From IMG/VR virus record IMGVR_UViG_3300029705_000042: 64,000 nucleotides of DNA. The stretch is one strand, 5' to 3'. Shown one piece after another: positions 1 through 64,000 of the stretch. The notes beneath the pieces were generated by a model. That model searched no databases and had not been told where the DNA came from. It saw nothing but the letters and a program-made list of their open reading frames with translations. The number at the start of each line of letters is the position of its first letter. Position 1 is the first letter of the stretch. This stretch comes from a virus (taxonomy: Duplodnaviria; Caudoviricetes). Position numbers and translations under genes: made by a program.

Positions 1-232
1 CGCCACATACTCTATCTTTTTCGTTGAAATAATCAACGATTTCATCCAACTTTTTTGTAACAAGAAAATCGGGAATTTCTCTGTTACCAAGAGTATGAAC
101 GGGACAATGTGTATCCCTGCAATGCTTTACAAATCTCCGTAAAGCATCCCAATTATCAATGCCGTGCCAAACGATATGATATATCTCCTTTGGAAATTCG
201 GGAAAACGATAAGTAATTAAATAATTTTTCAT
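1..232 (-). CDS. Hypothetical protein, runs off the left edge (MKNYLITYRFPEFPKEIYH...)
   Basis: ATG at 232 with GGAGG RBS upstream; frame open to the window edge; not in the ORF track. Confidence 0.7.
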   Translation of the reverse strand, partial: MKNYLITYRFPEFPKEIYHIVWHGIDNWDALRRFVKHCRDTHCPVHTLGNREIPDFLVTKKLDEIVDYFNEKDRVCG

Positions 233-269
233 ATCTTAAATCCTCCACTTAAAATACATGTTTTATAGT

Positions 270-560
270 TTAATTTATCCACGCATTGCGTAAATCTTTA
301 TAGTTTATTTTCTGTTTGACTATTAAATCGCATCCGTGATACCGCATTTTCAACTCCACTAAAAGCGATTTATATTCATCCTCTGTTGCCTTTTTGGTAT
401 TGTGATAAAATTCCAAGTCCGCTTCGCTGTGTTGTCCTATGTGCATATAGGATAGAATTCTTCCATAATTTGCGCTTGCCTCTGGGAAGAATGCCACAAC
501 CTCATATTTCTTTGTATATGGATTCTTTGCTTTCCTAAAGATAACCTTTACTTTTTCCAT
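270..560 (-). CDS. Hypothetical phage early protein (96 aa)
   Basis: ORF track; AAGGAGG RBS; co-oriented with neighbours. Confidence 0.8.
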   Translation of the reverse strand: MEKVKVIFRKAKNPYTKKYEVVAFFPEASANYGRILSYMHIGQHSEADLEFYHNTKKATEDEYKSLLVELKMRYHGCDLIVKQKINYKDLRNAWIN

Positions 561-585
561 CTTCGTTTCCTCCTTTTATTTTCCG

Positions 586-652
586 TTTGATAACTCAAAT
601 CATGAGAGGATAATTTTACTTGTTTTATCCTCTCAATCTTTCAATCATCAAA
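586..652 (-). other. Long imperfect intergenic hairpin, possible RNase III-type processing site
   Basis: TTTGATGATT..TGAGAGGATAA pairs with TTATCCTCTCA..AGTTATCAAA (~24 bp, internal loops) between a stop codon and an RBS. Confidence 0.5.
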
Positions 653-824
653 GCGTTTCCAAAAATTCGTTTACCTTTTTAAGTTCCGCTTCATCGGCTT
701 TAACTTCAAAGTGTACCAAGTTGTAACAAGAGGATGGCTCAAAGTAAATTCCATTTTCTTTAAGATATACTTTAAGCTTTTCCGCATCTCCCTTGTTAAG
801 CTCTACATTATAAAAGTTTTTCAT
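648..824 (-). CDS. Small hypothetical protein (58 aa, MKNFYNVELNKGDAEKLK...)
   Basis: Hand-translated; AGGAG RBS; below ORF-track cutoff. Confidence 0.75.
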   Translation of the reverse strand: MKNFYNVELNKGDAEKLKVYLKENGIYFEPSSCYNLVHFEVKADEAELKKVNEFLETL

Positions 825-852
825 GTTCCGTCAACTCCTATAAGTTTATGTT

Positions 853-1395
853 TTATTCCTCGTCCTCATAAGGTACATTGCATTTGATGTTGGTCAGCAC
901 ATAACTCCAAGCAGTTCCATAATGAGTCACACCCCATACATACATATCAAGTTCCTCATTGTAGAATACAATCTCGTTGATTTCTTTGAGAATTTCCGCT
1001 CCATTGTCGCTTACAATGTAATACTGATAACATTCTTCGTTATAAGAATCTTCCTGCTCTTCTTCAAGCTCATTGATTTTATCTTGAAGTTCTTCCATCT
1101 TGCTTACCATAGCAAGATGTTTTTCACTGTTCTCAAAGCTTTCGTCTGCATCAATCATTTCGCTGATATCATACATAATGCTGTCGATTTCTTCCTGAAG
1201 TTCTTCGATTTCTTCCGTGTTGTCTACCATTCCGCTTTCCTGCTCCCAGTAGCCTATTTCATAGGTTTTCTGGATGATGTCGTTATTCAACACAGCATCA
1301 AAAGCTTTTGCCAAAGTTCCGTAATCAACATATCCGTTTTCCTGTCCGTATTCGCTGATTTCGTTTCCGTAAAAGTATTTTCCGTGTACCTGCAT
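853..1395 (-). CDS. Acidic hypothetical protein with central coiled coil
   Basis: ORF track 853..1407; ATG at 1395 downstream of AAGGAG preferred. Confidence 0.8.
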   Translation of the reverse strand: MQVHGKYFYGNEISEYGQENGYVDYGTLAKAFDAVLNNDIIQKTYEIGYWEQESGMVDNTEEIEELQEEIDSIMYDISEMIDADESFENSEKHLAMVSKMEELQDKINELEEEQEDSYNEECYQYYIVSDNGAEILKEINEIVFYNEELDMYVWGVTHYGTAWSYVLTNIKCNVPYEDEE

Positions 1396-1467
1396 GTTGT
1401 TTTTCAACTCCTTATATTTATAATTTTATTTGTTGACTTGTTTATAGGACGATTTTTCAATCGTCCG

Positions 1468-1623
1468 TTATTTTTCTACATAATATAGAATGTAACCATA
1501 TTGAAAAGTGAATTTGTACTTAACCATTTTATACTCTGGATGTTCTTTCAACCAATCGTCCATCTCATACGCTTCTGCAAAGTAATATTTTACTTTGATT
1601 TCTTTTCCGTCTGTTGTTTTCAT
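1468..1623 (-). CDS. Small hypothetical protein (51 aa, MKTTDGKEIKVKYY...)
   Basis: Hand-translated; AAAGGATGGTG RBS; first gene after the 1672-1700 promoter. Confidence 0.7.
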   Translation of the reverse strand: MKTTDGKEIKVKYYFAEAYEMDDWLKEHPEYKMVKYKFTFQYGYILYYVEK

Positions 1624-1671
1624 GATGAACACCATCCTTTGTGGTTATGGTCTTTCCTTATCCTCAAATAC

Positions 1672-1700
1672 AGTATAGCATACGAAACATACCTTGTCAA
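1672..1700 (-). promoter_or_regulatory. Sigma70/SigA promoter with extended -10
   Basis: TTGACA-17 bp-TATACT with TG at the extended -10 position. Confidence 0.85.
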
Positions 1701-1759
1701 GTAGTTTATTGAAATTTGTAAATTGTTTACAATTTGTTCACAATTTTATTTTCCATTGC

Positions 1760-1969
1760 TTAATCAATGGATTTTCCAATAGCATTCATACAAGCTTCAC
1801 GGAAGAATGTGTTTTTTGGAATATTATTTTCCTCGCAGTACGCTTCAATATCTTCCAACTCTGTGATTTTGAATAAAACTGTCTGGCGTTTATAATTTTT
1901 CTTTTCGTATTCTTTCCTTGCTTTTTTATTACACTCCATTTGATTCTTTTCTCTTATTGTCTTTGCCAT
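1760..1969 (-). CDS. Small basic protein, possible ribbon-helix-helix DNA-binding regulator
   Basis: Start moved to MAKTIREK (RBS AAAGGAGG); KRQTVLFK strand followed by two helices (NIPKNTFFREAC). Confidence 0.6.
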   Translation of the reverse strand: MAKTIREKNQMECNKKARKEYEKKNYKRQTVLFKITELEDIEAYCEENNIPKNTFFREACMNAIGKSID

Positions 1970-1994
1970 AACAAATTTCCTCCTTTTCCATTTC

Positions 1995-2081
1995 AGCATA
2001 CCCACTACTTTAGATTTGTGGTGTGTAGCTTTAAACAGCGGATTTCTTGTAGCTTTCCGCTGTCCTATCAGCTTTTATGCT
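1995..2081 (-). ncRNA. Twister ribozyme, permuted type P5 (copy A)
   Basis: agcau..AGCU GA UAG [P1 gacagcgga/uccgcuguu] U^AA AGCU AC..accac..U CUA AA GU..gugg..augcu; T1 UAG/CUA, T2 AC/GU; predicted cut 2033/2032. Confidence 0.8.
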
Positions 2082-2278
2082 ATTATTATGTCGCTCATAT
2101 CCATTGGTTTTCCAACCTTATTCCATTGTGTTACGCTGATTTGATACCCTTCGCTTTCGGGGAATTTTTCTTTGAAAATCATATACATCCCTTCCGCTTG
2201 CGTTAAGCTTGTAATACTTCTTTCCGCTGTTGCAAAAAAGTGATAACCATTCTTTGAAACATTGATTTCATAATACAT
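2075..2278 (-). CDS. Hypothetical protein (67 aa)
   Basis: ORF track; AGGAGG RBS. Confidence 0.8.
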   Translation of the reverse strand: MYYEINVSKNGYHFFATAERSITSLTQAEGMYMIFKEKFPESEGYQISVTQWNKVGKPMDMSDIIIA

Positions 2279-2291
2279 AATACTTTCCTCC

Positions 2292-2681
2292 TTATGCTTT
2301 CAAAGTTTCAACCAATTCAACAAGTTTATCATAAAAATCTTCCGAAACATAACCAGCAAGATAACCGCCAATCTCATTTATCCATTGATAGATAAATTCA
2401 TCTTCGTCATCTTCATACTGGCAACTTTCGTACCAATTTTCTTTGGTAAACTCTTTGAATTTTTCCATATTGTTTGTGATAAGTTCCGTCCACTTCACAA
2501 TTAAAATATCGTCGTTCTGTTCTTCCAATTCGACTTTCTTCATCAGTTCAATGCAGAATTTATCATAATTATCTTCCGCATCTTCTTCGTCAATGTAGCA
2601 AACAGTAACTCCAGTATCAAAAACTGTGTCGCAGGTATCGTAATCGTTCTGGGAGATTTTCATAAAGTCATATAATTTCAT
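2292..2681 (-). CDS. Acidic hypothetical protein (129 aa)
   Basis: ORF track; GAAGGAAGG RBS. Confidence 0.8.
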   Translation of the reverse strand: MKLYDFMKISQNDYDTCDTVFDTGVTVCYIDEEDAEDNYDKFCIELMKKVELEEQNDDILIVKWTELITNNMEKFKEFTKENWYESCQYEDDEDEFIYQWINEIGGYLAGYVSEDFYDKLVELVETLKA

Positions 2682-2710
2682 ATAATTTTCCTTCCTTCTC
2701 TTTTTATTTT

Positions 2711-2787
2711 AGCACCTACCTACTTTGGATATGGTAGTGTAGCTTTACTACGGAAAATAAATTTTCCGTAGCCATCAGCCTTATGCC
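2711..2787 (-). ncRNA. Twister ribozyme, permuted type P5 (copy B)
   Basis: ggcau..GGCU GA UGG [P1 cuacggaaaau/auuuuccguag] U^AA AGCU AC..uacc..U CCA AA GU..ggua..gugcu; T1 UGG/CCA; predicted cut 2747/2746. Confidence 0.8.
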
Positions 2788-3986
2788 TTGATAGTACATC
2801 TTGTCAGCTCTGTCTGTTTGACTCCCTTGTACTCATTGTGCGCTTTAATTGTTCCCTTGATTTTCCCTTTAAAATCGTCTTGCAACCAATTTGAAGTTTT
2901 CCATGTGAAAATGTTTCCATTTTCATCAACGATTTTGTAAATTGTGACAGTACCAAAATCGGTTGACCAACTTGTTAAAGCCTTAACAAGTGATACACAA
3001 AATTCAATTCTATCACCAATCTTTCCAACATGAGCGGAAATTTCTCGCTCTTTTTGTTTTTCTTCTTCCAATTTTCTACGCTGGGATTCTTTTTCAAGCT
3101 CCTTATCATAAGTAGGAAGAAGAGAAACCAAAATACCGATTTGTCCATAATTAACAAATCTCAAACTTCCGACAACCTTCAAATTATGCATATAATTTCC
3201 GTTGCCTTCTTGATTTGCCAACCATTCAAGAGCAGATTTTGCGATTCTTTCCGCTTTTGCGCTATGTGCATCGAATGCAACTCTTCGCATTTCTTCCTCG
3301 CATTGCTCCTCCATCTCTTTGCTCATCGGAAGACCTCCATGCTCTACAAAGTAGTAGTCCATAGTTTGCTTTTTGGTATTTCGTTCACTTGTGTTATATG
3401 CAGGGATATAACCAAAATGACGAATGGTTTCGCTTGCGTAACATAAGATTTCAAAAGTATCATAATATCTTTGCATTGTACCAAGATTATTGACTTCCTC
3501 ACCTTGAATAAGTTCGTCAAAATAGGCAATATACCTTGCTATATTTTCCGCACTCATTCCGTTTGTAAAGTCCTTCAAACAAGCCTTTCCAACCTGCTTG
3601 AATTCTCCATTTTCGGTATTCTGCACAATATAAGTATATTTCCGTACTCTGTTACTATTGCAATGTTCACAAATCGGGTCAGCATTGTAGTAATTTTCTG
3701 GAATTTCAATTTCAGCGGATTCTACCGACTTTTTGAAGATATTTCCTTTTTCGGTATGCTCTACCGTTGCAATGAATTTCCAGTTATTAATGATTGCCGT
3801 TCCACTTGCTTCTACTATGATGAATTTTGCGGTGTATGTTTTGCCATTTTCCATCTTGACTTCTTTAAACTCTTCGCCAATCCGTTCATAGTGAAAATCA
3901 CAACCGTATTTTTCACACTTGTTTCGGATAGCGTTCAACTTCTTTTCAAGTCTTTCCAGATTTCCTTCAAAAATAGAATATTGCAT
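2781..3986 (-). CDS. Phage protein (401 aa) with CxxC motif and possible C-terminal OB-like domain
   Basis: CEHC..NRVR..FKQVGKACL motif; beta-rich C-terminus; GGAGG RBS. Confidence 0.75.
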   Translation of the reverse strand: MQYSIFEGNLERLEKKLNAIRNKCEKYGCDFHYERIGEEFKEVKMENGKTYTAKFIIVEASGTAIINNWKFIATVEHTEKGNIFKKSVESAEIEIPENYYNADPICEHCNSNRVRKYTYIVQNTENGEFKQVGKACLKDFTNGMSAENIARYIAYFDELIQGEEVNNLGTMQRYYDTFEILCYASETIRHFGYIPAYNTSERNTKKQTMDYYFVEHGGLPMSKEMEEQCEEEMRRVAFDAHSAKAERIAKSALEWLANQEGNGNYMHNLKVVGSLRFVNYGQIGILVSLLPTYDKELEKESQRRKLEEEKQKEREISAHVGKIGDRIEFCVSLVKALTSWSTDFGTVTIYKIVDENGNIFTWKTSNWLQDDFKGKIKGTIKAHNEYKGVKQTELTRCTIKA

Positions 3987-4024
3987 AGCTCCCTCCGTTT
4001 TTATTTTCCTTTTCTTTTTAATTC

Positions 4025-4103
4025 AGCATACCGCTTACTTTGGATATAGCGGTGTACCTTTAACAAGACAGATATTTCCGTCTTGCCCATCAGGGTTTAT
4101 GCT
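4025..4103 (-). ncRNA. Twister ribozyme, permuted type P5 (copy C)
   Basis: agcau..ACCCU GA UGG [P1 gcaagacgga/ucugucuugu] U^AA AGGU AC accgcu..U CCA AA GU..agcggu augcu; predicted cut 4062/4061. Confidence 0.78.
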
Positions 4104-4186
4104 TTGTTTAATTCTTCATCCAACTCTTTTAAAGCTTGTTCAAGTTCTTTTAAGAGTTGGTAGGTGTATAAGTCATAGACTTTCAT
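4097..4186 (-). CDS. Micro-protein (29 aa, MKVYDLYTYQLLKELEQALKELDEELNKA)
   Basis: GGAGGTG RBS; ends GCA TAA inside twister C like the other twister-preceding genes. Confidence 0.65.
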   Translation of the reverse strand: MKVYDLYTYQLLKELEQALKELDEELNKA

Positions 4187-4216
4187 TTTTTTACACCTCC
4201 CAGATAAAATTCTCCG

Positions 4217-4552
4217 TCAAGCTTCGTTGTGTTTGTCAATGATTTTCTGCAAGTCTGGCGTGATATTTTCCAAGACAGTATAGCCGTTTGCTTCTAACGC
4301 TTCTTCCATACCTTCTTTAATAAAATACTGTGTAACATCTTCAAATTGAATATCTTCCACGAAATTGTTTGCACCTACCCAGCCTTGTACATCATTTTCG
4401 TCGGGATTTACATAATCCCAACCAGCAACAAGCTCAAGATTAATTAAAATATATTCCGTATTGCCGTATGTTTCAAATTCTCCTACCTTGTAAACAAGAT
4501 TCCCAGTATCATTGACAACATAGAATTTATGATTTTCAAGATAATGTTTCAT
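4217..4552 (-). CDS. Hypothetical protein (111 aa)
   Basis: ORF track; GAAGGA RBS. Confidence 0.8.
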   Translation of the reverse strand: MKHYLENHKFYVVNDTGNLVYKVGEFETYGNTEYILINLELVAGWDYVNPDENDVQGWVGANNFVEDIQFEDVTQYFIKEGMEEALEANGYTVLENITPDLQKIIDKHNEA

Positions 4553-4587
4553 AATTTATTCCTTCTCTCTTTTTATTTTTGTGGCTT

Positions 4588-4655
4588 CCCACTACACCCA
4601 GCGGAATTTTCCGCTGAATGTTTCGGCTGGTTGCCGTCCAGCCTCATCAGGTAGG
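4588..4655 (-). ncRNA. Hammerhead ribozyme type I (HH1)
   Basis: ccuac CUGAUGA ggcugg/ccagcc GAAA cauucagcgg/ccgcugggug UA^ guggg; GUA triplet; cut 4593/4592. Confidence 0.92.
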
Positions 4656-5198
4656 TCAATGTGCATACTCATAAACTGCTTCTCCGTTTGAGAAAATTCC
4701 AAGGCAATGCAATTCTCTCCATCCGTATTCGGGAGCAACCTTTTCCATCCAACGATTGATTTTGCGAATTTCCGCATCATACTTGCGAATTGCTTGACTT
4801 CTACACATATCATAGTAGTATCTGCAATCCTCATTGTCTAGTTCGTGCGGATTTTCCTTTTCTTCCACGAAAAGCTGAATACCTGTATAATATCCGCTTT
4901 TGAAAACGATTTTGTGGAATGTTAGAGTATCGTTCAATTCTTCCATCTTGTCTTTAAATCCGTCATAACCATTGATAATGTCATCATAGAATGTTTCATT
5001 CCATAAATCCATTGTTTCATTATAGGATTTTTCCAGAATGTGTTTTTTCCATTCGTCAGAAACAGCGACTTCATATTCAGGATAATAATACTCATCATAC
5101 TGAAATTCTTCCGCTTCATATTCTTCCAAACTGATAGGCTCAAAGGCTTGAATGTAAAGGCTAAAATTTTTCTGGGTATAAAAGTTTGGTGTACTCAT
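4656..5198 (-). CDS. Hypothetical protein (180 aa, MSTPNFYTQ...)
   Basis: Start corrected to ATG 5198 (RBS AAGGAAGG); the longer ORF-track start runs through HH2. Confidence 0.8.
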   Translation of the reverse strand: MSTPNFYTQKNFSLYIQAFEPISLEEYEAEEFQYDEYYYPEYEVAVSDEWKKHILEKSYNETMDLWNETFYDDIINGYDGFKDKMEELNDTLTFHKIVFKSGYYTGIQLFVEEKENPHELDNEDCRYYYDMCRSQAIRKYDAEIRKINRWMEKVAPEYGWRELHCLGIFSNGEAVYEYAH

Positions 5199-5233
5199 AA
5201 TATACCATCCTTCCTTTTCTCTTTTTAGTGATT

Positions 5234-5299
5234 TCTCACGACAAGAGGAAATTTTCCTCTTGTTTCGGACGGTCATCATCCGTCCATCATCAGGTGAGA
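5234..5299 (-). ncRNA. Hammerhead ribozyme type I (HH2)
   Basis: ucucac CUGAUGA u ggacgg/ccgucc GAAA caagaggaa/uuccucuug UC^ gugaga; cut 5240/5239. Confidence 0.92.
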
Positions 5300-5302
5300 T
5301 TT

Positions 5303-5644
5303 TCAATAAATATCAACCGAAAAATCCGTTTCATTGTCACCATCGAAAAGCTCTTCATATCCTGCTTTGTTGTATTCTGCGGAAATAATAATCCAGTTGA
5401 TTTCTTCCGTATAGACAATTTCTCCAAACTGTTCCAGATATTCTTTGATACTTTCCGCATCCTTCGGTCTACAAGTGACATATACATCGTTTCCGCTGTC
5501 ATTTTCCACCTTGTAGAACATATCAGGATATTCCCTTGCATTATTCCATATATGCAAGAATGACAACGCATATTTCTGTACACCACCTTCAAGACGGACG
5601 GTGATTCGGATTGCTTTTTCTTTTTCATAGAACAAATTAATCAT
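5303..5644 (-). CDS. Hypothetical protein (113 aa)
   Basis: ORF track; AAAGGA RBS; lies between HH3 and HH2. Confidence 0.8.
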   Translation of the reverse strand: MINLFYEKEKAIRITVRLEGGVQKYALSFLHIWNNAREYPDMFYKVENDSGNDVYVTCRPKDAESIKEYLEQFGEIVYTEEINWIIISAEYNKAGYEELFDGDNETDFSVDIY

Positions 5645-5680
5645 GATTTTTTCCTTTTCTTTTTTAAATTTTTGTAGTTT

Positions 5681-5739
5681 CCTACGACACGGATTTCTCC
5701 GTGTTTCGACAAGTAACTATCTTGTCATCATCAGGTAGG
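5681..5739 (-). ncRNA. Hammerhead ribozyme type I (HH3)
   Basis: ccuac CUGAUGA u gacaag/cuuguc GAAA cacgga/uccgug UC^ guagg; cut 5686/5685. Confidence 0.92.
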
Positions 5740-5741
5740 TT

Positions 5742-6113
5742 TCAAATTTCACAGCAAGTTAAATTCCAAGCGTTTCCAAGCTCGTAATATAATCCGTATT
5801 TTCCAAGAATTTTGGAAAATTCCATCTCAAATTTTGCTCCCCAGTATCCATTTAATACTTCGTATAAACTTCCTTCAAAGCTCATACTCAAAATATTTGG
5901 CTCTGCGACATACTCAAAATAATCCTTCGGGTTTGCCTCATACTCAAAATATTTATTTTGGTTATAGCAAAATTCTGTTCCGTCCTTGCTATTTGTGCTC
6001 CAGCATTTTCCATTAAAATAAATGTGTACATCAATCCACAATTCATTTTTAATCAAAAATGCGTGAATTTCCTTTGCTAACTGTTCAATTTTTTTATGCT
6101 GTTTTGCATTCAT
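5742..6113 (-). CDS. Hypothetical protein (123 aa, MNAKQHKKIE...)
   Basis: Start corrected to ATG 6113 (RBS AAGGGAG). Confidence 0.8.
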   Translation of the reverse strand: MNAKQHKKIEQLAKEIHAFLIKNELWIDVHIYFNGKCWSTNSKDGTEFCYNQNKYFEYEANPKDYFEYVAEPNILSMSFEGSLYEVLNGYWGAKFEMEFSKILGKYGLYYELGNAWNLTCCEI

Positions 6114-6146
6114 TTTTGACAGCTCCCTTTTCGCTTTTATGTGGTT

Positions 6147-6202
6147 TTCCACGACGCTCCAAGCGTTTCGGCAAGTGACCAACTTGCCATCGTCAGGTGG
6201 AA
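6147..6202 (-). ncRNA. Hammerhead ribozyme type I (HH4)
   Basis: uuccac CUGACGA u ggcaagu/acuugcc GAAA cgcu/agcg UC^ guggaa; cut 6153/6152. Confidence 0.92.
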
Positions 6203-6203
6203 T

Positions 6204-6320
6204 TTACTTTTGTCCGTCAAATTTACAAATACCTTCTTTGACAGCTTCTTTTGCGATTTCTCCCTTGCCAGTAGTCAGGAAGATAATCCAATTCAAGATT
6301 GATTTTAGTACTTTTTTCAT
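6204..6320 (-). CDS. Micro-protein (38 aa, MKKVLKSILNWIIFLTTGKG...)
   Basis: GGAGG RBS; ATGA overlap with the upstream stop. Confidence 0.7.
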   Translation of the reverse strand: MKKVLKSILNWIIFLTTGKGEIAKEAVKEGICKFDGQK

Positions 6321-6523
6321 ACGATTTTTCCTCCGCATTTAATAATACTTGCAATTATAACCATTGTTTCGGATTCTCCGAAGTGCATTCTATAACGCAA
6401 CATGTTATATATTTCTTCAAATGATATGGGATTACCAGATAATGTATTTCCGAAGTATGCAGTATTATCTTTGTTTGCGTTAATAATCTGTTCACATTCT
6501 TTTTTCGTCCAATGATTTTTCAT
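6317..6523 (-). CDS. Hypothetical protein (68 aa)
   Basis: ORF track; AAAGGA RBS. Confidence 0.75.
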   Translation of the reverse strand: MKNHWTKKECEQIINANKDNTAYFGNTLSGNPISFEEIYNMLRYRMHFGESETMVIIASIIKCGGKIV

Positions 6524-6557
6524 ATGATTTTTTCCTTTTCTTTTTATTCAGGTTTTC

Positions 6558-6627
6558 ACCTACCCCAGCGGATAAAACCGCTGGACGCTCACGGCTTAAA
6601 GGTCTGTTTATACTTGCCGTGACAAGT
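6558..6627 (-). ncRNA. Pistol ribozyme (copy 1)
   Basis: P1 acuug/caagu with loop ucacgg; AUAAACAG; P2 accu/aggu; UUAA; pseudoknot gccguga; GCG; P3 uccagcgg/ccgcuggg; G^U site 6563/6562. Confidence 0.9.
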
Positions 6628-6629
6628 TT

Positions 6630-6986
6630 TTAAAGCATCGTGTAAAGCTCTTGCAGGTCTGCATAAAATACAGGTTTGTTTTCGGCAAGGTCTTGCATCA
6701 TGACAGCTTCTTTTGCTCCCGTCATACGCTTTATATTGTGCTTGCGTTTGTATGCTTCTCTAAAGTCTGCAAATTCAGCATCAAGCAAAGCATAAACGCA
6801 TCTTTTCATGACGGATTGATAACAGTATGATTCCCAAGTACGATTATAGTACTGAACTTTTGCCTCGCCTATCAAACTACCGTTTTTATACAGTTTTGTT
6901 TCATGTACAAAACCAGAACGATTTGAACGATAGGAATTGACAAATTCATACTCATTATTGTTTATAATCTTTGTTGTAGTACTCAT
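6630..6986 (-). CDS. Hypothetical protein (118 aa, MSTTTKIINN...)
   Basis: Start corrected to ATG 6986 (RBS GGAAGGTG). Confidence 0.8.
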   Translation of the reverse strand: MSTTTKIINNNEYEFVNSYRSNRSGFVHETKLYKNGSLIGEAKVQYYNRTWESYCYQSVMKRCVYALLDAEFADFREAYKRKHNIKRMTGAKEAVMMQDLAENKPVFYADLQELYTML

Positions 6987-7010
6987 AATATAGCACCTTC
7001 CTTTTCTTTT

Positions 7011-7072
7011 AATCTGGACGCCTTGACTTGCAAGGCGTTTCGTCTTAATTTTCAAAGACTCATCAGCAGATT
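7011..7072 (-). ncRNA. Hammerhead ribozyme type I (HH5)
   Basis: aaucug CUGAUGA gucuu/aagac GAAA cgccuug/caaggcg UC^ cagauu; cut 7017/7016. Confidence 0.93.
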
Positions 7073-7073
7073 T

Positions 7074-7325
7074 TTATATTACGCTTAATTCTTTTAATGC
7101 TTTTTTGCCTAGCGTATAAATATGCGTATCATCACAATTATATTTTTCATACCATTCGCACATAGTATTTGAGCCTATAAAAGCACGGAGACAGTCAAAA
7201 GTTAAACGCTTTTCAAAGTCGTTATATTGACCGCTTGCCTTTAGTTTTGGAGCGTATTCTTTGATTTTATCAATATGCTTTTCAAATTGATTTTTTACAA
7301 ATTCAAATTCATTTTGAAGCTTCAT
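7074..7325 (-). CDS. Hypothetical protein (83 aa)
   Basis: ORF track; GGAAGGT RBS. Confidence 0.8.
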   Translation of the reverse strand: MKLQNEFEFVKNQFEKHIDKIKEYAPKLKASGQYNDFEKRLTFDCLRAFIGSNTMCEWYEKYNCDDTHIYTLGKKALKELSVI

Positions 7326-7360
7326 GACTTATACCTTCCTTTTCTTTTTATTGAGTTTTC

Positions 7361-7431
7361 GCTCATCCCAGCCTTTATTGAGGCTGGACGCTCCCAGCTT
7401 AAGAGCCTATTTTTAATCGCTGGGACGATTA
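7361..7431 (-). ncRNA. Pistol ribozyme (copy 2)
   Basis: P1 aaucg/cgauu with loop ucccag; AAAAAUAG; P2 gcuc/gagc; UUAA; pseudoknot gcuggga; GCG; P3 uccagccu/aggcuggg; A^U site 7366/7365; compensatory changes relative to copy 1. Confidence 0.88.
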
Positions 7432-7434
7432 TTT

Positions 7435-7704
7435 TTAACAAGTAATTAAATAACTATTTTTTGTAGTTACAATACGCCAGCCGTTTTTTACTTGCCAAGA
7501 TACTGTATATTGATAATCGTTATAACTGCAAATATGAAAGTTTTTGCCGTGTTCTGCTGAACACTTAAAAATTAAATCAATGAAAATATGATTTTCTAAA
7601 GGCGTATAACTTGAATAAATGTCATCAATCAAAAAGCCTTTGTCTTGTTTGGCTAGTTTAATCATTGCCTGACCTTTATGCGTTTTGCCGTCGATAACTT
7701 TCAT
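7435..7704 (-). CDS. Hypothetical protein (89 aa)
   Basis: ORF track; AAGGGAG RBS. Confidence 0.8.
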   Translation of the reverse strand: MKVIDGKTHKGQAMIKLAKQDKGFLIDDIYSSYTPLENHIFIDLIFKCSAEHGKNFHICSYNDYQYTVSWQVKNGWRIVTTKNSYLITC

Positions 7705-7740
7705 TTTTGACAGCTCCCTTTTCTCTTTTTATAGGATTTT

Positions 7741-7796
7741 ATCCCGACGCCCGTGCTGGGCGTTTCGTCGTAATTTTCAACGACTCATCAGGGGAT
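7741..7796 (-). ncRNA. Hammerhead ribozyme type I (HH6)
   Basis: auccc CUGAUGA gucgu/acgac GAAA cgccc/gggcg UC^ gggau; cut 7746/7745. Confidence 0.93.
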
Positions 7797-7807
7797 TTTA
7801 CGGGGAA

Positions 7808-8161
7808 TTATATAAAATACATTTCCCCGTTAATCTCAAGAGCAACAGCATCCTGATTCAATTCTGTTTTTACTGTCTCGCAAAAATCAATTACTTTTTC
7901 GATATTGTTTTGTAAATCTGTATCGCTACAATATGCAAATACCATTGTTGAACGTTCTTTTACTAAACCAGCAGAAGGGCTTACCCAGTATCCCAGAGCC
8001 TCGCAAGATGTAGCACCGCCGAAAGACTCGGAAAGTAAAACAGCGCAAGCATCAATATATTTTTTTGTGTTTGCTGTCTGGTTTATATCTACTGTTGACG
8101 GGATATAAACTGTAATTTTGCTAGACAATTTAAACATATTTTTTAATTTTGCGTTCATCAT
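7808..8161 (-). CDS. Hypothetical protein (117 aa), first gene of the leftward operon
   Basis: ORF track; GGAGG RBS; FGGAT..GYW motif. Confidence 0.8.
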   Translation of the reverse strand: MMNAKLKNMFKLSSKITVYIPSTVDINQTANTKKYIDACAVLLSESFGGATSCEALGYWVSPSAGLVKERSTMVFAYCSDTDLQNNIEKVIDFCETVKTELNQDAVALEINGEMYFI

Positions 8162-8190
8162 TTTTGACCGCCTCCATTATCTTTTTATTT

Positions 8191-8243
8191 TGCCTATCGC
8201 CTTTTTACATACGGGCTTTAGACCGTCAACGGCAGGTTTAGCA
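8191..8243 (-). ncRNA. Twister ribozyme type P1
   Basis: ugc U^AA accu GC cguug ACGG U CUA AA GC CCGU augu aaaa aggc GA UAG gca; canonical layout with T1 CUA/UAG; cut 8240/8239. Confidence 0.88.
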
Positions 8244-8390
8244 GGGTATAACCTTAATAGTTATACCCCAGATAAAAAGATAAAGGAAAAGGAATTTTTA
8301 ACGTCGACTTGCTACATTTTCAAGCTTTCAGGTGTACGCCTCATGCGATACTTTTATAACCTTACGACTTGACACGCTTTCAAGCTCGAC

Positions 8391-8409
8391 TATTCAATTA
8401 TCAAGGAAC
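8391..8409 (-). promoter_or_regulatory. boxA-like antitermination element
   Basis: GTTCCTTGATAATTGAATA resembles Firmicute rrn leader boxA (GTTCTTTGAAAA..) and lies in the 5' leader of the long operon. Confidence 0.55.
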
Positions 8410-8605
8410 GCCAGACCTGCTACGCCTTTATAGCCTCGTACGCTAAGGCTCGCGCCTCTGTTGCATCTCAGCGGTTGTAACGGCTGAACGCCTCCCGCCT
8501 GCTGGCTTTAACTGGCTATGTGGTTGTAACAAGTTACCCCAGCCAAACGGCTGACGGAGCTTTGAAGGTTTAGCAAGTTTTGCGCTTGCTTTACCTTACA
8601 CTTAA

Positions 8606-8634
8606 AGTATAGCATACCTTGCAAGGTAAGTCAA
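8606..8634 (-). promoter_or_regulatory. Sigma70 promoter with palindromic operator in the spacer
   Basis: TTGACT-17 bp-TATACT (TG extended -10); spacer holds perfect palindrome TACCTTGCAAGGTA (8615-8628). Confidence 0.8.
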
Positions 8635-8737
8635 TAAACAAACTGTAAATTAATTTTGAACAATTTGTGAACGACTTTCACTAGCTCGTATGCTGTCAAT
8701 CAGGCGAGCGTTTGCCGTTTGCCTTTTTGACGATATC

Positions 8738-8766
8738 ATTTTACCATACTTTGCAAGGAATGTCAA
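8738..8766 (-). promoter_or_regulatory. Tandem sigma70 promoter with operator variant
   Basis: TTGACA-17 bp-TAAAAT; spacer holds TACTTTGCAAGGAA (8747-8760, plus strand). Confidence 0.75.
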
Positions 8767-8885
8767 TGAATAAACTGTAAACTATTTGTAAATTGAAAAT
8801 GAATTTAATATGAATTTGGCGTGAATTAAATGTGAATAAATTGTGAATGGAATTTGTGGAGTTTTAGATAGATTTTTTTATAGGC

Positions 8886-8954
8886 TATTACGGAAATGCG
8901 AAATAGTTTTTTCTATTATTACGGAAATGCGAAATATTACGGAAAACCGAAATA
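8886..8954. repeat. Three direct repeats TATTACGGAAATGCGAAATA (third degenerate)
   Basis: Copies at 8886-8905, 8917-8936 and 8935-8954. Confidence 0.85.
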
Positions 8955-9180
8955 ATTAAACGATGCGAAAATGTGTAAAAGTATATTCAATAAAATGCTT
9001 TATATAAATATATATAATAAAAAATATTTATAGTAAAAATCGCTTGAATTTGAATGCGAAAAAATAATCTAAAATCGCATTGAACGGGAGCGGGCTATTT
9101 TACATTTTTTTTCAATTTTTTTTGGCGGTTGGAGGGGTAAGGTGATACATCTATTCCTCAATAAAATTTTTACCATTCCG

Positions 9181-9210
9181 TTCCTATATACAACCTTCCT
9201 ATATACAACC
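9181..9210. repeat. Tandem 15-mer TTCCTATATACAACC x2
   Basis: Exact tandem duplication. Confidence 0.85.
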
Positions 9211-9904
9211 AAAGAATAAAGTCTTTTAGTCTCCTTAATTACCTTCTTAATTACCTCCTTAGTTAATCACTTAATTACTAACTCATACCAGCTCGAATCA
9301 ACCAAAACTGTTTTAAAACAATCGCTTATTATACTATATTTATTTCTATCACTATTCTCATTTCATTATTTTATTTATATATCATTTTATCTATAACTTT
9401 TAATTTTTCATTTTCTCATCCACCCCTACTTTACACTCTCTTATCAATCAAAATTCGTTTCTTTTTTTACGGTAAATTTACGATACAAATAAAAAAGTAT
9501 AAAAATTTTAACTACGCTTAAATAACCTAAAAACAAAGCAATTTAAAACCATTAAAATACTCAGAGATACCATTTTATTTTATGACCCAAAAACTCTTAT
9601 TTTTTCAAAATTACATTCTAAAGTGTTCTTAAATCAATGCTCAATTATTTTTAAACAACTTTAAAATAATGTTATTTCAAATTTAAAATATTCAAAAAAT
9701 ATCCCATCTTTGCCGTAAAATCTTTACCGTAACCAAATTAAAAAATTCTAACATCACCTTGTTTTAAGGCTGTATATATCTAAAGTGTCTATTATGAACC
9801 GTAAAGCCAAAAATTATTTTTTATAATAACACCTCTTACTGAGAGACAAATAAATTCTTGAAAAAAAAATTATGAAAAAAATAAAAAAATTTTTAAAAAA
9901 ACTA

Positions 9905-9933
9905 TTGACAATCTTATAATAATGGTGTATAAT
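9905..9933 (+). promoter_or_regulatory. Consensus sigma70 promoter for the rightward arm
   Basis: TTGACA-17 bp-TATAAT preceded by A-tracts (UP element). Confidence 0.85.
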
Positions 9934-10130
9934 TATATCAGCAAAATAATTTATCAAATTATTGATTATTCAACTAATAAAGTTATAATAAATAATATTA
10001 ACACAAAATAATAATTATAATTATAACATAGTATAAAAATTATAATCCTCTATATTCAATAAATCGGCAGCAGATGAGCGTAGCTCATTAGTATTCTTAT
10101 ACTTTTATTATACTTATAGGATAGAAGTCG

Positions 10131-10200
10131 AAAAAGGGGTACAAAAAGTACCCCAAAATGACGCAAGTTTGACAAAAAGGGGTACAAAAAATACCCTTTT
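10131..10200. repeat. Direct/inverted repeats AAAAAGGGGTACAAAAA x2
   Basis: Copies at 10131 and 10174; GGGGTAC-N5-GTACCCC inverted repeat at 10136-10154. Confidence 0.75.
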
Positions 10201-10262
10201 TTCACCACGATAGTATTTATGATATCTGATGGATGTGATATTTTTGAAAGGAGATGATATAA

Positions 10263-11168
10263 GTGGATATGCGTGACAATGACGATAAAGATTATAAATA
10301 TGAATATTCTAAAACTCTATTAACAGATATGGAATCAAAATATATATACCTCCCTTTGTCTGTCATTGTAAACAATGAAATAGATGTAAAAAGAATTGGC
10401 ATATTATCATATCTAAGAATACACTGTGGCTTAAATGATATGGTAGGTTTTACTGTTCCAGATATGGTTGAATGGTGTGGTATGAAGCCAAATAATAGAG
10501 ATGGGAAAACTAATGATAAATTCTTAAGCGTTATAAATGATTTAAGTAGTATGGGCTATTTAACATATTTGACCGAACAAAGTAAAAGCTCTTATATTAA
10601 ATGCAAGTTTAATACTGAGTTATATTATAATGAATGTTCTAATGGATATGCTGTTGTATATTTGGATGAATTTAAAAAAATAATGGATTATAAAAACTTG
10701 CAAGGTAATTCTGTCAATAATGTAACCATGCTCCTTGTCTTTGCTTATTTAAGAAACAGAATAAGACGGAGACCAAATGAATTAAAACCAGAAGAAAGAA
10801 CATTAGACGGTATAAGGCAAAGAAAAGAAAGATTGCCAGATGCTTTTGATGGTAATATTTCTGATATCGCAAAAGAGTTAGGAATACACAAACAAACTCT
10901 CTCAAAAACAATTAATATTCTTGAACAAGAATTAGAATTAATAATAACTGACAGAGCTTATAGAATTAAAATTGATAATAATGAATTTAGAACACTGCCT
11001 ACTATCTTTGCCAACTCTTATAAACGAGAAGATAAATATTTGTTAGCTGCTGGTGAAGAATATAGTAGAGCGGAAATTGAGTTAAAAGCTCAAAATATGA
11101 AACAACATTATCAAGAATATAAAATTGATAAAAGAAAAAGAAAAAACAATAATGAAAGGAGGAATTAA
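10263..11168 (+). CDS. HTH-containing DNA-binding protein, possible replication initiator or regulator
   Basis: ISDIAKELGIHKQTLSKTINILE HTH; a second wHTH-like segment near the N-terminus; next to the repeat-rich spacer. Confidence 0.55.
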   Translation: MDMRDNDDKDYKYEYSKTLLTDMESKYIYLPLSVIVNNEIDVKRIGILSYLRIHCGLNDMVGFTVPDMVEWCGMKPNNRDGKTNDKFLSVINDLSSMGYLTYLTEQSKSSYIKCKFNTELYYNECSNGYAVVYLDEFKKIMDYKNLQGNSVNNVTMLLVFAYLRNRIRRRPNELKPEERTLDGIRQRKERLPDAFDGNISDIAKELGIHKQTLSKTINILEQELELIITDRAYRIKIDNNEFRTLPTIFANSYKREDKYLLAAGEEYSRAEIELKAQNMKQHYQEYKIDKRKRKNNNERRN

Positions 11169-11170
11169 TT

Positions 11171-11419
11171 ATGAATAAAGAATTTTTATTTAGTAACACA
11201 TTGTTCGATAAAGAACTTGATGAAAAGTTTGACGAACAAACACCTTATCATAAAGATAAAGATATAGATTTGTATTTAACAGAATCTGATTTCTATCCAC
11301 CTTGTGATAACAGAATGTGGAAATCTAATGTTGCAGATATAAACGGCGGAGATAATTTTGCCGATTATTGCGAATACTTTTTTAGAATGCTTGAAAAAGA
11401 AGAATATTATGATAATTAA
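11171..11419 (+). CDS. Hypothetical protein (82 aa)
   Basis: ORF track; AAAGGAGG RBS. Confidence 0.75.
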   Translation: MNKEFLFSNTLFDKELDEKFDEQTPYHKDKDIDLYLTESDFYPPCDNRMWKSNVADINGGDNFADYCEYFFRMLEKEEYYDN

Positions 11420-11469
11420 TAATCAATAATTTAAACAATTAAAGTTATAAATATTGGAGATGATGTACA

Positions 11470-14361
11470 ATGCTTGATGTTCAAGTACAGATTCTAAGTG
11501 TAGATACGGGCGATTTTTATAGTAATCGTGAAGCAATGCTGCATTGGTTCAATCATAAACTTAGAATAGAAAGAAATGAATTAAAGAAAAAAGAAAGCGA
11601 TATTGTCAACAAGTTATCTGAATACGGAATTAATAAAAATGATTTGATATCAATTTTAAATTATGAATTTGGTTTTGAGTCACTGGATGATAGCTCTGTC
11701 GTGTCTGAGCTTGGCGAAGAATATTGTAAAACTGTAGAGTTAATTAAGCTCAAAAATAAAAAAATTAAAGAGTCAAAAAATAAGCTGCTGAAATTGTTGG
11801 CAAATAAAGTAGAGTCTAATGCTGTTACAAATGGAATACATCATATTAGAGAATTAAGAAATCTTAATCCATCGGGAGATAAATGCAATATATATAAATA
11901 TGCAAAAGAACCGTTCAATGATAAAAAGATTATTTCGGTGTTTGATTCTGCTTTTACAAGAATGATAGGTGCAAAACAAGATGAACTAAACGAAGACTTT
12001 ATGGTTGTACAAGTTTTCTACTTTGATATTATAAAAGACTTAATTTATCACGGATTTACTTACAAAGGTGAAAAATATATTTACTTTACCTCTTCTGCTG
12101 GACAAATTAGAACCAAAAAGACTGTTTTTATAAAAGAATCTGTTTGGAAAAAATACGAAAAAACAATTATGTGCGGATTAACAATCGACTCTATTAATGC
12201 TAAGGGTGGTAATAATCCTAATAAACATTTGGCTTATATGGCTTTGACTAATTCCGCTACTGATGTTTGGGAAGAATTTGATATTGATAAAACGATAGTA
12301 ATTGACGATTTTGAAACAGATGTATATGGCACATACGACTTAGTAGACGATACTGATTACTCTATTAAAAGGGTGTCTGATTATGTTCCTATTACCCATA
12401 CCGATGGCGCTGGAATGATGCTTCCTTGTGCTTTTGGTAAAGAACAAAAAAATCAAATGGTGCGATTACCTTGGATAAAAGGACTTTTAGGAGTGTTTGA
12501 TTTTAAGAAATTTATAGAGGTTAATAATTGCTCTTCTAAAATTACGGATATATACGGCAAGACATGGGATATCATAGAAGATGATATTCAAGTAATTTTT
12601 ACAAAGAGTCAAACTAAAATGTGGAAATATTACGACTCTTGGGAACAGTATAAAGAATATTATAAATATTATAAGTGCACTGCTGGATATACTAACAAAG
12701 AAGAAGATAAAATTAAAGACGCTACTATTAATTATCAAATGCTGCAGACTCTTACCGAGGTAAACGATAATGAGATAGAGCAAATTATTAATAGGTCAAA
12801 TAACAAGTTGAAAAATTTATGCTCTTCTATAGAGTCTATGAAATCTGCTTTTGGTGTAACACCAGATACTTGCGAAGGTAATATGACATATTTACAGAAA
12901 GCCATTAAACTTTATCCTGATTTAATGAATGATGAATGGCTAAAAATTATTTTAAGACAGATTAAAGATAGTATGGTCAAAAACTACAAGGCGGGAAGTT
13001 TATCTATTAATGGCAAGTATACATTTTTGTTGCCAGATTTCTATGCGGCTTGTGAGTATTGGTTTATGAATAATAAAAATCCCAACGGCTTATTAAATGA
13101 CAAAGAAGTTTTTTGTTGGTTATTTAGAAAGGCAAAAGAACTTGACTGTTTAAGAAGCCCGCATTTATACAAAGAACACGCCATTAGAGATAATATGGCT
13201 TGGAATGGCAACAAAGAGAATCAACAGCGAATTAGAGAGTGGTTTAATACTGATGCGGTTTATACAAGCTGCAAAGATTTAATTAGTAAAATTTTACAGT
13301 TTGATGTTGATGGCGATAAATCTCTTGTGGTAGCTGATGAAAATATTATTAATGTTGCCAAAAATAGTATGAATAACATTGTTCCTCTTTATTACAATAT
13401 GAGAAAGGCATCTCCTGTTCAATTAAACAATCAAACAATTTATGATGGTCTTAATGCAGCGTTTATCGGTGGTAACATTGGAATATATAGCAACAATATA
13501 TCTAAAATTTGGAATAGCGATATCTTTGTCAATGGCTCTGTAGAAGAAAGACAAAACGCTGTTGATTTAATTAAATTGTTGTGTATGGAAAATAATTTTG
13601 TAATTGACTTTGCCAAAACTTTATATAAGCCAGAGAGACCCGATTATATTCACGATAAAATTACAAGTTTTACAAACAAAAAACTCCCCCACTTCTTTAC
13701 ATACGCAAAAGACAAAACAATTGACCAAGTTGAAAATATTAATAATAGTTTGGTAAATAAATTAGATTCTAAAATAATTAATCCAAGAATTAATTCTCGC
13801 AGCATTGGATTAAAACAAATTGACTATACCAAATTAGTAAGCAATCCAGATATTGAATGTCGTGTTGTATTTAATAAAAATGGGAAAATTAACGAAGAAT
13901 TATCAGACCCTATGATTGTTAAATATTATGAACTTAATCAGCAATATCATTTTAAGGTTAATATGGAATGCGCCGAATTAACAAGGGGCGACTTGTTAAG
14001 TAATACTCAATACAAACAAGATTTATTTTTTAAAAGAATTGCTAATGAAATTCGCACTGAGCTTTCTCAGTTTGGATATAGTGAATCTGAGATTGTTGAT
14101 ATTTTGGTCAAGTTTTTGTATTATGTTAAACCAAGTAAACATAAAAGTGTTCTTTGGTTTTGCTATGGAAAACAGATTTTTGAGAACATAGAGAAAAATA
14201 TTAAGTCAAAAACTAAGATTATTCAGTGTGTTGATTGCGGCAAATGGATTGAGATTGGCATAAAAGATACAAAGACTTGTCGGTGTGAAGATTGTTCAAA
14301 AGAACATAAGAGAGAATTAACTCGCTTAAGAGTTCAAAAACATAGAACGAAGTCTATGTAA
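11470..14361 (+). CDS. YonO-like single-subunit two-barrel DNA-dependent RNA polymerase
   Basis: Catalytic QFDVDGD (DxDGD), TDGAG, SSAGQIR and RSPH motifs; C-terminal Zn finger; followed by HU as in SPbeta yonO-yonN. Confidence 0.85.
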   Translation: MLDVQVQILSVDTGDFYSNREAMLHWFNHKLRIERNELKKKESDIVNKLSEYGINKNDLISILNYEFGFESLDDSSVVSELGEEYCKTVELIKLKNKKIKESKNKLLKLLANKVESNAVTNGIHHIRELRNLNPSGDKCNIYKYAKEPFNDKKIISVFDSAFTRMIGAKQDELNEDFMVVQVFYFDIIKDLIYHGFTYKGEKYIYFTSSAGQIRTKKTVFIKESVWKKYEKTIMCGLTIDSINAKGGNNPNKHLAYMALTNSATDVWEEFDIDKTIVIDDFETDVYGTYDLVDDTDYSIKRVSDYVPITHTDGAGMMLPCAFGKEQKNQMVRLPWIKGLLGVFDFKKFIEVNNCSSKITDIYGKTWDIIEDDIQVIFTKSQTKMWKYYDSWEQYKEYYKYYKCTAGYTNKEEDKIKDATINYQMLQTLTEVNDNEIEQIINRSNNKLKNLCSSIESMKSAFGVTPDTCEGNMTYLQKAIKLYPDLMNDEWLKIILRQIKDSMVKNYKAGSLSINGKYTFLLPDFYAACEYWFMNNKNPNGLLNDKEVFCWLFRKAKELDCLRSPHLYKEHAIRDNMAWNGNKENQQRIREWFNTDAVYTSCKDLISKILQFDVDGDKSLVVADENIINVAKNSMNNIVPLYYNMRKASPVQLNNQTIYDGLNAAFIGGNIGIYSNNISKIWNSDIFVNGSVEERQNAVDLIKLLCMENNFVIDFAKTLYKPERPDYIHDKITSFTNKKLPHFFTYAKDKTIDQVENINNSLVNKLDSKIINPRINSRSIGLKQIDYTKLVSNPDIECRVVFNKNGKINEELSDPMIVKYYELNQQYHFKVNMECAELTRGDLLSNTQYKQDLFFKRIANEIRTELSQFGYSESEIVDILVKFLYYVKPSKHKSVLWFCYGKQIFENIEKNIKSKTKIIQCVDCGKWIEIGIKDTKTCRCEDCSKEHKRELTRLRVQKHRTKSM

Positions 14362-14618
14362 CGCTACCAAAATGCTTTTATAAACAACCAATAATTAAGG
14401 TTATATATCATTTTTATAAATTTTATAAATAACCTTATTTTAAGGTTGTTTATATTATGTACATTTAGCGCCTATAAGGGAAACACCCTCGAAAACAAAC
14501 AGTCTAAAGGTTGCTGGCAGAAAGTACTAATTAGAAACTACAGATAACCTTTAGATACTTTGTTGATAAATATTTTAATATTTTATAAAATTTTATGTTA
14601 ATTATTTGAGGTGAATTT

Positions 14619-14930
14619 ATGAAAGAAAAAATTAAAATAACAAAAGAAAATCTTATTAAGGATATTGCTAAACAAACTAATAAAAATATAAGCGATGTTA
14701 AAGATGTTTATAATACTTTAGAAAAAACCGTTTTTGACATCCTCTCTTCTGTTGATGTTAATGGAGATATAACCATTAAATTATTTGAAGGTATTAGTTT
14801 GGATGGAATTTATATCCCTAAAAAAACAAAGCAAAATAATTTAACTGGCAAAATAAGTATTGTAGAAAGTAAGATTAAACCCAAATTCAATGTTACTCGT
14901 TCTTATTGTGAAAAGTTAAATTCAAAGTAA
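14619..14930 (+). CDS. HU/IHF-like DNA-binding protein
   Basis: TKENLIKDIAKQT..NNLTGK..KPKF pattern. Confidence 0.8.
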   Translation: MKEKIKITKENLIKDIAKQTNKNISDVKDVYNTLEKTVFDILSSVDVNGDITIKLFEGISLDGIYIPKKTKQNNLTGKISIVESKIKPKFNVTRSYCEKLNSK

Positions 14931-15105
14931 ATAATTAATTATTTGATATAAGCAGTGTTTCACTGATTATATATACTATCGCAGTTATCCAAAGAGATGG
15001 CTGCGATATTTCTTTTCATTCATTTTTCTACCTTTTGGCTTGTTGGCTGCCTATCCTTTTGGATAGGTGGCTGATAAAGTTTGAGGATAAGAGAAATGAA
15101 TATAT

Positions 15106-15181
15106 GCTTCGATATCTCAATTGGCAGAGGACTTGATTTGTAATCAAGATGTTGTGGGTTCAATTCCCTCTCGAAGCTCCA
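15106..15181 (+). tRNA. tRNA-Thr (UGU)
   Basis: Acceptor GCTTCGA/TCGAAGC, anticodon arm CTTGA-TTTGTAA-TCAAG, T loop TTCAATT, encoded CCA; 76 nt; one T-stem mismatch. Confidence 0.9.
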
Positions 15182-15264
15182 TACAAAATAAAGGTGGTAT
15201 ATCTATGTACCACCTTTTGTCTTTTATATTTTTTTGTAATGTTTGGAGGTTAAATAAAATAAAC

Positions 15265-26023: not shown

Positions 26024-26488
26024 ATGATGGCTACTTCATATGAAAAACTTTACGAAAATCTTTTACCCAAATTTCGTAGTTATGAAATACCACTCATGTC
26101 TACTGAAGAAGTAAAAGATTATTTACACGATTTTCTTATACCTGCGATATCAAGATTTCATGTTTGTCGTAAGGACTTAAATGACAGAGATGATATCTTG
26201 CAAAGGTTTAATGTTGAGTTGTCGGATACAGAGATTGAAATATTGAGCAATTATATGCTTATTGAGTATATTGATTCTGCATATATAAGAGTTCCTTCTT
26301 TATTGCAGAAACAGATGCCTTCGAGTGATTTCAAAGTGTTTTCTGATGCTAATATGATTGATAAATTGATGGCAATGCATACAACCTATGTGAAAGAAAA
26401 TGAAACTCTTCTCTCTCGCTATGCGTGGATGGGAGCAAAAGAATTAGGCGTGAAGCTTGGTGCTGGATATAAGAAAGCAAAATTTTAA
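26024..26488 (+). CDS. Probable head-tail adaptor
   Basis: Position; LSDTEIEILS motif. Confidence 0.55.
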   Translation: MMATSYEKLYENLLPKFRSYEIPLMSTEEVKDYLHDFLIPAISRFHVCRKDLNDRDDILQRFNVELSDTEIEILSNYMLIEYIDSAYIRVPSLLQKQMPSSDFKVFSDANMIDKLMAMHTTYVKENETLLSRYAWMGAKELGVKLGAGYKKAKF

Positions 26489-26518
26489 TAATAATTTAAA
26501 TGAAAGGTGGTGGGTCAC

Positions 26519-27601
26519 ATGAAATGTTTAGATAGATTTAATAAACGAATGAATTTAAGTGGTGGGTCTCTTAGAGAAGAATATATTTTTAATACGAGAG
26601 AGTTGTTAAATGAAACATTTACAGACGACCCATCCTTTACATTTGGAATATATTTTTGGAGATTAGGTTTAAAAGAATACATTCACGAAAAGCCGATTGG
26701 TATTAGATTGTATGGTAGGGCATTTTCTGCTGCTAATGGTGTAACTGTTAAGTTTCAAACACCTTATGATACTCCTGTAGTTGTTGGAGATATCATATAT
26801 GATGCTAACAAAGACGAATATTTGATTTGTACAGAAGCGTTTGATATTGATGGTATGCATTATAAAGGCAAATTTACTCTTTGTAACTGGATATTAAAGT
26901 GGCAGAAGAAGGATGGTACAATTTTGGAGTATCCTTGTCATGACATGAACTCTACACAGTACAACTCTGGTGAACAGTCTAATAGAAACTTTGTAATTGG
27001 TTCATCTCAGCATATGCTTACATTGCCTTGCGATGAAAATACTATGGAGTTAAGTACTCCACAAAGATTTTATCTCGATAAGGCTACAGTCAATCCTACT
27101 TCCTTTATTGTAACTCAGAATGATACTACGAGTTATAATTACGGCAAGAAAGGTTTAGTTAAAGTTACGGTATATGAATATCCAAACAACTCTGCTACTG
27201 ACAGACCCGATTTAGGTATTTGTGATTATATTGATATGACGAATCAAAATGCGAGTAAAACAGAGATTGTTCAAACTATAAGTATAAATTCTAATAGAGC
27301 GCTTAAAGCGGTTATTGATTATAATACTACGGTTATTAAATCTGGTGGTGACTCGCAGATGTTTATTGGTAAATTCTATGACGAAAAGGGGAATGAGGTT
27401 CAAGGCGTAACGCCGCATTGGACTGTGACTTGCCCTTTCTTTGATAAATTGACAGTGGAAGAATTTGATAACGGATTGAGTATAGGGATAGATGACGATG
27501 CTTATATTGACGAGGAATTTAAGATAACTCTTTCGGATAAAAATAAAGATAGTGATGTCACCCCCTCCTCTCTGCTTATCAGAATTGAGTCGTTGTTGTA
27601 A
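26519..27601 (+). CDS. Probable neck / head-closure protein with Ig-like C-terminus
   Basis: Position; CNWILKWQ motif; beta-rich. Confidence 0.5.
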   Translation: MKCLDRFNKRMNLSGGSLREEYIFNTRELLNETFTDDPSFTFGIYFWRLGLKEYIHEKPIGIRLYGRAFSAANGVTVKFQTPYDTPVVVGDIIYDANKDEYLICTEAFDIDGMHYKGKFTLCNWILKWQKKDGTILEYPCHDMNSTQYNSGEQSNRNFVIGSSQHMLTLPCDENTMELSTPQRFYLDKATVNPTSFIVTQNDTTSYNYGKKGLVKVTVYEYPNNSATDRPDLGICDYIDMTNQNASKTEIVQTISINSNRALKAVIDYNTTVIKSGGDSQMFIGKFYDEKGNEVQGVTPHWTVTCPFFDKLTVEEFDNGLSIGIDDDAYIDEEFKITLSDKNKDSDVTPSSLLIRIESLL

Positions 27602-28110
27602 TGGCTAATAGTTCAATTATTAAAAAAGCGAAAAATAAGATTGTTAAAGAATTTATCAAAGATGCTGATATTGTAGCCGCTATAAATAGTAGTACAGTAA
27701 AACCTAATGAATCCGAAAAACTTATTAATACACATATTTTCAATTATAATCAGAATCCCCACACTCTGAATATAGTTGGAACATTTATAACTATACAGGT
27801 TCACATACCTCACGATTATTATACTGATTATAAAGCCGCTGCTAATCGTGTAAGACCTACTATCGAAATTTGGATTATATCACACGAAAAACATATGGTT
27901 GTTGATAATGTACCAAAAGTTACTCAAAATCGAAATGATTATTTGTCTGAATTGATTGATAATAAGGTAAATGGCAAGACTGGTATTGGTATTGGTGAAA
28001 CAATATTGTTGAGCAATATTGAAGGCTCTTTTCAACAAGATTATTTATTTAGAAAGATGATATTCCAATGTACGGACTTGAACTGGTCTTTATGTGAAGA
28101 AGACGGGTAA
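27601..28110 (+). CDS. Probable tail terminator / neck protein
   Basis: Position; RNDYLSELID motif. Confidence 0.5.
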   Translation: MANSSIIKKAKNKIVKEFIKDADIVAAINSSTVKPNESEKLINTHIFNYNQNPHTLNIVGTFITIQVHIPHDYYTDYKAAANRVRPTIEIWIISHEKHMVVDNVPKVTQNRNDYLSELIDNKVNGKTGIGIGETILLSNIEGSFQQDYLFRKMIFQCTDLNWSLCEEDG

Positions 28111-28130
28111 GGTAAAATGGATGAGGTAAT

Positions 28131-28964
28131 GTGGAAATGTTTGATATAGATGAACTTAAAATTTATAGAGGTTCTGACATACCGATTACTGATAAAATTA
28201 TTGTCACACAACCTACGATTGACCAAATTATAGAGTTTGGTGAGAAACGATATTTGCAAACAGTACATTGTTTGACTGGCGTAGGCGCCGATTTTAAGTG
28301 GCAATTATGGGATTACTTTAATATTGATTATACTACGATTGACGACTATGAATTGTTTAAGAAAATGATTTGGAGAAGTCTTTCGAGTAAGAAACATATC
28401 CATAAAGAATTAACAGAAAATCGGGAAAAATATGCAGAACAATTAAAAAATATATCAGAAGAGGAATTGACTGAAATGTTAGTTAACCCCCTCTCTTTGA
28501 TTTTAAAAGATATTGACTTGGCTGATTTTGAAGAATATGAGTCGGATAAGTGTTCAGAAACTATTTTATATGACAAAGAACACGATATAACTATTGATAG
28601 ATTTGTATATATGAGAATCGTTGATGCTGTCAGAAAAATTCACGGTTTTAAGCGGAACAATCAAATGCCCGCTAATGAAAGAACCAAGATGGATTTAATT
28701 GACGACGCAAGAGACGAAGCTATGATGGCTGCTCAAAAAGAATATAAGAGCGTGTTGCAACCTCTTATTTCTGCTTTGGCTGTTAAAACAGGGCAATTGG
28801 GCAGTGATAGCATTTGGAATACAAAGATTTATATGTTCTTTGATAGTATAAAAAGAATTAATAAAATACAGGATGCCACTTTGTTGTTACAAGGTGTTTA
28901 TTCTGGCTTCGCTAGTCTTAAGGGTGTTGATAAAACACGACTTGATTGGATGGGCGAAATATAA
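28131..28964 (+). CDS. Hypothetical tail-region protein
   Basis: ORF track; position before the major tail gene. Confidence 0.6.
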   Translation: MEMFDIDELKIYRGSDIPITDKIIVTQPTIDQIIEFGEKRYLQTVHCLTGVGADFKWQLWDYFNIDYTTIDDYELFKKMIWRSLSSKKHIHKELTENREKYAEQLKNISEEELTEMLVNPLSLILKDIDLADFEEYESDKCSETILYDKEHDITIDRFVYMRIVDAVRKIHGFKRNNQMPANERTKMDLIDDARDEAMMAAQKEYKSVLQPLISALAVKTGQLGSDSIWNTKIYMFFDSIKRINKIQDATLLLQGVYSGFASLKGVDKTRLDWMGEI

Positions 28965-29031
28965 AAAATATATAACTGACAAAAGTTATTATACATTAAA
29001 TTAATAAATTGAATTAAAGGAGATATATATT

Positions 29032-29853
29032 ATGGCTTTTAATAAGAATGAAGTTGTTCTTGAGAAAGTGCGTCAGGCAAGTTATTATAACTTGGAAGAC
29101 GGCAAACTTGAACTTAGAATTACCAGTATTGAAGACCCCTCTTTGGGTTGTACAGCAGAGGGTGAAGAGGTAACTGATGCTATCGGTTCTCTTATCACAA
29201 CGATTTATAGAGCTAAGAAGGCGACATTCGGCGGTAGTAACTCCCTCATGTCCTTTGACCTTGCTGCTGCTCAGTACGGTACAAAGAAAGAGGTTGCTTC
29301 TGCTGATAACAAGATTGTCAACTATGCATATGAGATTCTTGAAGTTACTACCACGGAAACTGGCGAAGGTGAAAATAAGGTTGTAACCGTAAACCCTGTA
29401 AAGCTTAAGAATGTACCTAAGGTAGATAGCATTAAGTATATTTATAGCATTGAGAGTGGCGAGATTGGCGCCCATTACAAGGTTAATAATGCTGCAGCTT
29501 CTGAGAATGAGTGCTTTGTAGCTGACGACGGCACTATTACTCTTCCTTCTGCTGTAACTTCTGGTAAGGTATATGTTGAGTATGCATATGAGACGGAAAA
29601 TGCTGTTCGTGTAGTAAACCGTGCGTCTCAGTTCCCGACTGCTGGTAGACTTGTAATTCTCGCTTACTTCAGAGATAAGTGCACGGATAAGGTATATTCT
29701 GGTGCTGTAGTTTGTCCCAAGGCAAAACTCAATCCTGAATCTGTAGAGCTTGCTCTTACTTCTACTGGTAAGCATCCTTTCGAGTTTACCATGATGAGAG
29801 ATTACTGCGATGAGCTTAACGACGAGCTGTTCGAAATCATCCTCAGCGAGTAA
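29032..29853 (+). CDS. Major tail (tube) protein
   Basis: Strong RBS and codon bias; beta-rich; followed by a hairpin. Confidence 0.7.
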   Translation: MAFNKNEVVLEKVRQASYYNLEDGKLELRITSIEDPSLGCTAEGEEVTDAIGSLITTIYRAKKATFGGSNSLMSFDLAAAQYGTKKEVASADNKIVNYAYEILEVTTTETGEGENKVVTVNPVKLKNVPKVDSIKYIYSIESGEIGAHYKVNNAAASENECFVADDGTITLPSAVTSGKVYVEYAYETENAVRVVNRASQFPTAGRLVILAYFRDKCTDKVYSGAVVCPKAKLNPESVELALTSTGKHPFEFTMMRDYCDELNDELFEIILSE

Positions 29854-29889
29854 TATATTAATAGAAATTATAAGTTTCAAATATATATG

Positions 29890-29910
29890 AGTAGGGGGTA
29901 AACCCCTACT
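29890..29910 (+). terminator. Hairpin after the major tail gene
   Basis: AGTAGGG-GGTAAA-CCCTACT; weak U tract. Confidence 0.4.
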
Positions 29911-29936
29911 CTATGTATTTAATCGGAGGTAAACAG

Positions 29937-30374
29937 ATGGCAGAAAAAAATAACGCTACTTGTTCAATTTGCGGCAACGAATATTATGTTTGTCTTTCGT
30001 GTAAAGATGCAATAAAGCTTCACCCTTGGAAGATTCATTGTTGTTCAGCAGATTGTTTCAAGGTTTCCCAAGTGGTTAGAGGGTTTTCTACTAATGTATA
30101 TACCAAGGACGAGTTTAAGTCTAAGTTGAAGAACATTGATTTGAGTAACTTGGAAAATTATAGAGAACATATTAAAGCATTGATTAAAGATGCTTTAAAA
30201 GAAGAAAAATTTGTTGAAGATATTGTAACTATTGAAGAAACGGTTAAAAATGTTACAACAGATGAAGATATAGTTGTTGAAAATATTGTAGAGATTGAAA
30301 AGACTGAAACTGCTGAAAATATTATAAAGCCAACTATATCTCGTAAGAGAAATTATAAGGTAGAAACAGAGTAA
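29937..30374 (+). CDS. Hypothetical Cys-rich (Zn-binding) protein
   Basis: CSICG..CLSC..CCSADC; GGAGG RBS. Confidence 0.65.
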   Translation: MAEKNNATCSICGNEYYVCLSCKDAIKLHPWKIHCCSADCFKVSQVVRGFSTNVYTKDEFKSKLKNIDLSNLENYREHIKALIKDALKEEKFVEDIVTIEETVKNVTTDEDIVVENIVEIEKTETAENIIKPTISRKRNYKVETE

Positions 30375-30544
30375 TATTCTTTTCTATTATTTTTATGTGT
30401 GTGAATTAAGTTAAATCATAAACGAAAGGATATATTGTATTATAAAAAATTCACACGCATTTATTAAAACAATATATCCTTTTTTTTACGATTTAACTCT
30501 TAATGTAAGAAATATTTGAAAATTAATGAAAGGTAGAAAGAAAA

Positions 30545-30775
30545 ATGAAAGTATTTTCATCAACAACAGGTAAAAATTACGAAGTTGAGGAATCGACACA
30601 TTATAGAAATATGGCTCAATGTGCATTTATGCTAAGCAAAGTAGATTGTGAGCTGCTAGATGTTTTTGAAAATAACGGAAAAATTGTTATGGTCTTCCCT
30701 CGTTGGATGCACGAGAAGTATATTCGTGAATGGTCTGAACGACCTCATGAAATGAAGGATAAGAATAATGGCTAA
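30545..30775 (+). CDS. Small hypothetical protein
   Basis: ORF track; RBS. Confidence 0.65.
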   Translation: MKVFSSTTGKNYEVEESTHYRNMAQCAFMLSKVDCELLDVFENNGKIVMVFPRWMHEKYIREWSERPHEMKDKNNG

Positions 30776-31316
30776 GAATGAAGGTAAAAAATTTGAATCA
30801 ATTTTAAAGTCTAATTCCCCCTCTTATCTAAAAATGGTCAGAATTCCAGACCCACCCCAAAGTTTTGTTCAAAGAGATGACACTAAGTTTTCTCATCAGA
30901 ATCCTTATGACTTTGAAGCATACGATAGTCTTCACAGAATATCATATTCATTAGAATTAAAGTCAACATCTCAAAAGTATCTTTCTTATCATACTTGTGA
31001 AAAGGATGAAAAAGATGGTAAGAATGCTATGATTCAATGGCATCAAATTAAAGGGTTAACTATAGCTTCTGAATACGACAATTGCATCGCAGGATTTATG
31101 TTTAATTTCAGATTAGATAATGGTGAACAATTGTTGTACTTTATGAATATAAAAGATTTTAACAAGTTTAGACAAAGCACAAATAAGAAATCTCTAAATA
31201 TTTTAGATATCTCCCTTGGTGGTGGCATTAAAATCAATGGGGAGAAATTGAGAAAAAATTACAGATGGAATTTAGATGAGTTTTTTAAATCTCAATCTAA
31301 AATCTATCCATTATAA
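30768..31316 (+). CDS. RecU-like Holliday junction resolvase
   Basis: NEGKKFE, PYDF, LELKST and HQIKGL PD-(D/E)XK pattern. Confidence 0.75.
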   Translation: MAKNEGKKFESILKSNSPSYLKMVRIPDPPQSFVQRDDTKFSHQNPYDFEAYDSLHRISYSLELKSTSQKYLSYHTCEKDEKDGKNAMIQWHQIKGLTIASEYDNCIAGFMFNFRLDNGEQLLYFMNIKDFNKFRQSTNKKSLNILDISLGGGIKINGEKLRKNYRWNLDEFFKSQSKIYPL

Positions 31317-31392
31317 CAAATAAGTAGATAATTAATAAAATAAAATAAAAATTTTATGTGAAAATATAAGAAAGGTTTGAAATGGTGAAAAT

Positions 31393-32004
31393 ATGAAAAA
31401 CATTAAAACAGGAGCTTATTTTTACAACGACGAAGCCCGCAATTTTAATTTTGCAACTGACCTCTCGGCTTATAAAAAAATGATGTTTGTAAACTATGTC
31501 GTTAATTCAATCATTGACGATGACCGCTATGATTCTATAGTAAGAGATATGATTTTTGATTTTGGTCTGGTCTCTATCTTTACAGATATCAATACTTCCT
31601 TTATTAACACTACGGACGATGATGGTAATTCTATTAACCCCATTATCTTTATTGAGCAGTTTCTTGAAGAAACTAATGTTGTAGATATTGTAAAAGCAAA
31701 TATGGAAATCGGTCTTCTTGACGAACTTAATAAGGCAGTAGACAAGTCGATTGAATATCGTACTGGTATTCACCCCTCTCCTCTCAACGAAGCTCTTGCG
31801 AGTCTTGCATCTACTCTTGAAAAGAAGATTAATGAATTTGATATGGGTAGCATGATGGACATGGCACAGAAGTTTGCTGGTATGACTGATGAACTTACTC
31901 CTGAGAGTATTATGAATGCTTATATAAATAGCGATATGCATAAGAAGAATTTGGAAGAGGTTGCTGAAGCTAAGAAAGATAATGACGAAGTTGTTGATGA
32001 GTAA
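31393..32004 (+). CDS. Hypothetical protein, possible tail assembly chaperone
   Basis: ORF track; position. Confidence 0.55.
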   Translation: MKNIKTGAYFYNDEARNFNFATDLSAYKKMMFVNYVVNSIIDDDRYDSIVRDMIFDFGLVSIFTDINTSFINTTDDDGNSINPIIFIEQFLEETNVVDIVKANMEIGLLDELNKAVDKSIEYRTGIHPSPLNEALASLASTLEKKINEFDMGSMMDMAQKFAGMTDELTPESIMNAYINSDMHKKNLEEVAEAKKDNDEVVDE

Positions 32005-32006
32005 TT

Positions 32007-32504
32007 ATGGTTTTTAAGAATGAAAAAGAATTAGAAAAATTCATGTTAAATAAATGTCATAGTGCATTGGCAAAAGCTCAAGAAAAAGTTTATCAGATTA
32101 TTGATAAATTTTTAAATGATTTTTATAAGGATTACGACCCGAGTACTTATGTTGATTTGGATGGACAAGAAAGGCATAAGAAAAAATATTATATAAGAAC
32201 TTATCAATTGCTTCACTCTTTAGTGAAATCAGAGATTGTACAATCTAAAAATGGTTATGAAGCAAAAGTATATTTTGACTATGATAGTCTTCAATATTTA
32301 GACGGCAATCAACCAAGTGGCTTACAAGTAATGGAAGCTGCTGCACAAGGTTTACACGGTGCTATCGGTGAAAATTTTCAGTATGTAGAAGGTAGGACTG
32401 GTGTGGGTATTTGGAATGACCCAATAAAAGAACTCGACGCAAAAGCCATTGATATGTTAGTAGATATGTTAAAAGCTGAAGGTATTCCTGTTAAAAAAGG
32501 TTAA
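32007..32504 (+). CDS. Hypothetical tail-completion-like protein
   Basis: Y.RTYQL motif; position. Confidence 0.5.
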   Translation: MVFKNEKELEKFMLNKCHSALAKAQEKVYQIIDKFLNDFYKDYDPSTYVDLDGQERHKKKYYIRTYQLLHSLVKSEIVQSKNGYEAKVYFDYDSLQYLDGNQPSGLQVMEAAAQGLHGAIGENFQYVEGRTGVGIWNDPIKELDAKAIDMLVDMLKAEGIPVKKG

Positions 32505-32532
32505 TAATTTATTTAGAAAGGAGGATGATTAT

Positions 32533-33582
32533 ATGGCAAAAAGTAATGGTAGAGAAACATTTAGAAAAGTTATAACTTCTGACGAACTCATCTCTCAGAT
32601 AAATCCCGAAAATATTAAACTTATGGAAAGATTTTTGAAGAACTTTGCTACTAAGCGTTCTCCTAAATCTGTTGTTGTATATAGAAGCAACCTAACAATG
32701 TTTTTCTGTTGGTGTGTAGAAAATGTTGATAACAAGGCGTTTACTGAGCTTCGTAAAATTGAAATTTTAGATTTTTTTGATTACGCTTTAAGCGAATTGC
32801 GCTGGTCTCCTAACAGATTTGCAAACATGCATGCCACTCTTTCAAGTTTTAGTGCATGGATTGAAAACTATTATGACGAAGATTATCCAGAGTTTCGTAA
32901 TCTTTTACCTAAAATCGAAAAACCAGTAAAAGAAAATGTTAGAGAAAAGACTGTTTTGCAAAAAGAAGATATTGATAATTTAATGGATTATCTTGAGAAA
33001 AACAATATGGTTCAAGAACAATGTCTTCTTTCTTTAGCTATTTCTTGTGGTGCAAGAATTTCAGAACTTGCAAGATTTACTACAGACCTTATTGATGAAA
33101 ATAATACTGTATTCGATGGTTTGTTCTTGGAGACTACCAGAGAAATAGTTACAAAAGGTCGTGGTGTTAATGGAAAGATGCTTAAGAAATATATTTTAAA
33201 AGATATGTTTCTTCCTTATTATAAGAAATGGTTAGAAGTACGAAAAGAAATTATGGAAAACACTGAACAAACCCATGATTGTATATTTATTACTAAAGAT
33301 GGTCTTCCTGCTAATGCTGACAGGTTAAGAGATTGGATGAGTAATTTAAGTGATATAGTTGGAAAACCACTTTATATGCACTCACTTAGGCATTACAATG
33401 TGTCGATGTATAAACGTATTGGTTTAGAAGATGACTTTATTGTATATCTTACTGGTTGGTCTGAAAGTACTGGACATAGTATGATTAGCATTTATAATGA
33501 TATGACTGCTAAAGACCGCACTTGGAAGAATTTAGATAAACTTAAAAATGCTTTAGAGCAAAATAATTTTGATAACAATTAA
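32533..33582 (+). CDS. Tyrosine recombinase (YomM-like position)
   Basis: GARISEL (R), TKGRG (K), HSLRH (H-x-x-R), LTGW (W) and IYND (Y). Confidence 0.9.
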   Translation: MAKSNGRETFRKVITSDELISQINPENIKLMERFLKNFATKRSPKSVVVYRSNLTMFFCWCVENVDNKAFTELRKIEILDFFDYALSELRWSPNRFANMHATLSSFSAWIENYYDEDYPEFRNLLPKIEKPVKENVREKTVLQKEDIDNLMDYLEKNNMVQEQCLLSLAISCGARISELARFTTDLIDENNTVFDGLFLETTREIVTKGRGVNGKMLKKYILKDMFLPYYKKWLEVRKEIMENTEQTHDCIFITKDGLPANADRLRDWMSNLSDIVGKPLYMHSLRHYNVSMYKRIGLEDDFIVYLTGWSESTGHSMISIYNDMTAKDRTWKNLDKLKNALEQNNFDNN

Positions 33583-33633
33583 AGTTATATAATAGGCTTT
33601 GGCGGATAGACACCGCCCTCCTATTCAAATATA

Positions 33634-33657
33634 GGGGATAGTCTTCTATCCCCTTTT
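33634..33657 (+). terminator. Intrinsic terminator-like hairpin
   Basis: GGGGATAG-TCTT-CTATCCCC followed by TTTT. Confidence 0.55.
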
Positions 33658-33676
33658 AATATTTTGGAGGCTTATT

Positions 33677-34738
33677 ATGACAGAAGAAAACGAAAAAATA
33701 TATAAGGTATATAAACATACTTTACCTGTGTCTGTTTCTGGTAAGAAAAATGATATGGTTTATATCGGAATTACTTGTAAGAAAAATATAAAACAAAGAT
33801 GGTTGAATGGTCGAGGTTATGATTATAATCTTCATTTTTCAAACACAATAAAAAAATATGGATGGGACAACCTATTGCACGAAGTTTTATTTGACGGTTT
33901 AACTAAAGAAGAAGCAGAACAAAAAGAAATAGAACTAATTGCCTTTTATGATTCTACAAATCCGAAAAAAGGATATAATCTTTCTCTTGGTGGTAATTCT
34001 TCTGGAAAACATTCAGAAACAACAAAACAACTTATATCTCAGAAAAATAAAGGCAAAATAAGAGATGAAGAATTTAAAAAAAGATTGTCCGAAGTACATA
34101 AAGGAAAACCTAAAAGCGAGGAATTTTGTCAAAATTTATCTGATATACATTCAATAGCCGTTATTTGTATAGAAACAAAAGAAATTTATAAATCTGCTAC
34201 ATTTGCTGGAAAAGAATTAGGAATTGATAATAGTACAATTTCTAAATGTTGTAGGGGCGATAATAATGAAGCAGGTGGATTTCACTGGATGTTTGCAAAT
34301 GAATACAGCGAAGAGAAAGCAAAAGAATTATTAGAAAAAACAAGAAATAATCAACATAGACAGGTAATGTGTGTAGATAATAGAAAGGTATACGATACCA
34401 TTCAAAGTGCAGCATTGGATGCAGGTGTTAATAGCTCTGAAATTAGTGCCTGTTGTCGTGGCATAATTATGTCGGCAGGACAAAAAAGATGGTTGTATTT
34501 AGAAGATGCAACAGAAGAAAAAATACAAGAGTTATTGAGTATCGATATTTCATATGGCAAACCAAAGTCAATTTATTGCGTTGAATTAGATATGATATTT
34601 AAAAATGCTAAAGAAGCTGGTGAATATACTGGCGTTATAAGTAGTAATATTATAGCAGTTTGTAAAGGTAAAAAGGGTCATAAAACTGCTGGTAAGTTAC
34701 CAGATGGCACAAAATTACACTGGGAATATGCAAACTAA
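33677..34738 (+). CDS. Free-standing GIY-YIG homing endonuclease with NUMOD3/NUMOD1 repeats
   Basis: YKVYKH..VYIGIT..RW, E.ELI, GYN; HSETTKQLIS; three ISKCCRG-type repeats. Confidence 0.85.
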   Translation: MTEENEKIYKVYKHTLPVSVSGKKNDMVYIGITCKKNIKQRWLNGRGYDYNLHFSNTIKKYGWDNLLHEVLFDGLTKEEAEQKEIELIAFYDSTNPKKGYNLSLGGNSSGKHSETTKQLISQKNKGKIRDEEFKKRLSEVHKGKPKSEEFCQNLSDIHSIAVICIETKEIYKSATFAGKELGIDNSTISKCCRGDNNEAGGFHWMFANEYSEEKAKELLEKTRNNQHRQVMCVDNRKVYDTIQSAALDAGVNSSEISACCRGIIMSAGQKRWLYLEDATEEKIQELLSIDISYGKPKSIYCVELDMIFKNAKEAGEYTGVISSNIIAVCKGKKGHKTAGKLPDGTKLHWEYAN

Positions 34739-34910
34739 ATAACAAATAACAAATAAAGTTATATTAATAAGATTTGTTGGATAACCACCAACTATTTATT
34801 AATATAATTAAACTTAAAATAAAGTAAAACAAAAGAAAAATTAAATTAGAATATTACAGCACCCTTGGAGGTGCGTTTTATAATGCACCTGAAAGGAGTG
34901 TGAATTATAT

Positions 34911-37900
34911 ATGGCTGATTATCGTATAGAATTAGGTGTCAAACTTAAAGACAATGCTATACAAGATGAAATTAATGAGGCTCAAAGAACATTAAAGCCT
35001 ATCGAGATTAAAGTTGATGCCGAAACAAAAGAATTAACCAATACAATAAAAGAAGCATTAAATAGTTTGTCAAAGGGTACTAAAAATGCTTTAACTCTTG
35101 ATACTTCTAAAATAGAATCGGCTCTTGGAGAAGTTGCGAATGAAATAAAAATAATTAAGTCTTCTATAGGCACTCTTGATGGCGGAGATATGAAGTCTCT
35201 TCTTGCTACCATTAATCAAATGAATACAGCCTTAGACAAGGCTTCTAATCAATTTGTAGAACTTAATAAAAGTTTAGATGCTTTGAGTAGAAAAGATTTT
35301 AGTCTTGATATCGGAATTAAACTTGGCGGCTCTAATTCTGTTATCAATAATTCTTTGTATGGTGATTTTGTAAAAGATGATGTATTGCCTACATTGAAGA
35401 AGCAAGAACAAGCGTTGACAAAATATTTGGCACAGTATTTTAATACAAATGAGTTTAGTGCTGTTGACAAATTGTTATCAAAGTCTGACAATGGTCTTGG
35501 CGGTGTCGGTGGCGTTATAGAAATTATGGATAAGTTGGAGTCGCCACTTAAGAAGAGTGAAAGTCTTAAAGACAGAATGCGAGAGTATAAGAACTTTATT
35601 AACGCCATAATAAGTTCTGCAAATATGCAAGGCATTGACCTTTCTCCTGTTCTTTCTCAGTTTGAAAAACTGCCAAATGAATTGATTGAAACCGCTGACA
35701 ACATTAGGAACGGTACAAAACAAGTTGATGAAAGTGTCGATAAATTAAAAAGTATTTTTGGCGGTGGCATTGATGTTGAAGGTCTCTCCTCTGCACTTCA
35801 ACCAATTATTACTGATTTAAGAGAAATTAAAGAGGCTCTTCAAGATTTATCAAAGAGCGTATCTCTTGATGGATTAACATCTTCGTTTGATAGGTTGTCT
35901 GAGACATTAGAAAAGTTAATGACTAATGCCAAATTGGTTCAAGATGTTCTTGGCAATGGTAAAATGGCGGTTGTCGATACAGACACTGGTGAAGTAAAAG
36001 AAATACAAGAGGTTATCGAGAACAAGAAAACAGAATCTCGACAAGCACAAGAAACCGCCGATGCTATTGTTCAAAGTGAAAAAAGAAAACAGCAAGCTTA
36101 CAGAGAAACCAATCGGTTAATTTCTGATTCTGCAAAAGAAGCTATAGATAGTGTAGGTTCTCAGTCAATTTATAAGAGTTTTGAAGTTGATGAGTCTGAT
36201 TCTATTAAATTCAGACGAGAGATGGAGAGTCTTGTAAGTCAATGGACTAACGCCAAAGGTAAATTGACTGATATTAAAATAGACACAACAACTGTCTTTG
36301 ACAAAGACACAGGACGAAACATTGAAAAGATTCGTCAAGCGCAAGTAACTTATAATAATGAGTTGGGCGAGACAATCAAAAAAACCATTGCATTAAGACA
36401 AATAGGGACAGAAGTCAAGGTAGTCGATGGAAAGGAAATGGCTTCTCCTATACAGGGTTTTGTAGAAGTATCTGGACAATACTCAAAGTCTCTTGGCAAA
36501 ACAAAAGTTCAGACTGATGCTTTTGTTAAGCAACAGAAACAAGCCGTTTCAAATCTTACAAATCAAATAAATCAATTAAATCGAGCTGCTAGCGACCAAA
36601 ATGCGTCCAGACCTATTAAGGATTCTTCGCATTTAGATATTCTTTCTTCTAAATATGAAGAAATTATTTCTGCTATTCAAAGATTGAAGAGTGCTTCGAC
36701 TGATACATTTGTTGACGAACAAAATAATGTTAAAGCGTTGATTTCTGATTTCAAGAGTTTGGTATCTGAATATAAAAATGCTGAAAACGTGTCAACAAAG
36801 ATGAAAGGCACTGATTTTACATCAGGACTTGATATTGCAAAAAATGATTTGGAAAAGTTTAAGGCTCAAGCAAGAGATTTTCCAAAAATTACTGCCACAA
36901 TTGAAGAGTTAGATAGAGCTATTGAGTCGGTTGGCGATGCCGCTTCTCTAAATAAATTTAATGACCAATTAAGAGTCGCAAGGTCTGAATTAGCAAAAAT
37001 TAAATCAGAAACTTCTGCTACTAATAGAAGTGAAAAGGTTGGCATTAATATATCTGGCTTAGAATCCAAGATTTCAGATTTACAAAGAATAAGTCCAGAA
37101 ATCAATAAGTTTGAAGCGGAAATAGATGGTGCAAAAGTCTCCGTACGGAGCTTGTTAAATGACTTGGGCAAGGTCAAAACTCAAGGTGATTTTTCGGTTG
37201 TTAATTCGAGATTTAAGGCGTTTGCTGATTCTGCGAAGGCGGCTGGTATTGCAGTTGCTGAAACTGTGGGAAAAGCTAAGTCAATAAAAGATATTAAGTT
37301 TGATATTGGTACTGGTAAGTTTGATGCACAGATAGTAGAAGTTGCAAATGGATTTGATAAATTATCACTTAAATCAGATGATATTCGTGCTGATATAGAA
37401 AAACTTAAACAATTGTTGTCTAATATGCAGACGGCTGCTGCTGTTGATGATATTGATGCTTTAAAAAATGCTTATAAAGAATATGAGAGAATATTAGAAA
37501 GCGTTAATAATCAGATAAGTATCAATACAACTAAACAGCAAGAAGCCAATAGACAACGAGTACAGACGAACAACGATGATGCGTTAATCGAGGCTAAAAA
37601 GTCACTGCGCTGGGATATAGATAATTATCTTAAGAATAATACGGCTGCTGCAAAGCAATTCGCCAGTACAATTAAAGAGATTCGTGCCGCTATAGACACT
37701 TGTGATGATAGTAGTGCTTTAAAAAATCTTAAATCACAATTCGATAATGTTAAAAGAGAAGCTAATTTTACTTTAAAGAGTACTCAAACTTTTGGTGATA
37801 AGATTAAGAAGCAGTGGCAACAGTATTCGACTTATTTGGGCGTTGCTTCTATATTCCAATATGCTGAGCAAGGTTTAAGGAGTATGTTTGAGCAGGTTAA

Positions 37901-38623
37901 GTTAATTGACTCTGCTATGACAGAACTTAAAAAGGTTACGAATGAAACCGATGAAGCTTATAATCGGTTTCTAACCAATGCCGCTACGAGGTCAAGAGAA
38001 ATTGGAACAACTATTGACGGTCTTGTAAGTTCTACTGCTGATTTTGCAAGATTAGGTTATGGATTCGAAGATGCTCAAGGACTCGCAGAAGTAGCGAATA
38101 TATATGCAGTTGTTGGTGATGAAATCAACGGAGTTGAAGGTGCGACTGAAAGCTTGATTTCTACGATGGCTGCATTTAAAGATGAAATGAATGGCATGAG
38201 TAATACCGACTTTGCCATGAGTATCATAGATAAATTTAATGAAATAGGTAACAATTTTGCTATCTCGTCGGGCGGTATTGGCGAGGCGTTAGAGAGGTCT
38301 GCTTCTTCTCTTATGGCTGCAAACAATACGATTGACGAAAGTATTGCGTTAATTACTAGCGCCAACCAAGTAGTTCAGAATCCCGAATCTGTGGGTAATG
38401 CCCTGAAGACCATTTCCATGAGAATTCGTGGGGCTAAGACAGAGATGGAAGAAATGGGCGAAGATACCGAGGGTATGGTTGACTCTACTGCAAAACTCAG
38501 AGAAGAGATAATGGCTCTCTCTGGGGTTGACATCATGATTTCGCCTACAGAATTTAAAAGTACTTACCAGATTATGGACGAACTCGCTCAGAAATGGGAA
38601 GACTTAACAGACATACAACAGGC
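34911..38623 (+). CDS. Tape measure protein, exon 1
   Basis: TP901-like core (DSAMTELKKVT, GNALKTISMRIRG); reading continues in exon 2 as QQA-SITELIAGKRQ. Confidence 0.85.
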
Positions 38624-40214
38624 AAAATGCTTGCCTGACAATGTAGAAATACATTGATAGAATACATTTAATTGCAGGTAAACCCTTAGAGCCTTGCACC
38701 ACAATAATCAGGAAACTAGATTATGAAGGTTTGACAACGCAAGGATTGGGCGTTCATGCAGCAAAGCACCCTACCGTTATACATAGACCATATGTTAATA
38801 GTCGAGGGTGAATGTTCACAGACTATCCCCAAGTCGGGATTTAGGAATATCAACGATGTTGATTATAAAATAAGAGTGGAAATCTCGAATACCTAAATCA
38901 AAAGGAGTACGGCATAAGTTAACGATGTGAGTGAAAATCTCTTAAATGGAAAAGGTGTACCCTTCCCCTATTCATATAGGAAAGGTGAAGAAATAGTCGG
39001 ACTTATACGAAAGTATAAAATTTATTTTGTTAGAACTTTAATTAAGGAAATAAAAGATGTTGAAGTATACTTATGAAGATGTATTAAAATCGTTTGAGGA
39101 ACGAGGATATACATTGTTAATAACAAAGGATGAATATAAAAGTGTAACGCAAAAATTACAATACATATGCAATAAACACAAAGATAAAGGTGTTTTGGAA
39201 ATTTCTTATTCTAAACTGATGAATGGTCGTGGTTGTACTTATTGCGGCAGAGAAAGAACTGTGGCAGCAAAAACTAAACCATTTGATTATAATGAAGCGG
39301 TTGAGTTGTGTAAAAAATATGATTTTGAGTTTGTTGATATAAAAAGAGAAAATAGTGTAATATACATTTATTTTATATGCAACAAACATCGAGACCTTGG
39401 TGTTCAAAAAATGAGAAAAACAAATATGAAGCGAGGCATTAAGGGCTGTATATATTGCAAAGGTGATTTGCCTGAGTGGTATGTTAGGCAAAAAATTAAT
39501 GAGTTATATCCACATATAAAGTTGACTGGTAATTATGTTAATATGTCTACGCCTATTGACTGTTATTGTGAAAAACATGATATCTATTGGAAGACGACTG
39601 CTCAAAACATATTATTTGGTCATGGTTGTATAGAATGTGGAAAAGAAAAGTTGTCCAAACAACATATTTATACCCAGAGTGAATTTGAAAATTTGATTAG
39701 ATTTGTTAATCCAGATATAGAGGTTATTAGCAATTATAAAGGTATGGAATATGATATAACAGTCAGATGTAAAAAATGCGGATATGTATGGACGCTTAAC
39801 GCTCAAAGCTTAAAAGCGAATGGAACTCGTTGCAAGAAATGTTCTTATACATACAAAGGTGAAGATAGAATTATAGAAATATTGCATAATTACAATTGTA
39901 ATTTTATTCATCAACATAAATTTGAAGATTGCAAAGACAAGAAATGTTTGCCATTTGATTTCTATTTGCCAGACTTTAATTTGTGCATTGAATTTGATGG
40001 TGAGCAACATTACAAACCTAAATTTGGTATGGATAATTTTATACAAACACAAAAACATGACAAAATTAAAAATGAGTATTGTGAATCTCATAACATTAGA
40101 TTACTGAGAATTCCTTATTGGGAAGGTAGTAATTCTGAAAGCATTATAAAAAACAAATTAAATATAAACTAACAAAATAAATTAATAGGATTTACGCTCC
40201 TATTTGAGAAAATG
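38624..40214 (+). mobile_element. Group I intron 1 (IA-like) with endonuclease ORF in the P9 region
   Basis: P AATTGCAGG (38670), R GTTCACAGACTA (38814), S AAGAAATAGTC (38988); IGS AATGCTT-GCCTG pairs with both exons; terminal G; splicing restores the frame. Confidence 0.9.
39057..40172 (+). CDS. Intron-encoded endonuclease (Zn-finger repeats + Vsr/DUF559-like EDxHD-type domain)
   Basis: CxxH/CxxC repeats; LPFDFYLP..IEFDGEQH..HDKIKN..LLRIPYW; flanked by stem TTTATTTTGTTAG/CTAACAAAATAAA. Confidence 0.85.
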   Translation: MLKYTYEDVLKSFEERGYTLLITKDEYKSVTQKLQYICNKHKDKGVLEISYSKLMNGRGCTYCGRERTVAAKTKPFDYNEAVELCKKYDFEFVDIKRENSVIYIYFICNKHRDLGVQKMRKTNMKRGIKGCIYCKGDLPEWYVRQKINELYPHIKLTGNYVNMSTPIDCYCEKHDIYWKTTAQNILFGHGCIECGKEKLSKQHIYTQSEFENLIRFVNPDIEVISNYKGMEYDITVRCKKCGYVWTLNAQSLKANGTRCKKCSYTYKGEDRIIEILHNYNCNFIHQHKFEDCKDKKCLPFDFYLPDFNLCIEFDGEQHYKPKFGMDNFIQTQKHDKIKNEYCESHNIRLLRIPYWEGSNSESIIKNKLNIN

Positions 40215-43200
40215 AAGTATTACAGAACTTATCGCTGGAAAACGCCAAGGAAATATCGTTTCCAGTTTAATGACGAATTTCGATACAGCCAGAGAAGCAC
40301 TTGAAACCTCAATGAACTCTGCTGGTTCGGCAATGCAAGAGCATGAAAAGTGGCAACAGTCTCTCGAAGCTCAAATTAATAAGCTTAAGGCATCTTGGCA
40401 AGGATTGTCTCAAGCGTTTTTAAAATCAGACTTTTTAAAAAAAGTTATTGATGTGCTAATTGACTTTGTAGATGTCTTAACTAAACTTATAGATAAAGTT
40501 GGCGCATTTCCTGTTTTACTTGGCGTTTTTGCTGGATTTAAAGTTGTTCCTGCACTTTTTGGGAAAATAGGAAAAACGGCAAAAGCTGCTGGTGGTGGAA
40601 TTAAAAGTTTCTCTGATATTTTAGCACTATTAAAACTATCATTCCCAAATGTTACAAAATTAATAGAGAACTTTATAGCATCTTTAAAAAAAAGCGAAGA
40701 TGGTTCTCGTGGCTTTACTAAATCACTTAAAGGTATTTGGGATGCATTAAAACAACATTGGATTATTGCAGTTGTTGTAGCGGCTGTCACTATATTAACT
40801 GCTGTTTTTGGATACCAAGCTAAACAAGCTGAAAAACTTTCCAAAAAAGTTGAAGAACTTACAGACAAATACAAAGAACAGCACGAAGAGTTAAAGAAGA
40901 TTAAGAATGACTACGATACTACTAATGAATCTTCGATGATTTCCAAGTATGAGAAATTATCAAGGGGTGTAGACCATTATGGAAGAAATATTTCTTTAAC
41001 CGCTGAAGAATATTCAGAATATCAAGATATTGTTAATAAAATTGCAGACCAATTCCCATCTCTTATTTCTGGGTATGATGAGCAAGGTAACGCATTGCTC
41101 TCTTGTAAGGGTAATGTCGAACAACTTACCGAAGCGTATGAAAAATTAATCCATGCTCAAAATCAAGCAATATTGACAAACACGGGCGATATCGAAAAAG
41201 ATTTTGAAAATACGCTTACAAAGGCTAGTGGTGAACATTGGTGGTCTAACGGTCATGGATTTTGGAAGGGTCTTTTTGTAAACGGGGCAGATTTTAGTGA
41301 CCATGTTGGTCTTGGCTCAGTTGATTTTATTAATCAAATTGGCAAACGAATGTTTGATTATGAGCTAAAAACTGACACCGCACAAGCCATTCAAGATTTA
41401 ATAAATGCTAAGAATGACAACGAAAAGAAGAAAATATTAGAAAAGTTAAAGCAAGACAAATATGCCGAAGAAGAACTTAGAGACCTTCTTCCTAGTATGG
41501 GTTATGATGTAGGCTTTTTTGAATCACCTTATAAAGTACTTGAAGAAGCGTTAGAGAAAGATTCAGCAAAGTTACAAGAAGTTGTTAATAACTATTATGC
41601 TTCTTTTGCTGAAGCAGTAGAAGAACAGAAAACAATAGCGCAGGCTAAATTAAGCGAAGCATTCGATGTTAGCAGTGTAATTAGCGGTTTAGATTATGGC
41701 AACATAACCGAAGAATTGCAAACACTTGCCCATCAAACCGTTGCTAATTTAGATTTAGATTTCTTTGAGGAACTTAATGAGCAAGGTAAAACTGTTGAAC
41801 AATGGACAACAGAACTTCTTAATCAACTTAATGCAGTTGGTAAGGTTCATGGAAAAACTATTGAAGATGCCTTTGAATTGCAAACTCAATTTAACGGTGG
41901 CGACATTAATTATGGTGATTATGTTGATAAGTTAAGAGAAGTTGAAAAGGTAATCGACGGACTAAATTTAAAAGACGAAGCAAAAACTCAACTTAAAATA
42001 AGTCTTGGCTTAGATGATGAGGGTGTTGTTGACCAATATGATGCGCTTATAAAGCGTTTGACAACTGGCGCAGAAAATAGTTTAGGCTTAGACGCTACGG
42101 CTGTCAAAAAATTTATAGATGATTTATCGGTTGAAGAATTTTCGATTCTTGCAAAAATTGTTCCTAATTTAGAAGCTGGTACTACTCTCGATGAAATTCA
42201 ATCTTTAATTGATGATAAGTTGGCGACAGAATTCAAATTTGACATTACTGTTCAAACTGAAGGTATTGAAGCCCTTAACACTGCTCTATCCGAATCTCGT
42301 TCTGCTGCTGGTTTAACTTCTGAATCAATTGCAGCACTTACTGCAAGATATGAAGATTTAGATGGTTTTAATACCGCTGCTTTATTTGAAAAGACAGCTA
42401 ATGGCATTCGCTTGAATAGTGATGAGTTAAGTAGACTTGAAGAACAATATGTAAATACTAATAAGCTTGAGATTGATAAAAATCTCAATTCTCTTGTTGA
42501 AAAGTATCAAGATGTCAATAATGAGCTGAAGACCAATACATCTTTGACATCAGACGAAAGAAAAGAGCTTGAACGCTCCAAAGAATCTCTTGCTGATAAG
42601 ATTGATGAATTATCTACTCTTGCCTCTCAATATGATGGCTTAACTTCTGCTTTTACCAAGTGGCAAAATGCTCTTGATGGTGCCGAAGAAGGTGACAATT
42701 ACGATTCTGTGTTTGAAAACCTTGAAGCTATGAAAGAGCTTGACGACAAGAAGCTGTATGGCACCGATAAATATAAAACCTTTGCTCAATTAATGAGTTA
42801 TGAAGATTTGTCGTCTGCGAGTATAGATGAAATTGGCAAAGCATTTGATAAGGGCTATAAAAAGGCTGAAAGATATTTTACGGAAACCAAACAAGGTAGT
42901 ACAAACTTCTTAAAAGACCTTAATAAGATTAACTCTGAATGGGCACATATAAATAAAAATGGTGATTGGGAAGTAAATATTAATGCCGAAGAAGCAGCCA
43001 AGAAACTTGGAATAAGTGTCGAGGCTGTTTTATTACTTTTAGACAAGCTTAAAGATTATGGTGTTGAAGTTAATATTGAAGATACTTCTGTTGATAACCT
43101 TAAAACTAAAATTGAGAAAACAGAAGCAAAACTTAAAGAACTTGGTCAATCCCCTGTTGATATTAATGTAGATATTGAAGCAAGCTCTTCTAATCTTGGC

Positions 43201-45870
43201 AAGATAGAATCTGAAATTGAAAAGGCTAAATCTAAGATTGCAGAAATAAATAATAGTTCTGTTAGTCCAGAAGTTAAAACCGCTCAATTAGAAGACGCAC
43301 GAGCAAAGTTAGAAGCGTTAATTCAAAAGAAACAAGAAGCAAGTCAACCTGCTTTTATGAATTTGAACACTTCTCAAGTCAATGCTTCTCTTGTTGATGC
43401 TCTTGAAAAAATTCAATCTTATCAAGCCGCTCTTAATGAACTTAATGAGTTAAAAGAACTTAAAGCTGCTGGCATTGCCATTGATGATACAGAGATAGCT
43501 GCTGCTGAAGAAAAACTTGACGGATTTGCAAAAGCAATCCAAGGTCTTGATGGCGATGTTAAGGTTGCAATCGGTCTTGAAGAAGACGGCAGTATTGATT
43601 CTATTCATAAGGCTTTTGAAGAAGGCAAAGTTAAAATAGATGCAAATACAGACCCCGCTCTTAATAAGATTGAACAACTTGCTGAAAATGTTGAAAGAAT
43701 TGAAGATAAAGATGTAACAATTAATGTTACGGTCAATGGTTTAAATGATGTTAAAGAACTCAATAAACAAATTGACCTTGCTACTGATATTCAAGGCGAC
43801 ATTGATAAATTATCTGAATATGTAGAAAATGCTAAGGAATTAAGTAAGCTTGGAAATAATATTACTTCAAAAGTTACCGCAGATGTTCAAGGTAATGTTA
43901 TTAAAACCCCAGAATATGAAATTAACAATTTAAAGGTGTTTACTGACGGTGCCAAGGATGTTCATTCTATAGGGTATGTTTCAAGCAAGGTCACTGCCGA
44001 TATTGATGGCAATGTTTTTGATAATAGTGAGCGTACTATTGACAATCTTAAAGCATACACAGATAGTGCCAAAGATATCAAAGAATTCAAAGGTGATATA
44101 TCAAGCAAAATTACTGCAGATATTGAGGGTGATGTCTTTGATAAAAATGAAAGCACTATTAATAATCTTGAGGTATTCGTTGATAGTGCAAAAGGCATAA
44201 AAGAAATTGAAGGTAATATTGTAAGTAATATTACTGCTAACACACTCGGTAGCGTATTTACCGACAAAGAACGCAGCATCGATAATCTCGATGTGTATAT
44301 CGAAAGTGCTAAAGGCATTAGGGATATCGAGGGTAATATTGTAAGTAATATTACCGCTGATGTTGATGGTAGTGTATTTACAGATAGTGAACGCACCATT
44401 GATAATCTCAAAGTATTTATTGACAGTGCTAAAGGAATAAAAGATTTCGAAGGAGATACTATCAGTAATATTACTGCAAACACTTTGGGTAACGTGTTTA
44501 CTGATAGTGAGCGTACTACCGACAATCTCAAAACTTTCATTGAAAGTGCTAATGGTATTAAAGATATCAAAGGTGACATTGTTAGTAACATCACAGCAAA
44601 TACCCTTGGCAGTGTATTCACTGATGAAGAAAAATCTCTTGATAATCTTAGTGTATTCATAGAGAGTGCAAAAGGTATCAAGGATATTCAAGGCGATATA
44701 GTTAGTAACATTACTGCCAATACTTTAGGTAGTGTTTTCGAAGACAAAGAGCGTAGCATTGACAACCTTAAAGTCTTTACTGAAAGTGCAAAGGGAATCA
44801 AAGAGATTGAAGGCGATATCGTAAGTAATATTACCGCCAATACTTTAGGAAGTGTCTTTGAAGACCCAGAAAGAGAAACAAACAACCTTAAAGTTTTTGT
44901 AGATAGTGCTAAGGGCATAAAAGACATTGAGGGTGATATTGTAAGCAATATCACAGCTAACACTTTAGGTAGTGTATTTACTGATAAAGAGAGGTCAATT
45001 GATAATCTCAAAGTATTTATTGATAGTGCAAAGGGAATCAAAGAGATTGAAGGAAACATTTCCAGTAAAATTACTGCTGATGTTGACGGAAATGTATTTG
45101 ATAAATATGAAACTACCATAGACAATCTCGGTGTATTTGTAAAAAATGCAAAGGGTATTAAGAGCGTTGAAGGTGAGGTTTCAAGCAAGGTTACTGCTAA
45201 TGTATATGGCAATGTACTCACCTCTGAAGATGACAAGATTTCCAATCTTGGTGTTTTTGCAGATAACGCCAATAAACTAAAAGGTCTTGGCAATTTTTCA
45301 AGTAGTGTTTCTGCAAATGCTACTGGCAATGTTGTTGAAGGCGAAGGTGCTGCAAGTAGGCTCTCTTCTTTAACCGAATTTAAATCTATAGTTAGCGGAA
45401 TGACAAATCAAACAGTGACTGTTAGTGTTACTGCCAAGGTAGATTCTGAAAATGTCAATGCTGCTATTGATTTATTGAGAAAGGTATCTGACAGCGGTGT
45501 GTTCAAGGATTATAACGCAACTGTTCAAGTCGGTGCTAAAATTGCTAAAATTGACGATACAGTAGTACAAAATTATAAAGCACCTTCAAAGGATAGTACT
45601 GTTAAATATAGTGTAGACCCAGAATCGAGTGTTTACACTTGGACTGCGCCTCCAAAAGATGGGGTTGTTAATTATAGTGCGAGTGTTGAAGCATTAACGG
45701 ATGCACAAAAGCACAAAACTGGAACGATTACTTATAAAGCTAAACTTGAAGGTTTTCCTGTTGCCACTGGAACAGCTAATGCCGATGGTTCGGCTAATGG
45801 TCGTGCTTTTTCTCGTGGAAATTGGGGCATAAAAGGAAGCGGTGTTGCCCTTGGTGGCGAGTTAGGTCGT
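40215..45870 (+). CDS. Tape measure protein, exon 2
   Basis: In frame with the 40270 ORF; hydrophobic segments, coiled coils and 40-aa repeats; ends LGGELGR. Confidence 0.85.
43861..45340 (+). repeat. About 12 tandem 120-bp (40-aa) repeats in the tape measure gene
   Basis: Unit IVSNITANTLGSVFTDKERSIDNLKVFIDSAKGIKEIEGD recurs every 120 nt (44218, 44338 ... 45058). Confidence 0.9.
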
Positions 45871-46022
45871 AAAATATTGCGACCATACATAGTGATATGT
45901 ATTAAAAAATCTATTTAATTGCTGGAAAATCCTTAGAGTTATCCTGCTACAACATAAGTCGTGAGACTAAGTGTGAATGCTTAAAAAGTGGATAAATTGG
46001 ACAATCAGCAGCCAAATTCCTA

Positions 46023-46051
46023 TTGACAAAATATTACTATTGTGATATAAT
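46023..46051 (+). promoter_or_regulatory. Consensus sigma70 promoter inside intron 2
   Basis: TTGACA-17 bp-TATAAT ~120 nt upstream of the intron ORF. Confidence 0.75.
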
Positions 46052-46172
46052 TATGATAGGAAGAGGTTCAACGACTATCCCCTGTGTGGGAGTAGAGCTA
46101 CAAGCGATTGGTAGTTCGAAAAGGTAGATATGTGAAATTAAAATAAATTTATTGATAAAGGTGGTGAGAAAA

Positions 46173-47423
46173 ATGATTGATGAAAATCAAAAGGTTATAG
46201 TAAGTTGGAATCCAAAAAATATAAATTATTATAAAAGTAAAGGATATACATTTACAAAATTATATGACGAGTTTGAAGTTTTTGTATGTGACTTACATCC
46301 AAATTCAAATATTCTTTTGTCAAATGTGTGTGACCATTGTGGAAAAGAGTATGACATTTATTATAGTCATTATACGAGAGCAATGCTTAAATTTGGTGAG
46401 GCTGTTTGTCAAGGTTGTGCATCAATTAGACAAGCAAAAAACACATTGGCACAAAGACAAGAAAATATGTATTCTAAAATATTAGAATTTTGTAAATTTT
46501 ATAATTATAGTCTTGTCACCAGAAAAGAAGACTTAAAAAATGTTGATAGTGAAGTTGTTTATATTTGTCCTATTCACGGAGAAAATGTAACTAAAGTCAA
46601 AAATATTTTAAAAGGCAGTCAATGTTATAAGTGTAGTAGGGTGTTGGCATTAAAAAAGAAAAACTTAACAACATTAAAACAACGGCAAAATGATTTATAT
46701 CAAAAGGCGTTAAATGCATGTATGGAAAAGGGGTATGAGTTAATTACTCAAAAGACAGATATTATAAATAATACAACTTATATTGTATACAAATGCCCTG
46801 TTCATGGTTTACAAAAAATGCGAATTTCAAATTTAATAAATGGGCGTGGTTGTCCTGAATGTAATTTTGATGCCAAAAGCGAAAAGTATAGATTGTTGTC
46901 AGATGAAGTAGAAGAAAGAATAAGTGCTTTAGGTGGTAAACTTTTAAATAAAGAAGATTATATTAATCTAAATGAAAGAAATCTAATCATTGAATGTGCT
47001 TATTGTGGAACGCCATTTGTTACTTCCCTTGTACTTTTTACTCAACATGGTGGTCAAATGTGCGACAATTGTAAGGATACCGAAAGCATCGGTGAAAGAC
47101 GAATCAGAAGTTATCTGGAATCAAATCATATTTTATTTGAACAAGAAAAATGGTTTTCTGACTGTAGAGATATTAAACCTCTTCCATTTGATTTTTATTT
47201 GCCCGATTATAATATGCTCATAGAATTTGACGGTAAACAACATTACGAACAAGGTCATTTTACTCACTCACATTTATCATACACACAAGCACATGATGCT
47301 ATAAAAAATAATTATTGTAAAGAAAACAATATCAATCTATTGAGAATTCCTTATTGGGATATTGATAAGATTGGAATAATATTAGATAATAAACTTTTAA
47401 TTTCACATAAAGATATAGTCTAA
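46173..47423 (+). CDS. Intron-encoded endonuclease (Zn-finger repeats + Vsr/DUF559-like domain)
   Basis: CPIHG / CPVHG / CxxC repeats; LPFDFYLP..IEFDGKQH..HDAIKN; last codons overlap the S element. Confidence 0.85.
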   Translation: MIDENQKVIVSWNPKNINYYKSKGYTFTKLYDEFEVFVCDLHPNSNILLSNVCDHCGKEYDIYYSHYTRAMLKFGEAVCQGCASIRQAKNTLAQRQENMYSKILEFCKFYNYSLVTRKEDLKNVDSEVVYICPIHGENVTKVKNILKGSQCYKCSRVLALKKKNLTTLKQRQNDLYQKALNACMEKGYELITQKTDIINNTTYIVYKCPVHGLQKMRISNLINGRGCPECNFDAKSEKYRLLSDEVEERISALGGKLLNKEDYINLNERNLIIECAYCGTPFVTSLVLFTQHGGQMCDNCKDTESIGERRIRSYLESNHILFEQEKWFSDCRDIKPLPFDFYLPDYNMLIEFDGKQHYEQGHFTHSHLSYTQAHDAIKNNYCKENNINLLRIPYWDIDKIGIILDNKLLISHKDIV

Positions 47424-47493
47424 ACTCATATGAAAGTATGAGGGGTTATTAATTGACCCTCACTAATGTAGCGAATTAGTGAAAATATAATTG

Positions 47494-50241
47494 GAACTCG
47501 TAGTTAGAGATGGAAGATTTTTTACTATCGGTGACGAAGGTGCTCAATTCTTCCATTATAAAAAAAATGATATTATATTTAATGCTGCTCAAACTGAATC
47601 TCTTTTTAAATATGGTGGCATTAAAGGTGCGAATCCAAGAGGTAAAATGCTTGCCAATGGTACTGCATTTGCTTCTGGTACTGCTTTTGCATCTGGAACT
47701 GATAGTTTCGAAGAATCTTTTGACTGGATTGAAGTGGCAATTTCTCGTCTTGAACGAGCAATCAACAATCTTGAGCAAACGATAGATAGCAGTTATAAGT
47801 CTTGGGATAGCAGAGAATCTGCTCTTGGCGAAAAGATTGGCAAACTTGGTGAAGAAATTACAAAACAAACACAAGCAAAGAATTACTATAGTGGCAAGGC
47901 TTCGAGTGCTTATAATGATTTGTCATCTTATATTAGTAATACACGCCCAGACATTGCTAATGATTTCTTAACAAAGATTGCAAAAGGTACAATTAATGTT
48001 CAAGATATTGATGACGAGAAACTTGCTGAAAAGGTAAAGGCATATCAAGATTGGTATGAAAAAGCGTTGGCAGCCGAAGACGCCGTTATTGAATTAACGG
48101 CTGAAAAAATGGATGCTTATGCTAAATATTTTGATGATGTTGTATCTGAATATGAGGGTATCCTTCAAGGTTTTGACCACACAGAAACTATGCTTGATGA
48201 ATATATTGCTCAAGCAGAAGCAAGAGGTCATATTGTAAGTAAGGATTATTATCAAGCATTAAAAGATAATAAAAACGCTGAATTGACTCAATTAAGAGCG
48301 GAACAAGCCGCATTGATTGCCGAGAGAGATAAAGCTGAAGCAAATGGTATAACAAAATATTCTGAAGAATGGTACAACATGTGTGCTGAGATAGATGGGG
48401 TTACACAGGCTATCGAAGAAGGTACCACTGCTCTTATTGAGTACGACAATGCAATGCGTGATATAGATTGGGAAGTTTTCGACTTAATGCAAGAGCGCAT
48501 TTCTGATGTTGCAGAAGAAGCTAATTTCTTAATTGACCTTATGAGTTACGACAAACTTTTTGACGACAGCGGTAAGTTAACTGATAAGGGTATGGCTACG
48601 ATGGGTCTTCACGGTCAGAACTATAATACTTATATGTATCAAGCAGATGACTATGGCGCAAAAGTTAAAGAGATTGATAATAAGATTGCGTCTGGTAAAC
48701 TTGACGGATATAGTAAAGATGTTATGGACAAGCGTCAAGAATATGCTGACTTACAACGAGAAGCAATTCTTAACGCCGAAGACGAAAAACAAGCCATCAA
48801 AGATTTGGTAGAAGAAGGCATAAACTTAGAATTAGAGGCGCTTCAAGAACGCATAGACCTTCACAATGAAGAACTTGATAGCATGAAAGACCTTTATGAT
48901 TATCAGAAAAATGTACAAGAACAAACAGAAAATATTGCTTCTTTACAAAAGCAGCTTCACGCTTATGAAGGCTTTACGGATGAAGAAACTCGTGCAACTG
49001 TTCAAAAGTTAAAGGTTGAGTTGGAATCGGCGCAGCAAGATTTGCAGGAAACAGAGTATGACAAGTATATTGCAGACCAATCCGCTCTTCTCGATGAACT
49101 CTTTCTTGAGTATGAAAATGTTCTTAACACTCGTCTTGATGATACAAACGCACTTATTACACAAGTGATTGATGCGGTTAATATTGCTGCTGGTGCAGAA
49201 GGTACTATTGCTACCGCTTTGGGTTCAGAGGGTGCAATAGCCAAAGAATTAGTGGCTAATGGTGTTACAATTAAAACTACACTTGAAAACGAAGCAAAAA
49301 GTGTAGGCGCTACTCTTTCTACTGCTATGAAGGGTATTTGGAGTGTTGATGAAGGCAATGCTAAATCCGTATTGGAATTATATGGTAAAGGTTTTCAAGA
49401 TAAGCAAACTACTACCAACTCAGTCTTGGGAGATATAAAGACTTATATTGGTAGAATGGTTGATGATGTAGATAAAGACGCACAAACGAAAACGACGGCG
49501 AACAAAACGAGCACATCCGCCAAGAAAGACCCGACTAAAAATAGTAGTAGTTCCAATAAGGCATCCCCCTCTTCTGGTGGCAACAAAACCACTGGCGGAG
49601 ATGGCAAGGTTAAAATTGGCGACAAGGTTAAGTTCCTAAGTGGCAAGTATTATTATGACTCGCAAGGCGTGACCCCCGCTGGCTCCAAAAATCACGGCAA
49701 ACAAGTTTATATCACTAATATTAATAAGAAGAGTTGGGCTACTCACCCCTATCATATTAGTACTGGCAAGAAGCTTGGCAGTGGTGATTTAGGTTGGCTT
49801 AAACTTAATCAGATTAGCGGGTATGCAACTGGTAAGAAGAATTTCTTAGACAATGAAATTGCTTGGACTCAAGAAAATGGTCAGGAGTTCATTGTAAGAC
49901 CTTCTGATGGCGCTATTCTTACTCCTATTGCTAAAGGGGATAGTGTATTGACTTCTGCTGCAAGTAGCAACATTTGGGATATGGCTAACTCCCCTGCTGA
50001 CTTCATAAAGGATAACTTGAATTTGGGTGCTACCAATGTTCCTAATAATTCTAATGTTAACAATAACACTGTGCAACATTTTGAAAATATTACCTTTAGT
50101 ATGCCCAATGTTAAGAATTACGAACAACTTCTGTCCGAAATGCAGAAGGATAAATCGTTTGAAAAATTGATATTGGCAATGACTGTTGACAGAATTGCTG
50201 GTGGCAGTTCCTTGGCTAAAAATAAGTCTATTAGAAAATAA
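47494..50241 (+). CDS. Tape measure protein, exon 3 (coiled coil + SH3-like C-terminal domain)
   Basis: ELVVRDG start; FDWIEV; GDKVK..YYDS..HPYHI..LGW; GYATG..AWTQENG. Confidence 0.85.
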   Translation, partial: ELVVRDGRFFTIGDEGAQFFHYKKNDIIFNAAQTESLFKYGGIKGANPRGKMLANGTAFASGTAFASGTDSFEESFDWIEVAISRLERAINNLEQTIDSSYKSWDSRESALGEKIGKLGEEITKQTQAKNYYSGKASSAYNDLSSYISNTRPDIANDFLTKIAKGTINVQDIDDEKLAEKVKAYQDWYEKALAAEDAVIELTAEKMDAYAKYFDDVVSEYEGILQGFDHTETMLDEYIAQAEARGHIVSKDYYQALKDNKNAELTQLRAEQAALIAERDKAEANGITKYSEEWYNMCAEIDGVTQAIEEGTTALIEYDNAMRDIDWEVFDLMQERISDVAEEANFLIDLMSYDKLFDDSGKLTDKGMATMGLHGQNYNTYMYQADDYGAKVKEIDNKIASGKLDGYSKDVMDKRQEYADLQREAILNAEDEKQAIKDLVEEGINLELEALQERIDLHNEELDSMKDLYDYQKNVQEQTENIASLQKQLHAYEGFTDEETRATVQKLKVELESAQQDLQETEYDKYIADQSALLDELFLEYENVLNTRLDDTNALITQVIDAVNIAAGAEGTIATALGSEGAIAKELVANGVTIKTTLENEAKSVGATLSTAMKGIWSVDEGNAKSVLELYGKGFQDKQTTTNSVLGDIKTYIGRMVDDVDKDAQTKTTANKTSTSAKKDPTKNSSSSNKASPSSGGNKTTGGDGKVKIGDKVKFLSGKYYYDSQGVTPAGSKNHGKQVYITNINKKSWATHPYHISTGKKLGSGDLGWLKLNQISGYATGKKNFLDNEIAWTQENGQEFIVRPSDGAILTPIAKGDSVLTSAASSNIWDMANSPADFIKDNLNLGATNVPNNSNVNNNTVQHFENITFSMPNVKNYEQLLSEMQKDKSFEKLILAMTVDRIAGGSSLAKNKSIRK

Positions 50242-50320
50242 TTTGATTTTTTAGAGAGATGCACACCGATGCATCTCTCTAATCTTTGTGGTGAAATTTA
50301 ATAATTGGAGGTTGACCGAT

Positions 50321-51232
50321 ATGTTGAAAAAGAAAACGCACGAAGAATATGTTGTCGAAGCTGGATTAAAAAATCCGAATATTGAAGTTATCGGTCAATA
50401 TATTGGTGCCAATATAAAAATTAAACATCGCTGTAAAATATGTGGGTTTGAATGGGATATAAGACCTGCCCATGTGTTAAATGGGATTGAATGTAAACAA
50501 TGCATTGTGCATCGTAGGAAGAAAACATATGAACATTATAAATCTGAAGTTGCTCTTATTAATCCAAATATTGAAGTGATTGAAGAATATCAAAATTCTT
50601 TTACAAAAATTAAGCATCGTTGCAAAAAATGCGGAAATGAATGGTTGGCAACTCCGCATAATATACTTAAAGGAAGGGGCTGTCCAGAATGTTGTTTTCG
50701 TTTGCATCCTTCAAAAACAAAAAAGGAACATATTGATATATTAAAAACACTTAGTCCACATATTGAATTAGTCGGAGATTATGTGAGTGCCAGAAAGAAA
50801 ACTTTGTATCGTTGTTTGCAGTGTGGCAATGAGTGGCTGGCATTTCCGACAAATATGTTGGCTGGCTATGGATGTCCAGAGTGTGCCGCAAGTTCTGGAG
50901 AGCAACGCATAAAACAATGGTTGTTTGATTTTGGGTTTAAATATGAGTTTCAAAAACGATTTGAAGATTGTAAAGATAAAAAACAATTACCTTTTGATTT
51001 TTATTTACCAGATTATAATTGTTGCATAGAATACGATGGTCGTCAACATTTTCAAGCAATTGAATATTGGGGCGGCGAAGAAGTTTTTCAACTAACGCAA
51101 TTTCATGACCAAATTAAAAACGATTATTGCAAAGAAAATAATATACGCCTCATCCGTATTAAATATGATGAGGATGTATCTGAGGTTTTAAGTAATGCAT
51201 TTGGATTAGTCATGTTAAATAAAGCGTTATAA
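50321..51232 (+). CDS. Free-standing endonuclease paralogous to the intron ORFs
   Basis: Three HRCKxCG.EW..GCPEC-type repeats; LPFDFYLP..IEYDGRQH..HDQIKN. Confidence 0.85.
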   Translation: MLKKKTHEEYVVEAGLKNPNIEVIGQYIGANIKIKHRCKICGFEWDIRPAHVLNGIECKQCIVHRRKKTYEHYKSEVALINPNIEVIEEYQNSFTKIKHRCKKCGNEWLATPHNILKGRGCPECCFRLHPSKTKKEHIDILKTLSPHIELVGDYVSARKKTLYRCLQCGNEWLAFPTNMLAGYGCPECAASSGEQRIKQWLFDFGFKYEFQKRFEDCKDKKQLPFDFYLPDYNCCIEYDGRQHFQAIEYWGGEEVFQLTQFHDQIKNDYCKENNIRLIRIKYDEDVSEVLSNAFGLVMLNKAL

Positions 51233-51365
51233 CTAATAAATTTATAAATATATGGATGTTATAGGGAGTGTAAAATATGCAATGAAAATATACAGATTTT
51301 GTACTCCCCTCTTATGTAAAAGGTGCAAATAATGCACCTTATTTTAACTTATGAGGTGCAAGAAA

Positions 51366-51674
51366 ATGAATGAAAAGAATAAAAGATATGAAAAGAGACT
51401 GGCGTTTCAACAGAAAATGATTACTCGTCAATCCGAACAGATTGATGATTTAAAATTTAAAAATGAAAAACTTGAGCAAAAGCTTAGGGAAAAAGATGAA
51501 TTTATTATGTCGATTGAAACAATGAGAAAAGAAATGACAGAAAATCTCAAAGAACAAAAACGATTAAAAAATGAATATAAAGAACTTATTTTAGAACTGA
51601 AAAAAATGAAGAGTATAATGAATCAGACCGTATTCCGAGGTAGATGGTGGTTAATTAAACTCTTATTAAAATAG
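51366..51674 (+). CDS. Coiled-coil hypothetical protein
   Basis: ORF track; GAGGTG RBS. Confidence 0.7.
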   Translation: MNEKNKRYEKRLAFQQKMITRQSEQIDDLKFKNEKLEQKLREKDEFIMSIETMRKEMTENLKEQKRLKNEYKELILELKKMKSIMNQTVFRGRWWLIKLLLK

Positions 51675-51708
51675 ATAAAATTATAAAGAAAGGAGATGAA
51701 CGAAGGCT

Positions 51709-52671
51709 ATGAAAGCATACGACTTCGAATGCGACAAAAGGCGTTTGAGCGAGTTTGGTTATATCCTCTGTTCTTTTGGCGACAAAGGACTTGAAACTGT
51801 ATCTGATGGTTGTGATATAACATTTAACACAATTCCAACTATGTACGGTTTAAAACACAACCTTATAAGTACTCAGTATGAAGATTGTCTGGAGACCACA
51901 TTGCAAATATGTAAACACTCTTGTAATGGTGGTATTCAAGAAATAACTGAATCAGAGCATAGAGAACTCACCAAATGGCTTGGCAGACGAAAATTCTTAA
52001 AATTCAAAATCCTTGATGAAAGCCATATTGACCTCTATTATGAGGCTGCCTTTGGTATTAGTAAAATCGAAATAGACGGTAAGTTATTTGGTTTTGAATT
52101 GGAAGTAAAAACCAATCGCCCCTTTGCCCTTAAAGAGCCACGAACAATTAATGTTGTTTGTGAAGAAGGCAAGGAAGTTTATGGTTGGAAAAAATATCAG
52201 ACCGACCCTGAGATTACTATGCTCGGATATGTCACTTCGACCGACGAAAATGCTTATCCCCAAGGAAAAGTTGATGAAAATGATAATATCATAGAAGGCG
52301 CTCATACAGACGGCTATCAATATGTAACACTTGGCAAAGTTTATAAGGCTTCTCTAAATGATACTTCTTATGAAGAAGGATATATTTATCCTGAAATGGA
52401 AATTACAATCAAAAAAGACGGCGATTTGAGAATCCATAATGCTATGGAAAACAGAGAAACTTATATTGCCAACTGTAAAGTCAATGAAGTTATAACTTTT
52501 GATTATCCTGTTATTCGGTCTTCTGATTCATCTCACATTATACAAAACGATTTTAACTGGACTTTCTTTAGAATTGCGAATACTTACGATAACAGCAGAA
52601 ATGATTTAGTTATCTCCCTCCCATGCTTTATCAAAATCAAGTATTCACCCATTGTTAAAGTTGGTATTTAA
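51709..52671 (+). CDS. Distal tail protein (Dit)
   Basis: Follows TMP; DF....RLSEFG, NRPFA and YIYPEMEI patterns. Confidence 0.7.
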   Translation: MKAYDFECDKRRLSEFGYILCSFGDKGLETVSDGCDITFNTIPTMYGLKHNLISTQYEDCLETTLQICKHSCNGGIQEITESEHRELTKWLGRRKFLKFKILDESHIDLYYEAAFGISKIEIDGKLFGFELEVKTNRPFALKEPRTINVVCEEGKEVYGWKKYQTDPEITMLGYVTSTDENAYPQGKVDENDNIIEGAHTDGYQYVTLGKVYKASLNDTSYEEGYIYPEMEITIKKDGDLRIHNAMENRETYIANCKVNEVITFDYPVIRSSDSSHIIQNDFNWTFFRIANTYDNSRNDLVISLPCFIKIKYSPIVKVGI

Positions 52672-52683
52672 GGTGGTGATATT

Positions 52684-55600
52684 ATGGCTATTAATCTAAA
52701 ATTTGATTTAATGGGTAATCCAGAGCCACCTTCGATAGTGCTGGCAAATCGTAATGGAAACAAATTAGGACAATTGGATGTAGATGCTAAAAGCATTGAT
52801 GTGAAAGACCTTCTTGAGACATCTGAATTTACATTTACATTAAATAAATATGTGGACGGCAAACTCACAAACTTATGGGATAAAGTTGTCGATTTCAAAC
52901 TCGTATACTGTCCAGAATGGGATTTATGGTATGGCATCAAGGTTGAACTTGATGAAGCAACCGAAACTGTTAAGACGGTGTTTTGTACTCAGTTAGGGCA
53001 AGAAGAATTGTCTCAGATAAGAGTATATAATGTCGAAATTAATACAGAAGCAGACATTGCAAGAGACGATTATAAAATAAGTATTTTATATGACGAAGAT
53101 AATCCTGATGCTTCAATCTTGCATAGAGTAATGTCAAAAGCTCCCCACTATTCTATCGCTTATATAGACGAAAGTCTTAAAAGAATACAAAAGAGTTTTT
53201 CTTTTGACGACGCTTCTATCTGCGATGTCTTTGACAAGATTGAAGAAGAAGTTGGATGCTTAGTTGTCTATAATTCTAATTCCGATAAAAACGGAATGCC
53301 AAAGAGAGATGTGTCAATTTATGATTTGCTTCAAAATTGTAAGAATCCCAATTGCAAGCATAGAGGTGAGTTTACTGATAAGTGCCCCAAATGTGGCGGC
53401 ACAGACATTGACTATGGTTATGGTGAAGATACTACAATCTTTGTGACTTCAGACGAACTTGCCACCGAGGGTATTCAACTCGTGACAGATACAGATTCGG
53501 TTAAGAACTGTTTTAAACTTGAAGCTGGCGATGATTTGATGACGGCAACTGTCCGCAACTGCAATCCAAATGGCTCTGACTATATTTGGTATTTTTCTGA
53601 TGCAGTTAAAGAAGATATGTCAAAAGAATTGGTTGAAGCAATAGAGGGTTATGATGCCAAGTATAAAGAATATTATGAGTCTCATATTTCTAACTTAGAC
53701 ACAAATTTAGTAAGTCAATACAACGCTCTTGTAAATAAATATGGACAATATTATAATACCAAATCAACCTGTATAAATTGTAAGTACGAAGGATATTTTG
53801 AAGATGAATGTCCCTCGTGTCATAGCGCAAGCATTTTAACAGGAAGAAGTCTACAAACTATTGATACACCAATTACTGGTTATCCTGCCTTGATGAATGC
53901 TTATTACAATACGATTGATTTAGCTTTGTATCTTGAGTCTGGTCTTATGCCAAGTATTGAAATAAGCAAAACAAGCGCAAAAGAACAATTGGATTTGTTG
54001 ACCACCTCTTCCCTCTCTCCTGTTGCTGTTAATGTAGAGAATATAAATAATGTATCTTTAGCAACCGCTAATAGCGCTGTATTGTCTATGGCAAAGGTTG
54101 TTGTTAAGCCGACTTATAAAGTTCAAATCAAAACATCCGAACTTTCTGCCGATAAGAAACTTTGGCAAGGTCAATTTATTGTTACCAATTATTCTGACGA
54201 AAATGACACGGCTTCTAGTGACGACAATGAGTACACTAATGTAACAATTAATAATGATACAAAAGAATTTATACAACAAAAAATAGAAAAGGCATTAAAC
54301 AAGGAAAATACAGATGATTATAGTATTTCTGGTTTGTTTGAAAAAGATTATGATGATTTTTGTGCAGAATTAAAAAAATATGCACTTAACCCATTGAATA
54401 GTTTTTATGACGCTTGCGATGCTTGCCTTAATATATTGGTGGAACAAGGCGTTGGAAGTCCAAATGAGGATTCTGACGAAAACACCAATGAAGATTCGGA
54501 TTTATATAAAGAGTTGTATGAACCTTATTATAACAAATCTGTTGCTATCGCAAACGAAATAAAACTCAGAGAAAATGAAATTGCTATAATCAAAGGTGTC
54601 TATAATAAGGATGAAGAAAGTGACAAGCCAGATATTGATGGTTTGCAGACCAACATTATAGATTGTCGAAATGCAATTCAAGAAGAATTAAATTTTGAAA
54701 AGTATTTGGGCGAAAGTTTATGGTTAGAATTTTGCGCTTATCGTAGAGAAGATAAATATTCAAATAGTAACTATGTTTCTGATGGCTTAAATAATGCAGA
54801 ACTATTTGAAAAAGCAAATGAGTTTATTGAAGTTGCAGAACAAGAGATTTTTAAATCCGCTGAATTACAGCATTCTATTTCTGCCACTCTAAACAATCTG
54901 CTGTCTCACCCAAAATTCAAGCGCCTACTTAAATATTTTAAAACTGGAAACTGGATAAGAGTTCAAGTTGACGACAAGGTTTATAAGTTGAGGTTACTTG
55001 AATATAATTTTAATTATGGCGATTTAGAAAACATACCTGTTGAATTTTCAGATGTAACTAAAATTAAAAATGGCACAACCGATGTGCAAGATATCTTTTC
55101 ACAAGCGGCTTCTATGGCTTCGTCCTATGATTCGGTTCAAAGACAAGCTAAGAAAGGTAATGTGGCAAGAAGCACCATTGACCAATGGTTGGTTGATGGA
55201 TTGAATGCTGCTAATGTGCAAATACAAAGTAATAACAGCGAAGAAATTTTGCTTACTAAGAACGGTTTATTGGCTCGTTCTTATAGTGATATTACAGGAA
55301 CATATTCGCCTGAACAGTTAAAGATAACTCATAACATTATGGCTTATACCGATGATAATTGGCAAACGGTAAGACAATCTATTGGTAAGCACGAATATAA
55401 ATATTTTGACCAAAGTGAAGATAAACTTGTTAATACAACGGGATATGGAATGAATGCTGATTTTGCTAACGCTGCTGTACTTTGTGGTTCACAGATGATT
55501 GGCGGTGATATATATTCTAACAATTATTCTAAGACTGTTGTTGATGGCAAAACAATTATTACTGGTTCTCACATAGACCTTGAGGAAGGTAATTTTAGTC

Positions 55601-57231
55601 TTGCTGGTGGTAAACTGTCATACGATGGCGGAGAATTAATCATTGTTGGCAATATTGAAGTTACCACTGCTGGTAGAATTGGTTGCTGGGACATTAATGA
55701 GACTTCAATATACAAAGATTCTGCTGCTTTTGGCGATACCAATGGTATGTATTTTGGTGTACAAGGTTTAAGTCTTGGAGATGATTTTAAGGTTGAACCA
55801 TCTGGTCTTGCTACAATGACCAATGCCAATGTGAGTGGCACTATTACTGCCTCTGATATCATAGGCAATAATATTGAAGGTGGCACTATTACTGGTACCA
55901 AAATTAATGGTGTTGATATTACTGCTGGTAGTACATTGAAGGTTGGCGAACAAAAAGATGAAGAAGGAAATGTTGTTGGCTATAATACTTGGATTTCAGA
56001 AGATGGAACATTAACTGCGGACTATGCCAGCATTGGCGGCGAGATACGGGCTGCAAGCGGTTCTATTGGCGGCTTTACTATTGAGACCACTGAAATCGAA
56101 GAAGACGGAAGCAAGTCTGGCGGTTGGTTATATAGCGGTGAATTTATTGGTTCTGATAAAAGCATATTTTTGAGTGCAACCGATATGAATGGTTCCGCTG
56201 GCTTTTTTGAAAATGATAATAGAGACGACGGCGATGAAATTAATGATTGGCGGTTGGCTATTGGCAGTCGTTTTGGTGTAACAAGAGACGGTTCTTTATA
56301 TACCAGCAATTGTACGATTACGGGTGGCTCTTTGAAAATTGAGAGTAGTGAAGGCGGATATCATACTTGGATTTCAGAAGAGGGTGTATTAAATGCTAAT
56401 GGCGTTAATATTAGCGGAGCAATAAACGCCGTTGAAGGTTCAATTGGCGGTTGGCAAATTAAGTCAAATAGATTGCATAATTCGTTTAGTGGACAAGGTG
56501 GGGTTTATGATGTTGGATTGTCAAATATTAGAGTTAAATATAGCGAAGTTTGTCATGTGATTGGTATTGGCGACTACGGAGACTCTTTACAAGAACAGTC
56601 AGCAAATATAGGCGATTGCGTTATTGATACATATGATGATTCTAATATTATGTATATGTATGATTTGTATGGATGGGTTAGTTATGGAAACGCCTCAGAC
56701 TATGAATGTTTATATGCCAAAAACGATATTGCTTATGGCAATATAACTATTACTGCAGATACAAACTTTATATGGGAAGACAACGAACCTGTTCCGATAT
56801 CTGTTGTAGACCCTACTGAAAGACTGTTTTATGTTCGTGCAACTTCAACAAATAATGGCACTATAAAGTATCCATTTTATATAACAGGTGAAGGTTATTT
56901 ATATTCTGAAAATGCCAATATCGAAGGTACAATTAATGCTACTTATGGAAACATTGGTGGATGGCTTATTGATGGTAATTCTTTAATAGGCGATGGAGTT
57001 GGTATGAGTAGCAAAGATTCAGACTATGTGTTTTGGGCTGGAAACGACAAGGCAGAGCTGTCACCTTTTCGAATAAATAATGATGGCGAAGTTCACGCAA
57101 CAACGCTGACATTCACAGAACATAGTTTTACACTGAATAAAAAGGTGTATGCATTTTCAAGCCTTGACGAATTATGCGCTCAGCTTGCACTTGCAATGGA
57201 AGTTATAGATAATGACATTTTGCCATCATAA
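52684..57231 (+). CDS. Tail tip / Tal-like protein with C-terminal beta-repeat region
   Basis: 1515 aa after Dit; GSIGGF/W repeats; two CxxC..CPxC ribbons. Confidence 0.7.
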   Translation: MAINLKFDLMGNPEPPSIVLANRNGNKLGQLDVDAKSIDVKDLLETSEFTFTLNKYVDGKLTNLWDKVVDFKLVYCPEWDLWYGIKVELDEATETVKTVFCTQLGQEELSQIRVYNVEINTEADIARDDYKISILYDEDNPDASILHRVMSKAPHYSIAYIDESLKRIQKSFSFDDASICDVFDKIEEEVGCLVVYNSNSDKNGMPKRDVSIYDLLQNCKNPNCKHRGEFTDKCPKCGGTDIDYGYGEDTTIFVTSDELATEGIQLVTDTDSVKNCFKLEAGDDLMTATVRNCNPNGSDYIWYFSDAVKEDMSKELVEAIEGYDAKYKEYYESHISNLDTNLVSQYNALVNKYGQYYNTKSTCINCKYEGYFEDECPSCHSASILTGRSLQTIDTPITGYPALMNAYYNTIDLALYLESGLMPSIEISKTSAKEQLDLLTTSSLSPVAVNVENINNVSLATANSAVLSMAKVVVKPTYKVQIKTSELSADKKLWQGQFIVTNYSDENDTASSDDNEYTNVTINNDTKEFIQQKIEKALNKENTDDYSISGLFEKDYDDFCAELKKYALNPLNSFYDACDACLNILVEQGVGSPNEDSDENTNEDSDLYKELYEPYYNKSVAIANEIKLRENEIAIIKGVYNKDEESDKPDIDGLQTNIIDCRNAIQEELNFEKYLGESLWLEFCAYRREDKYSNSNYVSDGLNNAELFEKANEFIEVAEQEIFKSAELQHSISATLNNLLSHPKFKRLLKYFKTGNWIRVQVDDKVYKLRLLEYNFNYGDLENIPVEFSDVTKIKNGTTDVQDIFSQAASMASSYDSVQRQAKKGNVARSTIDQWLVDGLNAANVQIQSNNSEEILLTKNGLLARSYSDITGTYSPEQLKITHNIMAYTDDNWQTVRQSIGKHEYKYFDQSEDKLVNTTGYGMNADFANAAVLCGSQMIGGDIYSNNYSKTVVDGKTIITGSHIDLEEGNFSLAGGKLSYDGGELIIVGNIEVTTAGRIGCWDINETSIYKDSAAFGDTNGMYFGVQGLSLGDDFKVEPSGLATMTNANVSGTITASDIIGNNIEGGTITGTKINGVDITAGSTLKVGEQKDEEGNVVGYNTWISEDGTLTADYASIGGEIRAASGSIGGFTIETTEIEEDGSKSGGWLYSGEFIGSDKSIFLSATDMNGSAGFFENDNRDDGDEINDWRLAIGSRFGVTRDGSLYTSNCTITGGSLKIESSEGGYHTWISEEGVLNANGVNISGAINAVEGSIGGWQIKSNRLHNSFSGQGGVYDVGLSNIRVKYSEVCHVIGIGDYGDSLQEQSANIGDCVIDTYDDSNIMYMYDLYGWVSYGNASDYECLYAKNDIAYGNITITADTNFIWEDNEPVPISVVDPTERLFYVRATSTNNGTIKYPFYITGEGYLYSENANIEGTINATYGNIGGWLIDGNSLIGDGVGMSSKDSDYVFWAGNDKAELSPFRINNDGEVHATTLTFTEHSFTLNKKVYAFSSLDELCAQLALAMEVIDNDILPS

Positions 57232-57298
57232 TATCATAAATTTATATTGTGGTATTTATAGGATAATATAAGGTGTTAGAATAACTGGAGGTAGAAAA

Positions 57299-57526
57299 AT
57301 GAATAAACCACTTACTATGGTTATAAAAGAAACCAAAAATAAATTAGCAAATATCTGCAATGAATCTGGACTTTCGCCTATTGTTTTAGATTTAATTATG
57401 CAAGGAATTTATTCCGAAATTCATTCTCTTGCTGAAAGACAGACAACAGAAGAAGAAGCGGCTTATGTAAAAATGCTTGAAGACGCTTCTAAGAAAACAG
57501 AAGTTGCAGATAAGCACATAGATTAA
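57299..57526 (+). CDS. Small hypothetical protein
   Basis: ORF track; GGAGG RBS. Confidence 0.7.
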   Translation: MNKPLTMVIKETKNKLANICNESGLSPIVLDLIMQGIYSEIHSLAERQTTEEEAAYVKMLEDASKKTEVADKHID

Positions 57527-57582
57527 ACAAAATAATTACTGTGAATTAATAATAAAAACTAATTAAGATTGGTGGAATTTTT

Positions 57583-58299
57583 GTGGTAAAAATCGGATTG
57601 GATGCGGGTCACGGATTATTGACTTGTGGAAAAGAAACGCCTAACAAAATTAAAGAATGGTCACTCAATGATAAAATTGCGGATAAGATTGCTTCTATTC
57701 TTAAAGATTATGATTGTAAAATTATTCGTACAGATAACAATGAAGGTTATATAGACGAATCTCTATCTTCAAGACTGGCGAAATATAAAGCTGAAAAAGT
57801 TGATGTATTTGTTTCAATTCACCATAATGCTTTTGGTGATGATTGGAATAATGCTACTGGCGTAGAAATATATGTAGATAAAAATGCTACTTCTAAAGAT
57901 ATGCAACTTGCTAAGTATATATATAATAGGTTGGTTAAATATACGGGTCTTAAAGGTAGGGGTATTAAGAAAGAAAATTTTTATGTTATTAATCAAAATG
58001 TCATTCCTGCCATCCTTGTGGAAGGGGGATTCATGAATGGGCGTAGTGACTATAAGATTATCACTTCTGATGCTGGGCAAACTGCTTACGCTAAAGCTGT
58101 TGCTGAAGGTCTTATTGAGTTTTTGAAATTAAAAAAGAAGCCTCTCTCCCTTAAGAAATCTCTTGATGATTGGGCGAAAGAGGTTGTTGCTGGTAAACAC
58201 GGTAATGGACATACGAAAAGACAAGCTTCTTTGAAAAAAGCTGGTTGTACTTATCCGTATGAAAAGGTAAGAGCAAGAGTTAACGAACTCTTAAAATAG
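57583..58299 (+). CDS. Endolysin: N-acetylmuramoyl-L-alanine amidase (Amidase_3) with CW_7-like repeat
   Basis: LDAGHG, E, SIHHNA, LVEGGFM; AKEVVAGKHGNG..R..L..AG..YEKVRARVN. Confidence 0.9.
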   Translation: MVKIGLDAGHGLLTCGKETPNKIKEWSLNDKIADKIASILKDYDCKIIRTDNNEGYIDESLSSRLAKYKAEKVDVFVSIHHNAFGDDWNNATGVEIYVDKNATSKDMQLAKYIYNRLVKYTGLKGRGIKKENFYVINQNVIPAILVEGGFMNGRSDYKIITSDAGQTAYAKAVAEGLIEFLKLKKKPLSLKKSLDDWAKEVVAGKHGNGHTKRQASLKKAGCTYPYEKVRARVNELLK

Positions 58300-58424
58300 T
58301 TATTTTATTAACTAATAAATATATATAAACAGAGGGTAAATATAATTTACCCTCCCCCCCCTTACAGACATCTCATATTCCAAAGGTGTCTACAAAAAAT
58401 AATGAAAGGAGACTTGGATGTGAG

Positions 58425-64000: not shown

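Follow-up and report, generated by a model that had tools for sequence, protein, structure and literature searches.

Arrays of self-cleaving ribozymes of the arrangement described here have been on record in phages since 2011, when Perreault et al. reported clusters of hammerhead ribozymes that flank genes in prophage operons of Clostridium scindens, Agrobacterium and Azorhizobium (PMC3088659). Tandem phage hammerheads were found to cleave in vitro within native transcripts of ~2 kb (PMC3088659). Examination of ribozyme gene neighbourhoods then led to the discovery of twister, pistol, hatchet and twister-sister ribozymes (Roth 2014; Weinberg 2015; PMC6765202, PMC4604425). In the Firmicutes gene neighbourhoods described there, hammerhead, twister and pistol ribozymes are found together close to small phage genes, and the exact motif was inferred to be unimportant (PMC6765202, PMC4604425). 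The hypothesis that such ribozymes process transcripts is already published and is not new (PMC3088659, PMC6765202).

Two further systems offer analogies only. The early transcript of phage T7 is cut between its cistrons by RNase III, which leaves 5′-phosphate and 3′-OH ends. In RiboJ-type insulators, a synthetic ribozyme and a hairpin are placed before the ribosome-binding site.

The locus analyzed in this study lies within a 64-kb stretch of DNA (the window) from an uncultured gut phage of Clostridia, whose phage identity is based on terminase and tail genes. Its minus strand carries an operon of ~6.5 kb with 12 intact self-cleaving RNA motifs: six hammerheads, two pistols and four twisters. 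As in the operons of Perreault et al., small phage genes, singly or in short blocks, are flanked by several ribozymes of one strand; the processing hypothesis and the in vitro cleavage of native multi-ribozyme transcripts are theirs, whereas the 12 elements of the present locus represent three classes and four architectures, and its orthologous slots could be compared across sibling phages. While the gene neighbourhoods described by Roth and Weinberg concern shared gene associations, here one orthologous gene is preceded by different ribozyme classes in three phages that are related to each other. As in T7, a long, putatively early transcript would be cut between cistrons, with hairpins at the new ends, but T7 needs a host protein (RNase III), whereas self-cleavage with 5′-OH and cyclic phosphate ends is predicted here. 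The order of ribozyme, hairpin and ribosome-binding site, with a standardized 5′ leader, resembles that of RiboJ, which is engineered, whereas this array is natural. The new part is comparative: equivalent arrays in sibling phages, the class swap at orthologous slots, the promoter-based layout of the closest siblings, and the hairpins adjoining both cut ends; the array itself is a very dense case of a known arrangement.

Genetic organization of the operon

The predicted promoters, leader and genes of the operon are as follows.

8606-8766, minus strand: two tandem sigma-70-type promoters with extended -10 (sequence motifs)
8766-8738, minus strand: upstream promoter, TTGACA-17-TAAAAT
8634-8606, minus strand: second promoter, TTGACT-17-TATACT
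8241-8600, minus strand: GC-rich untranslated leader (fold z-score -3.06; conserved in L107 and L108)
7808-8161, minus strand: g1, 117 aa, phage protein of unknown function (phrog_3543)
7435-7704, minus strand: g2, 89 aa
7074-7325, minus strand: g3, 83 aa (phrog_9817)
6630-6986, minus strand: g4, 118 aa
6204-6523, minus strand: g5 (68 aa) and g6 (38 aa), stop/start overlap ATGA
5742-6113, minus strand: g7, 123 aa (phrog_35453)
5303-5644, minus strand: g8, 113 aa
4656-5198, minus strand: g9, 180 aa
4096-4552, minus strand: g10 (111 aa, phrog_3653) and g11 (29 aa), 30 nt apart
2781-3986, minus strand: g12, 401 aa (phrog_2319)
2075-2681, minus strand: g13 (129 aa) and g14 (67 aa), 13 nt apart
1760-1969, minus strand: g15, 69 aa, last gene of the operon
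1672-1700, minus strand: promoter of the next, ribozyme-free transcription unit

Searches against Pfam and PHROGs assigned no function to any gene of the operon. Distant homologs of g12 occur in large Gram-negative phages; with g12 alone as the query, no relative was obtained from the viral contigs.

The two tandem promoters form a 51-nt direct repeat (80% identity), and no strong internal minus-strand promoter or terminator was found between the promoter at 8634 and the next one at 1700. One transcript probably spans the whole operon. The 12 ribozymes fall within 6.3 kb, all with intact cores and all on the coding strand; they occupy 11 of the 14 gene junctions, with one further element in the leader. 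The strict placement proposed in the first-pass annotation was borne out: hammerheads and pistols start 0–11 nt past the upstream stop codon, type-P5 twisters overlap it (-7 to -8 nt), and the end of each ribozyme lies 24–38 nt before the next AUG. The three junctions without a ribozyme are indeed those of tightly spaced gene pairs (g5/g6, g10/g11 and g13/g14, all ≤30 nt), and A-rich repeats at the translation starts are shared downstream of every ribozyme, where the annotation had noted an A-rich tract.

Hammerhead and pistol ribozymes

Hammerheads were sought with a type-I descriptor (CUGANGA core, stem II hairpin, GAAA, stem III hairpin ending in U, H at the cut site, stem I). Exactly six matches were obtained on both strands of the 64 kb, all on the minus strand, compared to a chance expectation of 0.017 matches per 64 kb of simulated sequence.

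7741-7796, minus strand: type-I hammerhead, predicted cut 7746/7745
7011-7090 (descriptor 7011-7072), minus strand: type-I hammerhead with a RAGATH-1-like upstream hairpin, predicted cut 7017/7016 (Rfam 39.3 bits, E 9e-4, and descriptor)
6147-6202, minus strand: type-I hammerhead, extra U between A9 and G10.1, predicted cut 6153/6152
5681-5739, minus strand: type-I hammerhead, extra U, predicted cut 5686/5685
5234-5299, minus strand: type-I hammerhead, extra U, predicted cut 5240/5239
4588-4655, minus strand: type-I hammerhead, H17 = A, predicted cut 4593/4592

All six have three stems, with stem I open, and an unmutated core (C3 U4 G5 A6 N7 G8 A9 ... G12 A13 A14, the pair A15.1-U16.1, and H17); the extra U follows A9 in three of them (the 6147, 5681 and 5234 elements). 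Only two gave Rfam scores, both below the gathering threshold (39.3 versus 56.3 bits for the RAGATH-1 hammerhead and 32.6 versus 48.5 bits for Hammerhead_3), and four were without a match. Tertiary contacts between stems I and II are what makes hammerhead cleavage fast at cellular Mg2+; inspection by eye revealed none that was convincing in four of the six elements. The 7741-7796 hammerhead is 85% identical to the copy upstream of the g2 ortholog in L107.

Both pistols exceed the Rfam cut-off (RF02679, 34.5 bits) in full-length alignments, with P1, P2, P3 and the 2-nt junction at the cut site.

7361-7430, minus strand: pistol, predicted cut 7366/7365 (Rfam 60.2 bits)
6558-6627, minus strand: pistol, predicted cut 6563/6562 (Rfam 69.2 bits)

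The first of these carries AU at the cut site in place of the usual GU, with the length of the junction unchanged; this dinucleotide is variable among pistols (PMC4604425).

Twister ribozymes

8190-8244, minus strand: leader twister, type P1 without P3, predicted cut 8240/8239 (U-A) (Rfam, descriptor and homologs)
4025-4103, minus strand: type-P5 twister variant, T1 UAC:GUA, T2 UGG:CCA, predicted cut 4062/4061 (relatives); its P5 strand overlaps the g11 stop codon
2711-2788, minus strand: type-P5 twister variant, predicted cut 2747/2746 (relatives)
1995-2081, minus strand: type-P5 twister variant, T2 UAG:CUA, predicted cut 2033/2032 (relatives)

The leader twister has the U-A cut site, P1, P2 and P4, and the loop-4 pseudoknots T1 and T2 of type P1, and positions 8194-8240 are the sole match in the window to a P1-twister descriptor that includes both pseudoknots. 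Its Rfam score is low (28.5 versus 67.2 bits, E 0.009), T1 is GC:GC, T2 is CUA:UAG versus the consensus CCC:GGG, and P1 has just 3 bp. Homologs of 47 nt with T2 CAC:GUG and covarying P2 and P4 were identified in L012, L015 and L056.

The other three elements show the fold opened at P5, the conserved UAA, the loop-4 AAG and the GA before T2 that define type P5, with T1 UAC:GUA replacing GC:GC. With E values of up to 10 allowed, none of them matched the Rfam model RF02684 (threshold 37.6 bits); a single relative of this variant scored 28.5 bits (E 0.046). At least 17 distinct relatives in viral contigs covary in P1, P2, P4, P5 and T2: each helix position is paired in 16–17 of 17, with 3–5 pair types per position of P1 and P4, GCU:AGC, CCU:AGG or GCA:UGC in P2, and UGG:CCA, UAG:CUA or UGA:UCA in T2. 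Validation of all four twisters at the sequence level comes from relatives in which compensating changes preserve the stems and pseudoknots. Looser patterns, written for canonical twisters, were discarded because they produced false positives.

The 12 minus-strand ribozymes named in the first-pass annotation are therefore real, the pistols by Rfam, the hammerheads by descriptor and the twisters by covarying relatives. All 12 predicted cut sites obey the rules of their class, and those of the hammerheads are identical to the ones first proposed. The Rfam models put forward as a check recovered both pistols, but 10 of the 12 elements fall below the curated thresholds, with four hammerheads and three P5 twisters giving no match. 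These thresholds overlook most elements, including a recurrent type-P5 twister variant with altered pseudoknots.

Ribozyme arrays and ribozyme-free counterparts in related phages

Arrays of 8–12 ribozymes occupy the same genome arm in L107, L108, L045 and L056/L029/L024, the first three being sibling phages with 10–12 ribozymes. Of nine shared orthologous genes, six are preceded by a different ribozyme class in a relative. In the window, for example, g7 follows a hammerhead; its ortholog follows a twister-P1 in L107 and a twister-P5 variant in L108. The suggested interchangeability of classes in one slot is thus seen at orthologous genes. Some slots keep their class: the type-P5 twister variant upstream of g15 also precedes its orthologs in L107 and L108, and the g12 homolog in L005/L011 likewise has this variant upstream. 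Constant linkage of a ribozyme to the gene downstream of it, as suggested at first by g12 and g13, is refuted as a rule by L107 and L108.

The closest siblings, L025 and L106, have no ribozymes and contain repeated terminator-promoter cassettes instead. Together with L080, L027, L048 and L026, they form a group of ribozyme-free siblings with 5–8 such cassettes at equivalent junctions; promoter motifs of the cassette kind number 0–1 in the ribozyme arrays. The locus and its siblings constitute a natural comparison, in which the same genes stand behind different ribozyme classes and the same arm is built with ribozymes or with terminator-promoter units. This comparison points to protein-free punctuation of the transcript with protected ends.

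The window, L107 and L108 carry their genes in a shuffled order relative to one another, and blocks of homology break off at a start codon, a stop codon or the edge of a ribozyme. The idea that mixing of classes limits recombination found no support, given this shuffling and the position of the breakpoints at ribozyme and translation-start boundaries. The phage collection contained no nucleotide relatives, just 40-nt hammerhead cores in crAss-like phages, and scanning it with an unclassified element of L108 gave almost only chance matches.

Predicted processing of the transcript

The best reading of the locus, and a fairly probable one, is that one transcript is processed, without protein, into mRNAs that are insulated and capped by hairpins. 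Host RNA polymerase would start near 8766 and 8634 to produce a transcript of ~6.9 kb, and each ribozyme would fold and cut itself on emerging, releasing a free leader RNA and 12 mono- or dicistronic mRNAs. The predicted cuts, for which the array supplies twelve exact positions, all sit between two hairpins. The upstream product, expected to bear a 2′,3′-cyclic phosphate, ends 1–4 nt past a stable stem (hammerhead stem III, pistol P3, twister P1 or the hairpin preceding the leader twister). The downstream product, expected to bear a 5′-OH, opens at +1 with a tetraloop hairpin of 4–5 bp in seven of the eight hammerhead and pistol cases, the exception being hammerhead product 7016; in the twister products, P4 lies near the 5′ end. 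Across loci, 15 of 24 distinct type-I hammerheads have a hairpin at the 5′ terminus of the 3′ product, compared to 16.5% at random positions. In the downstream products of this operon, an A-rich spacer and then a Shine-Dalgarno sequence come next.

The resulting mRNAs would be capped at their ends and share a standard 5′ leader, the translation and decay of each small gene being insulated from its neighbours; since each gene would be so insulated, genes could be freely exchanged in and out of the operon. Class would be irrelevant, and fast cleavage at the slot would be what counts. Sequence-level tests (cores, strand, promoters, placement, related arrays) all agree with the earlier claim of one self-processed early transcript; the single transcript itself, its cleavage in vivo, the effects on stability and translation, and the early timing are inferred. 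Cleavage could destabilize the RNA instead of protecting it, unless the terminal hairpin stops the nuclease, because in Bacillus subtilis the 5′-OH end left by the glmS ribozyme reportedly attracts RNase J1.

Such 5′-OH-dependent decay, as reported for glmS, and the one product without a 5′ hairpin (7016) would suit a role of the ribozymes mainly in tuning expression, in which genes are uncoupled and the RNA (the 5′-OH downstream piece or the upstream piece) is marked for class-specific decay, with graded down-regulation as the result. Differing stabilities or translation efficiencies have been proposed as an outcome in a review (PMC6765202). However, the class is exchanged freely upstream of one gene among relatives, which argues against class-specific tuning, and hairpins flank nearly all new ends; we consider tuning unlikely. 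Less likely still is that units of ribozyme and translation start act chiefly as linkers for recombination, or as selfish passengers on mobile gene cassettes, with cleavage tolerated and not selected. The shuffled genes with their block ends in the window, L107 and L108, the short A-rich repeat after each ribozyme, and the end of g13, which bears a twister P5-strand motif without a twister, all favour this explanation, but cores and pseudoknots are maintained by compensating changes across many phages, which indicates selection on the fold beyond DNA homology.

It is very unlikely that several of the ribozymes have decayed or cleave too slowly in vivo, leaving the operon to be read mostly as an uncut polycistron. 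The sub-threshold Rfam scores of 10 elements and the core insertion in three hammerheads would fit; nevertheless, core positions are unmutated, all stems covary, and an extra U at the same position raised the activity of a viroid hammerhead, a precedent for an active insertion (PMC3705267). Least probable of all is the joining of pieces flanked by two ribozymes into circular or spliced RNAs by an RtcB-type ligase. The predicted 5′-OH and 2′,3′-cyclic phosphate ends are those that RtcB uses as substrates. Retrozymes circularize in this way (PMC6155905), but spliced or circular products were sought by Perreault et al. and none were found (PMC3088659), and no ligase gene was found near the operon.

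Leader RNA

The leader contains a terminal hairpin of 9 bp and, at ~8268-8292, a pyrimidine tract that is invariant and shows complementarity to the translation-start regions shared downstream of the ribozymes. An unlikely reading is that the operon is a self-contained RNA programme, in which the structured leader of ~360 nt, once freed by the first ribozyme, acts in trans as a global brake or timer on early-gene translation, its 23-nt tract being antisense to the A-rich start region of every released mRNA. If so, the ribozyme-free siblings would reach equal gene-by-gene control by means of their terminator-promoter cassettes.

Identification of the ribozymes

Judged by Rfam searches, descriptor scans and covariation among relatives, all twelve elements proposed for the minus-strand operon (genes g1 to g15) in the first-pass annotation are real: six type-I hammerheads, two pistols, a leader twister-P1 and three twister-P5 variants. 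The Rfam check that it had recommended recovered some of them. Only the pistols at 6558–6627 (69.2 bits) and 7361–7430 (60.2 bits) pass the curated thresholds; relaxed thresholds add a hammerhead at 7012–7090 (39.3 bits, E 9e-4) and the type-P1 twister at 8190–8244 (28.5 bits, E 0.009), and the remaining eight elements do not appear even then.

A type-I hammerhead descriptor that specified the complete consensus core, all three stems and an H17 cut site matched exactly six sites on both strands of the 64 kb (0.017 expected by chance in simulated sequence), and these coincide with all the annotated hammerheads, down to the cut sites. Three of them (6147, 5681 and 5234) have a single U inserted between A9 and G10.1; in a viroid hammerhead with an extra base at that position, changing the base to U gave 3–4 fold higher activity (PMC3705267). 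The cut-site dinucleotide of pistol 7361 is AU, not GU; in pistols this dinucleotide is variable and the 2-nt junction length constant (PMC4604425). The hammerhead cores at 7037–7076 and 7760–7799 (minus strand) share approximately 95% identity over 40 nt with the crAss-like phages cr131_1, cr272_1 and cr273_1, in which the matching stretches carry no annotation.

Both pseudoknots of the twister-P5 elements depart from the Rfam model: where the model has GC:GC in T1 and GGG:CCC in T2, these elements have UAC:GUA and either UGG:CCA or UAG:CUA, respectively. In pattern scans, over 20 viral contigs proved to carry this variant, always in the order stop codon, twister, ribosome-binding site. Among 17 distinct copies, every P1 and P4 position shows 3–5 pair types and is paired in 16–17 copies; P2 takes three forms (GCU:AGC, CCU:AGG and GCA:UGC), P5 covaries too, and both sides of T2 change together, with a third form, UGA:UCA, in the relative L107. 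The Rfam Twister-P5 model scores one relative of the variant weakly (28.5 bits, E 0.046). The leader twister is the sole match in the window of a descriptor demanding both pseudoknots, and its 47-nt homologues in three relative loci (L012, L015 and L056) have T2 CAC:GUG and different P2 and P4.

Organization of the operon

Belonging to a tailed phage, the window encodes the large subunit of a terminase and a tape-measure protein, and also holds one tRNA and a group I intron, which probably splits one large gene. Its relatives are viral contigs of 50–170 kb, many of them binned with Clostridia or Lachnospiraceae genomes or found in isolates (e.g. Lientehia hominis and Faecalicatena contorta). 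The relevant features are as follows.

8766–8738 and 8634–8606, minus strand: predicted tandem sigma-70-type promoters with extended −10 boxes
8241–8600, minus strand: leader, with a pyrimidine tract at about 8268–8292
2279–2300, minus strand: AAAGCATAA motif at the end of g13 (g13/g14 junction)
1700, minus strand: next comparable promoter, beyond the operon end
45861–46132, plus strand: group I intron (60.3 bits), between a 1882-aa ORF ending at 45918 and a 423-aa ORF starting at 46152

The tandem promoters are followed by the GC-rich leader of approximately 360 nt and 15 small genes down to 1760 on the minus strand. No strong minus-strand promoter or intrinsic terminator was found between these promoters and 1700. 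We infer that a single transcript would span the operon and that its expression may be early. None of the 15 proteins could be assigned a known function, and some match PHROG families that lack a functional assignment.

The junction architecture described in the annotation was confirmed. Hammerheads and pistols start 0–11 nt after the stop codon, P5 twisters overlap the upstream stop codon by 7–8 nt, and all elements end 24–38 nt before the next AUG, each followed by a common A-rich tract and Shine-Dalgarno sequence, detected as direct-repeat families. Ribozymes occupy the leader and 11 of the 14 junctions; the three others are tightly spaced, the genes overlapping at ATGA (g5/g6) or lying 30 nt (g10/g11) or 13 nt (g13/g14) apart. 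The AAAGCATAA motif provides the 5′ strand of P5 at the three P5 twisters, and at g13/g14 it directly abuts the g14 ribosome-binding site. This copy may mark where a twister was lost, or a point favoured for exchange.

A stable stem (stem III in hammerheads, P3 in pistols, P1 in twisters) immediately precedes every predicted cut, so the upstream RNA would have a hairpin at its end. For seven of the eight hammerheads and pistols, a 4–5 bp tetraloop hairpin would form at +1 of the downstream RNA, re-using the stem I or P2 3′ strand; across all loci, such a hairpin is present in 15 of 24 distinct type-I hammerheads, compared to 16.5% at random positions. In Firmicutes, RNase J1 can be attracted by a 5′-OH end, and the effect of cleavage on mRNA stability could therefore go either way.

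The fold of the leader is better than that of shuffled sequence (z −3.06). The leader is conserved in the relatives L107 and L108, with a 23-nt pyrimidine tract invariant in all three. Predicted pairing of the tract with the translation-start regions after the 12 ribozymes (mean −17.7 kcal/mol) beats all 300 random 33-mers of the same strand (z −1 to −5 against shuffles); with the three ribozyme-free starts it is at background level only. In cis, a long stem closed by the tract could enclose the first twister and the start of g1.

Ribozyme classes at orthologous genes

Ten operon genes are common to the L107 and L108 set, in shuffled order. The upstream element was compared for nine shared genes.

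Elements upstream of shared genes (window; relatives)
g1: twister-P1; hammerhead in L108
g2: hammerhead; hammerhead in L107
g4: hammerhead; hammerhead in L108
g5: pistol; twister-P5 variant in L107
g7: hammerhead; twister-P5 variant in L108, twister-P1 in L107
g8: hammerhead; twister-P5 variant in L107
g9: hammerhead; canonical twister-P5 (47.8 bits) in L108
g10: hammerhead; hammerhead in L108, twister-P5 variant in L107
g15: twister-P5 variant; same variant in L107 and L108

The class differs at six of the nine genes, which agrees with the earlier proposal that interchangeable classes fill the same slot and directly supports the published inference that the exact ribozyme motif is unimportant (PMC6765202). 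The accompanying suggestion that mixed classes limit recombination was unsupported by the data. Homology blocks terminate at start codons, stop codons or ribozyme edges, and the junctions are therefore sites of exchange.

Ribozyme slots of the relatives L108 and L150 also hold an unrecognised element.

L108:5925–6027, minus strand
L108:2510–2590, minus strand
L150:7262–7330, minus strand

Located directly 3′ of a stop codon and 5′ of the common A-rich start region, it contains conserved UUGAACC, a covarying 9–13 bp hairpin, conserved AUAUUGAGU, a loop and ACUCAA. No copies beyond these three were detected and Rfam gives no match; the element is a candidate processing site or undescribed ribozyme.

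Ribozyme arrays and promoter cassettes among relatives

Relatives were collected via a neighbouring 963-aa gene (80 viral and 41 genomic loci), to which the percent identities below refer. In the hypervariable operon arm, the closest siblings cease to resemble the window at the nucleotide level at about 10080–10300, and two layouts exist: ribozyme arrays or terminator-promoter cassettes.

Ribozyme arrays (identity; ribozymes)
Window: 12
L107 (87%): at least 12
L108 (66%): at least 10
L056/L029/L024 (65%): at least 8
L045 (58%): 10, including Rfam-passing pistols and a canonical twister-P5

Cassette arm in the closest siblings
L025:2300–6600, minus strand (also in L106): equivalent of the array arm of the window

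Array arms contain 0–1 copies of a local promoter motif. No ribozymes were found in L025 (89%), L106 (91%), L080, L027, L048 and L026, which contain 5–8 promoter motifs. In the cassette layout, a terminator hairpin, several AT-rich repeat copies and a promoter recur at intervals of one to four genes; in L025 and L106, each unit of one to four genes comes with a terminator hairpin, 3–5 AT-rich repeats (TTTAATTTTTAAAAACTA-like) and a near-consensus promoter. On this sequence comparison, sibling phages alternate two ways to separate the same kind of small genes, which supports a role of the ribozymes in making discrete mRNAs.

Several hammerheads flanking prophage genes were described by Perreault et al. 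(2011), who proposed that long phage transcripts are processed to operon- or gene-length mRNAs and observed in vitro cleavage of native multi-ribozyme transcripts (PMC3088659). In the window operon, ribozymes likewise flank phage genes. According to reviews, twister, hammerhead and pistol ribozymes are common to the same neighbourhoods and their role is unsettled (PMC6765202, PMC4604425, PMC6155905). This makes the operon a new, very dense case of an arrangement already known, to which comparative evidence is added: (i) class swaps at orthologous slots, (ii) the terminator-promoter layout in siblings and (iii) hairpins at both cut ends.

Other structured RNAs were detected in the relatives. 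An Rfam-passing pistol (60.3 bits) is located at L108:1630–1698 (minus strand), between the homologues of the gene pair that follows the 1700 promoter; in the window, this junction (1395–1467) has a plain hairpin only. A ROOL RNA at L009:941–1505 (minus strand; 310 bits) adjoins a tRNA, and a drum RNA at L045:15021–15128 (plus strand) lies within the L045 tRNA cluster.

Follow-up and report, generated by a model that had tools for sequence, protein, structure and literature searches.

Hammerhead, pistol and twister ribozymes are described in passages of Perreault et al. 2011 (PMC3088659), Harris et al. 2015 (PMC4604425) and a review (PMC6765202) as clustered around genes in prophage operons, and the biological role of the thousands of them found in phage operons is presented in a passage of PMC6765202 as still open. 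The gut-phage operon analyzed here, carried by the minus strand of a 64-kb stretch of DNA (the whole stretch being referred to as the window), raises a narrower question, namely why the 3' products of its ribozymes begin with a small hairpin. Eight candidate self-cutting ribozymes were found in this operon, six type-I hammerheads (HH1 to HH6) and two pistols, each lying after a stop codon and ahead of the following ribosome-binding site (RBS); at seven of the eight junctions, the stop codon of the upstream gene lies 0-4 nt from the first ribozyme helix. They resemble the ribozymes of the above passages in their classes, in their placement between small phage genes and in the proposed processing of long transcripts into single-gene mRNAs. 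Cleavage sites and first product bases were read directly from the sequence for all eight ribozymes, as follows.

4588..4655, minus strand: HH1, predicted type-I hammerhead; stem I 5' strand CCUAC 4655-4651, core CUGAUGA from 4650, cut after A4593 (GUA^G).
5234..5299, minus strand: HH2, predicted type-I hammerhead; stem I UCUCAC/GUGAGA, cut after C5240; core consensus and three stems.
5681..5739, minus strand: HH3, predicted type-I hammerhead; stem I CCUAC/GUAGG, cut after C5686; core consensus and three stems.
6147..6202, minus strand: HH4, predicted type-I hammerhead; core CUGACGA, stem I UUCCAC/GUGGAA, cut after C6153.
6558..6627, minus strand: pistol 1 (Rfam RF02679, 69.2 bits), cut between G6563 and U6562.
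7011..7072, minus strand: HH5, predicted type-I hammerhead; constant stem II GUCUUUGAAAAUUAAGAC, product from 7016.
7361..7430, minus strand: pistol 2 (Rfam RF02679, 60.2 bits), cut between A7366 and U7365.
7741..7796, minus strand: HH6, predicted type-I hammerhead; constant-type stem II GUCGUUGAAAAUUACGAC, stem I AUCCC/GGGAU, cut after C7746.

Both pistol scores exceed the gathering score (34.5) of the Rfam covariance model, which covers P1, P2, P3, the pseudoknot and the conserved bases. The scissile pair, located between P3 and the P2 3' strand, is G-U in pistol 1 and A-U in pistol 2, where G-U is usual; A-U was also found in 3 of 116 other pistols. Hammerheads were called with a purpose-built detector from the core consensus and three paired stems, and all six have the type-I anatomy (CUGANGA ... 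GAAA ... UH triplet, three helices, stem I open); the same detector found no further hammerhead on either strand of the window. None of the six reached the gathering score of the Rfam hammerhead models: HH5 scored 32.6 and 39.3 bits against 48.5 and 56.3, HH1 only 19 bits with RAGATH-1-hammerhead, and HH2-4 and HH6 were not reported, relatives being missed as well.

A 4-5 bp hairpin opens the 3' product in seven of the eight ribozymes. The initial annotation had described these hairpins, and their absence from HH5, between positions 4581 and 7745, i.e., from the last base of the HH1 hairpin to the first base of the HH6 product, and direct reading confirmed each of them as written, including the reuse of the 3' strand of stem I or P2. 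Their positions and predicted folding energies are listed below.

4581..4592, minus strand: HH1 product hairpin GUGG-GAAG-CCAC, product from 4592, -5.9 kcal/mol.
5228..5239, minus strand: HH2 product hairpin GUGA-GAAA-UCAC, product from 5239, -3.5 kcal/mol.
5674..5685, minus strand: HH3 product hairpin GUAG-GAAA-CUAC, product from 5685, -4.2 kcal/mol.
6141..6152, minus strand: HH4 product hairpin GUGG-AAAA-CCAC, product from 6152, -4.8 kcal/mol.
6550..6562, minus strand: pistol 1 product hairpin U-AGGU-GAAA-ACCU, reusing the P2 3' strand.
7352..7365, minus strand: pistol 2 product hairpin UGAG-CGAAAA-CUCA, product from 7365.
7733..7745, minus strand: HH6 product hairpin (G)GGAU-AAA-AUCC(U), product from 7745, -3.2 kcal/mol.

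A hairpin was also looked for at the start of the HH5 product (from 7016, CAGAUUAAAAG; CAGAUUAAAAGAAAAGG) and none was found. With a definition of at least 4 Watson-Crick pairs, a loop of 3-6 nt and a start at offset 0-1, such hairpins occur at 4.1% of the positions of the operon strand and 4.6% of those across the window, so that seven of eight corresponds to a binomial P of 1.6e-9 if the sites are assumed to be independent; tail shuffling gave p = 0.006-0.05 per site. The hairpins start 0-1 nt from the product end, with predicted energies ranging from -3.2 to -5.9 kcal/mol, which would place a stable stem-loop within a few nucleotides of the mRNA 5' end, the structure of a 5'-terminal stabiliser hairpin. 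An A-rich spacer and a strong Shine-Dalgarno sequence always follow within 6-12 nt. In the uncut RNA, the predicted energies of the two alternative folds, ribozyme and hairpin, lie only 0.5-2.3 kcal/mol apart, which fits a competing switch.

Recurrence was then assessed among ribozymes from public viral and metagenome contigs outside the window, in three independently retrieved families, counting hairpins that start at product nt 1-3 and have 5 bp or more. Such hairpins were present in 25 of 106 pistols (24%, versus 8.9 +/- 2.8 after shuffling), in 12 of 71 constant-loop hammerheads (17%, versus 3.1 +/- 1.8) and in 12 of 46 HH1-4-type hammerheads (26%, versus 3.1 +/- 1.6). Shuffling predicts 4-9% across the three families and head/tail swaps give similar nulls. 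The pistol excess persisted when one large family was dropped and de-duplication was made stricter (16/82 versus 5.4 +/- 2.1), and it was weak at a 4-bp threshold (37% versus 26%). In all three families, hairpin starts are concentrated at nt 1-3 and fall to background further downstream. The hairpin-bearing members carry 31, 19 and 15 distinct 5' arms in the three families, and GNRA accounts for 20 of 47 tetraloops. Hairpin frequency was highest where the product is held tightest, by stem I plus a 4-5 bp pseudoknot (67% versus 34-37%). Depending on family and threshold, about one fifth to two thirds of the relatives carry a hairpin, which is thus not universal; since HH5 and, in other contigs, the majority of pistols and constant-loop hammerheads lack it, it is dispensable. 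Leaders with a Shine-Dalgarno sequence had it more often (36% versus 13.5%, Fisher P = 0.03), and among named genomes the nine clear cases out of nine were in Clostridia-class assemblies, with none in the four Bacteroidota or Elusimicrobiota assemblies, both associations being weak and confounded by lineage and GC content.

Close relatives of the operon are in line with this census. L499 keeps AGGU-GUAA-ACCU in its pistol 1 relative and an HH4-like GUGG-AAAA-CCAC, L569 keeps both its HH1-like and HH4-like hairpins, and the pistol 1 relative of L104 has AGGG-AAAG-CCCU, a compensatory change in all three strands. The HH5-type tail without hairpin recurs in L499, L544 and L569. The initial claim that pairing is kept despite changes in sequence, and in two ribozyme classes, is supported, and the frequency of the hairpin among related phage ribozymes exceeds the shuffled, swapped and positional controls by far.

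The covariation initially put forward for HH1-4 themselves has to be read differently. In all four, the distal arm of the hairpin (product nt 9-12) overlaps the partner of a loop II pseudoknot (nt 6/7-11), a known tertiary contact required for cutting, with 4-5 bp in HH2-4 and 3 bp in HH1. Loop II of HH1 (ACGGCAA) pairs with GCC 4585-4583, and UGAU, UAGUU and UGGU of HH2, HH3 and HH4 pair with AUCA 5232-5229, AACUA 5679-5675 and ACCA 6145-6142, respectively. The covariation argument for these four is therefore confounded, since part of their arm complementarity has another cause. The compensatory three-strand changes in close relatives speak for a selected hairpin. The hairpin is real but its distal arm, taken as free in the initial annotation, shares bases with the loop II pairing. 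According to a passage of PMC3088659 (2011), hammerheads of every type are known to form a pseudoknot that links stem I with stem II. As in the pseudoknot of Perreault 2011, loop II of HH1-4 and of a family of 46 relatives pairs with the 3' tail 1-2 nt past a 5-bp stem I; what differs is that the partner lies within, or shares bases with, the 3' arm or the loop of another hairpin that excludes the pseudoknot.

It could hence be argued that the hairpin of HH1-4, and of these only, is a by-product of a pseudoknot whose loop II happens to resemble the 3' strand of stem I. In favor of this, loop II/tail pairing of at least 4 Watson-Crick pairs covaries across the family (23/46 versus 5.8 +/- 2.1 shuffled), the overlap concerns four of four hammerheads, and several relatives, e.g., L084, L100, L127 and L170, have the pseudoknot without the hairpin. 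However, product nt 12 (and nt 11 in HH1) pairs in the hairpin only and never with loop II, and loop II copies product nt 2-4 (UGA, UAG, UGG), which the pseudoknot does not require. A full 5-nt arm wholly apart from the pseudoknot partner is present in 13 of 48 members of the pseudoknot family (versus 4.4 +/- 1.7 shuffled), as illustrated by GUGGG-AGCCA-CCCAC and GUAGC-GUCCU-GCUAC, and the head/tail swap control is exceeded (34 versus 23.6 +/- 2.4). HH6 and both pistols have hairpins without such a pseudoknot, and loop II of the constant-loop family matches the tail at background rate (7/71). Relatives that combine the partner with a distinct complete arm, as well as HH6 and the pistols, indicate that the hairpin was selected independently of the pseudoknot, and we consider the by-product explanation improbable.

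The reading we favor, at about an even chance, is that selection maintains the hairpin as an accessory of type-I hammerheads and pistols in phages, and that the product refolds into it after the cut. These ribozymes cut near their own 3' end, so that the downstream mRNA would, in the absence of a hairpin, start with a short unpaired 5'-OH remnant held by the ribozyme through stem I or P2. With the 5' strand copied in short form 3-8 nt downstream, the remnant would have an intramolecular partner. Starting from the anatomy, enrichment, covariation and energetics described above, we infer the order of events and its benefit. Before cleavage, the two folds would be near-equal in energy and a tertiary contact would tip the balance toward the ribozyme; after the cut, stem I or P2 would become intermolecular and the hairpin would win. 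The new 5' end would then be drawn out of the active site, the product let go and the cut made irreversible, and the message would begin with paired nucleotides shortly ahead of its Shine-Dalgarno sequence. One set of 5-6 tail bases may be used twice in HH1-4, first as partner of the cleavage-activating loop II pseudoknot and then as 3' arm of the hairpin.

Such a 5'-terminal stem-loop is of the kind that slows 5'-end-dependent decay. In the case of the glmS ribozyme, the 5'-OH product is degraded by RNase J1, and Bacillus mRNAs are stabilised by 5'-terminal stem-loops. Bacterial stabilisers of this type include the ompA, ermC and aprE leaders, which likewise have a hairpin within 0-2 nt of the 5' end and upstream of the Shine-Dalgarno sequence; unlike these, with their triphosphate ends derived from initiation, the hairpin described here would follow a 5'-OH made by a ribozyme. 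Product release, prevention of religation and shielding of the 5' end against RNase J or another 5'-3' exonuclease are plausible benefits, which the sequence alone does not tell apart.

A hairpin so close to the cleavage site would form before cleavage is complete and could therefore slow cutting rather than help it. Its role could lie mainly before the cut, as a brake that competes with stem I or P2 and sets the cleavage rate, or as a parking place for the 3' strand that couples cutting to upstream translation. In the parking version, a terminating ribosome on the upstream gene would occlude the 5' strand. This agrees with the near-equal energies of the two folds before the cut, with an arm only 3-8 nt downstream that is transcribed well before a cut at about 1-10 per minute, and with the proximity of the upstream stop codons; besides, ribozyme assembly is blocked in vivo by downstream competing helices (PMC2817708). 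A brake, however, needs no start at product nt 1-3, where the starts nevertheless cluster, the hairpins of some pistols (L323) begin after most of the P2 strand and would barely compete, and there is no evidence of a gain from slower cutting. We regard a mainly pre-cleavage role as unlikely, too.

Less probable still is a translation insulator as in RiboJ, in which tying up the remnant would prevent its pairing with the leader or the coding region, keep the Shine-Dalgarno sequence open and make expression independent of context. RiboJ, like related synthetic ribozyme insulators, is a hammerhead with an added 23-nt hairpin ahead of the RBS, which is proposed to raise mRNA stability or to expose the RBS (PMC6206723). 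The order of ribozyme, terminal product hairpin and RBS is the same here, but the natural hairpin is 12-14 nt long and competes with a ribozyme helix, whereas that of RiboJ is separate and does not reuse stem I. The constant A-rich spacer and Shine-Dalgarno sequence, the weak association with Shine-Dalgarno-containing leaders and the same rationale stated for the RiboJ design speak for insulation; against it, the remnants (GUGGG, GGGAU, AGGU) and the leaders are both purine-rich, making Shine-Dalgarno mispairing unlikely, and HH5-type leaders work without a hairpin. Finally, chance or shared ancestry, i.e., functionless hairpins copied with duplicated ribozyme cassettes, is very unlikely even though HH1-4 are clearly paralogous and many public matches are mutually related, since arms differ among paralogues with compensating changes, the enrichment beats shuffle, swap and positional controls in the three families, each family has 15-31 distinct arms and GNRA loops are in excess.

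The proposed refolding into the hairpin also has a parallel in the viroid and satellite RNA hammerheads switched off by alternative folds, e.g., satRPV RNA, as cited in a passage of PMC6765202. Both involve a helix that is mutually exclusive with the active hammerhead fold; unlike those switches, which act in rolling-circle replication and ligation of circular RNA, the present one would be a local 12-nt switch in a phage mRNA leader. No hairpin at the start of the 3' product is mentioned in the passages of PMC3088659, PMC4604425 and PMC6765202 considered, and our literature search found no paper describing one.

More tentatively, and with somewhat less confidence than for the accessory itself, the hairpin may belong to a general 'cleave-and-cap' module shared by the type-I hammerheads and the pistols of phages, in which one short tail makes two successive pairings. 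The first, a loop II pseudoknot or the mere tolerance of stem I or P2, would permit the cut; the second, the 5'-terminal hairpin, would eject the product, block religation and shield the 5'-OH message in hosts with a 5'-3' exonuclease. If true, this would explain why an add-on is needed by ribozymes whose cleavage site lies close to the 3' end; type II and type III hammerheads, like twisters and hatchets, by construction leave a 5' end that is structured.

For annotation, the tail past the Rfam model boundary holds both the pseudoknot partner and the hairpin arm. The hairpin provides a small mutable handle of 4-5 bases on product release, religation and 5'-end-dependent decay, and, as a natural counterpart of the hairpin added in RiboJ, it could guide the design of compact insulators for Firmicutes. 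For the phages themselves, a conserved and position-fixed accessory on the product side suggests that the fate of the downstream message matters, and not the cut alone.

Between positions 8161 and 4217, the minus strand carries a series of small phage genes, to none of which Pfam or PHROGs assigns a function, and a self-cleaving ribozyme stands between every stop codon and the ribosome binding site (RBS) that follows it. Six are type-I hammerheads (HH1 to HH6), with a complete core (CUGANGA, GAAA, UH), three helices and an open stem I; a descriptor search on both strands of the 64-kb window retrieved these six and no further type-I hammerhead. The two others are pistols:

6627-6558, minus strand, pistol 1, 69.2 bits against an Rfam gathering score of 34.5
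7430-7361, minus strand, pistol 2, 60.2 bits against the same gathering score of 34.5

The scissile dinucleotide of pistol 2 (7366-7365, minus strand) is A-U and not the usual G-U, as in three other pistols from public samples. HH5 was the sole hammerhead scored by the Rfam hammerhead models (33-39 bits, below gathering), which missed HH1-4 and HH6 (E up to 10), their core being intact, and likewise the hammerheads of the phage relatives. An additional U lies between A9 and stem II in HH2-4, and the HH4 core reads CUGACGA. These models are a poor test for hammerheads of the HH1-4/HH6 kind, and this family is under-annotated. Other elements were located in the window:

8190-8244, minus strand, twister-P1-like match scoring 28.5 bits (E 0.012) where gathering requires 67.2; the operon's first gene (8161..7808) follows directly downstream
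About 4103-4000, 2785-2690 and 2080-1995, minus strand, a repeat of ~95 nt in three further-downstream operon junctions (GCAUAA..CUGAURG..hairpin..UAAAGCUACAC..AUCYAAAGUA..), where Rfam has no match at E up to 1
45861-46132, plus strand, group I intron, 60.3 bits
15106-15178, plus strand, tRNA, 63.9 bits

Few homologues of a 401-aa operon protein are named, and two of these come from Oscillospiraceae MAGs. A related operon (L569) lies on CALEJF010000029.1, a Clostridia MAG contig of 124 kb, suggesting a prophage or a binned phage. Hence, the phage most likely infects a gut bacterium of the class Clostridia.

In seven of the eight ribozymes, the 3' cleavage product begins with a hairpin (Watson-Crick stem of at least 4 bp, loop of 3-6 nt, start offset 0-1). 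Direct reading confirmed that it is formed from the stem I or P2 strand in two ribozyme classes, and the seven sequences and the HH5 exception are exactly those of the initial annotation.

Product starts read from the cleavage sites (minus strand), with the loop II/tail pseudoknot of HH1-4
HH1: GUGG-GAAG-CCAC; pseudoknot GGC/GCC
HH2: GUGA-GAAA-UCAC; pseudoknot UGAU/AUCA
HH3: GUAG-GAAA-CUAC; pseudoknot UAGUU/AACUA
HH4: GUGG-AAAA-CCAC; pseudoknot UGGU/ACCA
HH5: no hairpin
HH6: G-GGAU-AAA-AUCC
Pistol 1: U-AGGU-GAAA-ACCU
Pistol 2: UGAG-CGAAAA-CUCA

Because a comparable hairpin begins at only 4.1% of the operon-strand positions, seven products out of eight correspond to a binomial P of ~1.6e-9, the sites being taken as independent. 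The predicted energies of the product hairpins range from -3.2 to -5.9 kcal/mol. In all seven, a short repeat of the 5' strand of stem I or P2 serves as the downstream arm, which gives the 3' strand two alternative partners. Before cleavage, the ribozyme fold and the hairpin fold are 0.5-2.3 kcal/mol apart in secondary-structure energies only; tertiary contacts, the pseudoknot among them, lie outside the energy model and would tip this balance toward the ribozyme. The hairpin may have a pre-cleavage role: transcription of its arm follows that of the stem I strand by no more than a fraction of a second, and helices that compete from downstream can block ribozyme assembly in vivo (PMC2817708). 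Besides, the distance between the upstream stop codon and the first ribozyme helix is 0-4 nt in seven of the eight junctions (4656-7810, minus strand; HH1 0, HH4 1, HH5 1, HH3 2, pistol 1 2, HH2 3, pistol 2 4, and HH6 11 nt). At this distance, a terminating ribosome would cover the 5' strand of stem I, or P1, leaving the 5' strand unpaired and the 3' strand engaged in the hairpin, and translation of the upstream gene and cleavage may thus be coupled.

Type-I hammerheads and pistols were then gathered by core-sequence patterns from IMG/VR, metagenome and genome contigs and filtered with structure descriptors, sampled pistols being confirmed by Rfam. Diverged relatives of the operon on four public contigs (L499, L569, L104 and L160) have the same ribozyme-hairpin-leader layout. 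That the stems change in sequence yet keep pairing holds in close relatives: AGGU-GUAA-ACCU and GUGG-AAAA-CCAC are found in L499, AGGG-AAAG-CCCU in L104, where the P2 5' strand is altered to CCCU, and L569 keeps HH1-like and HH4-like hairpins, its HH4 pseudoknot register having moved to GGUU/AACC. The HH5 tail without hairpin is also conserved in close relatives. The hairpin is recurrent in homologs but not universal, several relatives having the pseudoknot and no hairpin; it is absent in most AT-rich marine pistols and in Bacteroides-type leaders. Four pistols of one operon on another contig (L323, minus strand; products at 4086, 4503, 4997 and 5541) each have a different product hairpin of 5-6 bp, then an identical leader, AACCAAGGGAGAGAACAUG. 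In a gut-metagenome pistol family (L450 366-420; L432, L473, L500, L514), a covarying UUAGC-N3-5-GCUAA hairpin lies downstream, followed by CAGAAGCC..AGG..GAUAC, which is conserved, is no RBS and has no match among the Rfam families. In viral contigs, the search for sister operons with the 401-aa protein gave no relative. The many homologues of this protein occur in other gene contexts where type-I hammerheads are absent, and contigs with an identical protein belong to the same phage (L081). In GenBank phages, matches were confined to 40 nt of ribozyme core, in crAss-like phages.

The relatives of HH1-4 share a core (CUGAUGA-U-stem II) and a variable loop II, which is complementary to the tail 1-2 nt past stem I with abundant covariation (UGGCU/AGCCA, GUAGGAC/GUCCUGC, UGAUU/AAUCA, GGAU/AUCC, CGGUC/GACCG). 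At least 4 Watson-Crick pairs are present in 23/46 HH1-4-type hammerheads, against 5.8 +/- 2.1 in shuffled tails and 5.6 +/- 2.0 with swapped partners. This pairing corresponds to the pseudoknot between stems I and II of Perreault et al., who showed that fast cleavage depends on it and who reported it in all three hammerhead types (PMC3088659). Its partner in HH1-4 (product nt 7/8-11) overlaps the 3' arm of the hairpin (nt 9-12), and the hairpin covariation therefore has two possible causes. Hence, covariation stands as evidence of maintained pairing but is confounded in HH1-4, where the hairpin could be a by-product of the pseudoknot.

Several lines of sequence evidence indicate that the hairpin is selected independently of the pseudoknot. 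HH6 and both pistols have the hairpin without a loop II partner, and in constant-loop hammerheads (the HH5/HH6 kind) loop II matches the tail at the background rate (7/71). In many HH1-4 relatives, the elements are separate, the stem I 3' strand being followed by the pseudoknot partner and then by a full copy of the 5' strand (GUGGG-AGCCA-CCCAC, GUGGU-AGCCA-ACCAC, GUAGC-GUCCU-GCUAC and four hammerheads of contig L155). A 5-nt arm entirely outside the pseudoknot partner occurs in 13/48 HH1-4-type hammerheads (4.4 +/- 1.7 expected). Even in the compact form of the window, product nt 12 (also nt 11 in HH1) pairs in the hairpin only, and loop II copies product nt 2-4, a demand that the pseudoknot alone does not make. 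Enrichment was also observed among de-duplicated ribozymes from outside the window.

Product hairpins (at least 5 bp, start at nt 1-3, loop 3-8 nt), with frequencies at 4 bp or more
Pistols: 25/106, shuffled 8.9 +/- 2.8; at least 4 bp, 37% vs 26% expected
Constant-loop hammerheads: 12/71, shuffled 3.1 +/- 1.8; at least 4 bp, 34% vs 14% expected
HH1-4-type hammerheads: 12/46, shuffled 3.1 +/- 1.6; at least 4 bp, 67% vs 25% expected

The pistol enrichment, absent in an initial sample (n=24, one pattern), appears only in the larger one, chiefly at 5 bp or more, and holds when one large family is left out and duplicates are collapsed more strictly (16/82 vs 5.4 +/- 2.1). GNRA accounts for 20/47 tetraloops. 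The relation between stem I stability and hairpin presence gave a weak, confounded signal. Insulation of the RBS is a less likely candidate function. Chance or ancestry would hardly account for 31, 19 and 15 distinct arm sequences across the three families, with starts clustered at product nt 1-3 in all three and at background level further downstream, which serves as an internal control. A downstream copy derived from target-site duplication was ruled out by the variable arm offsets and lengths and the GNRA excess. Nor is the hairpin the closed stem I of an alternative hammerhead, as no CUGANGA follows it and the upstream strand covaries.

Once the RNA is cut, only an intermolecular duplex of 4-6 bp remains of stem I or P2, and the intramolecular hairpin should prevail over it. 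The new 5'-OH end would then exit the active site, the product would be freed, the reverse (ligation) reaction prevented, and the first bases of the message kept paired. Exit and release without ligation would weigh most where stem I plus a pseudoknot of 4-5 bp hold the product; the family held in this way, the HH1-4 type, has the highest hairpin frequency. The 5'-OH product of glmS is a substrate for RNase J1, and Bacillus mRNAs are stabilised by 5'-terminal stem-loops. Among named genomes, 9/9 clear hairpin cases are in Clostridia-class assemblies and none in four Bacteroidota/Elusimicrobiota assemblies. The hairpin is also commoner in leaders that have a Shine-Dalgarno sequence (36%) than in those that lack one (13.5%; P = 0.03). 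Protection of the product from RNase J is weakly suggested. A synthetic parallel is RiboJ, a hammerhead with a hairpin added ahead of the RBS; this terminal hairpin is proposed to increase mRNA stability (PMC6206723). Ribozyme-punctuated prophage operons, the pistol and hammerhead classes and the hammerhead pseudoknot are already published. In the openly accessible literature, no description was found of a 5'-terminal product hairpin formed from the stem I/P2 strand, or of its overlap with the pseudoknot partner.

Overall, the reading of the hairpin in the initial annotation, i.e., product release, blocked religation and a shield against RNase J, is partly supported. The product hairpin is real: an accessory of known ribozymes, with a putative function, that seems to have no earlier description. 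Type II and III hammerheads, twisters and hatchets have a structured 5' product end by construction. By the known topologies, a bare 5' remnant is expected of type-I hammerheads and pistols only, and the hairpin fits an add-on that would compensate for it.
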